A stretch of DNA of 64,000 nt, taken from positions 576,001 through 640,000 of the forward strand of contig CBDASZ010000001.1 of the NCBI GenBank assembly GCA_965199755.1, given 5' to 3'. Origin of the DNA: an uncultured candidatus Porisulfidus sp. GTDB lineage: Bacteria > Pseudomonadota > Gammaproteobacteria > Poriferisulfidales > Poriferisulfidaceae. Positions 1-64,000 of this stretch are shown in pieces. The notes under the pieces were generated by a model, which did no database searches, was not told where the DNA came from, and saw only the letters and a program-made list of their open reading frames with translations. Within the stretch, counting starts at the first letter, position 1. Each line of letters starts with the position of its first letter. The position numbers and the translations under genes are program-made.

Positions 1-1
1 C

Positions 2-229
2 CAGAACCATGGCTTCGCCATAGATGAGGCATCCTTGCCTGCCCATCTGACTCTGACCCATCGCTCCTTGTTTGACGGCACCGTGCAGGGCATCCGCCAC
101 ATAGAGGCACCGGCGTTTGCGTTTCAAGGACACCCGGAAGCGAGTCCCGGACCGCATGACATCTCCGGCCTGTTCGCCGAATTTGTGGCGCTGATGCAGG
201 CACATCGAACGCACGCGGGTACATCCTGA
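2..229 (+). CDS. carA: carbamoyl-phosphate synthase small subunit, 3' part (truncated by window start)
   Basis: Frame from nt 2 reads QNHGFAID...[13 protein letters not shown] (glutamine amidotransferase C-terminal motifs); stop overlaps the carB ATG. Confidence 0.95.
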
Positions 230-3200
230 TGCCGAAGCGCCCCGACATTGAAAGCATTCTGGTGATCGGAGCCGGGCCGATCGTCATCGGTCAGGCGTGC
301 GAGTTTGATTATTCCGGCGCGCAGGCGTGCAAGGCACTGCGCGAGGAAGGGTATCGGGTCATTCTGGTCAACTCCAATCCGGCGACGATCATGACGGACC
401 CGCAGATGGCGCACGCTATCTACATTGAGCCGGTCGAGTGGAAGACGCTCTCGCGGGTGATTGAGAAGGAGCAACCCGATGCTTTGCTGCCGACCATGGG
501 TGGGCAGACGGCGCTGAATTGCGCGCTTGATCTGGATCGCGAGGGAGTGCTTGAGCAGCACGGGGTGCAGATGATTGGCGCGTCGCTGGATGCTATTGCC
601 AGGGCCGAGGATCGTCAGTTGTTTTGCGCCGCGATGGCGGAGATCGGGTTAGAGCAGGCGCGCTCGAAGGTGGTGCGCGATCTGGATGAGGCGACCGCGT
701 TTCAGCCGGAAATCGGCTACCCGGTCATTGTGCGACCGTCCTACACTTTGGGCGGCACCGGCGGCGGCATCGCTCACTCAGAGTCCGAGTTGCGCGAGAT
801 CGTGGCGTACGGGCTGGAGGCCTCACCAGCCGGAGAAGTCTTGCTTGAGGAGTCCTTGCTCGGCTGGAAGGAATTTGAGATGGAGGTGGTGCGGGATGCG
901 CGGGACAACTGCATCATTGTCTGTTCGATTGAGAACTTTGACCCGATGGGCGTACATACCGGAGATTCGATCACCGTCGCACCGGCGCAGACGCTGACTG
1001 ACAAGGAGTATCAGTTGATGCGCGATGCCTCCATCGCCGTGTTGCGCAAGATCGGCGTGGACACCGGTGGCTCCAACGTGCAGTTCGCGGTTCACCCGGA
1101 GAACGGGCGTCTGGTGATCATTGAGATGAACCCGCGGGTGTCGCGTTCCTCTGCACTGGCATCCAAGGCAACCGGCTTCCCAATCGCCAAGGTCGCGGCG
1201 CGTCTGGCGGTGGGCTATACCCTGGACGAATTGCGCAACGACATCACCGATGGCGTCACGCCGTGTTCCTTCGAGCCGACTTTGGACTACATTGTCACCA
1301 AGGTGCCGCGGTTCACCTTTGAGAAGTTCCCGCAGGCGGAACCGGTATTGAGTACCCAGATGAAATCGGTCGGCGAGGCGATGGCGATCGGACGCACGTT
1401 CCAGGAGTCGCTGCAAAAAGCCCTGCGCAGTCTGGAGACGGGGCGGTGTGGTTTGGACACGCTGGGCTCGGCGTCTCGGGAAGTGCGGGAGCGCCAGTTG
1501 GCGCGGCCGGGACCGCATCGGATCTGGCATTTGGCGGATGCCTTGCGGGAGGGCTGGAGCATTGAGGAAGTCTGCACGACCTCCGCGGTGGATCCGTGGT
1601 TTGTGGAGCAGATTGCGGAATTAATCGAATTTGAGCGTGATCTCAAAGAGTGTGCGCTGGATGACCTGGATGTGGATCGCCTTCGCGAACTCAAGCGCGC
1701 GGGATTTTCGGATCAGCAGCTGGCACAGTTGCTGGATTGTTCGGAGGAAGCGGTTCGCGCGTGGCGCACCGAGTGGGCGCTGCACCCGGTCTACAAGCGT
1801 GTGGATACCTGCGCGGCCGAGTTCCCGACCTCCACCGCGTACATGTATTCAAGTTACGAGGAAGAATGCGAGTCGCGCCCGACTGAGGCGCGCAAGATTG
1901 TGGTGCTGGGCGGCGGCCCGAACCGAATCGGGCAGGGCATTGAGTTTGATTATTGCTGCGTCCATGCGGCATGGGCCGCGCGCGAGATGGGTTTCGAGAC
2001 ACTGATGGTGAACTGCAACCCTGAGACGGTGTCGACTGATTACGACACCTCGGATCGCCTGTACTTCGAGCCGCTGGTACTGGAGGATGTACTGGAGCTG
2101 CTGCGCGTGGAGAAACCGTTTGGGGTCATTGTGCAGTTCGGTGGCCAGACACCGCTCAAACTTGCGCAGGGATTGGCGCAGGCGGGCATTCCGATTCTGG
2201 GCACGTCGCCGGATGCCATTGACGCTTCCGAGGATCGGGAGCGCTTCACCCAGGTGCTGGAGGATTTGGGCTTGCGTCAGCCTCCTGGCGGAACCGCGCG
2301 GACCGGCGAGGAAGCGCTGGAGCTGGCGCGCACGCTTGGCTACCCGCTGGTGGTGCGTCCCTCATATGTATTGGGCGGACGGGCTATGGAAGTGGTCTTT
2401 GATGAGGCGGAGTTGCACCACTACATTGCGGAAGCCGTGCAGGTCTCTGACAAGACGCCGGTGTTGCTGGACCGATTTTTGGAGAACGCGATTGAAGTGG
2501 ATGTGGATGTGGTGTGTGATGGCACGGATGTATTGATTGGCGGCATCATGCAGCATATCGAGCAGGCGGGCATTCATTCAGGGGATTCCGCTTGCTCTTT
2601 GCCCGCCTACTCAATTGATGAAGTGGTCAAGGATGGTTTGCGCGAGCAGTCGCGGCAGTTGGCGCTGGCATTGAATGTTGTGGGATTGATGAACGTGCAA
2701 TTCGCGGTGTCCGAAGGGGAGATTTATGTGATTGAAGCCAACCCCAGAGCGTCGCGCACCGTCCCGTTTGTTTCCAAAGCGATCGGGAAATCGCTGGCGC
2801 GCATCGCGGTCGCGTGCATGCTCGGCAGCAGCTTGCGCGAGCAGGGTTGCGTGGAGGAGTCGGTGCTGGACTACTATGCGGTCAAGGAGGCCGTGTTCCC
2901 GTTCATCAAGTTCTCCGGGGTTGACACGATTCTGGGACCGGAAATGAAATCAACCGGAGAGGTTATGGGTGTCGGGCGGCAGTTCGAGGAAGCCTTTGCC
3001 AAATCGCAGTTGGCGGCAGGTGTGCATGTTCCGAGTGGGGGCTGCGCCTTAATCAGTGTGCGGGATTCTGACAAGCCGGGCACGGTGCCGATTGCGAAGG
3101 GATTGCTTGATGCCGGATTTACGCTGACGGCGACGCATGGGACGGCTGAGTATCTAAGCAGTCAGGGGGTGCCTTGTGAGGGTGTCAACAAAGTCGCGCA

Positions 3201-3438
3201 GGGTTCGCCTCATGTGGTGGACAAAATTCGCGAAGGAGCGGTAGATCTGATGATCAACACAACCCAAAACAAGCAGGCGATTCGCGATTCCGTGGAGATC
3301 CGGCGCGAAGCGCTGCAGCATCAGATTTGCTACACGACCACGCTGACCGGGGCGGCGGCGTTGCTTCTCATGTTAAAATCCGGCGAACCGGAGACGGTCT
3401 ACCAACTTCAGGAACTGCACGCCGAAAGCGTTCATTAG
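229..3438 (+). CDS. carB: carbamoyl-phosphate synthase large subunit
   Basis: 1069 aa; [30 protein letters not shown] start, two ATP-grasp halves, C-terminal MGS-like domain. Confidence 0.99.
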
Positions 3439-3475
3439 GCGTAGGTTTTTATTTTTTGACGCAAAGAGGCACTGA

Positions 3476-3952
3476 ATGAGCAGGGTACCTATGACCCCTC
3501 GCGGCGCACAAATGTTGCGCGAGGAACTCGAAGAACTCAAGAGCACGAAGCGTCCCGCCGTGATCAAGGCGATCGCCGAAGCGCGCGCGCACGGTGACTT
3601 GCGTGAGAACTTTGAGTACAAGGCTGCGCGCGACCAGCAAGGCTTTGTGGAAGGGCGCATCAAGGAGATTGAGGCCAAGTTGTCGCAGGCGGAAGTGGTT
3701 GATGTCACCACAGTAGAGGCCAACGGCACAGTGGTATTTGGCGCGACCGTGGATGTCATGGACATGGAGTCTGGTGAGTCGCAGAGCTACCGGATAGTGG
3801 GAGAGGATGAGGCCGATATAGACGCGGATGAGATTTCAGTGTTCACGCCGATCGCGCGGGCGTTTATCGGCAAGATATCCGGGGAGGAGGTGGAGGTCGA
3901 GGTGCCCGGAGGCAAACGGATGTTTGAGATTGTCGACGTGCGCTACGAGTAA
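3476..3952 (+). CDS. greA: transcription elongation factor GreA
   Basis: [20 protein letters not shown] motif; carAB-greA synteny. Confidence 0.97.
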
Positions 3953-3954
3953 CA

Positions 3955-3988
3955 CAGACAGGCGGCAGAAGCGAATGCCGCCTGTTTG
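3955..3988. terminator. hairpin between convergent greA and the DUF262 gene (probable terminator)
   Basis: CAGACAGGCGGCA / TGCCGCCTGTTTG inverted repeat right after the greA stop; no strong U tract. Confidence 0.6.
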
Positions 3989-4008
3989 CAAGTATGAATA
4001 CTGACTTT

Positions 4009-5934
4009 TTAATTAGATTCTGGGTCAGTACTTGAGTGGTCGGTCCCATCCTTTTGCTGCTGGCTATTCTCACCCCCTAAAGTTTGTGTTAATTTTTGGT
4101 GCATGAGATCCCTCCTGGCAGTAAAAAAGCCGGGAATTTTATCAACGCTTTCCTTCCCTGGAATTTCGCTGGTTTCTGGCCAAGATGGCCATAGATTAGT
4201 AACGGTTGAGCACGTCAGGATTTTATTGGGGTCGTTCCGTTGTTGCTCGGCTTGAATCCAGTCGAGAGGAAATTTTCCCTGCTTTGATGTGTTGACATCA
4301 ATGGGTAGCAATTGTAGGTTCACGAGAGTTCCCCCCAAGTCCACACATTCCTCTGCTTCGCTCGCAGAGAGTCCTTGCTCTTCCAAAGCATCCTGTTTTA
4401 GGACTACTGTTGGAACAATGTGGTCAATCTGAGTTTGTTCGCGCATGGGCATGATGTGCTCCAACACTAAAGCTGTTTCTGTATCGGAATAACCTTTTGC
4501 CAGAAGGTAGTCATAATCTTCATCTACAAAGTCGATAGGACTATTTTGCTCTCCCATAAAGCCCTTCAGGAATTCAAGAGGGAATTTCTTGCCTGATTTA
4601 TATTTCGTCTCATTGCTCACAAGTTCTTCCTGCATATATTTCTTCATATTGGTTACTTCGGTATGCTTAAATCCGTCCCAAACCCGTGGTTTCAAGTTTG
4701 ATAATAAAAGCCATTTACTGATCTGCTCCTTAGCTCTTTTCTTCAGATTGCTTGCAGACAGATCATATGTCATGAGAAACAGGGCGATAGGAAGAAGGCT
4801 GTTATGACTGGCTAATGCTTTTTCAAAGCCGCGGAGGCCACTGAGGATGATGGCTGTCTCAATAAGGCATTTGTGAATCTTTTCCCAATTTTCCTGAAGT
4901 AGTAACATATTGGCGTGGGTGAAGTAGTCGGTTTTGAGTTTCACTTCGAGGTTTCCACATACGAATAATGCGGCTCTCATTACGAAATCTTTGCTAAATT
5001 TGACGTTTGGGCAAGCCCTCTCTAATTCTCCCACCAGTTGGTTTACTGCTTCTCGAGCTGATTTTGCTCCACTAGGGCTTTCACGGTCCCAGTGGACGGT
5101 GGCAATTGAAAGCAGTAAGTCAGTCTTGGAAAGCTTTTGCCCCTGATCATTTAGGCGAACAAATATTTGAAGTGCTGTCTCTATGCTTTCCTCGTCAACA
5201 ATGTAGTGGAAAATTTTTGACTCAGTTCGGATGACTTTCAGTAATTTATGTGCAATTTTTTTAGCTCTGTTTTCTGCATTCCTGCGCTCACTATCACTAC
5301 GCCACTCTTTTTCGTGAACTTTCTCTACTATCCATTCGTCGATCTTAAGCCATTGTTCTGAATCGTCTTCTCCCTCTGATACCATACGAACCGGGAACCA
5401 AAGGGTCTCATTTTTATTGCGAGCAGTAGTGATCTGTCTTTTAGATAGAAACTTAAACTCATACTTCAATGAGTCATCTTCTTCCTCCTCGGAGGCTTCA
5501 TTTGAGAGATTGAGGTGAAGGTGTTTGGGCTGCCCTCTAGTTAGCCCAACACCTCCTTTGTTTCTTCTCGGATTAGTGTAGTAGGTACCTCTTAATCCCA
5601 AGTAGAGGGCAGTTAATCGCTGCTGCCCATCCAGCACAGCAGTGAGGTTCTTGCCCCTTCCCCAATTTTTTGGAGCCTGTTTGCAGAGGTGCTGATCTTT
5701 ATATCGATCATAGCATTTGAGAAAGTAGTACAGATCAAGTTTTTTGGAGCGATCAGGAGGAAGTTCCCAAAATTGAAAGGTGGATATGGGGTATCCTCTC
5801 ATCAAACTATCGAACAAGAAACAGATTTGTGTTTCCTTCCAGATAAACTCTCTTTGAATAGAAGGCAAAATATACCGGTCGTGCTCGATGTTCTTGATGG
5901 CATCGTGAATCTTGACTTCATGCAAATTACTCAT
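4009..5934 (-). CDS. GmrSD-like type IV restriction protein (DUF262 N-domain plus C-terminal HNH-like domain)
   Basis: DUF262 motifs LPSIQREFIW, LDGQQRLTAL, FVRLNDQG; C-terminal QIDHIVP...TLVNLQLL...VNTSK HNH-like pattern; visibly AT-richer than flanks. Confidence 0.85.
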   Translation of the reverse strand: MSNLHEVKIHDAIKNIEHDRYILPSIQREFIWKETQICFLFDSLMRGYPISTFQFWELPPDRSKKLDLYYFLKCYDRYKDQHLCKQAPKNWGRGKNLTAVLDGQQRLTALYLGLRGTYYTNPRRNKGGVGLTRGQPKHLHLNLSNEASEEEEDDSLKYEFKFLSKRQITTARNKNETLWFPVRMVSEGEDDSEQWLKIDEWIVEKVHEKEWRSDSERRNAENRAKKIAHKLLKVIRTESKIFHYIVDEESIETALQIFVRLNDQGQKLSKTDLLLSIATVHWDRESPSGAKSAREAVNQLVGELERACPNVKFSKDFVMRAALFVCGNLEVKLKTDYFTHANMLLLQENWEKIHKCLIETAIILSGLRGFEKALASHNSLLPIALFLMTYDLSASNLKKRAKEQISKWLLLSNLKPRVWDGFKHTEVTNMKKYMQEELVSNETKYKSGKKFPLEFLKGFMGEQNSPIDFVDEDYDYLLAKGYSDTETALVLEHIMPMREQTQIDHIVPTVVLKQDALEEQGLSASEAEECVDLGGTLVNLQLLPIDVNTSKQGKFPLDWIQAEQQRNDPNKILTCSTVTNLWPSWPETSEIPGKESVDKIPGFFTARRDLMHQKLTQTLGGENSQQQKDGTDHSSTDPESN

Positions 5935-6030
5935 AGCAGTGGATATTCTCCTTTGTCTGGTCTTGGCTAGGAGGTAACTATATCAGAAAAGACTAGACTG
6001 AGCGGAACAGTTCAGGTCTCATTCCTGTGC

Positions 6031-6113
6031 TACAATAGCCCTTCCGCTCCGCGTCGTTCGGGGCGAAGATTTTTGACATTTCGGTTTTCAAGACAAAACT
6101 TGTGTGGGCGTTT
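6031..6113 (+). promoter_or_regulatory. rrn promoter -10 element and leader (boxA-like element, 5' arm of 16S processing stem)
   Basis: TACAAT at 6031-6036 followed by a GC-rich discriminator; CAAAACTTGTGTGGGCGTT (from 6094) is complementary to AACGCCCACACAAGTTTTG at ~7800. Confidence 0.6.
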
Positions 6114-6240
6114 GTCAGGTCGCGTGTTCAACGCAAAAAACCTGGCAGAATGCCTGCGCCTGAGAATAACTTTAGTTGTTCACGGGCCAGACTACTCTGC
6201 ACACTTGGACTATGCAGGTCTTCGGACCTGCGAACAGTCT

Positions 6241-7776
<1,536 letters not shown>

Positions 7777-7870
7777 AAGAGCAAGAGCACAACCCGGCGA
7801 ACGCCCACACAAGTTTTGTTTTGAGACCATTTGCGGACCTGGCTTGGACAGCACGTCCGGGCAGATGTGC

Positions 7871-7947
<77 letters not shown>

Positions 7948-7964
7948 CCAGCCGGGCAAAGTTC

Positions 7965-8040
7965 GGGGCCATAGCTCAGATGGGAGAGCGCCTGCTTTGC
8001 ACGCAGGAGGTCGGGAGTTCGATCCTCCCTGGCTCCACCA
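7965..8040 (+). tRNA. tRNA-Ala(TGC)
   Basis: GGGGCCATAGCTCAG...TTTGCAC anticodon loop...TTCGATC...CCA. Confidence 0.97.
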
Positions 8041-8173
8041 CCCGCGAACCGCAGCACAGAATTTTTCGCGCGGCCCTGCCGCCGCGTGGTTTTTTTACAA
8101 TTTGATGATTTACATGTACTTCAATCAAGTCGATCGTTATGATTGGCGACTTCAGATTCGTCTGAAGTTGCAT

Positions 8174-11051
<2,878 letters not shown>

Positions 11052-11103
11052 TGCAACTTCAGACCGATCGCCGGATTGACGGCATGTAAATCATCATTTT
11101 TTT

Positions 11104-11222
11104 CGCCTGGCGACCATAGAGAACTGGAACCACTCGATCCATTCCGAACTCGACCGTGAAACGGTTCATCGCCGATGATAGTGTGGGGTTCTCCCCATGT
11201 GAAAGTAGGACATCGCCAGGCA
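11104..11222 (+). rRNA. rrf: 5S ribosomal RNA
   Basis: GCCTGGCG...CCGAAC...GAAAGTAGG...CGCCAGGC with paired ends. Confidence 0.96.
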
Positions 11223-11230
11223 TTTTCTTC

Positions 11231-11260
11231 CGGCCCTGTGCACAAGCGCAGGGCCGTTTT
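11231..11260 (+). terminator. rrn intrinsic terminator
   Basis: CGGCCCTG...CAGGGCCG hairpin followed by TTTT. Confidence 0.75.
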
Positions 11261-11266
11261 GCTTTA

Positions 11267-12058
11267 ATGACGCTCATCATGTCTACCACTTGGTCTTCCT
11301 CTTTGCACGCATCCGCCATCCGCGCCGCGCTGTCGGCGTCGGTACAGGCGCACCTGAGGCATATCGAGATCTGCGAGCAAGTCGCCTCAACCAACGACAT
11401 TCTGCACGCAAAAGCACCAGACACCGGGTTCTGGGTACAGATTGCGCGCAATCAAAGTGGCGCGCGCGGACGTCAGGGGCGGGGCTGGGAGATGAGTGGG
11501 GGCAGTCTGTGTTTCTCGGTACTGCACCACTGGCCGGATGCGCCGCCGCCGGCGCTGACCCTGTGGGTCGGGATCGCTTTGGCCAAACACCTCCAAGGGT
11601 TGGGGTTGAGACAACCCTGCCTGAGTTGGCCGAATGATCTTGTCTACGGAGAAGCAAAGTTTGGCGGTATTCTGACCGAATGTCGCCGTGGCGTTGGGTC
11701 GGCGCGTTGTGTGATCGGAGTGGGCGTGAATGTTACGCAAGTGCCTCGCCTTGATTGCCCGGCGACGTCTCTTGAGGTACACAACAATGAACTCCCAGAA
11801 CCGAATGATCTAACCGCAGCTCTGATAGATGCCGTGTGTGGCTGCCTGTTGCAGTTGGACGCTGGAGTACCGGCATCGCTACCGGAGTCCTTTGCCCGTT
11901 ATGATGGGCTTTCGGGGTGCGCGGTGAATATTGTGGAACCACATCAAAACTACACGGGTTATGCACGCGGCGTAGATGTGCGCGGATACTTGCAAGTGGA
12001 AGGCAGCGATGGGCTGCGCTGTTTCGACAGCGCGGATGTGCGGTTGATTCGATCATGA
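11267..12058 (+). CDS. birA: biotin--[acetyl-CoA carboxylase] ligase without N-terminal HTH
   Basis: VASTND, QSGARGRQGR, WPND, KFGGIL, GVGVNV motifs; the ORF-track start lies inside the 5S rRNA, so the true start is 11267 or 11279. Confidence 0.9.
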   Translation: MTLIMSTTWSSSLHASAIRAALSASVQAHLRHIEICEQVASTNDILHAKAPDTGFWVQIARNQSGARGRQGRGWEMSGGSLCFSVLHHWPDAPPPALTLWVGIALAKHLQGLGLRQPCLSWPNDLVYGEAKFGGILTECRRGVGSARCVIGVGVNVTQVPRLDCPATSLEVHNNELPEPNDLTAALIDAVCGCLLQLDAGVPASLPESFARYDGLSGCAVNIVEPHQNYTGYARGVDVRGYLQVEGSDGLRCFDSADVRLIRS

Positions 12059-12807
12059 CGTTGCTGCTGGATTTGGGACACAGTCGCGCCAAGTTAGCTG
12101 TCAGCGAGAGCGGTAGGCTCTCACGGTTTGCGGTGGCGGAAGTTGACGGACTAGAGCAGCAACTTCCCGCCTTGCTTGAGCAGTATCGAGAGGAAACCAC
12201 AACGCTGGTTGCGGTATGCGTGTGGCATGGTGAGTCCGGTCAGCAATTTCGCACACAGGTGGAGCAATGGTGGGGCGGAGAAGTGGACTGGGTGGATTCG
12301 GCAAGGGCCCGCGGCGACGTACAGTTGCATTACACCGAGCCCGAAACCTTTGGCGTGGACCGGTTGCTGGTGCTTCACGCGGCCAGACAGCGCGCGGCAG
12401 GATCCCCATGTGTGGTGGTTGATGTGGGCACGGCATTGACAATTGATGCGCTCACCAGCACTGGCCAGCACTGGGGAGGCTGGATTCTTCCGGGACCGTC
12501 GAAATTGCATGAAGGTATGGAGGACATGGTTCCATTTGCGGCGGGAAGCGAGCAGTCTGTGCGGCAAGTCCAGTTCAGCAGTACCGGTCAAGCGGTGCGC
12601 GCGGGGATTTGGGGGGTGTTGTCCGCGGGTGTGGAGGAGATGTGCAGGCGGTGTTGCGACGCCTTGTGCGACAGTGGTGAGAAGGCACCTCGAATTTACA
12701 TCACGGGTGGTGGGGCGCAGGATATGCAGGCGTGGCTTAATTTGCGCATGGAGCAGGCACCGGATCTGGTGCTGGAAGGTTTGGCAGGAGTTGCCGAAAG
12801 GCTTTGA
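12055..12807 (+). CDS. coaX: type III pantothenate kinase
   Basis: LLLDLGHSRAK, FGVDR, VVVDVGTALTID, GGWILPG, ITGGGA; birA-coaX synteny. Confidence 0.92.
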   Translation: MTLLLDLGHSRAKLAVSESGRLSRFAVAEVDGLEQQLPALLEQYREETTTLVAVCVWHGESGQQFRTQVEQWWGGEVDWVDSARARGDVQLHYTEPETFGVDRLLVLHAARQRAAGSPCVVVDVGTALTIDALTSTGQHWGGWILPGPSKLHEGMEDMVPFAAGSEQSVRQVQFSSTGQAVRAGIWGVLSAGVEEMCRRCCDALCDSGEKAPRIYITGGGAQDMQAWLNLRMEQAPDLVLEGLAGVAERL

Positions 12808-12842
12808 GGGAGCTCTTTCTCCTGTATTTACATAATTTACTA

Positions 12843-12870
12843 TTGACAATGTTAGTGTAACCTGTACCAT
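12843..12870 (+). promoter_or_regulatory. putative sigma70 promoter upstream of the DUF2857-like gene
   Basis: TTGACA (12843-12848), 16 nt spacer, TACCAT (12865-12870), AT-rich upstream sequence. Confidence 0.5.
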
Positions 12871-13168
12871 AACACCAGGCATTCTTTCGGGTTTGCCTAA
12901 TAACCATTAAGAAAAATGGAAATAGTAGATGATCTTGCTCAACACTGGCGCTCTTCGCGGGCGTTGGCTGTTTGGCCGGTATTGGGAAAGGAGCTGTTAC
13001 AGCGCAAACTGGCCGTATCGTCATTTAGGTTGGGGACAATCAGGTGCCCAATCTCCTTTTCCCTTACGTGCCGGCATGAGCCAGTCAGTTGCATGTTCTC
13101 TATGAGATCCAAACTCCGCATGTTGCGGTGGCGGCTGGCTGTATTGCGCCAGCAATGGAGGATCAATT

Positions 13169-14038
13169 ATGAGAACCGTTATAAATGTCGCGCAACAAGC
13201 GCTACTTCACTTCATCACTCGCTGCTGTCATGACAATGACTGGCCTGCACTGCGTCAGATAAATATTGATCGGCGGCAAGCACTTCAGATTGAACGCTTG
13301 TCTGCGTTCGAGTGCAATATTCTGGGAAGTCTGTCGACTAAATTCGCCACGTTCAAGGTAGATTTCGGCAAGTTAAAAGAGTATATGGAGCTGGTCGACG
13401 GCTCGAGAGATGCACCGAAAGATGTTTCGGCTGCTCTGGCTCGAGAGACCGATCTGTATTTGCGTCTGTGTGATTACATGCTGACGCTGTATCGAGATAA
13501 CCATACGGGTTTGCTAAGCGAATTTGGCCTGTCGCCTGCTCAGGCAGAGTACATCAGCAGAATTCCATTTGCCGAAATTGGACCCGTAGCCCAGCACTTC
13601 TGGGATTTCACCACCATCGAGGTTGATTCACGACGTCTGGGGCACGGTATTCTGACGGCAGTATCAACCTGTCGCTGGCTTCGCCAGTGCAACCAGTTGA
13701 TTCGAGCTGATGCGCCGCGCGAGCTGATGACGCAGTACTATGGAATGTCGTGCGAGTTGTATGCCGAGATTCGGGAGATGTACGGACGTCAGGTGCGCGG
13801 TCGCCCACGCATACTGGACTATGATTCGCAATATTTCCTGTATCAGGAGTTTATACGACAGTACCGGCGTTACGAGGGGACGCACCTTGATCCGTTGCGC
13901 CAGCCTGGCTTGTTCCTGGATCTCTACGATGCGATGGGACGCCGCATAACGCTGCGGGAAATCTGGTGTATGGTGCAGGAATGGCTGCGTCGGGATCTGC
14001 AATTCAAGCGTATCGAACGAGGGCCTGATTCCAACTAG
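13169..14038 (+). CDS. DUF2857 (STY4526/YPO1902)-like putative transcriptional regulator with duplicated N-terminal module
   Basis: GGAGG SD; C-terminal LIRADAPRELMTQYYGMS...RGRPRILD...LREIWCMVQEW fits the recalled DUF2857 pattern; internal repeat visible. Confidence 0.65.
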   Translation: MRTVINVAQQALLHFITRCCHDNDWPALRQINIDRRQALQIERLSAFECNILGSLSTKFATFKVDFGKLKEYMELVDGSRDAPKDVSAALARETDLYLRLCDYMLTLYRDNHTGLLSEFGLSPAQAEYISRIPFAEIGPVAQHFWDFTTIEVDSRRLGHGILTAVSTCRWLRQCNQLIRADAPRELMTQYYGMSCELYAEIREMYGRQVRGRPRILDYDSQYFLYQEFIRQYRRYEGTHLDPLRQPGLFLDLYDAMGRRITLREIWCMVQEWLRRDLQFKRIERGPDSN

Positions 14039-14817
14039 CAGCGGGTTTCAGACAACCCTAAAATCGCGCCTTGCCGGTGCAGCGTAGCCAACATGTTACG
14101 CGCGCCATCTACCACGGCAGGGCGCGGTGTTCGGTCGGACTCGTTCAGCATGGCATCCAGATGGTCGCGCGCGCTGTATTCGGGCTGACTCTGAAGACCC
14201 AGTAGCAGCCGGGCGCTGGGCAGGTCCAGATCAATCACCTGAACGCTCCCTTTGCGATTGCGAAAGAGTAACAGTGGTGTGGGCACCTCCGGCTTGCGTG
14301 GCTCAGACAGCGCCTCGGTGATCTGGTGTACTGGCCATTCGTAGACGCGCAATTGCATCAGCGGGCACAGCACAAGGCAGCGCTCAAACAGATCGTCGTC
14401 CTGCTCCGGTACTACAGGTGTATCTGAGGGCGGCGTATCCTCGGCCAGATTGATATGGCGGCGGGTACATTCGTAGTCCGCAAGTTCCGCCGCATACGGG
14501 AAATCTCGCAGCGTTGCGGGCGATTCCTGTGCAAGGTAGGAAGCGAACTCGGTGTCAATCTGGTGAAAGTAGGGTGTGCGGCAGGCGTAGTGCGAATAAA
14601 ACTCATAACAGGTCTCACGCAGCGTTTCGGCCCCGACGACATCAGTGGTGTGCGGGAACATGCGTTCAATCAGGCCGTAAATATTGTTGAAGAATAGCCG
14701 GCGATAGATGGCCATGCGGCGATCTTCAATGCCTTCGGGCGGCGCGACGTGCCGGGGGTCACGCAGATGGGCGCAAAACTCCCGCTGAATGCGCTGGAAA
14801 TCCGCTTCTTGCGTCAT
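14035..14817 (-). CDS. HvfC/BufC-type MNIO partner protein (DUF2063)
   Basis: [11 protein letters not shown]...[14 protein letters not shown]...TPYFHQI...ELADYE...YEWPVHQI; directly downstream of DUF692. Confidence 0.9.
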
Positions 14818-15644
14818 GCGTTGTTCGCGTGGGTCTGACAATCCCGGATGCGGTTGACTTCGCTGAGCAGTTGCGTCATGGGCGGGAACTCGAAATCGCG
14901 CTCCAGCAAGGTCGGCAGCGGGCCGAACAGACGGTAGGCATCGTCGAGCAACTCCCAGACCGGCTCAATGACATCGGCACCGTGGGTATCGACGATCAGA
15001 TCTTCCGCCTCGTTGTAATGTCCGGCGATATGGCAGTAGGCGACGCGCTCACGTGGCAGGGCGGCGAGATACGTGCGCGGGTCATAGCGATGGTTGACGG
15101 AATTGACATAGACATTGTTGACATCCAGCAGCATGAGACAGTCGGCTTCTTCGAGCACGGTGCGGACAAAGTCGATTTCCTCCATCTGCTTGCCAGGTGC
15201 GGCGTAGTAGGAGACGTTCTCCACTGCAATTTGCTGACCCAGCAGTTGCTGGACCTCGCGGATGCGTCCGGCCACATAGCGCGCCGCCTCCTCGGTGAAC
15301 GGGATGGGCGCGAGGTCATAGAGTTGTCCGTGGTCCGAGCAATAACTCAAATGTTCGCTGTAGATGCGCACACGGTAGCGTTTGAGAAAGTCGCGTACCT
15401 GGATAAGCAGGCTGTGATCCAGTGGTTCCGGCCCGCCCAGTGACAGTGACAGTCCGTGAGTCGTCAGTGGATAGCGCTCGGTCAGTTCCTCGAACTGTCG
15501 TTGGAACTTGCCGCCGAGGCCAATCCAGTTCTCTGGCGCGACTTCAAAGAAGTCGATCGCCGTATCGTCCAGTTTCAGAAAGTCTCGCAGAATGCCGCGG
15601 CGCAACCCCAAGCCCGACCCTTGCACCGGGATGCGCTTAGCCAT
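14814..15644 (-). CDS. DUF692 multinuclear non-heme iron oxidase (HvfB/BufB type RiPP maturase)
   Basis: [57 protein letters not shown] motifs. Confidence 0.95.
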
Positions 15645-16236
15645 TGCAGCGTCGCGTGATCCAGTAATCCAGACTCAGATAGCGTCCGCTGCCGAAGGCG
15701 AGCAGGGCGAGCAGCATGATGAAGTAGGTGGCGGCAAATTCAATGCCGTTGTTGAGGATCACCAGGTTGCCGTGTTCAGTGAGCCAACTGTAGTCGCCAT
15801 GCTCGCGCAACAGGGAGCGCATGGCCTGCAGGCGTTCGAGCGCCATTTCGGTGCGCTCATTGCCGAAGAAACCACTTTCGGCGATGGCGAGCCAGCCGTT
15901 TTGCCAGTGCACGGCAAGCGCGGCGACCGTCATGGTGAATATCAGGGGGATGGAGACCCAGCGGGTCGCCAGTCCGATCAGCAGCAGGATGCCACCGAAG
16001 AACTCCGTCCAGCCGGCCAGCGCCGCCATCAGCGCGGGCAGGGGCAGTTCCAGACTGTGGGTGAACCAGTGGACGGTGCCGGCATTCGGCAACAGGCTTG
16101 GAAGTTCGAGTTTTTGGGCGCCGGCAATGATGAATACCGGTGCCAGATACAATCGTAACAGAAAGAGCGCCAGAAAGTCAAAGTGTTGCGCCTGACTTTT
16201 CAGCCAGGAATGCGCGCAACAAGCAAGGCGGATCAT
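15637..16236 (-). CDS. DoxX family membrane protein (HvfX type)
   Basis: [54 protein letters not shown]. Confidence 0.9.
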
Positions 16237-16279
16237 GAGATGGGACTGGGTCTGCTGACCCGGTTGATGCGGGGGAAGC

Positions 16280-16307
16280 CAGCCCCCGGACATACTTCCG
16301 GGGGCTG
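16280..16307 (-). terminator. intra-operon hairpin between the RiPP precursor gene and doxX
   Basis: CAGCCCCCGGA / TCCGGGGGCTG perfect 11-bp inverted repeat with 6-nt loop. Confidence 0.6.
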
Positions 16308-16379
16308 ACCCTCCAGAGAGAAGGCTCGCTCTACCTTACTATCTGAAACTTAAGTCAGCAGCGAGACAGCTTATTCAGC

Positions 16380-16682
16380 TTATTCGCCCTCGCCGCCTTC
16401 ACCAGCTTCTTCGGCATCACCTTCGCTGGCTTCTTCACCTTCCCCTTCACTGCCTTCACCATCACCATCACCATCTCCACCACCATCTTCACCACACTGA
16501 CCTTCGCCACATTTGCCTTCACCACAGGAGCCTTCGCCACCGTGGCTGTCGGCAACCTGTACGCCATTGGTGGGTAGTGAGTTGATGCTGAACGGGCTGT
16601 CACCGGCCAGAGCGCTGGAACAGGCCAGCATGCCGGTCACACCTAGAGCCAAGGCAATAGGGTTGATTTCTTTCTTGTTCAT
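16380..16682 (-). CDS. HvfA-family (bufferin II/oxazolin-type) RiPP precursor
   Basis: Sec-type signal peptide, SPF motif, tandem EGSCG-EGKCG-EGQCG, then an acidic Gly/Glu/Asp tail; AGAGGA SD. Confidence 0.9.
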   Translation of the reverse strand: MNKKEINPIALALGVTGMLACSSALAGDSPFSINSLPTNGVQVADSHGGEGSCGEGKCGEGQCGEDGGGDGDGDGEGSEGEGEEASEGDAEEAGEGGEGE

Positions 16683-16755
16683 GTGTTTTTTCCTCTATCA
16701 AGTTTGATGTTACAGATAATCCGAGCGGAATCCCGCTCATTATACATATAAAAAT

Positions 16756-16782
16756 ATAGACTGCCGCAATCAGCAAAAGTTC
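16756..16782 (-). promoter_or_regulatory. putative RpoE/AlgU (ECF)-type promoter of the MNIO operon
   Basis: Minus strand GAACTT-N16-TCTAT about 75 nt upstream of the precursor ATG. Confidence 0.55.
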
Positions 16783-16811
16783 TCCAAGAAGCAGTGTCGG
16801 CACTGCGTGTG

Positions 16812-17444
16812 TCAATCAAATCTGCCCGGCCATTCGCACAGGTCTTGAATCCGACATTCACCGCATTTCGGCTTGCGCGCCGTACAGGTGTAGCGCCCGT
16901 GCAGAATGAGCCAGTGGTGGGCGTCTTTGAGGTAGCGCGCCGGCACTTGCTGCATCAGCGCTTCTTCCACGTCGCGCACGGTTTTGCCCGGAGCGATGCC
17001 GATTCGGTTGCTGATCCGAAAGATATGGGTGTCAACGGCGATTACTGGCTCGCCGAAGGCGGTGTTCAGGATGACATTAGCAGTCTTGCGCCCGACACCA
17101 GGCAAGGCTTCCAGCGCGTCGCGGCTTTGAGGCACGCGACCTTCATGCAGCAGCAGCAGTCGGTCGCAGGTGGCGATGATGTTGGCAGCCTTGTTACGGT
17201 GCAGGCCGATGCTGCTGATGTAGGGGATCAACCCGGCGGTGTCGAGCGCCAGAATGGAGCGGGGGGTGCGTGCTTTCGCGAACAGCTTGACGGTCGCCTT
17301 ATTGACCGCGACGTCAGTGCATTGTGCGGAGAGAATAACCGCGATCAGCAACTCGAACGCATTGCGGTAGCGCAATTCGGTGGTGGGGTTGGGGTGCTGT
17401 TTTTTGAAGCGCCGGAAAATCAGCGCGATCGTGCGGCTGTCCAT
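16812..17444 (-). CDS. nth: endonuclease III
   Basis: FELLIAVILSAQCTD, LPGVGRKTANV, AVDTH, CTARKPKCGECRIQDLC Fe-S motif. Confidence 0.97.
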   Translation of the reverse strand: MDSRTIALIFRRFKKQHPNPTTELRYRNAFELLIAVILSAQCTDVAVNKATVKLFAKARTPRSILALDTAGLIPYISSIGLHRNKAANIIATCDRLLLLHEGRVPQSRDALEALPGVGRKTANVILNTAFGEPVIAVDTHIFRISNRIGIAPGKTVRDVEEALMQQVPARYLKDAHHWLILHGRYTCTARKPKCGECRIQDLCEWPGRFD

Positions 17445-17848
17445 CAGGCTGAATCCGCGCGGCGCTGACGGGCGCGGGCGATGGCTTCTTCAATGGCACG
17501 CTGACGTCTCGGCGCGTCGCTTTGGCGGAATTGCTCGTGCAGGTCTTCCAGTTGCCGGGTATGGATTGACTGCTGGGTCTGCAGGCGCACCCGGCGCGCG
17601 ATGGCGCGGTCGCGGGCATGGAGGCGGTAGTTGTGGTCCCGTGGCGGATGCTGCGCATCGTCATGCCATGTGATGCAGTCTACCGGGCAGATGGGCAGGC
17701 ACAGGCCGCATTCGGTGCAGTAATCGGGCAGAACATAGTGATTTTGTTGCGCCGCGCCGATGATGGCGTCGAACGGGCAGGCATCAATGCAGTGGGTACA
17801 GCCAATGCAGTGACGCGGATTGATCCAGGCGACGCGCGCGACACTCAC
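17444..17848 (-). CDS. 2[4Fe-4S] ferredoxin, truncated RnfB/RsxB-like
   Basis: [16 protein letters not shown] and [16 protein letters not shown]; metG-rnfB-nth synteny. Confidence 0.85.
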
Positions 17849-19857
17849 CGGATTCGCATGCCCACTTCCGCGCCTTCGTCCACCGCCAGCAGAAAGATAG
17901 ACTCTCCCGACTCTGCGCTGGCCGCCAGAATCATGCTCTCCGAGGTGCCAAAGCGCATCTTGCGCGGCGCTAGATTGGCGACCGCCACTACCAGACGTCC
18001 GAGCAGCTGTTCCGGCGTATAGGCGGAACGGATGCCGGCGAAGACCTGTCGGCGGGACGCGCCGAGGTCGAGAGTCAAGGCGAGTAGCCGATCGGCACCC
18101 TCCACGTAATCGGCTTCCAGCACGCGCGCGACGCGCAAGTCAATTTTGGCGAAATCTTCGTAGGCGATGGTGGGGGAGTCGGCGGCCTCAGTGTCAGGAG
18201 CGGCCTCGGCGTCAGGGGTGCGGGTTTCATTAAGCATGGCATCAATGGAGTCGGGGTCCACGCGAGTGGACAAGGGAGTGAACGGTCGAATGGGGTGATC
18301 GAGCAGCACCTGCTGCGGTGCGTTCCAGTCAAGCGGGTCGCAGTTCAGGAAGGCCTCGCTGGCTTGCGCCATGGCCGGCACCACTGGTTTCAGGTAGGCG
18401 ACCAGCACGCGAAACAGATTCAGGCCCTGCGTGCAGATGCCCCAGGCTTGCTCGCGCGTGGCGTCATGGCGTATGGTCTCCCAGGGCTTTTGCTCGCTCA
18501 GATATTGATTGGCGGTATCCGCCAGTGCCATGATCTGTCGCATGGCGTGTGAGAAGCGCCTAGCCTCATAGTGCGCGGCAATCTCGTCAGCCGCCTCGGC
18601 GAAGTGCGCGAACAGTTCCGGCTCAGGCAGTGCGGCCGCGAGGCGGCCGTCGAAAGATTTTTCAATGAAGCCGGCGCAGCGGCTCGCGATATTCACCACC
18701 TTGCCGACCAGATCACTATTGACGCGCGCCACAAAATCATCCAGATTCAGATTCAGGTCGCTGATGTCAGGAGACAGTTTGGCGGCGAAGTAGTAGCGCA
18801 AATGCTCCGGGTCCAGATGCTTCAGATAAGTGCGCGCTTCAATGAAGGTGCCGGTGGATTTGGACATTTTCTGGCCGTTGACGGTGAGAAAGCCATGGCA
18901 CCACACGGCGGTGGGGGTGCGATAGCCGGCACCGTGCAGCAAAGCTGGCCAGAATAGGGTGTGGAAATAGGCGATGTCCTTGCCGATGAAATGGTACAGT
19001 TCGACCTCGCTGTCGGCACGCCAGACGGCATCAAAGGACTGATCGTGTGTATCGCACCAGTGCTGGTGGCTGGCCATGTAGCCGATCGGCGCGTCCAGCC
19101 ACACATAGAAATACTGGCCGGGCGCATCCGGGATCTCAAAGCCAAAATACGGCGCGTCGCGGCTGATATCCCAGTCCTGCAGACCCTCTTCGAACCATTC
19201 TTTGAGTTTGTTGGCGATTTCGCTTTGTACGCCGTCGCGTTTCGCCCAATCCTGCAAAAACGCGCTGAAGTCACCCAATTGAAAGAACAGATGTTCGGTC
19301 TCGCGCAACTCCGGTGAGGTGTCGCTGAGTGTAGAGCGCGGATCGCCGAGTTCGGTGGATGCGTAGGTGGCACCGCATTTCTCGCAGGCATCGCCGTACT
19401 GATCATCAGCGCCGCAGCGCGGGCAGCGCCCGCGGATGTAACGATCGGAGAGAAACAATTCCTCCTGCGTGTCGTAATAGCGGCGAATGGTCTTGCGGCG
19501 GATATGGCCGGCGGCCGCCAGTTTGCTGTAGATATCGCATGACAGCGCGCGATTTTCGTCGCTGTGCGTGCTGTGGTATTGATCAAACTCAATCAGAAAA
19601 TCCGCGAAATCCTGTTGGTGCTGCTGGCTGAATTCCTCAATCAGTTGCTCCGGGTTGACGTCGCGTTGTCGCGCCAGCAACATGATCGGCGTGCCGTGTG
19701 CGTCGTCAGCGCAGACGTAGACGCATTCATGTCCGCGCAGGCGCTGGAAGCGTACCCAGATGTCGGCCTGGATGTATTCGACCAGGTGTCCCAGATGAAT
19801 GGGCCCGTTGGCATAAGGCAGGGCGCTGGTGACCAGCATGTGGCGCGGCTGTGGCAT
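17845..19857 (-). CDS. metG: methionine--tRNA ligase
   Basis: [19 protein letters not shown]-terminal tRNA-binding domain. Confidence 0.99.
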
Positions 19858-19867
19858 GGCGTTTGCG

Positions 19868-20899
19868 TCAGGAGCGCGCGGGGGGCGGTGTCGGACTCAG
19901 CAAGGCTGCGATGGGGCGTGTGCGAGGGCTGGATTCGAGCGCCAATTTGAGGATGATGGTCAGCGGAATGGACAGCAGCATGCCGACCGTGCCGAGCAGC
20001 CAGCCCCAGAAGATCAGCGACAGAAACACGACCAAAACCGACAAATCCAGTTGCCGGCCCATAATGCGCGGCTCCAGGACGTTGCCGACGCCCAGATTGA
20101 TGAAGAAATAGCCCAAAATGACGATGCCGGCAAACATCGGGCCGAGTTGCAGCCAAGTCAGCAAGACAGCTGGAATGGCGGCCAGAATCGAGCCGATATT
20201 GGGGATAAAATTCAGCAAAAAGGCCAGCACGCCCCACAGCACGGCATGCGGCACGCTCATCGCCAGCAGCAAGGCTGTGACCAGCAGTCCGGTGAGTATG
20301 CTGGTGAGGGTTTTGACGGCGAGATAGCGGTGCACGCTGACCGTGAACCGGGAGATGGGCGCTTCGGCATCGGATTGCGGGAAGATGCGCTGGACTTTCT
20401 GCGGCAGGTCTGCCGCCTCCAGCAGCAGAAAGATCACGGTCAGCAAAATCAGCAGGGTGTTGGTCAGCAGTGTGCCGAAGCCGCTGAGGATTTCGGCCAC
20501 CAGATTCAGGAAGAAGCCCGGATTGATCCATTCCGAATAGTGCGCGTCGATGGGCAGTTGCTGTCCGAGCCAGCCTTCCAGTACAGTCACATGCTGCTGC
20601 AGTTGCTGGTAGTAGCCGGGCAGGGCCTGATGAAAATGCGTGACCGAGGCACCGAGCAGCGCGGCCAGACTCGCGCCGATGGTCAGCAAGGCCAGCATAA
20701 CGATGGTGAGTGCGGCCCAGGTAGGCACTCGGCGGCGGCGCAGCGCGTGCATGGCCGGATCGCAGGCGATGGCGATGAAGCACGCCAGCAGAAACGGCAC
20801 CACGATCTCGCGCGCCTGCTGCAACGCGGCGGTGATGACGATCAGGCAGACCCCGGCGAGCAACGCGCGCAGGTAGCCGGGCAGCGCCTCACTAGACAT
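19868..20899 (-). CDS. AI-2E family transporter
   Basis: [38 protein letters not shown]; multi-TM. Confidence 0.9.
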
Positions 20900-22106
20900 C
20901 GTCCAACTGTTTGGGCGGGTAGGGCCGAAGGGCGCGGTGCAGGATCATGTAGCCGATCACGGCGGACACCACCGAGCCGAGCAGAATCCCGATCTTGTCT
21001 TCGGTGATCAGGTGAGCGTAGTCGCCATGCGCGAGACTGGCGACGAACAGGCTCATGGTGAAGCCGATGCCGCACAGGAAGGACATTCCGACGAAGGCCA
21101 ACCAGCCGGTGCCATGCGGCAGGCTGCCGAGTTTCAAGGCGGCACCGAGAGCGGTGAACAGGCAGATGCCGATCGGCTTGCCGAGCAGCAAACCGAGCAG
21201 AATTCCGAGCGTCAGTTCGTCAGTCAGCACGCTCCACGTGGCATCCATCACGTAGACGCCGGCATTGCAGAACGCGAATATCGGCAGAATCAAAAACGCC
21301 ACCCAGCCGTGCAGCTTGTGCTCCAGTCGCGTCAGTGGCGAGTACTGCATGTCGTGCGGCACGTGTGTCGGGATGGTGGCGGCCAGCAAGACGCCGGCGA
21401 TGGTGGCATGCACGCCGGACTTCAGGGTGAAATACCACAGTACCAGTCCGACCAGCATATACAGGGGGGTATGTCGCACCCGCAGCAAATTGAAGATGAT
21501 CAGCGCCACCATGCACAGCCCGGCGTTGACGATCATATCCAGCGCTAGTTGGTCGGTGTAGTACAGGGCGATAATCAGCACCGCCGCCAGATCATCGAGA
21601 ATGGCCAGCGCCAGCAGGAAAATCTTCAGCCCGACCGGCACCCGGCGGCCCAGTAGCATCAGCACGCCGAGCGAGAAGGCGATGTCGGTGGCGGTGGGAA
21701 TGGCCCAGCCGCGCATGGCGATCTCGTCGCTCATGTTGAAGGCAGCGAAGATCAGCGCCGGTGCCAGAATGCCGCCGACCGCGCCAAATGCTGGCAAGGC
21801 GACATGGCGCGGTTTGGAAAGATGTCCCTCGATTAGTTCGCGCTTGAGTTCCAGCCCGATGATGAAGAAGAAGATTGCCATCAGGCCGTCGTTGACCCAC
21901 AACAGCAGCGGCTTGTCGATGTGGGCGATGTTCAGATCGAGGTTCAGCTGCCAGTTCAGGAACTCCTGATAGGTCTGGTGATAGCCGCCGTTGACCACCA
22001 CCAGGGCGGTGATCGCGAACAGCCCCAGCACGATGCTGCTGCTCGCTTCCGTTTCGACAAACTTGCGCAGAAACTGGTGAATGCGGAGGTAAAGATGGCG
22101 GATCAT
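20892..22106 (-). CDS. nhaA: Na+/H+ antiporter NhaA
   Basis: WVNDGLMAIFFF, GWAIPTATDIAF, LAILDDL, GIGFTMSLF. Confidence 0.97.
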   Translation of the reverse strand: MIRHLYLRIHQFLRKFVETEASSSIVLGLFAITALVVVNGGYHQTYQEFLNWQLNLDLNIAHIDKPLLLWVNDGLMAIFFFIIGLELKRELIEGHLSKPRHVALPAFGAVGGILAPALIFAAFNMSDEIAMRGWAIPTATDIAFSLGVLMLLGRRVPVGLKIFLLALAILDDLAAVLIIALYYTDQLALDMIVNAGLCMVALIIFNLLRVRHTPLYMLVGLVLWYFTLKSGVHATIAGVLLAATIPTHVPHDMQYSPLTRLEHKLHGWVAFLILPIFAFCNAGVYVMDATWSVLTDELTLGILLGLLLGKPIGICLFTALGAALKLGSLPHGTGWLAFVGMSFLCGIGFTMSLFVASLAHGDYAHLITEDKIGILLGSVVSAVIGYMILHRALRPYPPKQLDDV

Positions 22107-22285
22107 GGGAGCGGGAGCGCGAGAAGGCTTGGGCTGCGGATTTTATTGTACGGGACGGGTGGCGCAAAATCGCAAACGAATCCCGTGGGAGTGCTCAACC
22201 CGTAGCAGTGATATAGCATAATGGCGCACAAGCGTAGCGATTGCCGCACTACCGCGCCTGTAAATAACCCACCCAAGGTTTCGAG

Positions 22286-22579
22286 ATGGATTTGGATGCC
22301 GCCACAGTGCGCCGGATTGCGAAATTGGCCCGGTTGCGCCCGGATCAAGCGCAGCAGCAGTCTCTGTTGCGGGAAATGGCGCAAATTCTTGAGTTTTTTG
22401 ACCAGCTGGCGCAAGCCGACACGGACGCTGTGCCGCCGTTGGCGCATCCTCTGGACGTGGACCAGCGCCTGCGCGATGACACGGTCACCGAACCGGATCG
22501 CCGTGATGACTACCAGAAGCTCGCGCCGGATGCTGAGGCCGGGCTGTACCGGGTGCCGCCGGTGCTGGATTCGGACTGA
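22286..22579 (+). CDS. gatC: Asp/Glu-tRNA amidotransferase subunit C
   Basis: IAKLARL...LRDD...LYRVPPV; precedes gatA. Confidence 0.93.
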
Positions 22580-24029
22580 TGCACACGCACACGCTCGTTG
22601 AGCAGCGCCAGGCCTTGCAGGCCGGTGAGATCTCAAGCCACGAACTGACGCAGTTGTACCTGCAGCGAATCGGGCAGCACCAGTCGACCCTCAACAGTTT
22701 TATCAGCGTCACCGGGGAGCAGGCCCTTGAGCAGGCGCAGGCGGTGGATGCCGCGCGCGCAGATGGCGCGGTGATGCCATTAGCCGGCATTCCGATCGCG
22801 CACAAGGATATTTTCTGCACCGAGGGGGTGCGCACCAGTTGCGGGTCGCGCATGCTCGATGATTTCATCGCGCCATATGACGCGACGGTGGTGGAGCATC
22901 TCGGCGCGGCGGGCGCGGTCAGTCTCGGCAAGACCAATATGGATGAGTTTGCGATGGGTTCATCGAATGAGACCAGCCATTACGGCCCGGTGCGCAATCC
23001 CTGGGACTGCGCGCGTGTCCCCGGAGGCTCCAGCGGCGGTTCGGCCGCCGCGGTGGCGGCGCGTCTGATTCCGGCGGCCACGGCGACCGACACCGGCGGC
23101 TCCATTCGCCAGCCGGCCGCGTTTTGCGGCGTTACTGGCCTGAAACCAACTTATGGGCGGGTTTCACGATTCGGCATGGTCGCTTATGCGTCGAGTCTTG
23201 ATCAGGGCGGCGTGATTGGCATCAGCGCGGAAGATTGCGCGCTGTTGCTTGGGGTGATGGCGGGTTTTGACGCGCAGGACTCCACCTGTGTGGAACACCC
23301 AGTGCCGGATTATTCCGCCGAACTGGAGACTTCACTCGATGGCTTGCGTATTGCGTTGCCGCGCGAGTTTTTTGAGGCGAGTCTGGACCCGCGCATCCGC
23401 GCCTCCATGGATGAGGCGCTGGCGCTTTGGGAATCGCAGGGAGCGAAACTGATTGAGGTGTCGCTGCCGCATCTGTCGCTGGCGACGCCCGCTTATTACG
23501 TGATCGCCTCGGCTGAATGCTCTTCCAATCTGGCGCGCTATGACGGAGTGCGCTACGGTCACCGATGCGAGGATCCCGAAGATCTGGACGATCTGTTTTG
23601 TCGGTCGCGTGAAGAGGGTTTTGGTGCCGAGGTGCGCCGCCGCATCATGCTGGGCACCTACGCCTTATCAGCCGGCTACTATCAGGCTTATTACGGCAAG
23701 GCGCAGCGGGTGCGGCAATTGATTCGACAGGATTTTCAGCAGATTTTTGATCAGGCGGATGTGATCGCCGCGCCTGTATCACCCGTTTTGCCGTTCGCTC
23801 TGGGTGAGAAACTCGAAGATCCCCTGGCGATGTACCAAATGGACTGCTATACCATTCCGGTCAATTTGGCCGGCCTGCCGGGGCTGTCGTTGCCGACGCG
23901 CCCGATTGAGGGTCTGCCAAGCGCGGTGCAGTTGATCGGCAATTATTTTGATGAAGCGCGTCTGCTGGGGCTGGGCCATGTCTGGCAGCGCGAAACCGCT
24001 TGGCACCGCCTGATTCCGCCGGAGTTCGC

Positions 24030-24033
<4 letters not shown>
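22579..24033 (+). CDS. gatA: Asp/Glu-tRNA amidotransferase subunit A
   Basis: [37 protein letters not shown]. Confidence 0.98.
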
Positions 24034-26524
<2,491 letters not shown>

Positions 26525-26528
26525 ATCG

Positions 26529-27350
26529 TTGAGGCGCTACGCCGTCATCGGATATCCCGTCACCCACAGTCTGTCGCCGGTGATTCATGCTGCTTTCGCG
26601 GCGCACACAGGGGTTGAATTGCAGTATGCGCAACTTGAGGTTGCGCCAGAAGAGTTCGACGAATTTGCGCGACAGTTTTTCACCGCCGGCGGGCATGGAC
26701 TCAACGTAACGGTACCGCACAAGCAAGCCGCGCTGCGTCTGGCCGATGAAGTGATGCCGCGTGCGCAACAAGCGGGTGCTGTGAACTGGTTGACGAACAC
26801 CGGGGAGGCGCTGCTTGGGGATAACACCGACGGTAGTGGACTGGTGCGTGATATGACGGAAAATCTGGGTGTGGAACTCACTGGCAAACGTCTGTTGCTG
26901 CTCGGCGCGGGTGGTGCCGCGCGAGGCATTCTGGGCCCGCTTCTGGACTGTGAGCCAGCCGCTTTACAGGTAGCGAATCGCACGGTCGCACGCGCTCATG
27001 AACTGGTGGCGTCTTGTGCAGATCAGGCCGTAGTCAGTGCCTGTGGGCTGGATGATCTGGGTGAGATGGCGTTCGATGTGATTGTCAACGCCACGGCCAG
27101 CAGTGGGCCGGAAGCTGAACTGGTGCTGCCTGAGACGCTTTTGGGGGAGCACAGCGTGTGTTATGACCTGATGTATGGTGTGGAGACGGCGTTTCTGAAA
27201 TGGGCGCGGGCCTCAAAGTGCGCACGTGTATTCGATGGTTTCGGGATGCTGCTTGAGCAGGCGGGTGAGAGTTTCGCTTTGTGGCACGGCATCACCCCTG
27301 ATGTGGCGGCAGTGCGTGCGGAATTGCGCCCTGAGAGTCAAGCGCCGTAG
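26529..27350 (+). CDS. aroE: shikimate dehydrogenase
   Basis: GYPVTHSLSP, NVTVPHK, GDNTDG, GAGGAARG; start is TTG at 26529 or 26514. Confidence 0.95.
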   Translation: MRRYAVIGYPVTHSLSPVIHAAFAAHTGVELQYAQLEVAPEEFDEFARQFFTAGGHGLNVTVPHKQAALRLADEVMPRAQQAGAVNWLTNTGEALLGDNTDGSGLVRDMTENLGVELTGKRLLLLGAGGAARGILGPLLDCEPAALQVANRTVARAHELVASCADQAVVSACGLDDLGEMAFDVIVNATASSGPEAELVLPETLLGEHSVCYDLMYGVETAFLKWARASKCARVFDGFGMLLEQAGESFALWHGITPDVAAVRAELRPESQAP

Positions 27351-27991
27351 CGTTCGAGATACGCTTCGACCTGATCATGGTATTGCTGATATTCGGGCGC
27401 GTCATGCAGGATCTGCTGGAAATCCTGCGCCCGCACGATCGAAAACACTGGCACGTTGCATTGCTCGGCCAGTTCTTCAGCGGCCGACTGTGCGCCGTTC
27501 TGACCGCATTCGCCACGATCCAGCAGCACCAGCAGCCCGGCCACCTCGGCCCCGTGTGCGCGAATCAGATCCACCGAGGTGCGCACCGTGATGCCGGAGG
27601 AAATCACGTCATCAATCAGCAGCACGCGACCCGACAGAGGAGCGCCGAAAGTCTGACCGCTGTCTCCGTGTGTCTTGGCTTCCTTGCGATCAAAGGCGAC
27701 CGGAATGGTGCGATCGTACAGTCGATGCAGCGCACCTGCCGCCGAACTGGCAAGCGGGATGCCTTTGTAGGCCGGACCGAACAGCATGTCAAAAGAAATG
27801 TCGTGTGCAATGGCCGCATGCGCGTAGCACGCGCCGACGCATTCCAGCGCCGCGCCGTCATTGAGCGCTCCGGCGTTGAAGAAATACGGACTACGCCGTC
27901 CCGACTTGAGCGTGAACTCACCGAACTGAAGGCACTGGTATTGCAAGGCCAACTGCAGAAAATCGCGTGGATAGTCCGGCGGGGGATTCAT
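27338..27991 (-). CDS. pyrE: orotate phosphoribosyltransferase
   Basis: FGEFTLKSGRRSPYFFN, GPAYKGIP, LIDDVISSG. Confidence 0.97.
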   Translation of the reverse strand: MNPPPDYPRDFLQLALQYQCLQFGEFTLKSGRRSPYFFNAGALNDGAALECVGACYAHAAIAHDISFDMLFGPAYKGIPLASSAAGALHRLYDRTIPVAFDRKEAKTHGDSGQTFGAPLSGRVLLIDDVISSGITVRTSVDLIRAHGAEVAGLLVLLDRGECGQNGAQSAAEELAEQCNVPVFSIVRAQDFQQILHDAPEYQQYHDQVEAYLERYGA

Positions 27992-28062
27992 CTGGCGGCG
28001 AGGTCTGGCAGTGTTCAATATGCGCGGCTATCTTACTGCTTTGGGGCGCATGCCCGGCATTC

Positions 28063-28833
28063 ATGCGTATCATCACACTGAATGTGAACGGCATTCGCAG
28101 CGCGCAGCGCAAGGGTCTGTTTCGCTGGCTGGCGCGCCAGCGCGCCGACGTGGTGTGTCTGCAGGAAGTGCGCGCGCGTGAAGAGCAGGTCGTGGGCGCG
28201 AAATATCATCCGAAGTCTTTTCACTGTCATTACTTGCCGGCGCAACGGCCGGGTTACAGCGGTGTGGCGCTGTTCTGCAAGGAACGCCCCAGCCGCGTGA
28301 TCGAAGGATTCGGTTCCGAGGAGTTCGACACCGAGGGACGTTATCTGGAAGCCCGGTTCGGGCGTGTGTCGGTGGTTTCATTGTACGCGCCTTCCGGTTC
28401 GTCAAGTGAAGCGCGACAGGAGGCCAAATACCGCTTTCTCGATGAGTTCATGGAGCAGTTGCAGCAGTTGCGCCGGCGTCGCGCGATCATTTGCGGTGAC
28501 TGGAATATCGCGCACCGGCAGATTGATCTCAAGAACTGGCGCTCCAATCAGAAGAACTCCGGGTTTCTGCCGGAGGAACGCGCGTGGATGGATGAGGTGT
28601 TCGGTGCTGGCGGGTTTGTGGATGCTTTTCGCGAAGTGGATTCACGTGCCGAGCAGTACACTTGGTGGTCGAATCGCGGGCGGGCCTGGGACAACAACGT
28701 GGGCTGGCGCATTGACTATCAGGTGGTGTCGCGCAATCTTGCCGGTTGCGCCCGCCATGCGCGCATCTACAAGGCGCAGCGATTCTCCGATCACGCGCCG
28801 TTGATCATGGACTACGAACTTCCTGCGTCATGA
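28063..28833 (+). CDS. xth: exodeoxyribonuclease III
   Basis: NVNGIRS, CLQE, GDWNIAH, GWRIDY, SDHAP. Confidence 0.93.
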   Translation: MRIITLNVNGIRSAQRKGLFRWLARQRADVVCLQEVRAREEQVVGAKYHPKSFHCHYLPAQRPGYSGVALFCKERPSRVIEGFGSEEFDTEGRYLEARFGRVSVVSLYAPSGSSSEARQEAKYRFLDEFMEQLQQLRRRRAIICGDWNIAHRQIDLKNWRSNQKNSGFLPEERAWMDEVFGAGGFVDAFREVDSRAEQYTWWSNRGRAWDNNVGWRIDYQVVSRNLAGCARHARIYKAQRFSDHAPLIMDYELPAS

Positions 28834-30173
28834 GTTCCCTGCACATCAAGACTTTGAGCTGGCGCGACGCGCTGTTGCTGTACCGCGACATACGGATGCT
28901 GCAGATTCTGTTGAACGGCGCGATCAGCGGCCTGCCGCATGTTGCTATTTTGTCCATGATGACCCTGTGGCTGCAGGAGAGCGGGTTCAGCCGCTCCGAT
29001 ATTGGCCTGTTTGGTCTGGTCATGGTGGTCTACGCGGCCAATGTGGCGTGGGCACCGGTCGTCGACGGGGTGCGCATCCCGTGGCTGACCCGGTGTTTGG
29101 GGCCGCGGCGATCGTGGATCGTTGCGATGCAGATAGTGATTGCGGTGTGCCTGTTGTTGCTGTCCGGTCTGGATCCGGCGACCCAGATCGAGTGGATCGC
29201 CTTGTGGGCGGTGGTGCTGGCGACCGCTAGCGCGACTCAAGATGTGGCAATTGATGCCTTACGTATTGAGCTATTTCAGGAGCAGGAAGCGCGCAAGGTC
29301 AGTGGTGGTTCGGCGATGGCGGCCTCAGGCTGGTGGATCGGATACGGCTTCGGTGGCAGCTTGGCGCTGTTTCTTGTGGATGCGATGCAGGGAGCGGGTG
29401 TGGAGAATGCCTGGCAAAACGGCTATTTGCTGCTGATCGTGGTGGTGGCAATGCTGGTCGCGCTGTTCTTGTGGCTGGTGCCGGAACCGAAAAAGCCCGT
29501 CCAGCCGCCGGCATCGCTGAACCTTGTGAGTCGGGCAGCGCAGATTTACACACAGCCGATTTTGAGTTTCGTCATGCGTTATGGCTTGCGCCTGGCCGCG
29601 TTTTTGCTGCTGGCGATTTTCCTGTTCAAGATTGGTGAGGCCTTTCTGGGCCGAATGTCCCTGCTGTTCTACACCGAAGTGGGTTTCTCAAAGTCAGACA
29701 TTGCCTTGTATTCAAAAGGCTATGGAACCGTGGCTTTTGTCGCCTTCGCGGTGTTTGGCAGCCTGATTACGGCACGTTATGGTTTACTGCGCGGGCTTAT
29801 CATCGGCGGTGTGGCGATGGCGCTGACCAATTTGCTGTTCGCGGCGCTGACGTTTTATCCGGCGCCGTGGCTGTTCGCGACCGCGGTGGTGGCGGATCAG
29901 TTCACCACGGCGGTTTCCACCGTGGCCTTTGTAGCGTTTCTGTCGCAGTTGTGCGATCGCAACTGGACCGCCACGCAATATGCGGCGCTGGCCTCACTCG
30001 GCAACCTTTCGCGCACCACGATGGCGGCCGGCAGTGGCATTGTGGTGGATGGGCTGGGCGGGAACTGGCCGCTATTTTTTGTCATCACCACGCTGATGGT
30101 GTTGCCGAGCCTGCTGCTGATTATGGCCAATCGCGAGGCGCTGAAACCGTTTCTTGAGGGGAGCCGAGTATAA
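28830..30173 (+). CDS. ampG: AmpG-like MFS muropeptide transporter
   Basis: WAPVVD, RRSWI, SATQDVAIDALRIE, ATQYAAL. Confidence 0.82.
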   Translation: MSSLHIKTLSWRDALLLYRDIRMLQILLNGAISGLPHVAILSMMTLWLQESGFSRSDIGLFGLVMVVYAANVAWAPVVDGVRIPWLTRCLGPRRSWIVAMQIVIAVCLLLLSGLDPATQIEWIALWAVVLATASATQDVAIDALRIELFQEQEARKVSGGSAMAASGWWIGYGFGGSLALFLVDAMQGAGVENAWQNGYLLLIVVVAMLVALFLWLVPEPKKPVQPPASLNLVSRAAQIYTQPILSFVMRYGLRLAAFLLLAIFLFKIGEAFLGRMSLLFYTEVGFSKSDIALYSKGYGTVAFVAFAVFGSLITARYGLLRGLIIGGVAMALTNLLFAALTFYPAPWLFATAVVADQFTTAVSTVAFVAFLSQLCDRNWTATQYAALASLGNLSRTTMAAGSGIVVDGLGGNWPLFFVITTLMVLPSLLLIMANREALKPFLEGSRV

Positions 30174-30221
30174 TCCCAAACCCTCCGTAGAGCGCCGTCG
30201 CTGACGGCGAACACAATAATC

Positions 30222-30956
30222 ATGGACCCTGAAGACGTCATACATCACCCTTCGGCAGGGTTTGAGAGCCACCTGAAAAATATTCGGGACCATGTCATGG
30301 AAATGGGTGGTCTGGCGGAGCAGCACGTCGAATTGGCCGTGCGTGCGATCCTCGACGGCGACCTGAAAGTCGCCAAGAAAATTTCTCGCGCCGACTTCAA
30401 AATCAACGCCATGGAAGTCAAACTGGATGAGGAATGCGGAGAGTTTCTGGCTTTGCGCCACCCGGTGGCTATGGATCTGCGCACCGTGATTACCGTGATC
30501 AAAACGACCACCGATCTGGAGCGGGTTGGCGATGAGGCAGAGAAAATCGCCCGCATCGCGATGAGTCTGGATCACTCGCGGGTGCGCAAACGGCATTTGC
30601 GCGCCATCAAGCACATCAGTTCACACGTGCGCAAAATGCTGCATGACGCGCTGGATTCCTACGTGCGGCTGGATACCGAACTGGCTTTGCAGGTATTGAA
30701 ACAGGACCCGGAAGTGGATCAGGAATATGAAGCCGCCATTCGCCAGATGATCACCTTTATGATGGAAGACCCGCGCGACATTCAACTGGTTCTCGACACT
30801 CACTGGTGCGCCAAGGCGCTGGAGCGCATCGGCGATCATGCCGCCAACATCTGTGAGCACGTGCTTTATCAGGTCCTCGGCAAGGACCTGCGGCACATTT
30901 CCATCGAGCAAGTCGAAAAAGAGATGCAACTGGCTACGGCTCCAAGCGGCGATTGA
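30222..30956 (+). CDS. phoU: phosphate signalling protein PhoU
   Basis: DLERVGDEA and LERIGDHAANI repeats. Confidence 0.95.
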   Translation: MDPEDVIHHPSAGFESHLKNIRDHVMEMGGLAEQHVELAVRAILDGDLKVAKKISRADFKINAMEVKLDEECGEFLALRHPVAMDLRTVITVIKTTTDLERVGDEAEKIARIAMSLDHSRVRKRHLRAIKHISSHVRKMLHDALDSYVRLDTELALQVLKQDPEVDQEYEAAIRQMITFMMEDPRDIQLVLDTHWCAKALERIGDHAANICEHVLYQVLGKDLRHISIEQVEKEMQLATAPSGD

Positions 30957-30969
30957 TGGCCGCCTGACT

Positions 30970-31875
30970 TCAGCGCAACAAAAACTCCAGCAAGGCTTTC
31001 TGCGCGTGCAGGCGGTTTTCCGCCTCCTGCCAGACCACACTTTGCGTTCCGTCAATTACTTCCGCGGTGACTTCCTCGCCGCGATGCGCGGGCAAGCAGT
31101 GCATAAATAACGCATCAGAATTCGCGCGTGACATCAGTTCGGCATTGACCTGGTACGGCTGAAAGGTTTGCAGACGATCATGTTGCTCATCTTCCTGCCC
31201 CATGCTGGCCCACACGTCGGTGACCACCCAGTCGGCCCCTTCCACGGCCCAAAGCGGATCCTCACTCCAGCGCACACGCTCCGGCTCAAGTCCGAGCCAA
31301 TCGTCTCCGGGCGCATACGCGGGCGGGGTAGCGATACGCAACTCAAAACCGCACTGGCGCGTGGCGTTGATGTAGGAACGGCACATGTTGTTGCCGTCGC
31401 CGACGAAGGCTACGCGCACACCGTCGAACTCGCGGCGTTGTTCTCGCCAGGTCAGCAGATCGGCCAGTAACTGGCACGGGTGCAGGCGGTCAGTCAGACC
31501 ATTGATAACCGGTACGCTGGAAAATTCGGCGTAACGCTCCAGAGTTTCATGCGCGTAGGTGCGCACCATGATCGCGTCGACCATGGAGGAGAGTACACGC
31601 GCGGCGTCCTCGACTGGTTCACCACGGGACTGCTGCGTGTTTTCAGGCGTCAGAAACAGCGCACTGCCGCCGAGTTGCGTCATGCCAGTCTCAAAAGACA
31701 CCCGCGTGCGGGTGGAGTTCTTGTCAAACAGCATCGCCAGCGTCTTGCCGGCCAATACCGGCTGCGCGTCGCCGGCCTGATGCCGGGATTTGAGTTCCTC
31801 AGCGCGCGCAAGCAATGCGCCAAGCTCATCCGCGCTCAGATCCGTCAGGCTCAGAAAGTGGCGGGTAGGGTTCAT
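30970..31875 (-). CDS. argF: ornithine carbamoyltransferase
   Basis: STRTR, HPCQ, VWASMG, HCLPAHRGEE, AENRLH. Confidence 0.98.
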   Translation of the reverse strand: MNPTRHFLSLTDLSADELGALLARAEELKSRHQAGDAQPVLAGKTLAMLFDKNSTRTRVSFETGMTQLGGSALFLTPENTQQSRGEPVEDAARVLSSMVDAIMVRTYAHETLERYAEFSSVPVINGLTDRLHPCQLLADLLTWREQRREFDGVRVAFVGDGNNMCRSYINATRQCGFELRIATPPAYAPGDDWLGLEPERVRWSEDPLWAVEGADWVVTDVWASMGQEDEQHDRLQTFQPYQVNAELMSRANSDALFMHCLPAHRGEEVTAEVIDGTQSVVWQEAENRLHAQKALLEFLLR

Positions 31876-33053
31876 GCGGCGATCTCCTGAATTAATGGGA
31901 CCAGTCGTTGTACCAGTGTATCCGCTTGCGCCTCAGACAGGATCAGCGGCGGCAGCAGTCGCACCACGTGCCCGCGCGCCACATTGATCAGCAGGCGCTG
32001 CTGCAGGGCACGCTGCGTCAGTTCTCCAGCGGGGCTGTTCAGTTCAATGCCAATCATCAGCCCCGCGCCACGCACTTCACGCACTCCGGCGAGCGGCTCC
32101 AGATGGGTTTTCAGCTGGTCGAGCAGTAACTGGCCGACGTGTGCAGCATGGGCGCATAGCTGATCTCTTTCGATGACGTCCAGCACGGTCAATCCGGCCC
32201 GGCAGGCCAGTGGGTTGCCGCCGAAGGTGGTACCGTGGCGTCCGGCTTCCATTAAGTCGTCCACAGCCGGACCACTCAGACACGCGCCGATCGGATAGCC
32301 GTTACCGAGCGCCTTGGCGATGGTCACAATATCCGGCTGAATGCCATGGTGCTGGTAGGCGAACATCGCGCCAGTGCGTCCCAGTCCGGTCTGAATCTCA
32401 TCCAGAATGAGCAGTGTGTTGTGCCGAGTGCACAAGTCGCGCAGGCGCGGCAGATACTCTGCGCCCGGGATGCGTACGCCGCCTTCGCCCTGAATCGGTT
32501 CCGCCAGGACGGCGACGACGTTCGGATTGGATTGCAGCGCTGTGCCCACCGCACCAAGGTCATTGAAAGGCACGGGCACGAAACTGGCATCGTACGGGGC
32601 GTAGCCGTTGCGCACACGCTCGCCGGAAGAGGCGCTGAGCGTGGCGATGGTGCGGCCATGAAATGCGCCGTCCAGCACCAGCACTTGCGGCGTGTCGATG
32701 TTCTTCGCGTGTCCAAACAGCCGCGCCATCTTAAGCGCGCATTCGTTGGCTTCCGCGCCGGAATTACAGAAGAACGCCTGTTGCATATCAGCGGTCGTGG
32801 TGAGTTTGGCTGCGAGTTCCTGCTGGTGGGGGATTTCGTACAGGTTTGATGTGTGCACCAAAGTGGCGGCTTGATCCTGCAGCGCCGCGGTCACGTCCCG
32901 ATGGCAATGCCCAAGCGCGCAGACCGCAATGCCAGCGATGGCGTCGAGATATTCGTTGCCCGCGTCGTCGTACAGCATACAGCCGTCGCCGCGCACGAAG
33001 TGCATCGGCAAACGCGCATAGGTCGGCAACAAAGGTGACGCGGGAGTATTCAT
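31872..33053 (-). CDS. argD: acetylornithine aminotransferase
   Basis: NSGAEANE, FHGRT, DEIQTGLGRTG, AKALGNG, HGTTFGGNP; argD-argF synteny. Confidence 0.95.
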   Translation of the reverse strand: MNTPASPLLPTYARLPMHFVRGDGCMLYDDAGNEYLDAIAGIAVCALGHCHRDVTAALQDQAATLVHTSNLYEIPHQQELAAKLTTTADMQQAFFCNSGAEANECALKMARLFGHAKNIDTPQVLVLDGAFHGRTIATLSASSGERVRNGYAPYDASFVPVPFNDLGAVGTALQSNPNVVAVLAEPIQGEGGVRIPGAEYLPRLRDLCTRHNTLLILDEIQTGLGRTGAMFAYQHHGIQPDIVTIAKALGNGYPIGACLSGPAVDDLMEAGRHGTTFGGNPLACRAGLTVLDVIERDQLCAHAAHVGQLLLDQLKTHLEPLAGVREVRGAGLMIGIELNSPAGELTQRALQQRLLINVARGHVVRLLPPLILSEAQADTLVQRLVPLIQEIAA

Positions 33054-33068
33054 GATTAAAGGGGGACA

Positions 33069-33092
33069 AGCGGCAGTCCGCAGACTGCCGCT
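33069..33092 (-). terminator. hairpin downstream of the PuuD-like gene
   Basis: AGCGGCAGTC / GACTGCCGCT 10-bp inverted repeat with 4-nt loop. Confidence 0.55.
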
Positions 33093-33122
33093 CTTAAGGG
33101 TGGAGCGCAGAGGGTGCTGGGG

Positions 33123-33707
33123 TTAGAACGCTAAGCCTCCGTGCCCGAATGAAACCATCGACATCAGCATCGGAATGGACAGTAGCGTATTGGTGCGCGA
33201 GGCCAGCATAGCAAGATTCTTGGCCTTGGCTTTCTCCTCATCAGTTGCTTCGACCATGCCAAGCACTTTCTTCTGGTTGGGCCAGATCACCGCCCACACA
33301 TTGACCAGCATGATGGTGCCGAGCCAGACGCCGATACCAATATTCATGTTTTGCAGAGTAAAGGCAGCGACAAAGCCGATTTTCATTGACTCTAGTGCGG
33401 CCGCACCCGTCAACCAGGTCAGCAAGGCTGCCCAGCGAAACCACAGCAAGGCGCGTGGCGCGACATACTTGTTGATGGCCGCGGGTCCGGGGCCGTCAGA
33501 GTCAGCCAATGCGGCACCGACCGCTGGAATCTGTACGAAATTGAAGTAGTACAGCAAGCCGATCCAGATGATGCCGACGAACACATGGGCCCAGACGATA
33601 AGGCTGGCCAGATTGACCTCAAAGCCTTGTACCAGAGCGCCGATGATGATCGCCAGAATAAGGCCGGAGACAAGCGTTCCGGTTACTGATTTGAGTGGAT
33701 TTTGCAT
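33123..33707 (-). CDS. urate hydroxylase PuuD-family membrane protein (no cytochrome c domain)
   Basis: HVFVGIIWIGLLYYFNFVQ, ALLWFRWAA, NVWAVIWPNQKKVLG, ASRTNTLLSIPML. Confidence 0.8.
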   Translation of the reverse strand: MQNPLKSVTGTLVSGLILAIIIGALVQGFEVNLASLIVWAHVFVGIIWIGLLYYFNFVQIPAVGAALADSDGPGPAAINKYVAPRALLWFRWAALLTWLTGAAALESMKIGFVAAFTLQNMNIGIGVWLGTIMLVNVWAVIWPNQKKVLGMVEATDEEKAKAKNLAMLASRTNTLLSIPMLMSMVSFGHGGLAF

Positions 33708-34273
33708 GATTCTCTCCTGCAGTGCAGATAATAAGATTGTAGCACCTCACGGATATGGCATTGGCTTCGAGTAATAGCGAATAGATGTAATTCGGAGTGA
33801 ACCAGTTGGTCAATCTCCGAATCTACGGTTTAGTTTGGGGCGGCCAGTACTTTGGCCCATTCCTCATCCAGCCATCCCGGCTCGCGAGGCAAGCACACAG
33901 TGCGCCCATCGCCCTCCACTGCTGGTCTGTGCCAGCCCGGTCCGAGATACTCGTAAAAGTAAAAAGTGAATTAAATGTTGTTCGGTCACTTTCCACACCG
34001 ATTTTCAGATTGTACCCCCCTTTTATAACCCGTGTGCGGTGACAGCATTTCGAGGTGGTTCCACGATGTTGTGCGTATGAGAGATGGCGGCGGTCATATC
34101 AAAAAATATATAAGGTATGCAAGCCGACAGGCCGCGATTGAACTGACAAAAGGGCTGATTGTGCGATGGTTTCAGGTTCGCGCGGTCCGGTCATTGAAGA
34201 TGGCGATGCTGCGAGGGATATGCCCGCACAAGTAAAATGCCTTCGCACAGTCCCCGGACGCATCACCCCAGAC

Positions 34274-36701
<2,428 letters not shown>

Positions 36702-36709
<8 letters not shown>

Positions 36710-37181
36710 GCGTATGGTGTTCGCTCTGGGCGTGTGTGTGGCGCTTGGCGGTTGTGAATTTAAACTGGCGGGAACGCCTGGCGCATTGCCGGACATCGCG
36801 CAGCAGACGCTGGAGATCTCTGGTGGTAGTGCGGAATTTCGGTACCTGCTTCGTTCGACGTTGCGCGAGCAAGGTGTGCGTATTGATGCTGAAGGCGCGG
36901 AACTGATTGTGCATTTGCAGGGACCGGAGCGCCGACGGCGGGTGCTGGCGGTGGATCAGGAGTTCGATGCGCGTGAATATGAACTAGTGATGCACCTGAC
37001 GGTGCGTCTGCAAGTGCCTGGTGCGGAGAAATCCGAACCGCTGACCTTGTCGCGTACGCGCAACTGGCTGTTTGACGCGCGGCATACGTTGGCCGCGGAT
37101 GAGGAGCGAGCAGTACTGGAGCAGGAGATGCGACTCGAATTGATGGAGGCGCTGGTGCTGCATATACAGGCCCACTCATGA
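36702..37181 (+). CDS. lptE: LPS assembly lipoprotein LptE
   Basis: Lipobox LGGC followed by EFKLAG; REYEL; immediately follows leuS. Confidence 0.85.
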
Positions 37182-37537
37182 GCAGCGATGCGGTGAGCGA
37201 GCCGAGTTTGTTCAGTCGGATCATTGACGGCGAGATTCCGGCTGATTTTGTTTATCAGGACGATGTGTGCGTGGCATTTCGCGACGTCAGTCCGCAAGCG
37301 CCGACGCATGTGCTGATTGTGCCACGTGAGCCGCTGGATTGCATCGGCCATGCCCGCGATGAGCAGCAGGACATGCTTGGGCATCTGATGTTGGTGGCCG
37401 GCAAGGTGGCTCGTGAACTGGGTTGCGATGATGCGTTTCGTCTGGTGATCAATCACGGGGCCGGAGTCGGGCAGTCGGTGTTTCACCTGCATGTGCATCT
37501 GTTGGCGGGTCGCGCGTTTGACTGGCCGCCAGGCTGA
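37178..37537 (+). CDS. HIT family nucleotide-binding protein (HinT-like)
   Basis: FSRIIDGEIPA, PQAPTHVL, GQSVFHLHVHLL. Confidence 0.95.
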   Translation: MSSDAVSEPSLFSRIIDGEIPADFVYQDDVCVAFRDVSPQAPTHVLIVPREPLDCIGHARDEQQDMLGHLMLVAGKVARELGCDDAFRLVINHGAGVGQSVFHLHVHLLAGRAFDWPPG

Positions 37538-37540
37538 GTG

Positions 37541-37984
37541 ATGGCAGAGGAGACAGCGGCCGCGTTCGACTGGCGGTGCCGCATAACCTGGGGGCGCTCG
37601 GCATACAACACGATGTGGTGCCTGATCGGTTGCGCCGTTGGTGATTTTGGCACGATTTTCTACTTCCAGTATTACCAGATCGAAGCGCCGGTGCTGCTGA
37701 TTTTTGGACTGGCGATGTTCAACGGCATTGTGACCAGCATTCTGCTGGAGACAATTTTGCTGTGTCGCTCTATGGCGTTGTGGCAGGCGTTTCGCACGGC
37801 GACCGGAATGAGTTTGATCAGCATGATTTCCATGGAGCTGGCCATGAACGGGATGGACTGGCTGTTGGTCGGCGCACTGGAGTTACGCTGGTGGTCAATG
37901 TTGCCGGCGCTGGCGGTTGGATTTCTGACGCCGTGGCCGTACAACTACTGGCGGCTGAAAGCGCTAGGGAAGGCTTGCCACTAG
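37541..37984 (+). CDS. DUF4396-like membrane protein
   Basis: TMWCLIGCAVGD, SMISMELAMN, FLTPWPYNYW; Met-rich TM segments. Confidence 0.7.
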   Translation: MAEETAAAFDWRCRITWGRSAYNTMWCLIGCAVGDFGTIFYFQYYQIEAPVLLIFGLAMFNGIVTSILLETILLCRSMALWQAFRTATGMSLISMISMELAMNGMDWLLVGALELRWWSMLPALAVGFLTPWPYNYWRLKALGKACH

Positions 37985-38032
37985 GGTGCGGGCACTTTTG
38001 AGAGTGGGTGCGTTGATGCACTGATGGTATGA

Positions 38033-38312
38033 GAGGCCGGCACGGGAACCTACACGTGAAACTGGCTACGTAGCCTGCGGGTACGGTGGTCGTCACGCCG
38101 TCGAGCGACACCACGTCGGTCGCCACGGTATCCGGGGCGCTCACATTTTCGACGACCACCCGGAGTACGGCGCAGAATGTGACAGTGACGGTGGCAGCAG
38201 TCAGAGATTGGGCATCGCATGGCAGCGACCCGGCATGGATCTGGGCCTGGAAGGCTTCACCAGCGACGGTGGCGACACGGGTGCGCAGTTGCAGCTGGAC
38301 ATCCAGCGGTAA
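38033..38312 (+). pseudogene. relic of a large surface adhesin/autotransporter-like gene
   Basis: EAGTGTYT/VKLAT*PAGTVVVTPSSDTTSVATVSGALTFSTTTRSTAQNVTVT (Ig-like repeat with frameshift and TAG), joined in another frame to RLGIAWQRPGMDLGLEG...AQLQLDIQR* (barrel-like terminal strands). Confidence 0.6.
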
Positions 38313-38417
38313 GCCGATTTGAGCGCCGCCGGCAGCCCAAAAACAACGCGCCCTGAGCGACCCTGCTAAAATTCACCGTTCTGCCACTTGAACCATGGCA
38401 GTGTCACGTTTTCCTGT

Positions 38418-38494
38418 GCGCCCGTAGCTCAGTTGGATAGAGTGTGTGGCTACGAACCACAAGGTCGGGGGTTCGAATCCCTCCGGGCGCGCCA
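38418..38494 (+). tRNA. tRNA-Arg(ACG)
   Basis: GCGCCCGTAGCTCAGTTGGATAGAG...CTACGAA loop...GGTTCGAATCC...CCA. Confidence 0.97.
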
Positions 38495-38533
38495 ATTACA
38501 ATGAACCAGTCATTTTTTTGAGAGAATTTGCCA

Positions 38534-38827
38534 ATGGAGCCATTGAACCTGAGTCGGGAACTGGTGCAGAGCCTGATGAGCGCGCTGCAGCAGCACGATG
38601 CACGATGTGAGGACCCCATGATCGCCGCGCAATACTTGGCTGCGGTGATGGGATTGCTGGTTGGCAATACGCCTATTGAGGCAGAAGGCAAGCGCGAGGC
38701 CATGGACGAACTCAGCGCGTTCGCGCAGCATGTGCTGGGCGATGTACTAGAGCAGACCCAACAGCGCGCCGCGGCCCCCGCGGCTGATCCCTCAAAGGCA
38801 TTCGGGATCTGGAAGCCGCCAGAATAA
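38534..38827 (+). CDS. conserved-looking hypothetical protein
   Basis: Helical 97-aa ORF (QYLAAVMG...AFGIWKP) with host-like codon usage between the tRNA and serS. Confidence 0.75.
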   Translation: MEPLNLSRELVQSLMSALQQHDARCEDPMIAAQYLAAVMGLLVGNTPIEAEGKREAMDELSAFAQHVLGDVLEQTQQRAAAPAADPSKAFGIWKPPE

Positions 38828-38842
38828 CTGACTCCACGCGCA

Positions 38843-40123
38843 ATGCTGGACCTGAAACACCTGCGCGCTGACCCGCAAGCAGTGGCGGACAATCTGGCGC
38901 GTCGCGGCTACACCTTCGATGTTTCCGGCTTCACGCAACTGGAGGCGACGCGCAAACAGATCCAGACCGAAACCGAAGAACTGCAGCATCAGCGCAACAC
39001 GCTGTCGCGCGAAATTGGTCAGCGGCGCGGTGCTGGAGAGGATGCCAATGCTCTGATGGCTGAAGCGGCGACGCTGGGAGAGACCCTGGAGGCGCGGCAG
39101 CATCAATTGCGCGACATTCAGGAGCAACTGGAATCCCTGTTACTGGAAGTGCCCAACGTACTGGATGCGCAAGTGCCGGAGGGCGATGAACCAGATGACA
39201 ATGAGGAACTGAGACGCTGGGGCACGCCTCGGGACTTCGACTTCGAACCGAAGGACCACGTCGCTTTGGGAGAAGACTTGGCGCATGGTCTGGATCTGCA
39301 GGGCGCAGTACAGATGTCGGGTTCGCGTTTTGCTGTGTTGCAGGGTGATCTGGCGCTGTTGTATCGCGCTTTGGGGCAATTCATGCTGCAGGTGCACACG
39401 CAGGAGCACGGCTACTGCGAAACGGCGGTGCCGTATCTGGTCAACGCGGAAAGTTTGTATGGCACCGGACAGCTGCCGAAATTTCGTGAAGATCTGTTTG
39501 CTGTGGAGGGCGAAGAGCATTTTCTGATCCCGACCTCGGAAGTGCCGCTCACCAACCTGTTGCGCGATACGATTCTGGAACCGGAAGCGCTGCCGTGGAT
39601 GCGGGTCGCGCACACACCGTGCTTTCGCGCCGAGGCCGGCTCATACGGCAAGGACACGCACGGTCTGATTCGCCAGCATCAATTTGACAAGGTGGAACTG
39701 GTGATGGCGGTGCACCCAGACGAATCCGAGGCTGCTCTGGAGAGCCTGACCGCTCATGCGGAGACGATTCTGCAGCGCTTGGATCTGCCGTATCGTGTGG
39801 TGTCCCTGTGTGCCGGGGATATGGGCTTCGCGGCGGCACGTACATACGATCTGGAAGTGTGGCTGCCGGGACAGCAGACCTACCGGGAAATTTCTTCCTG
39901 CAGCAACTTCCGGGCATTTCAGGCGCGTCGGATCAAGGCGCGCTATCGGTCAGCGCTGGAAACGGCCCCGCAACTGTTGCATACGCTCAATGGCTCCGGC
40001 TTGGCGGTCGGACGCACTCTGGTTGCGGTACTAGAGAACGGCCAGCGCGAGGACGGCAGCATTGAAGTGCCCGAATGTCTGGCCCCATGGATGAACGGAC
40101 TCAAGGAACTGCGTACTCCATGA
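38843..40123 (+). CDS. serS: serine--tRNA ligase
   Basis: [43 protein letters not shown]. Confidence 0.99.
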
Positions 40124-40620
40124 CCTTGTCGGAGAGATCCTCAGGAGTTGTCGAGTGGATTGGTATTCGACCGGGTCGCAGTCAGCCCATGACCGCATGC
40201 TCAGAAGTTTGGGCGTTGCGCAATCGAGGTCTGGAGAAGGATTATGCGGCAAAGCGCACGGGTGGGAAAAGGCAGGTTACGCTGATACAACAGGAAGACT
40301 TCTCTAGGATTGAAGCGCAGTTGAAGGGATGGGCGCAGCCGGAGCAGTTGCGTCGCAATCTGGTGATCTCCGGGATTGATCTCAATACCCTGATTGGACA
40401 GTCTTTTCGGATTGGCGATGCTGTGTTCGAGGGCAGCGGGACGTGTCCGCCGTGCCGCAAAATGGACGCAGCTTTGGGTGAGGGCGGCTGTGTCGCAATG
40501 ACTGATCTGGGAGGCATTACGGCGCGTGTGCTGTCCGACGGTGCGATTCGCATCGGTGACGCAGTATCCCTTGATGGTGTGCCCGATGCGCTTTCGGTTG
40601 CGGCTGTCGAACAGGTGTGA
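40120..40620 (+). CDS. MOSC domain protein
   Basis: [35 protein letters not shown]. Confidence 0.88.
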
Positions 40621-40621
40621 C

Positions 40622-40921
40622 ATGCCAATCTATGAGTATCGCTGCGAGGCGTGCGGCGAGGAGCACGAAGCCTTGCAGAAAATGAGTGAGCCACCGTTGC
40701 GGATATGTCCGCGATGCGGGGAGGACCGTCTGCGCAAACAGTTGACCGCACCTGGTTTTCAATTGAAAGGGAGCGGTTGGTATGAGACAGACTTCAAGGA
40801 TAACGGTAAAGAGAAGAAAAAAGACACAGAGAAATCGGAGAGCAAAAAGGATACCGGAGCATCAAAAACTGCGACCAAGGAATCTACTGCCAAGACATCA
40901 GACAACACGTCCTCGGCCTGA
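40622..40921 (+). CDS. FmdB family zinc-ribbon protein
   Basis: MPIYEYRCEACG...CPRCG...FQLKGSGWYETDF. Confidence 0.92.
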   Translation: MPIYEYRCEACGEEHEALQKMSEPPLRICPRCGEDRLRKQLTAPGFQLKGSGWYETDFKDNGKEKKKDTEKSESKKDTGASKTATKESTAKTSDNTSSA

Positions 40922-41210
40922 TCACTGATTTCAGAGAATTTGGACTTCCAAAAGATCACTCTGGTGCTTCAGGTTGTCCTTGCAAGTCCTGCATGTATGC
41001 ATAGGCAGGCAGTTCTGGCCTCAATTTCTGATTATCCGTGCGAAATGGAAGAATTGTTCACTCATCTCCAATTCTCGCTCCGCCTAAATGCTTGTATTTC
41101 AAGGCTTTCAGCAGGCCAGAAAATTTAAAGCATAGTAAGAGTGTCTGCCAGTCACGCCTTGTGTTTGGCGCAAGGTGGCGGGAACCTAAATAATTTAGTA
41201 AGATGAAGGC

Positions 41211-41552
41211 ATGCGCAAGACATTGCTGACCGCATTGATGGTCATGTACGTTGCAAACACCACCGTAGCGTTTGCTTCGGCGAAGCATTGCGCAATGGAA
41301 ATAGAGCATATCTCCACCATGTCGCAGTCGTCCGAGCATGATCTCTCATGCCATGAGAAGGATCACTCGCAAAATCATGATGAGCACTGCGGCGGCTCCT
41401 GCGCGTGCCCCCATGCAGTCGCGGCATTCACATCCTACTTGAAGTCCGCCGACAGGCTGTTTTCTTTCCCCTCAGTGAAGCCGCAATTCCGACTGCATAA
41501 CGACACGGCGTCCATTCCTCTCACCTGGATCCCTCCGAACCGACCTCCCTGA
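41211..41552 (+). CDS. His/Cys-rich exported leader protein ending PPNRPP (CopL/CutF/CruR DUF2946-like)
   Basis: N-terminal hydrophobic signal, HC...CHEKDH...HDEHCGGSCACPH, C-terminal Pro-rich RPP-stop. Confidence 0.7.
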   Translation: MRKTLLTALMVMYVANTTVAFASAKHCAMEIEHISTMSQSSEHDLSCHEKDHSQNHDEHCGGSCACPHAVAAFTSYLKSADRLFSFPSVKPQFRLHNDTASIPLTWIPPNRPP

Positions 41553-41660
41553 TTCTCTCCCTGAGTGCGCATTTGCGCAATGCGGAACCAATGGGTTTCG
41601 CTGAGGTTGCCGGCGTCATGCTGGCGACGATGATGACTCAATCATTGCTCGGGGAGAACA
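41553..41660 (+). promoter_or_regulatory. putative SD-sequestering multi-branch RNA structure
   Basis: TCTCCCTGAG (41556-41565) pairs with CTCGGGGAGA (41648-41657, contains the SD), enclosing 3-4 inner hairpins. Confidence 0.6.
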
Positions 41661-42305
41661 ATGAAACAAATAACCGCACTGCTGGTGATCAGTGCACTGC
41701 TCCATGCCCCGGAGGCATGGCCGAGACCGGTCTCCTATCCGGGAGGCTGGACCAGCGTGGTGATGAATAGTGACGCGCGCAATTCCCTATACGTGCATTA
41801 TTCGCCCACCTCCAGATATTCACTCGGCTACAAGCTGGAATACTGGCGCGACGGGGAGTACGCGATCTCCGCTCTGCAAATGAATAATTTGCTGCAACGC
41901 TTCAATGGATCGGACTATCAGAGCAATATATATCTGAAGTCTGGTGTCGGCGTCGCCTATCGGGATCGAGGCCAGGAGGATCATAAAGTCGAACCGACTG
42001 TGTATACGGGGGTTGCGATAGACTGGGAGAGCCGCCGCTTTTTTGCGCGATACGAAAATCGCTACACGGAAGCGGGTGCGATCGATGATTTCTTCATGCA
42101 ATCGGTTCGTGTTGGCATCGCGCCTTATCTTGGCGATTATGGCGATCTGCATACGTGGGTGATGCTGGAGCTGGAACATAAGCCGGAACATTATGACCCC
42201 GTTGTGGTCAAACCATTGCTACGCTTCTTCAAGGGCACCCATCTGGTTGAAGTCGGCATGAGCACACGCGGAGAAGTCCTTTTCAACTGGATTATTCGCT
42301 ACTGA
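41661..42305 (+). CDS. uncharacterised outer-membrane beta-barrel-like protein
   Basis: Signal peptide, RPVSYPGGWT start, alternating aromatic beta-strands, C-terminal FNWIIRY. Confidence 0.7.
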   Translation: MKQITALLVISALLHAPEAWPRPVSYPGGWTSVVMNSDARNSLYVHYSPTSRYSLGYKLEYWRDGEYAISALQMNNLLQRFNGSDYQSNIYLKSGVGVAYRDRGQEDHKVEPTVYTGVAIDWESRRFFARYENRYTEAGAIDDFFMQSVRVGIAPYLGDYGDLHTWVMLELEHKPEHYDPVVVKPLLRFFKGTHLVEVGMSTRGEVLFNWIIRY

Positions 42306-42327
42306 ACTTAAACAACAAGAGGAAGAT

Positions 42328-42642
42328 ATGAAAACTAGGAACCTGATTTTGGCGCTGGCGCTGTGGCTACCTGTGGCGCTGGCAGAGACTCCCGCAGAGC
42401 GGATTTATGTCGATGTGAATGGCATGGTCTGCGATTTCTGTGCGCGCAGTCTGGAGAAAGTGTTCGGCAAGCAGGATGCCGTTTCTGGCATTGACGTAGA
42501 CCTGGACAACAAGATTATCACGATTGACCTCAACGAGGGCATGGATCTTGAGGATGAGCTCATCTCGACTCTGGTTGAGGATGCGGGCTACAGCGTGGTC
42601 GGAATACGCCGTGCGGAAGGAGGCGCTAGTGAAAGCGGATAA
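42328..42642 (+). CDS. periplasmic heavy-metal-associated (HMA, MerP/CopZ-like) protein
   Basis: Signal peptide; VNGMVCDFCA CxxC motif; DAGY. Confidence 0.9.
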   Translation: MKTRNLILALALWLPVALAETPAERIYVDVNGMVCDFCARSLEKVFGKQDAVSGIDVDLDNKIITIDLNEGMDLEDELISTLVEDAGYSVVGIRRAEGGASESG

Positions 42643-43033
42643 CTCCTCTCCGGTGACGAGTTCCTGGCGTCAGACGACTCTCTCTTCAGTCAGTCTGCTC
42701 GCCAGCCTTGGCACGCTCGTTTGTTGCGCACTCCCGGCCCTGCTTGTGACGCTCGGCATGGGCATGGCGCTGGCGGGTCTGGTGTCCGCCATGCCCTGGG
42801 TCGTCGTCTTGTCGGAGCACAAGGTCCTTGTGTTTGGCGTGTCGGGCGGGGTTCTGTGTCTGGCCGCCCTGTTGCAGTGGCGCGGGAGAAGGGCACCCTG
42901 TCCTGCGGACCCGCATAAAGCAAAGATCTGCACGCTGCTGCGCGAGGTGAGCTGGACTCTTTTGGGGGTCGCAGTCGTGCTGTATGCGGTGGGCTTCTTT
43001 TTTGCCTTTCTGGCGGCGGATATTTTCTTCTAG
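42629..43033 (+). CDS. MerT/MerC-like three-TM metal transporter
   Basis: GTG start after GGAGG; TLVCCALPALL Cys pair in TM1; loop APCPADP...C. Confidence 0.75.
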   Translation: MKADNSSPVTSSWRQTTLSSVSLLASLGTLVCCALPALLVTLGMGMALAGLVSAMPWVVVLSEHKVLVFGVSGGVLCLAALLQWRGRRAPCPADPHKAKICTLLREVSWTLLGVAVVLYAVGFFFAFLAADIFF

Positions 43034-43177
43034 GGCAGATTAAAGTCGGTATCCGCATCGCCTGAATGTTGCATAATTTGCCGAAATAGAGTAACCTATT
43101 CGCCCGTTGACGCATCCTGTGTTGAGCGGGTTGCGTTTTTTAATGACAGACATATCACTATAGACTTAATCCTACGC

Positions 43178-44332
43178 ATGAGAATCGGGATACCTAAGGA
43201 AATTCGCTCGGGAGAAGCCCGCGTCGCCATTTCCCCAGAAACCATCAAAAAACTGACTGCCATGAACATGGAAGTCGTTGTCGAGGCCGGCTGCGGGCAA
43301 GGCTCCTGCGTCACGGATGAGGAATACACCGCCGCAGGCGCGCAAATCGCGCCGGACGCGGCCGCCACTTTGAGCGATGCCGATCTGGTCTTCAAGGTGC
43401 AACGACCGATGAGCGCGCCAGAAGGCACCGATGAGATCGCGCTGATGAAAGAGGGCGCTATTCTGGTCGGACATCTCGGTGCCTTGTCCAATCCCAACTC
43501 GATCAATGGCTACAACACCCGTAAACTGACTTCCTTTGCCATGGATTTGATGCCGCGCATCAGCCGCGCGCAATCCATGGACGTACTCTCCTCACAAAGC
43601 AATCTGGCAGGCTACAAGGCCGTAGTCGACGCCGCGACCGAACATGTCAGCGCGTTTCCGATGATGATGACCGCAGCCGGCACAGTGGCTCCGGCCAAGG
43701 TGTTTGTCATGGGAGTCGGCGTGGCCGGTCTGCAGGCGATCGCCACCGCCAAGCGTATGGGAGCCGTGGTGACCGCATACGACGTACGCCCGGCGACCCG
43801 CGAGCAGGTTGAGAGTCTGGGTGGCAAGTTCCTGATCGTGGACGAAGAAGCCATGAAGGACGCTGAGACCTCAGGCGGTTACGCCAAGGAGATGACCGAG
43901 GAATACAAGCGCAAGGAGCGCGAAGTGATTGCTGGCCATGTCAAGCAGCAGGACATTGTGATTACCACGGCGCTGATTCCGGGACGTCCGGCACCGGTGC
44001 TGGTGACCCGCGAGATGGTGGAGTCCATGAAGCCAGGTTCCGTGATTGTCGACCTGGCGGTGGAAACCGGCGGCAACTGCGAATGTGCCGAGCGTGGTAT
44101 GGTCGCCGAGCATCAGGGCGTGCGCATCATTGGTTACGACAATATGCCAGCGCGACTGGCGCGCGATGCCAGCAACCTGTTTGCCAAGAACATTCTGAAT
44201 TTTCTTTCTCCGCACATCGACACGGAAAGCGGTTCGCTCAATCTGGATTGGGAGGATGAAACCGTATCGGATACGGTGCTGACGCGCGATGGGGCGGTGG
44301 TCAACGAACGAATCAAGGAGTTGATGTCATGA
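43178..44332 (+). CDS. pntAa: NAD(P) transhydrogenase subunit alpha part 1
   Basis: [38 protein letters not shown]. Confidence 0.96.
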
Positions 44333-44640
44333 TGGAAACGTCGTTTCTGAACCTGTTCACTGTGTTTGTGCTGGCGTGCTTCGTCGGCTTCTACGTGGTG
44401 TGGAGCGTCACTCCGGCACTGCATTCGCCGCTGCTGGCGGTGACCAACGCCATTTCTTCCGTGATTATTGTCGGCGGCCTGCTAGCGGCTGGCCCGGAAA
44501 TTGAGGTGCCCGAATTTCTCGGCATGCTGGACTTGTCGGGCCTGATGGGCTTTATCGCGGTGACGCTGGCCTCCGTCAACATCTTCGGCGGCTTTCTGGT
44601 GACCCAGCGCATGCTGGCCATGTTCAAGAAAAAACAGTAA
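44329..44640 (+). CDS. pntAb: NAD(P) transhydrogenase subunit alpha part 2
   Basis: [28 protein letters not shown]. Confidence 0.95.
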
Positions 44641-44658
44641 TTTGTCAGGGATGATGCC

Positions 44659-46056
44659 ATGAGTAGCAACTGGACCGGTTTCGCCTATCTCGTCTCCGCC
44701 GTATTTTTCATTATGGCGCTGCGTGGCCTGTCGTCGCCGACCTCGGCGCGTCAAGGTAATGTGATGGGCATTTTGGGCATGATTATTGCCGTGGTGACCA
44801 CTCTGCTGGACCCAGAGGTCATCAACTACGAAATGATCCTCAGCGGTATCGTCGTCGGCGGTGCCATCGGCACCGTGGTGGCGTTCCGCATCAATATGAC
44901 GGCGCTGCCGCAGTTGGTGGCTGCGTTCCACTCGCTGGTAGGTATGGCGGCCGTACTGGTCGCGATCGCGGCCTTCTTCAATCCGGTGGCTTATGACCTG
45001 GGAACGGTCGGCAACATTGGCGCGGCGTCTCTGGTCGAAATGAGTCTGGGCGCGGCGATCGGCGCGATCACCTTCTCGGGTTCGGTCATCGCATTCGCCA
45101 AACTGCAGGGCCTCGTCAGCGGCAACCCGGTAGTGTTCCCGCTGCAGCATCCGCTGAACGCGATTATCGGGATCGTTATTGTCGCCCTCATCGTGATGCT
45201 GGTGCAGACTCAGGACCCGACGGTGTTCTGGGCCTTGATTGCTCTGTCATTTTTGATTGGCTTTTTGATCATCATTCCGATTGGTGGCGCGGATATGCCG
45301 GTCGTGGTCTCCATGCTGAACTCTTATTCCGGCTGGGCGGCTTGCGGTATCGGTTTCACCCTCAGCAACATGGCGCTGATTATTACAGGCGCACTGGTGG
45401 GATCCTCCGGCGCGATCCTCAGTTATATCATGTGTAAAGGCATGAACCGCTCGATCTTCAATGTACTGCTTGGCGGATTCGGCGGCGATTCTGTCGCGGC
45501 GGCGGCTACCGGCGATGGTGGTGCCGCGCGTTCGGTCAAGCAGGGCAGTGCGGATGATGCCGCTTTCATCATGAGCAATGCCAGCAAGGTGATTGTGGTG
45601 CCGGGCTACGGCATGGCTGTGGCACAGGCCCAGCACGCGCTGCGGGAAATGGCGGATCTGCTGAAAGCCTCCGGCGTGGAAGTCAAATATGCGATTCATC
45701 CGGTCGCAGGACGGATGCCGGGACACATGAATGTCCTGCTGGCGGAAGCCTCCGTTCCGTACGAGGAAGTCTTCGAACTCGAAGATATCAACCATGAATT
45801 CTCCACCGCGGATGTGGCGTATGTCATTGGTGCCAATGACGTGACCAATCCGTTAGCGAAAACCGATCCGACCTCACCCATCTACGGCATGCCGATTCTG
45901 GATGTCGAGAAAGCCAGCACGACCCTGTTCGTCAAGCGCTCCATGGGTTCCGGCTACGCCGGCGTTGACAACGAACTGTTCTTCCGTGACAAGACGATGA
46001 TGCTGTTCGGCGACGCCAAGAAGATGACCGAAGAGATCGTCCAGGCACTGGGTTAA
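44659..46056 (+). CDS. pntB: NAD(P) transhydrogenase subunit beta
   Basis: IGGADMPVVVSMLNSYSG, HPVAGRMPGHMNVLLAEA. Confidence 0.98.
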   Translation: MSSNWTGFAYLVSAVFFIMALRGLSSPTSARQGNVMGILGMIIAVVTTLLDPEVINYEMILSGIVVGGAIGTVVAFRINMTALPQLVAAFHSLVGMAAVLVAIAAFFNPVAYDLGTVGNIGAASLVEMSLGAAIGAITFSGSVIAFAKLQGLVSGNPVVFPLQHPLNAIIGIVIVALIVMLVQTQDPTVFWALIALSFLIGFLIIIPIGGADMPVVVSMLNSYSGWAACGIGFTLSNMALIITGALVGSSGAILSYIMCKGMNRSIFNVLLGGFGGDSVAAAATGDGGAARSVKQGSADDAAFIMSNASKVIVVPGYGMAVAQAQHALREMADLLKASGVEVKYAIHPVAGRMPGHMNVLLAEASVPYEEVFELEDINHEFSTADVAYVIGANDVTNPLAKTDPTSPIYGMPILDVEKASTTLFVKRSMGSGYAGVDNELFFRDKTMMLFGDAKKMTEEIVQALG

Positions 46057-46069
46057 TTCGGAGTTTGGG

Positions 46070-46747
46070 TTGCGTCTGCAAACCCTGCTGAACCGACTTC
46101 GCGAGCAAAGCGCCCGTCCCTTACGAGACGGGCGTTTTGGTTGGTGGCCAGCGCGTAGCGTCTTTGAGGTGATGGTCGGTGCCATTCTCACGCAAAACAC
46201 CGCGTGGACCAATGTTGAGAAATCTATCGCGCGACTGCGCGCCGAGGGCTGCCTCAATGTAGATGCGGTGCTGGCCTTATCGCCTCAGAAACTAGCCGAA
46301 CTGATCCACCCGTCTGGCTATTACAACATCAAGCAGCAGCGCCTGCGGGCCTTGTGTCAGTGGTATCAGGAGCACGGCCCCATCCGTCGCCTGCGGAAAA
46401 TTCCCACCGAATCCCTGCGCGCACAACTGCTGTCTGTACACGGGGTCGGGCCGGAGACCGCCGATGATATTTTGCTGTACGCCTTGGGTCGACCGGTCTT
46501 CGTCGTGGATGCCTACACGCGTCGCTTGCTGGCGCGCCTTGGTGAAGTCGCGCCGGACATTGGCTATGAAGACCTGCGTCAGCGCTTTGAGCGTGAATTG
46601 CCGGTGGATCCGGCCTTGTATAACGAATACCATGCGCGAATCGTGTTGCATGCCAAGCATATTTGCACGGCGCGCGAGCCGCAGTGTGGAAAGTGTCACC
46701 TGCGCAGAGACTGCGCTTACGCGCAGCAGAAGGACAAGACTTTATGA
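46070..46747 (+). CDS. HhH-GPD endonuclease III-related DNA glycosylase
   Basis: WWPA..FEVMVGAILTQNTAW, GVGPETADDILLYA, VVDAYTRR, C-terminal Fe-S Cys motif. Confidence 0.88.
   Translation: MRLQTLLNRLREQSARPLRDGRFGWWPARSVFEVMVGAILTQNTAWTNVEKSIARLRAEGCLNVDAVLALSPQKLAELIHPSGYYNIKQQRLRALCQWYQEHGPIRRLRKIPTESLRAQLLSVHGVGPETADDILLYALGRPVFVVDAYTRRLLARLGEVAPDIGYEDLRQRFERELPVDPALYNEYHARIVLHAKHICTAREPQCGKCHLRRDCAYAQQKDKTL
46109..46138 (+). terminator. probable pnt operon intrinsic terminator, lying inside the 5' end of the next CDS
   Basis: AGCGCCCGTC / GACGGGCGTT hairpin ending in TTTT, about 50 nt after the pntB stop. Confidence 0.6.
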
Positions 46748-47506
46748 GGGATTCAGGGACACCACACGGCCAGTGACACCGCGGCTGTCGGAGCCCAGAA
46801 AATACACGAACGCATCGACAATATCCGCCGCACTGGCGTGTACGCTGCCCGCTTCGCCGGGATAATTCTGCCGCCGCATTCGGGTCTCGACTGGCCCGGG
46901 GTCAATGCCGTTGACCCGAATCGTGTGATCGCCATCGAGTTCCTCAACCAGAATACCAAGCAAGCCGTCAAGCCCGGCCTTGGCCACACCATAGGCACCC
47001 CAATAGGCATGGCGTGCGTAACGATCAAGCGTGAAGAGCAGGCACGGATCCGGGGCTTGATCCAGCAGTGGCAGGCAGGCTTGCGTCAATAACCAGGGTG
47101 CCAGCAGATTGACGCGCATCAAGCGGGTGAAGTCAGTGGCTTCAGCCAGACGCAAGGGACGCAGCCCGCCGACCAGTCCGGCATTGTTAAGCAAGCCGTC
47201 AAGACGCCCGAAATCAGTCTCAATGCGCTGCGCCATTTCGGCGAAGTCTTCCACGGTCGCGCCAGCAAGATCCAGCGGATAAATCGCGGGCTCTGGGCCG
47301 CCGGCAGCGACGATGCGGTCATAGATTGCTTCCAGTCTTGGGATGTCTCGCGCCAGCAAGATGACGGTCGCGCCGGATCGCGCGCAGGCGCAGGCGACTT
47401 CGCTGCCGATGCCGGAACTCGCGCCGGTGATTAAAACGGTGCGTTGTGCGAGTGCGTCAGGCGTGGTCAGAAAGGCCGACGCATCGGCATATTCAGCGGG
47501 GATCAT
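46742..47506 (-). CDS. YciK-like SDR oxidoreductase
   Basis: ITGASSGIG, LLNNAG, YGVAK, T.MRRQNYPGE. Confidence 0.88.
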   Translation of the reverse strand: MIPAEYADASAFLTTPDALAQRTVLITGASSGIGSEVACACARSGATVILLARDIPRLEAIYDRIVAAGGPEPAIYPLDLAGATVEDFAEMAQRIETDFGRLDGLLNNAGLVGGLRPLRLAEATDFTRLMRVNLLAPWLLTQACLPLLDQAPDPCLLFTLDRYARHAYWGAYGVAKAGLDGLLGILVEELDGDHTIRVNGIDPGPVETRMRRQNYPGEAGSVHASAADIVDAFVYFLGSDSRGVTGRVVSLNPS

Positions 47507-48629
47507 CCTTATCGTCCGCTGCCGCAGACAGACTGCGCGGCACCTGATCGATGGGGTCCAAGTCGGGGACTTCTTTCTTTGTAGGCACACCCAGTTCCTG
47601 AAACTTGCGGGTGGTCGGCAGAATGCGGGTCTCCCATGTGCCGATCATTTTGTTGTAGTTTTCAATGCTGCCGCTCAAAGTTCTACGTAACTTCGACATA
47701 TGTTCACTGAAGGCAGCTACGCGATCATACAATTCCTGACCCAGCGTGCGAATCTGTTCCGCGCCTTCGGCGAGTTTCTTCTGGTTCCAGCCGTAGGCCA
47801 CCGCGCGCAGGATGGCCATCAGACTGCTTGGGGTGGTCAGCAGCACACGCTGCTGCAGCGCGAAGTCCATTAACTCCGGGTCGTGCTCCAGCGCGGCATT
47901 CAGAAACTGATCACCGGGCAGAAACATAACGACAAAATCCAGCGCTTCCTCGTGCGAGAAATTGCTGGCATAATCCTTGCCAGCCAGATCCTTGACCATC
48001 GCGCGCACCGCCTCGGCGTAACGCACCATCAAGGCTTTTTGCTGGCTTTGTTCGGTCTCCCGATAGGCATCCTGATACAACTGCAGCGGCGCCTTGGCAT
48101 CAATCGGAAGCACCCGGCTCTCCGGTAGGCGCACCACCACATCCGGGCGTCGGCCCTGATGCTGTTCCTGCTCATAGAAGTCAACATGCCGGGTCATGCC
48201 AGCGAGTTCAATGACGCGACGCAGCGTGACCTCGCCATAAGAGCCGCGCACTTCGGGGCGAGACAGCGCCTGTGACAGATTTTGCGTCTCCCGCCGCAGC
48301 GCTTCCTGCGCTGCCACCGCATCATGCATCTGTTGCGTCAGTTTGCCGTAGGCCGTGTTGCGATCGCGCTCAATGTCGGTCATCTGTTCTTGTGTTTTCT
48401 GCAGCATGTCGCGCACGGGCTTGAGCGAGTGCTCCAGCTTTTCATGCTGTACGCCGGCATTGCGATCCAGCGCTTCCGCGGAGAGCGCGGCGAAACTTTC
48501 ACGCAGGCTCTGGTTGAACTGGTTCATTTGCGCCTGATCCCGGCGCTGTGAGACCCACAGCCCGATAATGACGCCGATAGACAGTCCCATCACAAACATC
48601 ATCAGCCAGATCCAGGAGCTCATGGTCAT
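47493..48629 (-). CDS. rmuC: DNA recombination protein RmuC
   Basis: N-terminal TM, RGSYGE, RPDVVVRLP, IDAK, DFVVMFLPG, TPSSL. Confidence 0.93.
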   Translation of the reverse strand: MTMSSWIWLMMFVMGLSIGVIIGLWVSQRRDQAQMNQFNQSLRESFAALSAEALDRNAGVQHEKLEHSLKPVRDMLQKTQEQMTDIERDRNTAYGKLTQQMHDAVAAQEALRRETQNLSQALSRPEVRGSYGEVTLRRVIELAGMTRHVDFYEQEQHQGRRPDVVVRLPESRVLPIDAKAPLQLYQDAYRETEQSQQKALMVRYAEAVRAMVKDLAGKDYASNFSHEEALDFVVMFLPGDQFLNAALEHDPELMDFALQQRVLLTTPSSLMAILRAVAYGWNQKKLAEGAEQIRTLGQELYDRVAAFSEHMSKLRRTLSGSIENYNKMIGTWETRILPTTRKFQELGVPTKKEVPDLDPIDQVPRSLSAAADDKDDPR

Positions 48630-49294
48630 TCTCCCAACAAAGCGATCAGTTCTTGCGGATGCTGGATGATGGCATCGCTGCCCCAGGATTCCAGATCCGC
48701 GTACGGCTCAATATAACCGAATGCTGCGGCGACACCGATCATGCCGGCTGCGGCCGCCGCCTGCATGTCGCGCGGGTCATCTCCCACATACATGCAGGAA
48801 CTGGGTTCAATGCCCGCCTGGCGCGCCGCTTCGAGCAATTGATCCGGGTGCGGTTTGCGTCGCGACAGCGAGTCTCCTCCCAGAATGCACACTGGCGCGT
48901 ATGGCAGCGGCAGCGCTTCGGCGACCGCCACGACCAGAGATTCCATCTTGTTGCTAATGATGCCCCAAGGCAGGGCGCGGCGCTCAATCTCCGCCAGCAC
49001 CTCATCCATACCCTCGAACAGCACAGAGTGCTCGCAAGGAGCGGCGGCATAGCGTCTCAGAAGTTCCGCGAGTAGGACGTCCTCGAATCCTTCATCGAGT
49101 TCTCCGAAGCCGAGCCGGATCAGTACACGGGCACCTTTTGATACCTGATTGCGCACAGTGTCATAGTCCACTGGTGGCAAGCCTTCATCCTGAAGCAGGC
49201 TGTTGAGCAATGGCACAACATCACGGGCGGTGTCCGCCAATGTGCCGTCCATATCAAGAAACACGCCGCGAATATCGGCGAAAGCTGCGGACAT
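48626..49294 (-). CDS. gph: phosphoglycolate phosphatase-like HAD hydrolase
   Basis: DMDGTLADT, KPHPD, YVGDDPRD; ubiG-gph synteny. Confidence 0.85.
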   Translation of the reverse strand: MSAAFADIRGVFLDMDGTLADTARDVVPLLNSLLQDEGLPPVDYDTVRNQVSKGARVLIRLGFGELDEGFEDVLLAELLRRYAAAPCEHSVLFEGMDEVLAEIERRALPWGIISNKMESLVVAVAEALPLPYAPVCILGGDSLSRRKPHPDQLLEAARQAGIEPSSCMYVGDDPRDMQAAAAAGMIGVAAAFGYIEPYADLESWGSDAIIQHPQELIALLGE

Positions 49295-49328
49295 AACAGA
49301 TCCGTGAGTGTGGCAGCGCTGTGTGCTT

Positions 49329-50030
49329 TCAGAGGCGTTGCAGCCGCATCAGATAATTGGCCTGAATGGAGGCACAGAAATTGGTTTGGCGCGTGAGCGG
49401 ATTGTAGGTCATGCCCTGAATATGCTGCACTGTCAGCCCGGCCTGGCGCGCCGAGCGAGCCAGTTCGGAAGGCCGAATGAAGCGATCGTAGCGATGGGTG
49501 CCAATCTCCAGCAACTGCAGCAGATATTCGGCGCCGAGAATAAGCAGCGCAAACGCCATAGCCGTGCGATTGATGGTCGCGATCACCAGATGGCCGCCGG
49601 GACGCAGGGCGCGGGCGCAATCTGACAGCAGTGCCGGGACGTCCGGCACATGCTCCAGCAACTCCATGCACACCACCAGATCGAAGACTCCAGAGTGTTC
49701 TTCAGCGAAGCCGCGTGCGTCTTGCTGAATGTAGTTGACCGACAAGTTCTCCGGCAGATGCGCGCGGGCCTGATACAGCGCGTGGCCGGATAAGTCCAGA
49801 CCGGTGACCTGAGCGCCGTGCCGCGCCATGGCTTCAGACAGAATGCCACCGCCGCAGCCGATGTCGAGCACTCGCGCCTGCTGCAGTGAGCGGGTGTCCA
49901 TCAGATACTGCAATCGTATGGGGTTGATGGCGTGGAGCAGGCGCATCGAACCCTGCAGATCCCACCAGTCCAGCGCGGGCTGGTCGAAATGGGTCAGTTC
50001 GACCGGGTCAAAGTTGACCGCGGTGCTCAC
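49329..50030 (-). CDS. ubiG: ubiquinone biosynthesis O-methyltransferase
   Basis: WWD..G...LHAINPIRL, LDIGCGGGILSE, ELLEHVPD; GTG start overlaps the upstream TGA. Confidence 0.95.
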   Translation of the reverse strand: MSTAVNFDPVELTHFDQPALDWWDLQGSMRLLHAINPIRLQYLMDTRSLQQARVLDIGCGGGILSEAMARHGAQVTGLDLSGHALYQARAHLPENLSVNYIQQDARGFAEEHSGVFDLVVCMELLEHVPDVPALLSDCARALRPGGHLVIATINRTAMAFALLILGAEYLLQLLEIGTHRYDRFIRPSELARSARQAGLTVQHIQGMTYNPLTRQTNFCASIQANYLMRLQRL

Positions 50031-51225
50031 AGTTCTTTGATGAATTGAAGCCAGCCTTGTGCTTCGGAGGCGGATTTCTTGCTTTTCACCGCGGCCGTCA
50101 AAGCCTTTACTGCCAGTTTGGTCTTGCCTTGTTCGTAGGCGCAAATGCCTCCCAGCAGATGATAGGGGCCGGGATCCTTGGGCTTGTGGCGCAATCCCAT
50201 GTGGGCGCTTTCCTCGCAGTTCTGCCACCTGGCGTTTTGTGCGTATAGCCGGCCCAGTCGCAGCCAGTCCTTGGGTTTTTTGTCCAGTTCCGCCACGCGG
50301 GTCAGGGGGGGTAGGCGCGGTCAAACTCGCGCGCGGCCACCCACGAGTTACCAAGCAGTTTCCAGTTGCGCACGTTTTTTGTGACCTGATTGCGTTTAAT
50401 GCCGTCTTCGAGAACTTGCGCGGCCAGCCACGGAATATCCCGCAATCGCATCAATTGCGCGAGCAGCACCAGATCCTCATTGCGCTTTAGCAAGCCTTGC
50501 GCGTAGGCCAGGCGCAACACGGACAGTGCCTGTGCTTCCCGATTGCGCTCCATATGCACTTGCGCCAGCTGTTTCCAGAACGGGGCGTTCTTCGGGTATT
50601 GCATGATGGCTTCTTCGAGCAATCCCTGCAAGGCGTTCCAGTCGGTTTGCCTCAGGTAGATGCCGCCCAGGAACTGATATTGTCCCTGCGTCAGTTTGCT
50701 GGTAGCTTCGCGGCCCATGTCGGCGTACCTGCGCGCATTGCGAAGGCTGTTGAGCTCTAGATGCGCGAAGGCGATCATAAAGAAGGCATTGGCAGGCGGG
50801 TTTTTCTCGTCACGCAGCCAGATTTCCAGAGTTTTGATGGCGTCCCGGTAGCGTCCGGTTTGGCTGTACATCTGCGCCAGGTTGTAGCGCACCTGACGTG
50901 CGCGGGCATCCATGATATGGCCGCTCGCCAGCGCCGCTTCCATGGGAGCGATCGCATCCTTGTAGCGCTCCAGCTGCAACAGAATGTCGGCTTTCAGCAA
51001 CAGACCCTGTGCGCGCTCATGTTCCTTGATGCGCGACTTGAGTAGTCGATCGGTCGCGCGCAGGGCTTCTTCCGGCTTGTTGGTGTCGCGCAACTCGTGG
51101 ATTTCCGTGAGTCTGCGGAAGACTTTCTCGGAGACGGTGGCTGCAAGTATGGGGGAACTGACGAGAGCCAGAGCCAGCACAGCGGTGAGCAGGCGAACGC
51201 AGCGCACTTCAGTTCTCCAGCTCAA
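50027..51225 (-). pseudogene. TPR protein of the TonB2-type operon (TtpD-like), split by a frameshift in a C7 run
   Basis: The 307-aa TPR ORF ends ...AYPP* at a C7 tract (50305-50311); one extra C joins it in frame to the 50027-50296 TPR ORF. Confidence 0.8.
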
Positions 51226-51829
51226 ATTTGAGCACGACCCGCACTCCGGGACGTTCCTGAACCGTTCCCTCGATCATCTGCGGCTTGTACTTCCACTTGC
51301 GGATCGCCTTGACCGCAGCGCGACTGAAGACCCCGGACGGCTGTTCCTTGACGATCTGAATGTCCTTGGTGGCACCAGTTTTGGTGATGGTGAACATGAC
51401 TTCCACCCAGCCTTCGGTGCCGCGGCGAGAGGCGCGGCTCGGATAAGTGGGCGTCACCCGCAGGGTCGGGACCGGATCGCGGGTCGCCGTCAGGCCTCCC
51501 ATTCCGCCGGCTTGCTGCAGGTTTAGATCAAATGGCGTGGCGGAAGCAAAACCTATCGCATCCGGGTTGATGCTTTCGTTTTGTATAGACTGGTTTTGCG
51601 GCACATCCGGTCTCTTGCGCGGCTCGGTCTTGCGCGGCATTTCCTTTTTGGTCTTGGTCAGCTTGCGCTCTTCCAGACTCACAAAATCAAACTGAACGGC
51701 ATCCGTCACGCGGTTGATGCCAACCGTGCTCGATAGAATCAGATAATTGATCAGAGTAAACAGCGCGAATGTGGCACCGATCGCAAACACCGAGAGAATG
51801 GGTGCGCGGACCAGAGGATGCTGTTTCAT
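51209..51829 (-). CDS. tonB: energy transducer TonB (short, TonB2 type)
   Basis: N-terminal TM; PTYPSRASRRGTEGWV; AIRKWKYKP. Confidence 0.93.
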   Translation of the reverse strand: MKQHPLVRAPILSVFAIGATFALFTLINYLILSSTVGINRVTDAVQFDFVSLEERKLTKTKKEMPRKTEPRKRPDVPQNQSIQNESINPDAIGFASATPFDLNLQQAGGMGGLTATRDPVPTLRVTPTYPSRASRRGTEGWVEVMFTITKTGATKDIQIVKEQPSGVFSRAAVKAIRKWKYKPQMIEGTVQERPGVRVVLKFELEN

Positions 51830-52233
51830 TTGTCCGGGCTGGCAGCCAAGGCGATTTTCGCGACCCCCGCTTGTCGGACCTGATCCATAACTTTAACCAG
51901 CATTTCATTGCGCGAGTCACGGTCGGCCTGAATGACCACGCCGCCTTGCGGATTTTCTGCCATCAGGCGCAGTACATTGGCGCGCACTGCCAGTGCGTCC
52001 ACTTCACGATGATTGATCCAGATGCGGTCATCTTCGGTGATGCCGATCAGGACGGTGGTCTGGCTTTGCACCACCGCGGTGGATGCTTGCGGGCGATCAA
52101 TCTCAATCCCGGATTCCTTGACAAACGAGGCTGTCACGATGAAGAAGATCAACATGATGAAGACGATGTCAATCAGCGGGGTGATGTCCACTCCCTCATC
52201 TTCCTGGGGCGGGCGGCGGCGGATAATGCGCAT
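51826..52233 (-). CDS. exbD: biopolymer transporter ExbD
   Basis: ITPLIDIVFIMLIFFIVTASF; IQAD. Confidence 0.95.
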   Translation of the reverse strand: MRIIRRRPPQEDEGVDITPLIDIVFIMLIFFIVTASFVKESGIEIDRPQASTAVVQSQTTVLIGITEDDRIWINHREVDALAVRANVLRLMAENPQGGVVIQADRDSRNEMLVKVMDQVRQAGVAKIALAASPDK

Positions 52234-52248
52234 GGCGGGCTCCGTCGA

Positions 52249-52803
52249 TCAGATGTTGTGGTGGGAACGGTGGTGCATGTGCTCAGGCAGCATCAGATGT
52301 TCGCGCAGGGTCAGATTTTCGCGCTTGATGCGATTCTCAAACATGTTTATAAAGTAATAACCGGACAGCGCGATGACCAGTCCCGCCATGGTCGGCAGGG
52401 TGGCGTGCGCAATGCCGGAAGATAGCGCGCGCGCGCTATTGGAGCCGGTGATAGACAACGACTCGAAGACCTCAATCATGCCGGTGATGGTGCCGAGCAG
52501 ACCGAGCAGGGGGCAGATCATGATCAGCCCTTTGATAGCCAGCAGTCCGCTGGTGGCCAAAGTCTGCGCTTCACTGAGCCATTGCCGGCGCAGCCATATC
52601 GCTTCGTCCGGTGTGTAGTCTTCCAACTCCTCCTGCCGGTGCGCATCCTTTTGATAGTGATGCGGCCCGTACAGGAACCACAGTCGGTCAAGAATGAACC
52701 ACCACAGCAAAAACGCCACGCCAAACAGGACGACCAGCACATCGCCGCCAGAGAAGAGCAGGTCTTCTATCTCGCGGTAGAGTTGCAGTACGAAATCCAC
52801 CAT
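52249..52803 (-). CDS. exbB: ExbB proton channel
   Basis: CPLLGLLGTITGMIEVF. Confidence 0.9.
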   Translation of the reverse strand: MVDFVLQLYREIEDLLFSGGDVLVVLFGVAFLLWWFILDRLWFLYGPHHYQKDAHRQEELEDYTPDEAIWLRRQWLSEAQTLATSGLLAIKGLIMICPLLGLLGTITGMIEVFESLSITGSNSARALSSGIAHATLPTMAGLVIALSGYYFINMFENRIKRENLTLREHLMLPEHMHHRSHHNI

Positions 52804-52804
52804 A

Positions 52805-54139
52805 TCAATTCTGCGCCCGCGTCAGCAGTCCCAGACTTTGCTCTTCCACAATCTGGCGAATGCGTATGCTGTAAGAGCGTGCCGCAGTGAGCAGCAACAG
52901 GATCGGAATCGCAGCACTCAGGCCCAGTGCAGTGGTGATCAGTGCCTGACTGATGCCGCCGGCCATCATGCGCGGCTCACCGGTGCCGAACAGGGTAATG
53001 TCCTGAAAGGTCTGAATCATGCCGGTGACGGTGCCAAGCAGACCCAGCAAGGGCGCGATGGCGGCCAATACCCGCAACATGCCCAGACCCCAGTTGAGCT
53101 TCGGCAATTCTTCGCTGATTTCCTTATGCACCCGATCTTCGCGTGCCTCTGGATCCATATCGTGGCTACTACAGTCGTGGTAGACCCGCGCGATGCGGCC
53201 CAGAGCGTTGTTGTCGTGCGGCTGGCTCAAGTCCTTCTGCTGCTTGTGGATGCGGATAAGGTGCATCTTCAGGGCAATGCCGCGGAACAGCGCAAACAGC
53301 ACACCAAAGATACCGATCACGATGATCAGATAGCCGATGATGCCCCCTTGATGAATGCGCTCCATCACGGTCGGTGCGTCAGTCAGCAGTGACAGGATCG
53401 CGCCGCGTGAGGGGTCGATGATGGTCATCGGATAGTTTTCTTCAGAAGTCTCCATATCAGCGACGATGTTGCGGAAGCGACCGCGCGGCTGGCGCGGCAA
53501 AACACGCAATTCGCGGGCATCTTCCGCCGGGCTGAGAAATTCATCGCCGGCACTCGCGGTGAAAGGTCCGGTGCGCACCACCATGGTGTCCATGAAGGTG
53601 CCGTCCGGGCGCGTGACCTTGGCCGGGAACCGCACCGTCTTGCCTTGCTCATTCGCTTCGTTGAGCGCGTGATACAGCAAGGCTTGCATGTCGGCCAGTG
53701 AGAAGGAGTGATCGTCATCACTTAAAGGTTCCATTTCCGCAATGCGGTCTGGCAACTGTGCGCTGATAATGGATTGCGAGAACTGCTCACGCAATTCCAC
53801 CGCCCAGAGTTTGGCGGTCGCGTAGACTTCCTTGTAGTGAGCGGTGAGCTGATCGATTTTCGCGCGCTTGTCCAGCATGCTCTTCTCACCTTTGCGGAAA
53901 GCCTTCTCCATGTCATCGCTGAGTTTTTCTTCCGCCTTGATTTTGCTCTGCACATCCTTGAGCAGGGCCTTGCGTTCATCAGCCATGTTGCGGAAGCGCT
54001 GCAGGCGTTCCTGAATTTCCTGACTTTCGCGAATCTGGTCGCTCCTCATCTGTTGCAGCAGGGTGTCAAGACTGCCGGCATGCGCACTGTACACCAGACT
54101 TGCCGCGGTGATGAAGAGAAAGAGGCGAGCGCGGATCAT
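52805..54139 (-). CDS. TtpC-like long ExbB protein with periplasmic coiled coil
   Basis: Signal peptide, coiled coil, DPSRG, APLLGLLGTVTGMIQTF, GGISQALITT. Confidence 0.88.
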   Translation of the reverse strand: MIRARLFLFITAASLVYSAHAGSLDTLLQQMRSDQIRESQEIQERLQRFRNMADERKALLKDVQSKIKAEEKLSDDMEKAFRKGEKSMLDKRAKIDQLTAHYKEVYATAKLWAVELREQFSQSIISAQLPDRIAEMEPLSDDDHSFSLADMQALLYHALNEANEQGKTVRFPAKVTRPDGTFMDTMVVRTGPFTASAGDEFLSPAEDARELRVLPRQPRGRFRNIVADMETSEENYPMTIIDPSRGAILSLLTDAPTVMERIHQGGIIGYLIIVIGIFGVLFALFRGIALKMHLIRIHKQQKDLSQPHDNNALGRIARVYHDCSSHDMDPEAREDRVHKEISEELPKLNWGLGMLRVLAAIAPLLGLLGTVTGMIQTFQDITLFGTGEPRMMAGGISQALITTALGLSAAIPILLLLTAARSYSIRIRQIVEEQSLGLLTRAQN

Positions 54140-54915
54140 GGCGTGTTCCCCTCAGGTTGCGGCACCGGCAGCGTCAGCAGGTCCGGCGCGGCTTGTTTCT
54201 TGGCCATGCGGATGGCGTTCTGCACATGACGCGCGATGCCTTCCGTCTCATCCCAGCCCGCCGTGTTACGGTTCCAGACGAAGACCCGTTCGCGGTCACC
54301 GGAGATTGAGTAGAGGCCGATGCGCCCGACGCGCAACACGGTTACGGAGCGGGTTTCCCCATCCAGCTCTAGCGTGTCCGAATAACTCTCCAAAGTACGG
54401 CCGTAATCCAGTTCGATCTGAATGGCTTCGTACAGGCTGCGGTATTTCGAGGCCAGCGTGACTTCCGGGTCATCCAGAATATGGCGCAACTGCCCCAGCA
54501 GATCTTTGCGCTTCTGTTGCAGAAACGGCAGGTCCTGCTCGATGAACAGGTTCAGCGAACTGTACATATCTTCCATCAATGGCACGATCTTGCGATCCAG
54601 TCGCCCGGTGGTCTGAATGCGCTCATCCAGTTCGGCAAGCGTGGCGTCTTGCTCGTCACGCAGCGCCTTCAGTTGTTTGTTATAGTTTTGCAGTCCTTCC
54701 AGCTCAAGCAGATGAGCGCGATATTCGGCAAAATGCTTTTGCGCCTCGTCGTCGAGTTTCTCAATTTGCCGCTGGGCTGATGCCTGGCGATCCGTCGAAG
54801 TTTGCGCGACGCGGTTGAGCTCGTGCCAATCGGCAGCTAAAGCGGTGCCGCTAAGCAGACAGATGAGTGAGACAGTGAAGGGCCATCGTCGAGGGGGGGA
54901 GTGAAGGGTACGCAT
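54136..54915 (-). CDS. DUF3450 (TtpB-like) periplasmic protein
   Basis: Coiled coil, DLPF, IELDYGR, LRVGRIGL, PDLLTLP; first gene of a TonB2-type operon. Confidence 0.85.
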   Translation of the reverse strand: MRTLHSPPRRWPFTVSLICLLSGTALAADWHELNRVAQTSTDRQASAQRQIEKLDDEAQKHFAEYRAHLLELEGLQNYNKQLKALRDEQDATLAELDERIQTTGRLDRKIVPLMEDMYSSLNLFIEQDLPFLQQKRKDLLGQLRHILDDPEVTLASKYRSLYEAIQIELDYGRTLESYSDTLELDGETRSVTVLRVGRIGLYSISGDRERVFVWNRNTAGWDETEGIARHVQNAIRMAKKQAAPDLLTLPVPQPEGNTP

Positions 54916-55064
54916 AAGCAGCAAGGCGATGGTTTGAAGGGATATTCAGTGATTATACCCAAAAAATTAATGAACACTGATGACTTTTTAATGTAGCGGG
55001 GACTAAAAGTGTACCCGCTAGCTTTTGGCGAACACACTAGGAGACGGGCATGCCGGGAGATTTA

Positions 55065-57788
55065 TCAGTAGCGATAGATCACGCGGGCACCCCAGCGGCG
55101 ACCTTTGTTGGTGATCGGCTCAAACGTGGCACCGGATCCCTGATATTGCGGTAAGGTCACGAGCGGCAGGTTCGTGCGCGGATCAATCACGCCACATGTG
55201 GAGCTCGGATTGCCCGGACATTGCCCGCCGGGGAAGTTTGGATAGAAGTTGGATACGCCGCCATTGGCGACTTCATCCAGCAGGTTCTTGCCAAATAAGG
55301 ACAGTTGCAAACGTCCGTCTGCCGACGTGTAGGTCAGGCTTGCCTGCAACAGGTCCACTTGTCGCAGTATGCCCTCATTGGTTTCGTTGGCTTCGGCCTT
55401 GTCGCGGTGGCTGAAGTCCAGCCGCGACGTCAGAAGGCCGCCGCCGAAACCAGTCAGTTGTTTGTTGTGTTGCAGTCCCAGACTGAAGGTCAGGGGTACC
55501 ATACGCGGAATGTCCAGCGCGAGGTCTTTATCGTCAATGACGTTGTCCAGATTCAGGTCATACAGGATATTGTCGTATTCGCCGTCCGTGTAGCCGACCG
55601 CGACATTCATTGAGAGGTTTTCTGTCAGCCGCGCCCGTGCATCAAATTCTATGCCCTCGAAGGTCGCATCGGCGGTGTTTAAGATGCGCTGCACGACGAC
55701 AGCGACAGGGTGCTGCCGACTCAGTTCGCGCTGCATGTTGGTTACCTCGCTGCGGAACACGGCCACGTTGGTGGTTAGGCCGCCGTCAAACCAGCTGGCT
55801 TTGACGCCGATCTCGTAAGAGTCCTGACGCTCTTCGTTATGCGCCGACGGATCATTGTCCGGATCAGTGTGGCGGAAGTTGTAGCCGCCGCTGCGGAATC
55901 CCTTGCTCCAGGAAGCATAAACGTTCATGTCGTCGGTCGGCCGATATTGCAGGCCAATCCGGGGTGTCCAGTTGTCCCAACTTTGGGTTTCCGTGAAGCT
56001 GTAGTTGCAACTGCGTGCCCCGTAGTCACACAGCGAGGGCGCGTAGTACAGGCCGCCGACAGTAAATCGTTCCGGGTCGTCACCGGGCGTCGCGCCGTCA
56101 GTGTAGATGTCGTTATTGAAGGCGGCGATGCCGGCTTCTTTTTTCTCGTAGGTGTACCGCGCCCCAAGACTGAGCGTGAAGGCATCGGTGAGGTGCACGT
56201 CGGCGCTCATAAATGCGCCGCGGGTAGTCTGGTCTTGCGTGCCGCCCAAGGTTGCATCAACCCAGCTGTTGCGCTGTTGTGCTATTCCGCCGGAGTGTGT
56301 GAGCAGGCCGTCGAGCGCGGTTAGCTGCGCGATCTGTGCTTGCAAAGACTGCGTCAGCGCGGGTAGCTGTTCTGGTGGCAGGGGCAATTGGGGTAGCAGC
56401 GTCTGTAGGTCAGGGTCCGTCAGCAACGTGAGCCATTCTCTCGTGTTAGTGGGCTTGCCAATCGGGTCTTGCATCTTAGCCATTTTGATGTTATTCAGCG
56501 CGGCGAGTACCGCTCCAAAGGCCATTTCGCCGCCCAGCAGGCCGATGGTTCCGGTTTCGGCCTCGGCCGCGATGGCTTGGTCCACACCGACCACAACACC
56601 GCGCGCGGGTTTGTAGTGAGGATCTTCCTGAATAACGCGCCGCTCATGGTAGTCAAGGTCCTGATCAAACCAGTAAAGACCTGCCGTTATGTCCACGGTA
56701 TCTTCAAAAAACGACCCAAAATATCGGAACTCATTGCTGAATTGCTCCTGATCTATCGCGCCGTAGCCGTGCAGAATGCTGATATCGCTGGAATCAACGT
56801 CTGACAGGGCATCGCTCGTGTATCGTCGCCAACCGAAGATGTTGGTGATGGTGCCGTTGCCCAGCGCCACGTCACGTGTGAACTCGGCAATGGCTTGCGT
56901 CCAGTAGGAATGGCTAAAGCCCTCTTGGTCGACCGCAAAGTCGAAGGAATTTGGCGAATACAGTCCGAGGTTCTGTGCTGTGGGACCGTCTGCATCACTC
57001 TGCCCGCGCTCGAACTGCATATTCAGTTCGGATTCATCCGAGATGTGCCAGGTCAGGGAGGGGCGGACCAAAGTGACGTCATAGCCGCCGAAATCATCAT
57101 TGCCATCGTGCAGATTGGTGTGCCAGCCGTCATCATCCGAGCTGTAGACCGCCAGACGCCCGTTGAGGGTGCCGGGGATGAGGGGGCCGGAGACAGTCAT
57201 TGCCCTGACCATTTCGGGTCCGGCACCGACATCGCCACGCATACTGAACTCGAACTCATCCGTGGGTTTGCGATGGCGCAGCATGACTGCGCCGCCGGTC
57301 ACATTGCGCCCGAACAAAAGCCCCTGTGGTCCGCGCAGGATTTCCACGGCTTCCATATCAAAGAAGTCATTGAGCACACCGGCGGTAATGCCAATGTAGA
57401 CGCCATCGACAAAGACGCCGACGGTCGGGTCAATCGACGGGATTGAACTGTTGATGCCTTGCCCGCGAATCGTGAAGTTGGCAATGCCGCGCACGGTGCC
57501 TACGTCTTCGAGCAGTACATTGGGCGCGACGCCGCTGAGGCTTTTGAGGTCGCGCGCCAGAAGGCTGTCGAGTTTATCGCTTGAAAACAAACTAACGGAT
57601 AGAGGAACATCCTGTGCCGTTTCAGACACACTGCGCTTGCGAGCCGTAATGACGAGTTCCTCACTGTCTTCCGCAGAGGCTTCGTCCTGCGCCGTAGCAA
57701 GAGACATGCCACCGAACAAAAATCCAGATGCAATCAGTGTGATTCCAGCGCTGCGCAGGCACCAAGTAATTCCTCCAGAGTCGCGCAT
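55065..57788 (-). CDS. TonB-dependent outer-membrane receptor
   Basis: Signal peptide, EELVITARKR, IRG, VGVFVDGV, EILRGPQGLLFGRN, KGFRSGG, NLLD, C-terminal Tyr. Confidence 0.95.
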   Translation of the reverse strand: MRDSGGITWCLRSAGITLIASGFLFGGMSLATAQDEASAEDSEELVITARKRSVSETAQDVPLSVSLFSSDKLDSLLARDLKSLSGVAPNVLLEDVGTVRGIANFTIRGQGINSSIPSIDPTVGVFVDGVYIGITAGVLNDFFDMEAVEILRGPQGLLFGRNVTGGAVMLRHRKPTDEFEFSMRGDVGAGPEMVRAMTVSGPLIPGTLNGRLAVYSSDDDGWHTNLHDGNDDFGGYDVTLVRPSLTWHISDESELNMQFERGQSDADGPTAQNLGLYSPNSFDFAVDQEGFSHSYWTQAIAEFTRDVALGNGTITNIFGWRRYTSDALSDVDSSDISILHGYGAIDQEQFSNEFRYFGSFFEDTVDITAGLYWFDQDLDYHERRVIQEDPHYKPARGVVVGVDQAIAAEAETGTIGLLGGEMAFGAVLAALNNIKMAKMQDPIGKPTNTREWLTLLTDPDLQTLLPQLPLPPEQLPALTQSLQAQIAQLTALDGLLTHSGGIAQQRNSWVDATLGGTQDQTTRGAFMSADVHLTDAFTLSLGARYTYEKKEAGIAAFNNDIYTDGATPGDDPERFTVGGLYYAPSLCDYGARSCNYSFTETQSWDNWTPRIGLQYRPTDDMNVYASWSKGFRSGGYNFRHTDPDNDPSAHNEERQDSYEIGVKASWFDGGLTTNVAVFRSEVTNMQRELSRQHPVAVVVQRILNTADATFEGIEFDARARLTENLSMNVAVGYTDGEYDNILYDLNLDNVIDDKDLALDIPRMVPLTFSLGLQHNKQLTGFGGGLLTSRLDFSHRDKAEANETNEGILRQVDLLQASLTYTSADGRLQLSLFGKNLLDEVANGGVSNFYPNFPGGQCPGNPSSTCGVIDPRTNLPLVTLPQYQGSGATFEPITNKGRRWGARVIYRY

Positions 57789-57910
57789 GTCACTCTCCTC
57801 CAGTTCGTAGCGAATGTGGCAGCATTATACGAATTGAGGCGCTGATCGCATCCGGTATGGAGGTCTGTCATATGCTGCCTGTATGAGCAGCATTGATAGT
57901 CCATGGGGAC

Positions 57911-58703
57911 TGAAAAGGCAACATTTGCAAGCAAATATTGCCCATCCTATTGACGGATCATTGAGGTCGCCTGTCTACGTGGGACCTAAAAGGCCCTGCC
58001 GAACAGAGACGAACGCCTCTCCCCGTCCAGCCGCGCCAGGTCCAGGTCTAGGTGAATCTCATCCTCGCTGGTCGCAATGTGTTCGGCACTCCAGTGCACT
58101 CCGATCGCCTGACCATTATCCGGCGGCACCACGTCCGGGGGTTCCCCAAACACCGTGACATACCACTTGTCGCGTACGTCGCGCCGCACCACGGCTTACT
58201 TGGCAGTGCCATGCGCCCAAGGATCATCGCCTCCGCGGCTGACGGGGGCACAGCCGACTTTCGATATCCGCAGCCGGTTGTTCTCGATTTCAACACTCTG
58301 CGGAATCGTGAACGAACACTTGCTTTTTCGATATTTTGGTTTGGGCAATATGCGCTTTCCTGCGGCCGCCTCCCGCACGGCTTCAGAGAAATAACTTAGC
58401 ACATGGCGAATTTCAGCGTTGGGCAGACCTAGGAGCCGTTCATGGCCTTCACTGTGGCGCAGTTTTGTGAACTTCGAGCCGAGATTGTAGAACTGAAAGT
58501 TCGGTTTTTCACCGTGACTTTCCCGATCCGCATTCAGCACATCCAAATGTTCCCCCAAAGCCCAGTTCCAGACATAGTGTCAGCTCCCCCGCGATGTGCG
58601 CAAGTTTCCGGGTCCGGCGCAAGGTGTTGGGTGGAGCCGATAGATGGAGGTACGGATCATGGGGGATAGCATGCTAGAGCGGAATATCATCAGATGATAT
58701 TCC
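57911..58703 (-). mobile_element. decayed non-autonomous IS200/IS605-family (tnpB-only) element
   Basis: tnpB remnant bracketed by palindromes GGAATATCATC-A-GATGATATTCC (58681-58703) and GGCAACATTTGC-AA-GCAAATATTGCC (57917-57942); boundaries approximate. Confidence 0.6.
57986..58660 (-). pseudogene. tnpB: TnpB (IS605 OrfB) pseudogene, RuvC largely deleted
   Basis: MIRTSIYRLHPT, YVWNWAL, LPKPKYRK..SFTIPQ, ISKVG, KWYVTV, AIGVH (degenerate RuvC-I); frameshifts near the 5' end and in-frame TAA at 58196-58198. Confidence 0.8.
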
Positions 58704-58846
58704 AATTTTGCCCATTAGCAGGCCGATTGGTCCGCAAAACACTTCCATTTACAACAGTATTGAGGGCTGCATACAGGCCAAAACTGGTAGGTGGGAAAGG
58801 TGAGTCCGCGCTTTTCGGACAACCTCATTTGAGGCGTGGTGCGTGC

Positions 58847-60625
58847 TTAGGAATCCAGCGGGATCACCTGTCCTTGACGAAAGTACGCCCAGTCAAGGGT
58901 GCGGAACACGCGCCGTCCCGGCAACACCGAGAGGCGACCCGTCCAGCCTTTGAGCACAGTATTCGGTCGGGTTTCAAGATAGCTCAGATTCATGGCCAGC
59001 AGTCCGGCGTCGGCACCGAGCGCGAAAAAGCGCGGCAGTTGTTTGGCAATGGAACTGTGCTGGAGTTCCTGACGCAGGCTTTCGCGCAAAATCATGGGCG
59101 CGTCACAGAACCGAATGTCATCGAGGTCCTGATCCTGCAGCGGGCTTGGGACGCCGGTATAGATATGCGAGGTGGTGTAGACCGGCAGGTCTTGCGCGTA
59201 GTAGAAGTCCAGTTGCGGTTTGAACAGGCGGGCGTTGCGCGGGGAACTGGCCAGAAACACCATGTCAATGTCCTGTCGCCGTGACGGGCGCGACACCACT
59301 TCCTGACCGAGCACTTCCTCCAGGCGGTGCTGGCGCTGTTCGCCGGAAGACAGTTGCAGCGAGTCCTTGATTTGCACTGTGTGATCGGAGGCCCTCGCGA
59401 AATAAAACGCCTTGTCCCGGAGGATGCCGCCGCCGGCCTCAAAGGCTTCCGTGAAACTCTGATACAGGCGTCGTCCCCAGTTGCTGTTGGGCACGAACGC
59501 CAGCGCGGAGCGGTGGCCGTCCTCCAGCGCGCGTTGCGCTACCTGCACGGCCTCATCCTCAGGCAGCAGGCCGAATTGATGCAGGTGCTCCAGATTCGCG
59601 GTGCCGCTGTCCAGATAGTTCAGACTCAAGGTTGGCACCGTCATCACGTCGGCGCGCGCCAGTTGCGCGACTGCGCTTTTGGCAAATGGCCCAATGATGC
59701 GATCAGCGCCGTCAGCGACCGCTTGCTGATACAGCAGGGTGACTTCGGCCGCGGCGTCGCCGGTGTCGTAGATCATCAGTTCCGGGGCCTCGCCGGGCAG
59801 GGTGCGCAGATGTTTCATCAGTCCGGCGCGAATGGCTTGGCCGACCGGTGCGAGCTGGCCGCTCAATGGCAACAGCGCGGCAATTTGCTGAATGTTGGGA
59901 CGCAGCGCCTGCAAGGCGGCCAGCACAGTGGGCAGCCACTCGCTTCCGGGATGTTCGGGGTAGTTGCGACGCCACTCGCGCATAGTGTCGCGCGGCGAGA
60001 TCAACGGTACTTGTTCGGGCTGGGCGAGCAGCGCCAGATCCAGCCACCCGCGCCATTGTTCGTCCTGACTGCGCTCGCGCCAGTCTTGCAATTGCTGCAA
60101 GTCGATGGCCGCGAGTTGATTCCAGGCGCGCTGAAACTCCGCGCGTCGAGCCTCGGTGTTCAGACCTGCAGCGCGCTGCAGGCGGGTGCGCGTGCTGTTT
60201 TCGACATCCTTGAGTTGCTCGTACAACTGCATCTGCAATTCGAGCGTTGCCATGTCCTGCGGGAACGGCGGCAGCACCGCCAGCGCCGCAAGATGGTCTC
60301 CGTGGTAGCGAAAGACGTAGGCTTGCAGGAGCCGCAGTTCCGGCTGCCGTTCAGGCGGGAGGTCATTCGCTTTCAGCGCCGGCAGCCAGGTGCTGAGCGC
60401 GTCCCACTGTGCTTCGTCGCGCCAACTTTGCAGCAATTCAAGGCGCCGCAAGGCGCGCTGCCCAACCGGCAACTCGGCGCTTTGCTCCCAAACTTGATCT
60501 GACGACAGTTCCAGCAGGGTTTCCTGCGGCGAAATCTCTTCCTCTTCTTTCAGTTCAAACACGCCAACACAGCCGGCCAGCAGGATCGCGACCAGCGATA
60601 AAGGCAGAAGGGGGCGAAATGACAT
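58847..60625 (-). CDS. lpoA: penicillin-binding protein activator LpoA
   Basis: Lipobox LAGC, GWLDLA, WRRNYPEHP, LLPLSG, FGLLPEDEA, FALGADA. Confidence 0.9.
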   Translation of the reverse strand: MSFRPLLPLSLVAILLAGCVGVFELKEEEEISPQETLLELSSDQVWEQSAELPVGQRALRRLELLQSWRDEAQWDALSTWLPALKANDLPPERQPELRLLQAYVFRYHGDHLAALAVLPPFPQDMATLELQMQLYEQLKDVENSTRTRLQRAAGLNTEARRAEFQRAWNQLAAIDLQQLQDWRERSQDEQWRGWLDLALLAQPEQVPLISPRDTMREWRRNYPEHPGSEWLPTVLAALQALRPNIQQIAALLPLSGQLAPVGQAIRAGLMKHLRTLPGEAPELMIYDTGDAAAEVTLLYQQAVADGADRIIGPFAKSAVAQLARADVMTVPTLSLNYLDSGTANLEHLHQFGLLPEDEAVQVAQRALEDGHRSALAFVPNSNWGRRLYQSFTEAFEAGGGILRDKAFYFARASDHTVQIKDSLQLSSGEQRQHRLEEVLGQEVVSRPSRRQDIDMVFLASSPRNARLFKPQLDFYYAQDLPVYTTSHIYTGVPSPLQDQDLDDIRFCDAPMILRESLRQELQHSSIAKQLPRFFALGADAGLLAMNLSYLETRPNTVLKGWTGRLSVLPGRRVFRTLDWAYFRQGQVIPLDS

Positions 60626-60721
60626 GATGTGCGCGCCGATGTCTATTGTACGGGGTGCTGCAGACCAGTGGCTGTTAAAATCGGATAATGCGCGTGAATG
60701 ACAGGGCTGACTACGGGCAGA

Positions 60722-61669
60722 ATGGACGATTTCTCCGAGGCTTTTGAAGTGTCTGCGCAGTATGCGAAGCAGCGCCTTGATGTGGTGCTGGCGCAGTTGA
60801 TGCCAGACTACTCGCGCAATCGCGTGCAGGGCTGGATTCGGGCCGGGCGGGTTCTGGTGGATGGCGAAGTGCTGCGCCCGCGCGATCGATTGCAGGGTAC
60901 GGAGCGCATTGAGGTGTGGCCGAAGCAGGCGGCACCGCAGAGTTATGCGCCGCAGGACATATCATTGCAGATCGTGCATACCGATACGGATCTGATTATC
61001 ATCAACAAACCCGCCGGGCTGGTGATGCACCCCGCACCCGGGCATGCGGACGGCACCTTGCTGAACGCATTGCTGTTTCATTTTCCCGAGACGGCATATA
61101 TCCCACGTGCTGGTATCGTGCATCGTCTGGACCGTGACACCACCGGGCTGGTCGCCGTGGCGCGAACTGAGGCGGCAAGCCTGTCGCTGACGCGGCAATT
61201 GCAGGAGCGCACCATGCACCGGCAATATCAGGCACTGGTGCATGGCGAGATGATCGCCGGACAGACGCTGGACGCGCCGGTCGGAAGGCACCCGCGCTCA
61301 CGTCAGCAGTGGTGCGTTCGCCACGGCGGTCGCGAAGCGATCACGCACTTTCGCGTTCACAAGCGCTATGCAGGCATGACATTGCTGGACGTGCGGCTGG
61401 AAACCGGCCGCACGCATCAAATCCGCGTGCACCTGAGTCATCTTGGTCATCCGGTTGTCGGGGATCCGGTGTATGGGGGTACGCGGCGCATGCCGGCAGG
61501 ATTGACGCCGGAGCTCCGCGATAGCGTCGCCGCGTTTCGCCGTCAGGCCCTGCACGCTGCCACGCTGAAATTGCGCCACCCGACTCAGGATCAGGAGCGC
61601 AGCTGGGAGGCCCCGCTGCCAGAAGACTTTCAGACCTTGCTGGAGTTGCTCGATGAGCAAGCCGCTTGA
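60722..61669 (+). CDS. rluD: 23S rRNA pseudouridine synthase RluD
   Basis: S4 domain, NKPAGLVMHP, HRLDRDTTG, LETGRTHQIRVH, RQALHA; alternative start 60698. Confidence 0.97.
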   Translation: MDDFSEAFEVSAQYAKQRLDVVLAQLMPDYSRNRVQGWIRAGRVLVDGEVLRPRDRLQGTERIEVWPKQAAPQSYAPQDISLQIVHTDTDLIIINKPAGLVMHPAPGHADGTLLNALLFHFPETAYIPRAGIVHRLDRDTTGLVAVARTEAASLSLTRQLQERTMHRQYQALVHGEMIAGQTLDAPVGRHPRSRQQWCVRHGGREAITHFRVHKRYAGMTLLDVRLETGRTHQIRVHLSHLGHPVVGDPVYGGTRRMPAGLTPELRDSVAAFRRQALHAATLKLRHPTQDQERSWEAPLPEDFQTLLELLDEQAA

Positions 61670-62417
61670 ACTGATTCAGCCAGACTGGCCAGCCCCTTTG
61701 TGGGTTCGCGCGGTGTCGACCACACGCATCGGCGGCGTCAGCCAAGGGGCGTATCAAGGGCTTAATCTGGGCGAGAGCATCGACGATGACCCCGAAGCCG
61801 TAAATACCAACCGAAAACTTTTGGCGCAGGCGGCAGCCTTACCCGGTGAGCCGGTGTGGCTGCGCCAGCAGCACACGGTGCGCGTGATCGAAGCAACAGA
61901 AGATGCAAACAGGCAGGCTGATGCCAGTTACACGCAGCAGGCCGGGGTAGTCTGCGTGATCAAGACGGCGGACTGTCTGCCGGTGCTGCTGTGTTCACAG
62001 ACCCGTCGCTGGGTGGCTGCCGTGCATGTCGGCTGGCGCGGTGCCGCGGGCAATATTCTCAGCCATGCGGTGGCCGCGTATCCCGGCTCCCCTGAGGATT
62101 TGCTGGCCTGGTTGGGGCCGACCATCAGCGCGGCGCATTATGAAGTGGATGAGGCGGTGCGGTGCGAATTGGATGTGTCATTGGCGCGTCAGGCGTTGCG
62201 CGAGTCAACGCGGGCCGGGCACTGGCTGTTGAGCCTGAGCGATGCGGCGCGCTGGCAACTTACACAGGCCGGGGTGTCTCATATCAGTCAGAACTGCAGC
62301 CCCGACACGCACGCGCCGCTGTGTACCCACACAGAGAAAGAGCATTTTTATTCGTATCGAAGAGAGGGTGTGACAGGTCGTATGGCGACGTTGATATGGA
62401 TGGAGCCTGAGGTGTAG
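61653..62417 (+). CDS. pgeF: peptidoglycan editing factor PgeF (YfiH)
   Basis: TADCLPVL, HVGWRG, FYSYRR; rluD-pgeF-clpB synteny. Confidence 0.93.
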   Translation: MSKPLELIQPDWPAPLWVRAVSTTRIGGVSQGAYQGLNLGESIDDDPEAVNTNRKLLAQAAALPGEPVWLRQQHTVRVIEATEDANRQADASYTQQAGVVCVIKTADCLPVLLCSQTRRWVAAVHVGWRGAAGNILSHAVAAYPGSPEDLLAWLGPTISAAHYEVDEAVRCELDVSLARQALRESTRAGHWLLSLSDAARWQLTQAGVSHISQNCSPDTHAPLCTHTEKEHFYSYRREGVTGRMATLIWMEPEV

Positions 62418-62450
62418 TGATTGAGTGATGGCGGCGCGTAAAGGGTGTGG

Positions 62451-62479
62451 TTGAATTTGTGCGGTGTAAGCCACAAATT
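62451..62479 (+). promoter_or_regulatory. possible sigma32-type promoter of clpB
   Basis: TTGAAT-N14-CCACAA resembles TTGAAA-N13/14-CCCCAT. Confidence 0.4.
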
Positions 62480-62513
62480 TTAAGTAAGAGAGAACATCCG
62501 AAGAGGGACTGAT

Positions 62514-64000
62514 ATGGCCCTGGACAAATTGACAGAACCGCTTGGCCGCGCCCTGATGGAAGCGCAGTCGCTGGCTGTGGGCGACGGCTGCGCGGAGATT
62601 GATCCGGCGCATCTGCTGATGGCGTTGCTGGAACGCTCGGATACGGCGGCGGAGAGTTTGCTGCGCACGGCGGGTGCGGACATAACGCGCTTGCGCGGGG
62701 ATCTGCGCCAGCATCTGGAGGGCTTGCCGCGCATTACCGGTGAGCAGGGAGAGATTCGCCCGTCGCGAGACTTGCTGCGACTGATGAATGTAACTGACAA
62801 GCTGGCGCATGATCGCGGTGATCAATACCTGTCCTCAGAATTATTTCTGGTTGCGGCGCAGCAGGGCCGCCGGGAGATGGGGAAGATGTTGCAGGCCGCT
62901 GGCGTGGATGGTGACGCGCTGCGCAAGGCGATTGAAGAATTGCGTGGTGGAAAGAGCGTTCAGGATCCGAATGCGGAGCAGCAGCGCCAGGCGCTGGAGT
63001 TATATACCGATGACCTGACGGCGCGGGCCGAGCAAGGCAAGATTGATCCCATTATTGGTCGCGATGAGGAAATTCGCCGCGCCATTCAGGTCCTGCAACG
63101 ACGCACCAAAAACAACCCGGTGCTGATTGGTGAGGCGGGCGTTGGTAAGACCGCGGTGGTGGAAGGCTTGGCCCAGCGCATCGTCAATAGCGAAGTGCCG
63201 GAGAGTCTGCGCAACCGCCGGGTGCTGGCGCTGGATCTGGCCGCGTTGCTCGCCGGCGCGAAATATCGCGGCGAGTTCGAGGAGCGCCTGAAAGCCGTGC
63301 TGAAAGAGTTGCAAGACATGCAAGGCGAGGCCATTTTGTTCATTGACGAGTTGCACAACCTAGTCGGAGCCGGGCGCGCGGAAGGCTCCATTGATGCCGG
63401 CAACATGCTCAAGCCGGCGCTGGCGCGCGGCGAGTTGCATTGCATTGGCGCGACCACTCTGGATGAGTATCGGGAGAATCTGGAGAAGGACGCGGCTTTG
63501 GAGCGACGCTTTCAGAAGATTCTGGTAGAAGAGCCAGGCGTGGAAGACACCGTCGCCATCTTGCGCGGCATCAAGGAGCGCTACGAAGTGCATCACGGCA
63601 TTGAGATCACGGATCCTGCGCTGGTCGCGGCCGCCACCTTGTCCGCACGCTATCTGCCGGATCGCCGTCTGCCGGACAAGGCCATTGACCTCATTGATGA
63701 GGCGGCGTCACGGATTCGTATGGAAGTGGAGTCCATGCCGGAAGAAATGGATCGCCTCGACCGCCGGCGTATTCAGCTCAAGATTGAGCAGCAGGCGTTG
63801 CGCAAGGAAGATGACGCGGCCTCGCGCAAGCGTCTGAAGGCGTTGGAGGAAGAACTGGATCGGCTGGAGGGTGATTACGCGGCGTTGCAAGAAGTGTGGC
63901 GGGCGGAAAAGGCCGCCGTAATGGACATGGCGCAACTCAAGAAGCAACTGGAGACGGCGCGTCTTGAAATGGAGAGGGCGCAACGCGCCAATGATCTGGA
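62514..64000 (+). CDS. clpB: ATP-dependent chaperone ClpB, 5' part (runs off the window)
   Basis: Open frame from ATG 62514: [47 protein letters not shown], coiled-coil M domain. Confidence 0.97.

Follow-up and report, generated by a model that had tools for sequence, protein, structure and literature searches.

The locus described here lies in the window, the whole 64,000-nucleotide stretch of DNA that was analysed, and consists of a short leader ORF, a 108-nt spacer and three downstream genes. Its features are as follows.

41165..41194, + strand: putative promoter-like site (TTGGCG, 18 nt, AATAAT), 17 nt 5' of the leader start, found by consensus scan only
41211..41552, + strand: leader ORF of 113 aa, with its stop codon TGA at 41550-41552
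41385..41414, + strand: codons of the conserved H-C-x3-C-x-C-x-H cluster, of metal-binding type (residues 59-68)
41541..41552, + strand: Arg-Pro-Pro codons and early stop, the last position a ribosome can reach on the window leader
41553..41564, + strand: untranslated vestige of the family's last three codons and family-equivalent in-frame stop (TGA at 41562-41564)
41556..41566, + strand: 5' arm of the closing helix (anti-SD), with its core CTCC at 41557-41560
41567..41646, + strand: four inner hairpins enclosed by the helix in the MFE fold (41567-41578, 41582-41601, 41606-41628 and 41629-41646)
41647..41657, + strand: 3' arm of the closing helix, with the Shine-Dalgarno sequence (SD) GGGGAGA at 41651-41657, followed by the ATG at 41661
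41661..42305, + strand: 214-aa exported protein, predicted by AlphaFold2 and Foldseek to be a 12-strand outer-membrane beta-barrel
42328..42642, + strand: 104-aa MerP/CopZ-like HMA protein with a signal peptide
42629..43033, + strand: MerT-like inner-membrane protein with Cys-Cys in the first helix and a C-x-C loop, start codon uncertain

Translation of 41211-41552 yields the Cys/His-rich protein of 113 aa ending in RPP-stop that the first-pass annotation had described, with five Cys and nine His residues and the C-terminus ...WIPPNRPP before the TGA. The landmarks of the peptide are signal-peptide-like residues 1-24, Cys27, Cys47-His48, His59-Cys60-x3-Cys64-x-Cys66 and Arg111-Pro112-Pro113. 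By inspection alone, the N-terminus presents MRK, a hydrophobic core and ...AFASA (i.e., A-x-A) before Lys25, and the consensus of the leader family there reads ...AWA-KPC. The promoter-like site matches the consensus at 9 of 12 positions.

DNA contigs from an independent study, which are possibly the source of the window DNA, are identical to the window over 41000-43200. RNA-library contigs exist for both the leader and the downstream genes, in libraries that may contain DNA, and those covering the leader stop codon carry it unchanged. These contigs leave gaps at 41000-41237, in parts of 41612-41850 and at 42956-43200, and are uninformative on transcript ends. Both +1 frameshifting at CCC-TGA and recoding of the TGA were dropped, as the alternative frames have no support in homologues and other window genes read normally under table 11.

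The barrel protein has no Pfam or NCBIfam match. Its AlphaFold2 model presents 12 strands at a pLDDT of 72, and Foldseek relates it to the KdgM porin (TM 0.54-0.66) and also to NanC, OmpG and the intimin beta-domain. The HMA protein matches PF00403 at 3.9e-8 and falls below the cut-offs of the CopZ and MerP models (22 bits vs 92.55 for MerP). The MerT-like protein has no Pfam match, its neighbours in the ESM Atlas carry the name MerT family (score 0.97), and its gene follows the HMA gene in 60 of the 64 loci with enough downstream DNA. All three ORFs are intact and align end to end with homologues at 58-63% identity. By MerA, MerT and MerP model matches, the module falls outside the mer operons: the best MerA candidate in the genome scores 311.6 bits, below the cut-off of 454, and no MerR was seen at the window locus. 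The literature searched contains no published study of an outer-membrane-barrel/MerP-like/MerT-like module and no paper placing this cargo under the control of a leader and an SD helix, in agreement with the first-pass annotation, which knew of no such control for this cargo set.

Between the leader and the barrel gene, TCTCCCTGAG (41556-41565) pairs with CTCGGGGAGA (41648-41657) over 10 bp with one G-U, exactly as first annotated, and thereby covers the SD of the barrel gene; the MFE fold adds T41566-G41647 to the helix, making 11 bp, and reproduces the four enclosed hairpins drawn by the first-pass annotation within 1-2 nt. The spacer fold presents -58.9 kcal/mol, compared with -34.2 +/- 3.6 for 200 dinucleotide shuffles (z -6.8), none of which is as stable. 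A 146-nt frame gives a z of -5.7, and a separate shuffle set a z of -7.1. The 108-nt spacer is almost wholly base-paired in the MFE fold, the SD bases have an unpaired probability of 0.01 in the free RNA, and the helix, at -20.7 kcal/mol, is the strongest among 44 loci. An Rfam scan of 40800-43300 returned one unrelated sub-threshold match only, which rules out a known RNA family for the spacer; a genomic repeat or REP element was ruled out as well, since only the self-match has an E below 0.01 in the window's own genome. No intrinsic-terminator-like site was found on the + strand of the spacer.

For 44 distinct leader-spacer segments, the best partner of the SD region was sought within the last 160 nt of leader plus spacer. 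It includes the leader stop codon in 31 of the 44 loci, where about 0.12 is expected by chance, and in 26 of 38 clusters at 60% identity; in the remaining 13 loci it lies elsewhere. The usual partner in homologues consists of the last two codons of the leader and its stop. Cognate duplexes average -10.4 kcal/mol vs -7.4 for non-cognate ones, a value reached by 0 of 10000 permutations, and the covariation score is 0.262, vs 0.181 in shuffled alignments (0/500) and 0.07-0.16 in slid ones. Covariation is seen between the second stop-codon base and its partner (AU 19, GC 9, GU 2), and in the alignment the helix columns of the window 5' arm also pair, with covariation, in homologues. The pairing first proposed for the window is thus conserved. 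Moreover, 40 of 44 free RNAs keep the SD sequestered, and the spacer fold has a z below -2 in 32 of 44. Homologous spacers measure 29-139 nt, mostly with one or two G+C-rich inner hairpins in MFE folds; the four inner hairpins of the window are lineage-specific, and the first resembles that of one homologue (L011).

Among 36 loci whose duplex reaches at least -8 kcal/mol, the median start of the 5' arm, counted from the first Pro codon, is +13, which is also the window value. Given exactly four codons separate Pro-Pro from the stop in 30 of 43 loci, a conserved Pro-Pro-to-helix distance is inseparable from a conserved stop-to-helix distance. Five loci with two codons after Pro-Pro disagree on the helix distance, which is +13 in L002 and -5 to +8 in the others.

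In the leader family, C47, C60, C64, C66, P112 and P113 are invariant in all 22 members, whose mean column identity is about 30%. Counted from the last Cys, the first Pro of Pro-Pro lies 46 aa further on in the window; in the family proteins this distance is 42-46 aa (22/22), and among the 44 loci it spans 41-47 aa in the 34 with a scorable motif. Between the Cys cluster and Pro-Pro the sequence varies freely, and the family ending consists of a variable residue followed by R/K-P-P (N-R-P-P in the window).

The databases searched hold no name for this family. The window leader has no match to DUF2946 (Pfam PF11162, gathering score 23.7 bits) at E up to 1, the same is true of all 22 family members (0/22), and the Pfam DUF2946 and NCBIfam CopL models, when run over the window's own genome, did not recover the leader. 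Against CopL_fam (NCBIfam NF033807), the window leader scores 13.7 bits (E 0.073), below the cut-off of 40. Given 10 of 22 family members match this model at E up to 1 (best 1.4e-7), the family appears to be remotely related to CopL, the cut-off notwithstanding. Comparison by hhalign with eight bona fide CopL proteins, i.e., members scoring above the cut-off, yielded a probability of 89.9% and an E of 1.7e-6, over only 48 N-terminal columns that include the signal peptide. When the window leader alone was used as phmmer query, no match was obtained in 40 relatives; this reflects low sensitivity, as the family HMM later recovered leaders in 7 of the 40. The leader also agrees with the CutF-like filter of PMC9973294 (lists B and D) in length, Pro-Pro and downstream gene: it has 113 aa (limit <150 aa), Pro-Pro within the last 15 residues, and a downstream gene beginning at the ATG at 41661 after the 108-nt spacer. 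For the N-terminal signal peptide that this filter also asks for, the window leader has a putative one, recognised by inspection. Neither the window leader nor its family carries the C-terminal R-A/G-P-P core of the RAPP-like class, as this class is defined in the available part of PMC12992588. Of the kinship suggested in the first-pass annotation, the link with Cys/Pro leaders stands, the filter and the remote CopL similarity placing the window leader with the exported ones of CutF/CopL type, and the link with DUF2946 does not, by Pfam. Two supplementary files of PMC9973294, the large list File S1 apart, contain no MerT or HMA terms, and some family members may already stand in list D of that paper.

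A stop directly after Pro-Pro is found in the window alone: none of 43 other distinct loci and none of 21 protein representatives have it. The window leader ends four codons earlier than the family norm, and the vestige at 41553-41564 matches, codon for codon, homologues that read R-P-P, four codons and a stop. This clarifies the two anti-SD copies of the first-pass annotation. The motif CTCCCTGA is indeed present at 41545-41552 and again at 41557-41564, yet the two are not a designed pair: the first copy arises because the window alone has the early stop right after Pro-Pro, and the second is the family's normal ORF end, i.e., two codons and the stop at 41562-41564.

In folding simulations with a ribosome on the leader, the unpaired probability of the window SD (41652-41657) increases from 0.01 in free RNA to 0.66 once Pro113 occupies the P site and UGA the A site, and that of its GGAGA core from 0.02 to 0.79. 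With Pro112 in the P site, the window SD reaches only 0.17-0.20. Across the family, Pro-Pro in the P and A sites gives a median of 0.05, with the SD exposed in 1 of 40 loci, and a terminating ribosome exposes it in only 18 of 40. The simulations show that, among the states modelled for the window, the terminating ribosome is the sole one able to expose the SD. Given the ORF stops straight after Pro-Pro, the SD-exposing state would therefore be a termination complex on RPP-UGA. The idea that a ribosome at RPP-stop opens the SD is thus retained, as simulated, for the terminating state (P site Pro113, A site UGA), and abandoned for Pro-Pro in the P and A sites.

The four-gene cassette (leader, barrel, MerP-like HMA, MerT-like) is present in 48 of 86 related loci when leaders are called by rule, and the family HMM confirms the leader in 41 of these 48. 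Seven cassette loci lie in genome contigs: six (L002-L006 and L008) have all four genes intact, and in L007 the barrel gene is interrupted by an insert. The cassette also occurs in seven genomes of a sister family that belongs to the same taxonomic order. Given no same-genus genome (0/15) has a match to the barrel gene and the closest relatives (58-63% identity) sit in alphaproteobacterial MAGs, the window cassette was probably acquired horizontally.

Since 27 loci with enough upstream DNA are leaderless, the module does not need the leader. In eleven of the leaderless loci a CsoR-like gene abuts the barrel gene by inspection, most with a CusF-like gene further upstream; of these, L069, L047 and L071 were run against Pfam and all three gave a CsoR-family match, and L069, the sole locus checked for CusF, gave a CusF match as well. 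A CsoR-type copper repressor thus appears to replace the leader in these eleven loci, and the CsoR and CusF genes point to copper rather than mercury as the metal.

We consider it fairly probable that the leader is an exported Cys-rich leader of the CutF/CopL class and switches, in cis, the translation of an envelope metal module of three genes, i.e., the outer-membrane barrel, the MerP-like carrier and the MerT-like permease. In free mRNA, the SD of the barrel gene is locked in the 11-bp helix with the sequence right after the leader. A ribosome at the leader end would occupy the 5' arm and free the SD, so that its dwell time on the Arg-Pro-Pro end would set the frequency of downstream initiation. 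The Cys/His cluster, at its fixed distance of about 45 residues before Pro-Pro, would probably then be emerging on the periplasmic side of the Sec translocon, where metal binding (copper most likely) or disulfide formation may alter the pull on the nascent chain, and with it the dwell time. In this scheme we infer export of the leader, an arrest or slow termination at its end, and a dependence on metal in one direction or the other; for a metal-dependent stall tied to export, the indirect support is the fixed Cys-to-Pro-Pro distance of 42-46 aa.

Two other explanations are each unlikely. The first is plain translational coupling with no sensing and no regulated pause, the leader being an ordinary small periplasmic metal-binding protein, perhaps a chaperone for the module, and the helix doing no more than linking barrel translation to leader translation. 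A 5' arm on the last two codons and stop, as in most loci, is the classic coupling layout, termination opens the simulated SD in far more loci than does a Pro-Pro pause (18/40 vs 1/40), and the leader as well as the downstream genes are represented in the RNA-library contigs. However, coupling leaves unexplained why Pro-Pro and the Cys cluster are both invariant and lie a fixed 42-46 aa apart, with a freely varying sequence between them. CopL and CutF, to which the leader is related, are moreover cis regulators, and CutF is degraded on export (PMC9973294). In addition, full coupling is unavailable in the window, where translation of the leader never passes through the helix.

The second, which we also doubt, takes arrest to be a brake: a ribosome arrested at Pro112/Pro113 would halt short of the helix and block those behind it, so the SD would stay closed; once released by pulling force or by metal binding, as has been proposed for CruR, the ribosome would advance onto the anti-SD and turn the module on. 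The median 5' arm start of +13 from the first Pro codon coincides with the leading edge of the ribosome, and with the first Pro in the P site the simulated SD remains closed both in the family and in the window, at the low values given above. RAPP-arrested ribosomes have their P and A sites filled by the two Pro codons (PMC12992588), and the CruR arrest is proposed to be relieved by Cu (PMC9426467). Nevertheless, where two residues follow Pro-Pro (L008, L022), the anti-SD can overlie the Pro codons, and arrest there would open the helix; equilibrium folding also disregards helicase action and kinetics; and in CutF, which has an SD stem-loop and is functionally the closer analogue, stalling turns the switch on.

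The early stop, being unique to the window, could be damage rather than design. The TGA would then be a nonsense mutation that cost the leader its last four codons; ribosomes would no longer reach the anti-SD, and the module would be mostly locked off or dependent on partial opening only. This agrees with the absence of such a stop from all other loci and proteins in the comparison (44 distinct loci and 22 proteins with the window), with the family-equivalent stop still in frame at 41562-41564, with a helix that is the strongest of the 44, and with the probable horizontal acquisition of the cassette. We nonetheless regard damage as distinctly improbable, given the three intact downstream ORFs, the simulated termination complex, which still frees GAGA of the SD, and the identical sequence in the second study's DNA contigs, along with RNA-library contigs for the leader and downstream genes. 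Finally, attenuation of CruR type, in which the leader would act on Rho-dependent termination of transcription within the spacer and not on the initiation of translation, is highly improbable, given the spacer is almost fully paired, heavily base-paired RNA being a poor loading site for Rho, lacks an intrinsic-terminator-like site on the + strand, and is conserved in its pairing with the SD itself. For CruR itself, whose leader is of a related kind, this manner of working is described, and long intergenic spacers are common there (PMC9426467).

Returning to the metal-responsive translational switch, the observations may be joined in a reading that we offer tentatively, as it is more doubtful than the switch itself: the leader would be a transmembrane 'ruler' sensor, shifted in the window to a termination-gated switch, with leader and CsoR swapped as regulators. 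Under the spacing of about 45 residues, the Cys cluster would leave the translocon just when the ribosome reaches the switch point. The window design would have moved from an elongation pause to termination gating; if the release complex on Arg-Pro-Pro-UGA alone unmasks the SD, periplasmic copper would act via the rate of peptide release. In other lineages, the same pump-free envelope module would be run by a cytoplasmic CsoR repressor.

To our knowledge, CutF and CruR are so far the only two proteins shown to sense metal as nascent exported peptides. The leader family adds a natural, well-sampled series of about 50 loci from many lineages, in which the helix, the Pro-Pro position and the metal-site distance are all readable from sequence. 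This series makes testable which ribosome position opens the helix, whether a force ruler of about 45 residues operates, and whether termination can replace an elongation pause. The leader family also provides a second, independent indication of copper for a barrel/MerP-like/MerT-like module that is widespread and marine, and the ruler reading, if true, would represent a natural swap of leader peptide and transcription factor on one cassette. Overall, the switch is rather likely to be of the CutF/CopL kind with a new cargo, its arrest and metal dependence being presumed.

Among known systems, the mer operons share with the window a periplasmic HMA protein (MerP) followed by a three-helix Cys-Cys membrane protein (MerT); unlike them, the window adds an outer-membrane barrel and has neither an above-cut-off MerA nor a visible MerR at the locus. 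SecM, MifM and VemP resemble the proposed switch in having an exported chain whose C-terminal pause opens an SD-sequestering structure, pause and export being presumed for the leader. They monitor the secretion machinery rather than metal and have no sequence similarity to the leader. In SecM, a few codons separate the arrest point from the stop.

CruR (Bp2923 of Bordetella pertussis, DUF2946; PMC9426467) is, in the available account, likewise a Cys leader with a C-terminal Arg/Pro-Pro arrest-type motif, and it regulates a downstream envelope metal-transport gene post-transcriptionally, the role proposed here for the window leader. RAPP, Rho-dependent termination, a dispensable signal peptide and switching off by copper mark CruR, whereas a conserved SD helix and an x-R-P-P motif distinguish the leader family. 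RAPP and RGPP are the motifs shown to arrest in the accessible part of PMC12992588, where the CruR arrest is demonstrated in vitro.

The closest sequence relatives belong to the CopL family (NF033807), whose copL lies upstream of copA in Xanthomonas and Stenotrophomonas according to the available text of PMC9973294. Bona fide CopL shares the signal peptide (by inspection here), the Cys cluster and R-P-P near the end. In CopL proper two residues follow R-P-P, compared with four in the leader family, and both the Cys pattern and the downstream genes differ.

CutF of Rhodobacter capsulatus (cutFOG operon), as described in the available texts, is likewise a small leader with a Cys metal motif and a C-terminal Pro repeat at the head of its operon; it is exported through Sec, as proposed for the window leader. 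Cu-dependent stalling on it melts a stem-loop that shields the SD (PMC9973294; bioRxiv 10.1101/2025.02.05.636593), and its Pro-rich tail fused to LepB gave no detectable arrest (PMC9973294). A stem-loop shielding the SD between leader and next gene is found in the window and its homologues as well, and the link to copper handling, shown for CutF, is presumed for the window leader. Unlike CutF, as far as that account goes, the leader has no DUF2946 match, ends in R-P-P instead of PPP, has a CxxxCxC cluster instead of CxxxC, and precedes a barrel, a MerP-like and a MerT-like protein instead of a multicopper oxidase. Also unlike CutF, the anti-SD of the leader family consists of the leader's own last codons and stop, and the window has its stop right after Pro-Pro and four hairpins inside the helix.

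The window leader has a signal-peptide-like N-terminus (MRK, a hydrophobic core, and A-x-A ahead of Lys25), contains five Cys and nine His, and ends in ...WIPPNRPP. It heads a cassette of an outer-membrane barrel gene, a MerP-like HMA gene and a MerT-like gene. The features are as follows.

41165-41194: weak promoter-like site upstream of the leader
41211-41552, + strand: leader ORF, 113 residues by translation
41550-41552, + strand: leader stop TGA, directly after Pro-Pro
41562-41564, + strand: second in-frame TGA, a codon-for-codon match to the homologues
41556-41566 with 41647-41657: closing helix of the minimum-energy fold, 11 bp, two G-U pairs included
41567-41578, 41582-41601, 41606-41628 and 41629-41646: four hairpins inside the closing helix, same fold
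41651-41657, + strand: Shine-Dalgarno sequence (SD) GGGGAGA, preceding ATG 41661
41661-42305, + strand: barrel gene, 214 aa, first gene after the leader
42328-42642: HMA protein of MerP/CopZ type, 104 aa, predicted to be exported
43178: pntAB, following the cassette

The 108-nt spacer (+ strand), which leads to ATG 41661, has a fold energy of -58.9 kcal/mol. Its 200 dinucleotide-shuffled versions come to -34.2 +/- 3.6, giving z = -6.8, and a wider frame around the spacer yields z = -5.7. The helix and four hairpins proposed in the first-pass annotation are thus borne out by the minimum-energy fold. The octamer CTCCCTGA is present twice, at 41545-41552 and 41557-41564. The spacer matched no Rfam family, and the 1.39-Mb genome of the organism has no second copy of it. 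The gene immediately before the cassette (40526-40921, also + strand) encodes a zinc-ribbon protein (PF09723) whose long tail is rich in Lys, Ser and Thr; 289 nt of lower G+C lie between it and the leader. Contigs from two RNA-library runs (41238-42955) take in the leader, part of the spacer and all three downstream genes, differing by one letter at most; since such libraries may contain DNA, they give no more than a hint that the cassette is expressed.

Among species-representative genomes, seven alphaproteobacterial MAG contigs proved to carry the barrel gene (60-67% identity). Loci L002-L006 and L008 carry the four cassette genes in the window's order, and in L007 the barrel gene is broken by an insert. 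A metagenome scan using the barrel alignment gave 80 further loci. A small ORF directly 5' of the barrel gene, whose final 15 residues include Pro-Pro, was called in 48 of 86 loci, and a leader-homologue profile confirms 41 of these 48. In 27/86 loci there is no leader although the upstream DNA extends for 450 nt or more, and 11/86 were left uncalled given their upstream DNA is too short or their start codon is missing. Of the 64 loci whose downstream DNA extends for 800 nt or more, 60 have the HMA and MerT-like genes after the barrel gene. No barrel gene turned up in 15 genomes from the genus that the window belongs to; it is present in 7/12 genomes of a sister family of the same order, all seven with a profile-detectable leader whose tail reads G-P-P-P-K-x-x-S (or x-I-I), then stop. 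Given the nearest relatives of the window cassette are the alphaproteobacterial copies, and its G+C is a few points lower than that of its flanks, horizontal acquisition is likely. In L007 (1998-3555), an N-terminal 52-aa barrel piece is followed by some 880 nt of foreign DNA with small ORFs and then by the rest of the gene; L019 shows the same upstream ORF as L007, and the split suggests that DNA has inserted into the gene. L030 and L031 are one cassette sequence, found in opposite orientations near the two ends of a metagenome contig of 584,683 bases; either the contig is a circular genome whose assembled ends overlap, or its termini carry an inverted duplication.

The window and 48 leader-bearing loci supplied 44 distinct segments from leader end to barrel start. 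In most of them, the minimum-energy fold pairs the SD region with positions of about -8 to +4 around the leader stop, that is, with the last two leader codons (typically ATC-TCC) and the stop codon. Fold z is below -2 in 32/44 segments (median -3.2), and the SD is sequestered (unpaired probability < 0.3) in 40/44 free RNAs. When the 22 nt ahead of the start codon were scanned against all 22-nt windows of the last 160 nt of leader plus spacer, the best SD partner included the leader stop in 31/44 loci (chance about 0.12) and lay elsewhere in 13/44; after clustering at 60% leader identity, the stop-codon partner is best in 26 of 38 clusters. Duplexes between leader end and SD have a mean of -10.36 kcal/mol for cognate and -7.40 for non-cognate pairs, and none of 10000 permutations was as low. 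In a MAFFT alignment of the 44 segments, a 13-pair helix presents 70.3% of cells paired against 63.6% shuffled (0/500) and a covariation of 0.262 against 0.181 shuffled (0/500) and 0.07-0.16 for slid partners, values to be read knowing that the helix was tested on the sequences it was derived from and that sequence relatedness inflates shuffle tests. The middle base of the stop forms 19 AU, 9 GC and 2 GU pairs, with C opposite TGA stops and T opposite TAA stops. Across the homologous loci the helix is conserved and covaries.

In most homologues the helix encloses some G+C-rich hairpin, and window hairpin 41567-41578 (GCGC stem, T-rich loop) closely resembles the single inner hairpin of L011; loop shortening, RNase protection and a pause site are candidate roles. 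The L011 leader (1064-1080) has R-R-P-L-K in place of R-R-P-P-K, losing the second Pro while keeping the helix, which makes this locus a natural test case on the need for Pro-Pro.

Every other family member has residues after Pro-Pro, but the window leader has none. Four residues follow in 30 of the 43 other distinct loci and in 20/21 protein representatives, and two in 5/43. The window reads R-P-P, TGA, three codons, TGA, where homologues read R-P-P, four codons, stop; because these codons correspond one by one, TGA 41562-41564 is the family's stop, and the helix 5' arm is, by this sequence correspondence, where the family's ORF ends. Both of the anti-SD octamers noted earlier are accounted for in this way: 41557-41564 is ancestral, and 41545-41552 was created where the Pro-Pro codons meet the new stop. 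That stop also occurs in near-identical DNA contigs of a second study, possibly the source of the window DNA, and in two RNA-library contigs spanning the stop codon with no differing letters.

Ribosome positions were compared by folding with the covered bases removed, up to and including position +13 counted from the first base of the P site, taking 41652-41657 as the window SD; this is an equilibrium calculation, with helicase action and kinetics outside the model.

Unpaired probability of the SD by ribosome position (window; median of 44 loci).
Free RNA: 0.01; 0.01
First Pro (window Pro112) in P site: 0.17; 0.05
Second Pro (window Pro113, UGA in A site) in P site: 0.66, with G41654-A41657 free; 0.35
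Termination, family: 0.46

Among the 40 SD-sequestered loci, exposure exceeds 0.5 in one with the first Pro in the P site, in 10 with the second and in 18 at termination. Since the median start of the 5' arm is +13 relative to the first Pro codon, the model places the helix just downstream of a ribosome paused at Pro-Pro-(P/A), so that opening would come at least one codon later. The earlier proposal that a ribosome at RPP-stop unmasks the SD is thus supported by the model for Pro113/UGA, but not for Pro112. Since the window has no ribosome position beyond Pro113/UGA, the termination complex on RPP-UGA would be its sole SD-opening state. In E. coli, release after a C-terminal proline is slow. 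The ribosome position in RAPP-type arrests corresponds to Pro112 in the P site (PMC12992588).

An exhaustive HMMER search with the window leader returned 21 representatives (E <= 1e-3, best 3.6e-9). In the 22-sequence alignment (about 30% mean column identity), C47, C60, C64, C66, P112 and P113 are invariant, and C27, H48 and P108 almost so. A profile search of a 5.8-billion-protein set gave 15 members, each unnamed or 'hypothetical' and none with a Pfam domain. Counted from the last Cys of CxxxCxC, the terminal Pro-Pro begins 42-46 residues on in 22/22 family proteins and 41-47 on in the 34/44 loci scorable by motif pattern, and the residues between are weakly conserved. A fixed length with variable sequence is expected if the Cys cluster needs a defined tunnel or translocon position, and we infer a fixed ruler, by which the cluster would sit at a set point of the ribosome-tunnel-plus-translocon path once the ribosome is at Pro-Pro.

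Regarding the cargo, the barrel protein has no match in Pfam or NCBIfam. Its AlphaFold2 model (7-sequence alignment, pLDDT 72) is a 12-strand barrel, best matched by small outer-membrane barrels: KdgM porin (TM 0.54-0.66), NanC, OmpG and the intimin/invasin beta-domain. The product of the last gene is a membrane protein whose first helix contains Cys-Cys. Its ESM-Atlas neighbours carry the name MerT family (score 0.97); it does not match the Pfam MerT model, and no MerA above the model cut-off is present in the genome.

By inspection, a CsoR-like small ORF abuts or overlaps the barrel-gene start in 11 of the 27 leaderless loci (L069 at 847-1462, L047, L071, L072, L075-L077, L079-L081 and L083), most of them with a His-rich CusF-like ORF further upstream. 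Pfam confirmed CsoR/RcnR (PF02583, E 1e-23 to 1e-28) in all three loci run (L069, L047 and L071), and CusF (PF11604) in the one run, L069. The C-H-C pattern of these repressors is of the Cu(I) type. One module thus appears to be under either a cytoplasmic copper repressor or the leader, which argues, from gene context, that the leader would be copper-responsive and the module copper-induced. By analogy, metal may prolong the opening state, as in CutF, or release a blocking arrest, as in CruR; induction would result under both, and sequence alone has no power to separate them.

When compared with known leaders, the family fits the rule-based 'CutF-like' definition of PMC9973294, with a putative signal peptide judged by inspection. 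By model it lies outside DUF2946, which 0/22 members match. NCBIfam CopL_fam matches 10/22 (best E 1.4e-7), the window leader scoring 13.7 bits under a cut-off of 40, where eight bona fide CopL genes score 48-110. Profile-profile comparison with these eight gives a probability of 89.9% (E 1.7e-6) over just 48 N-terminal columns, so the family may be remotely CopL-like. The eight CopL end in R-P-P, two residues and stop, whereas the leader family mostly has four residues there.

CutF is described as stalling at a Pro motif upon Cu, melting a stem-loop that shields the SD, with signal peptide and CxxxC motif required (PMC9973294; bioRxiv 10.1101/2025.02.05.636593). In the published CutF model, the force on the nascent chain changes once Cu is bound, or a disulfide formed, on the periplasmic side (same preprint), with which the ruler reading agrees. 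CopL acts in cis before copA (cited in PMC9973294), and Cu relieves the RAPP arrest of CruR, read out through Rho (PMC9426467), an arrest demonstrated in PMC12992588. We found no literature linking MerT/MerP-type genes to arrest-peptide, CopL, DUF2946 or CutF leaders, in line with the suggestion that this cargo had not been described under them. MerT, HMA and mercur- are absent from the main text of PMC9973294, whose File S1 may list family members, and the cassette genes are absent from the CruR synteny list.

The observation is confirmed, and the first reading was right in kind, with details in need of correction: a conserved translational switch of CutF/CopL type with new cargo is real, and for it we infer arrest and metal response. 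This kind of leader is already known from CutF, CopL and CruR. New in comparison are an unnamed subfamily that falls outside DUF2946, an R-P-P-x4-stop layout whose last codons and stop double as anti-SD, the Cys-to-Pro-Pro ruler of 42-46 residues, the cargo of barrel, MerP-like HMA and MerT-like genes, an apparent CsoR-for-leader regulator swap, and the window's predicted termination-only form with a four-hairpin spacer.
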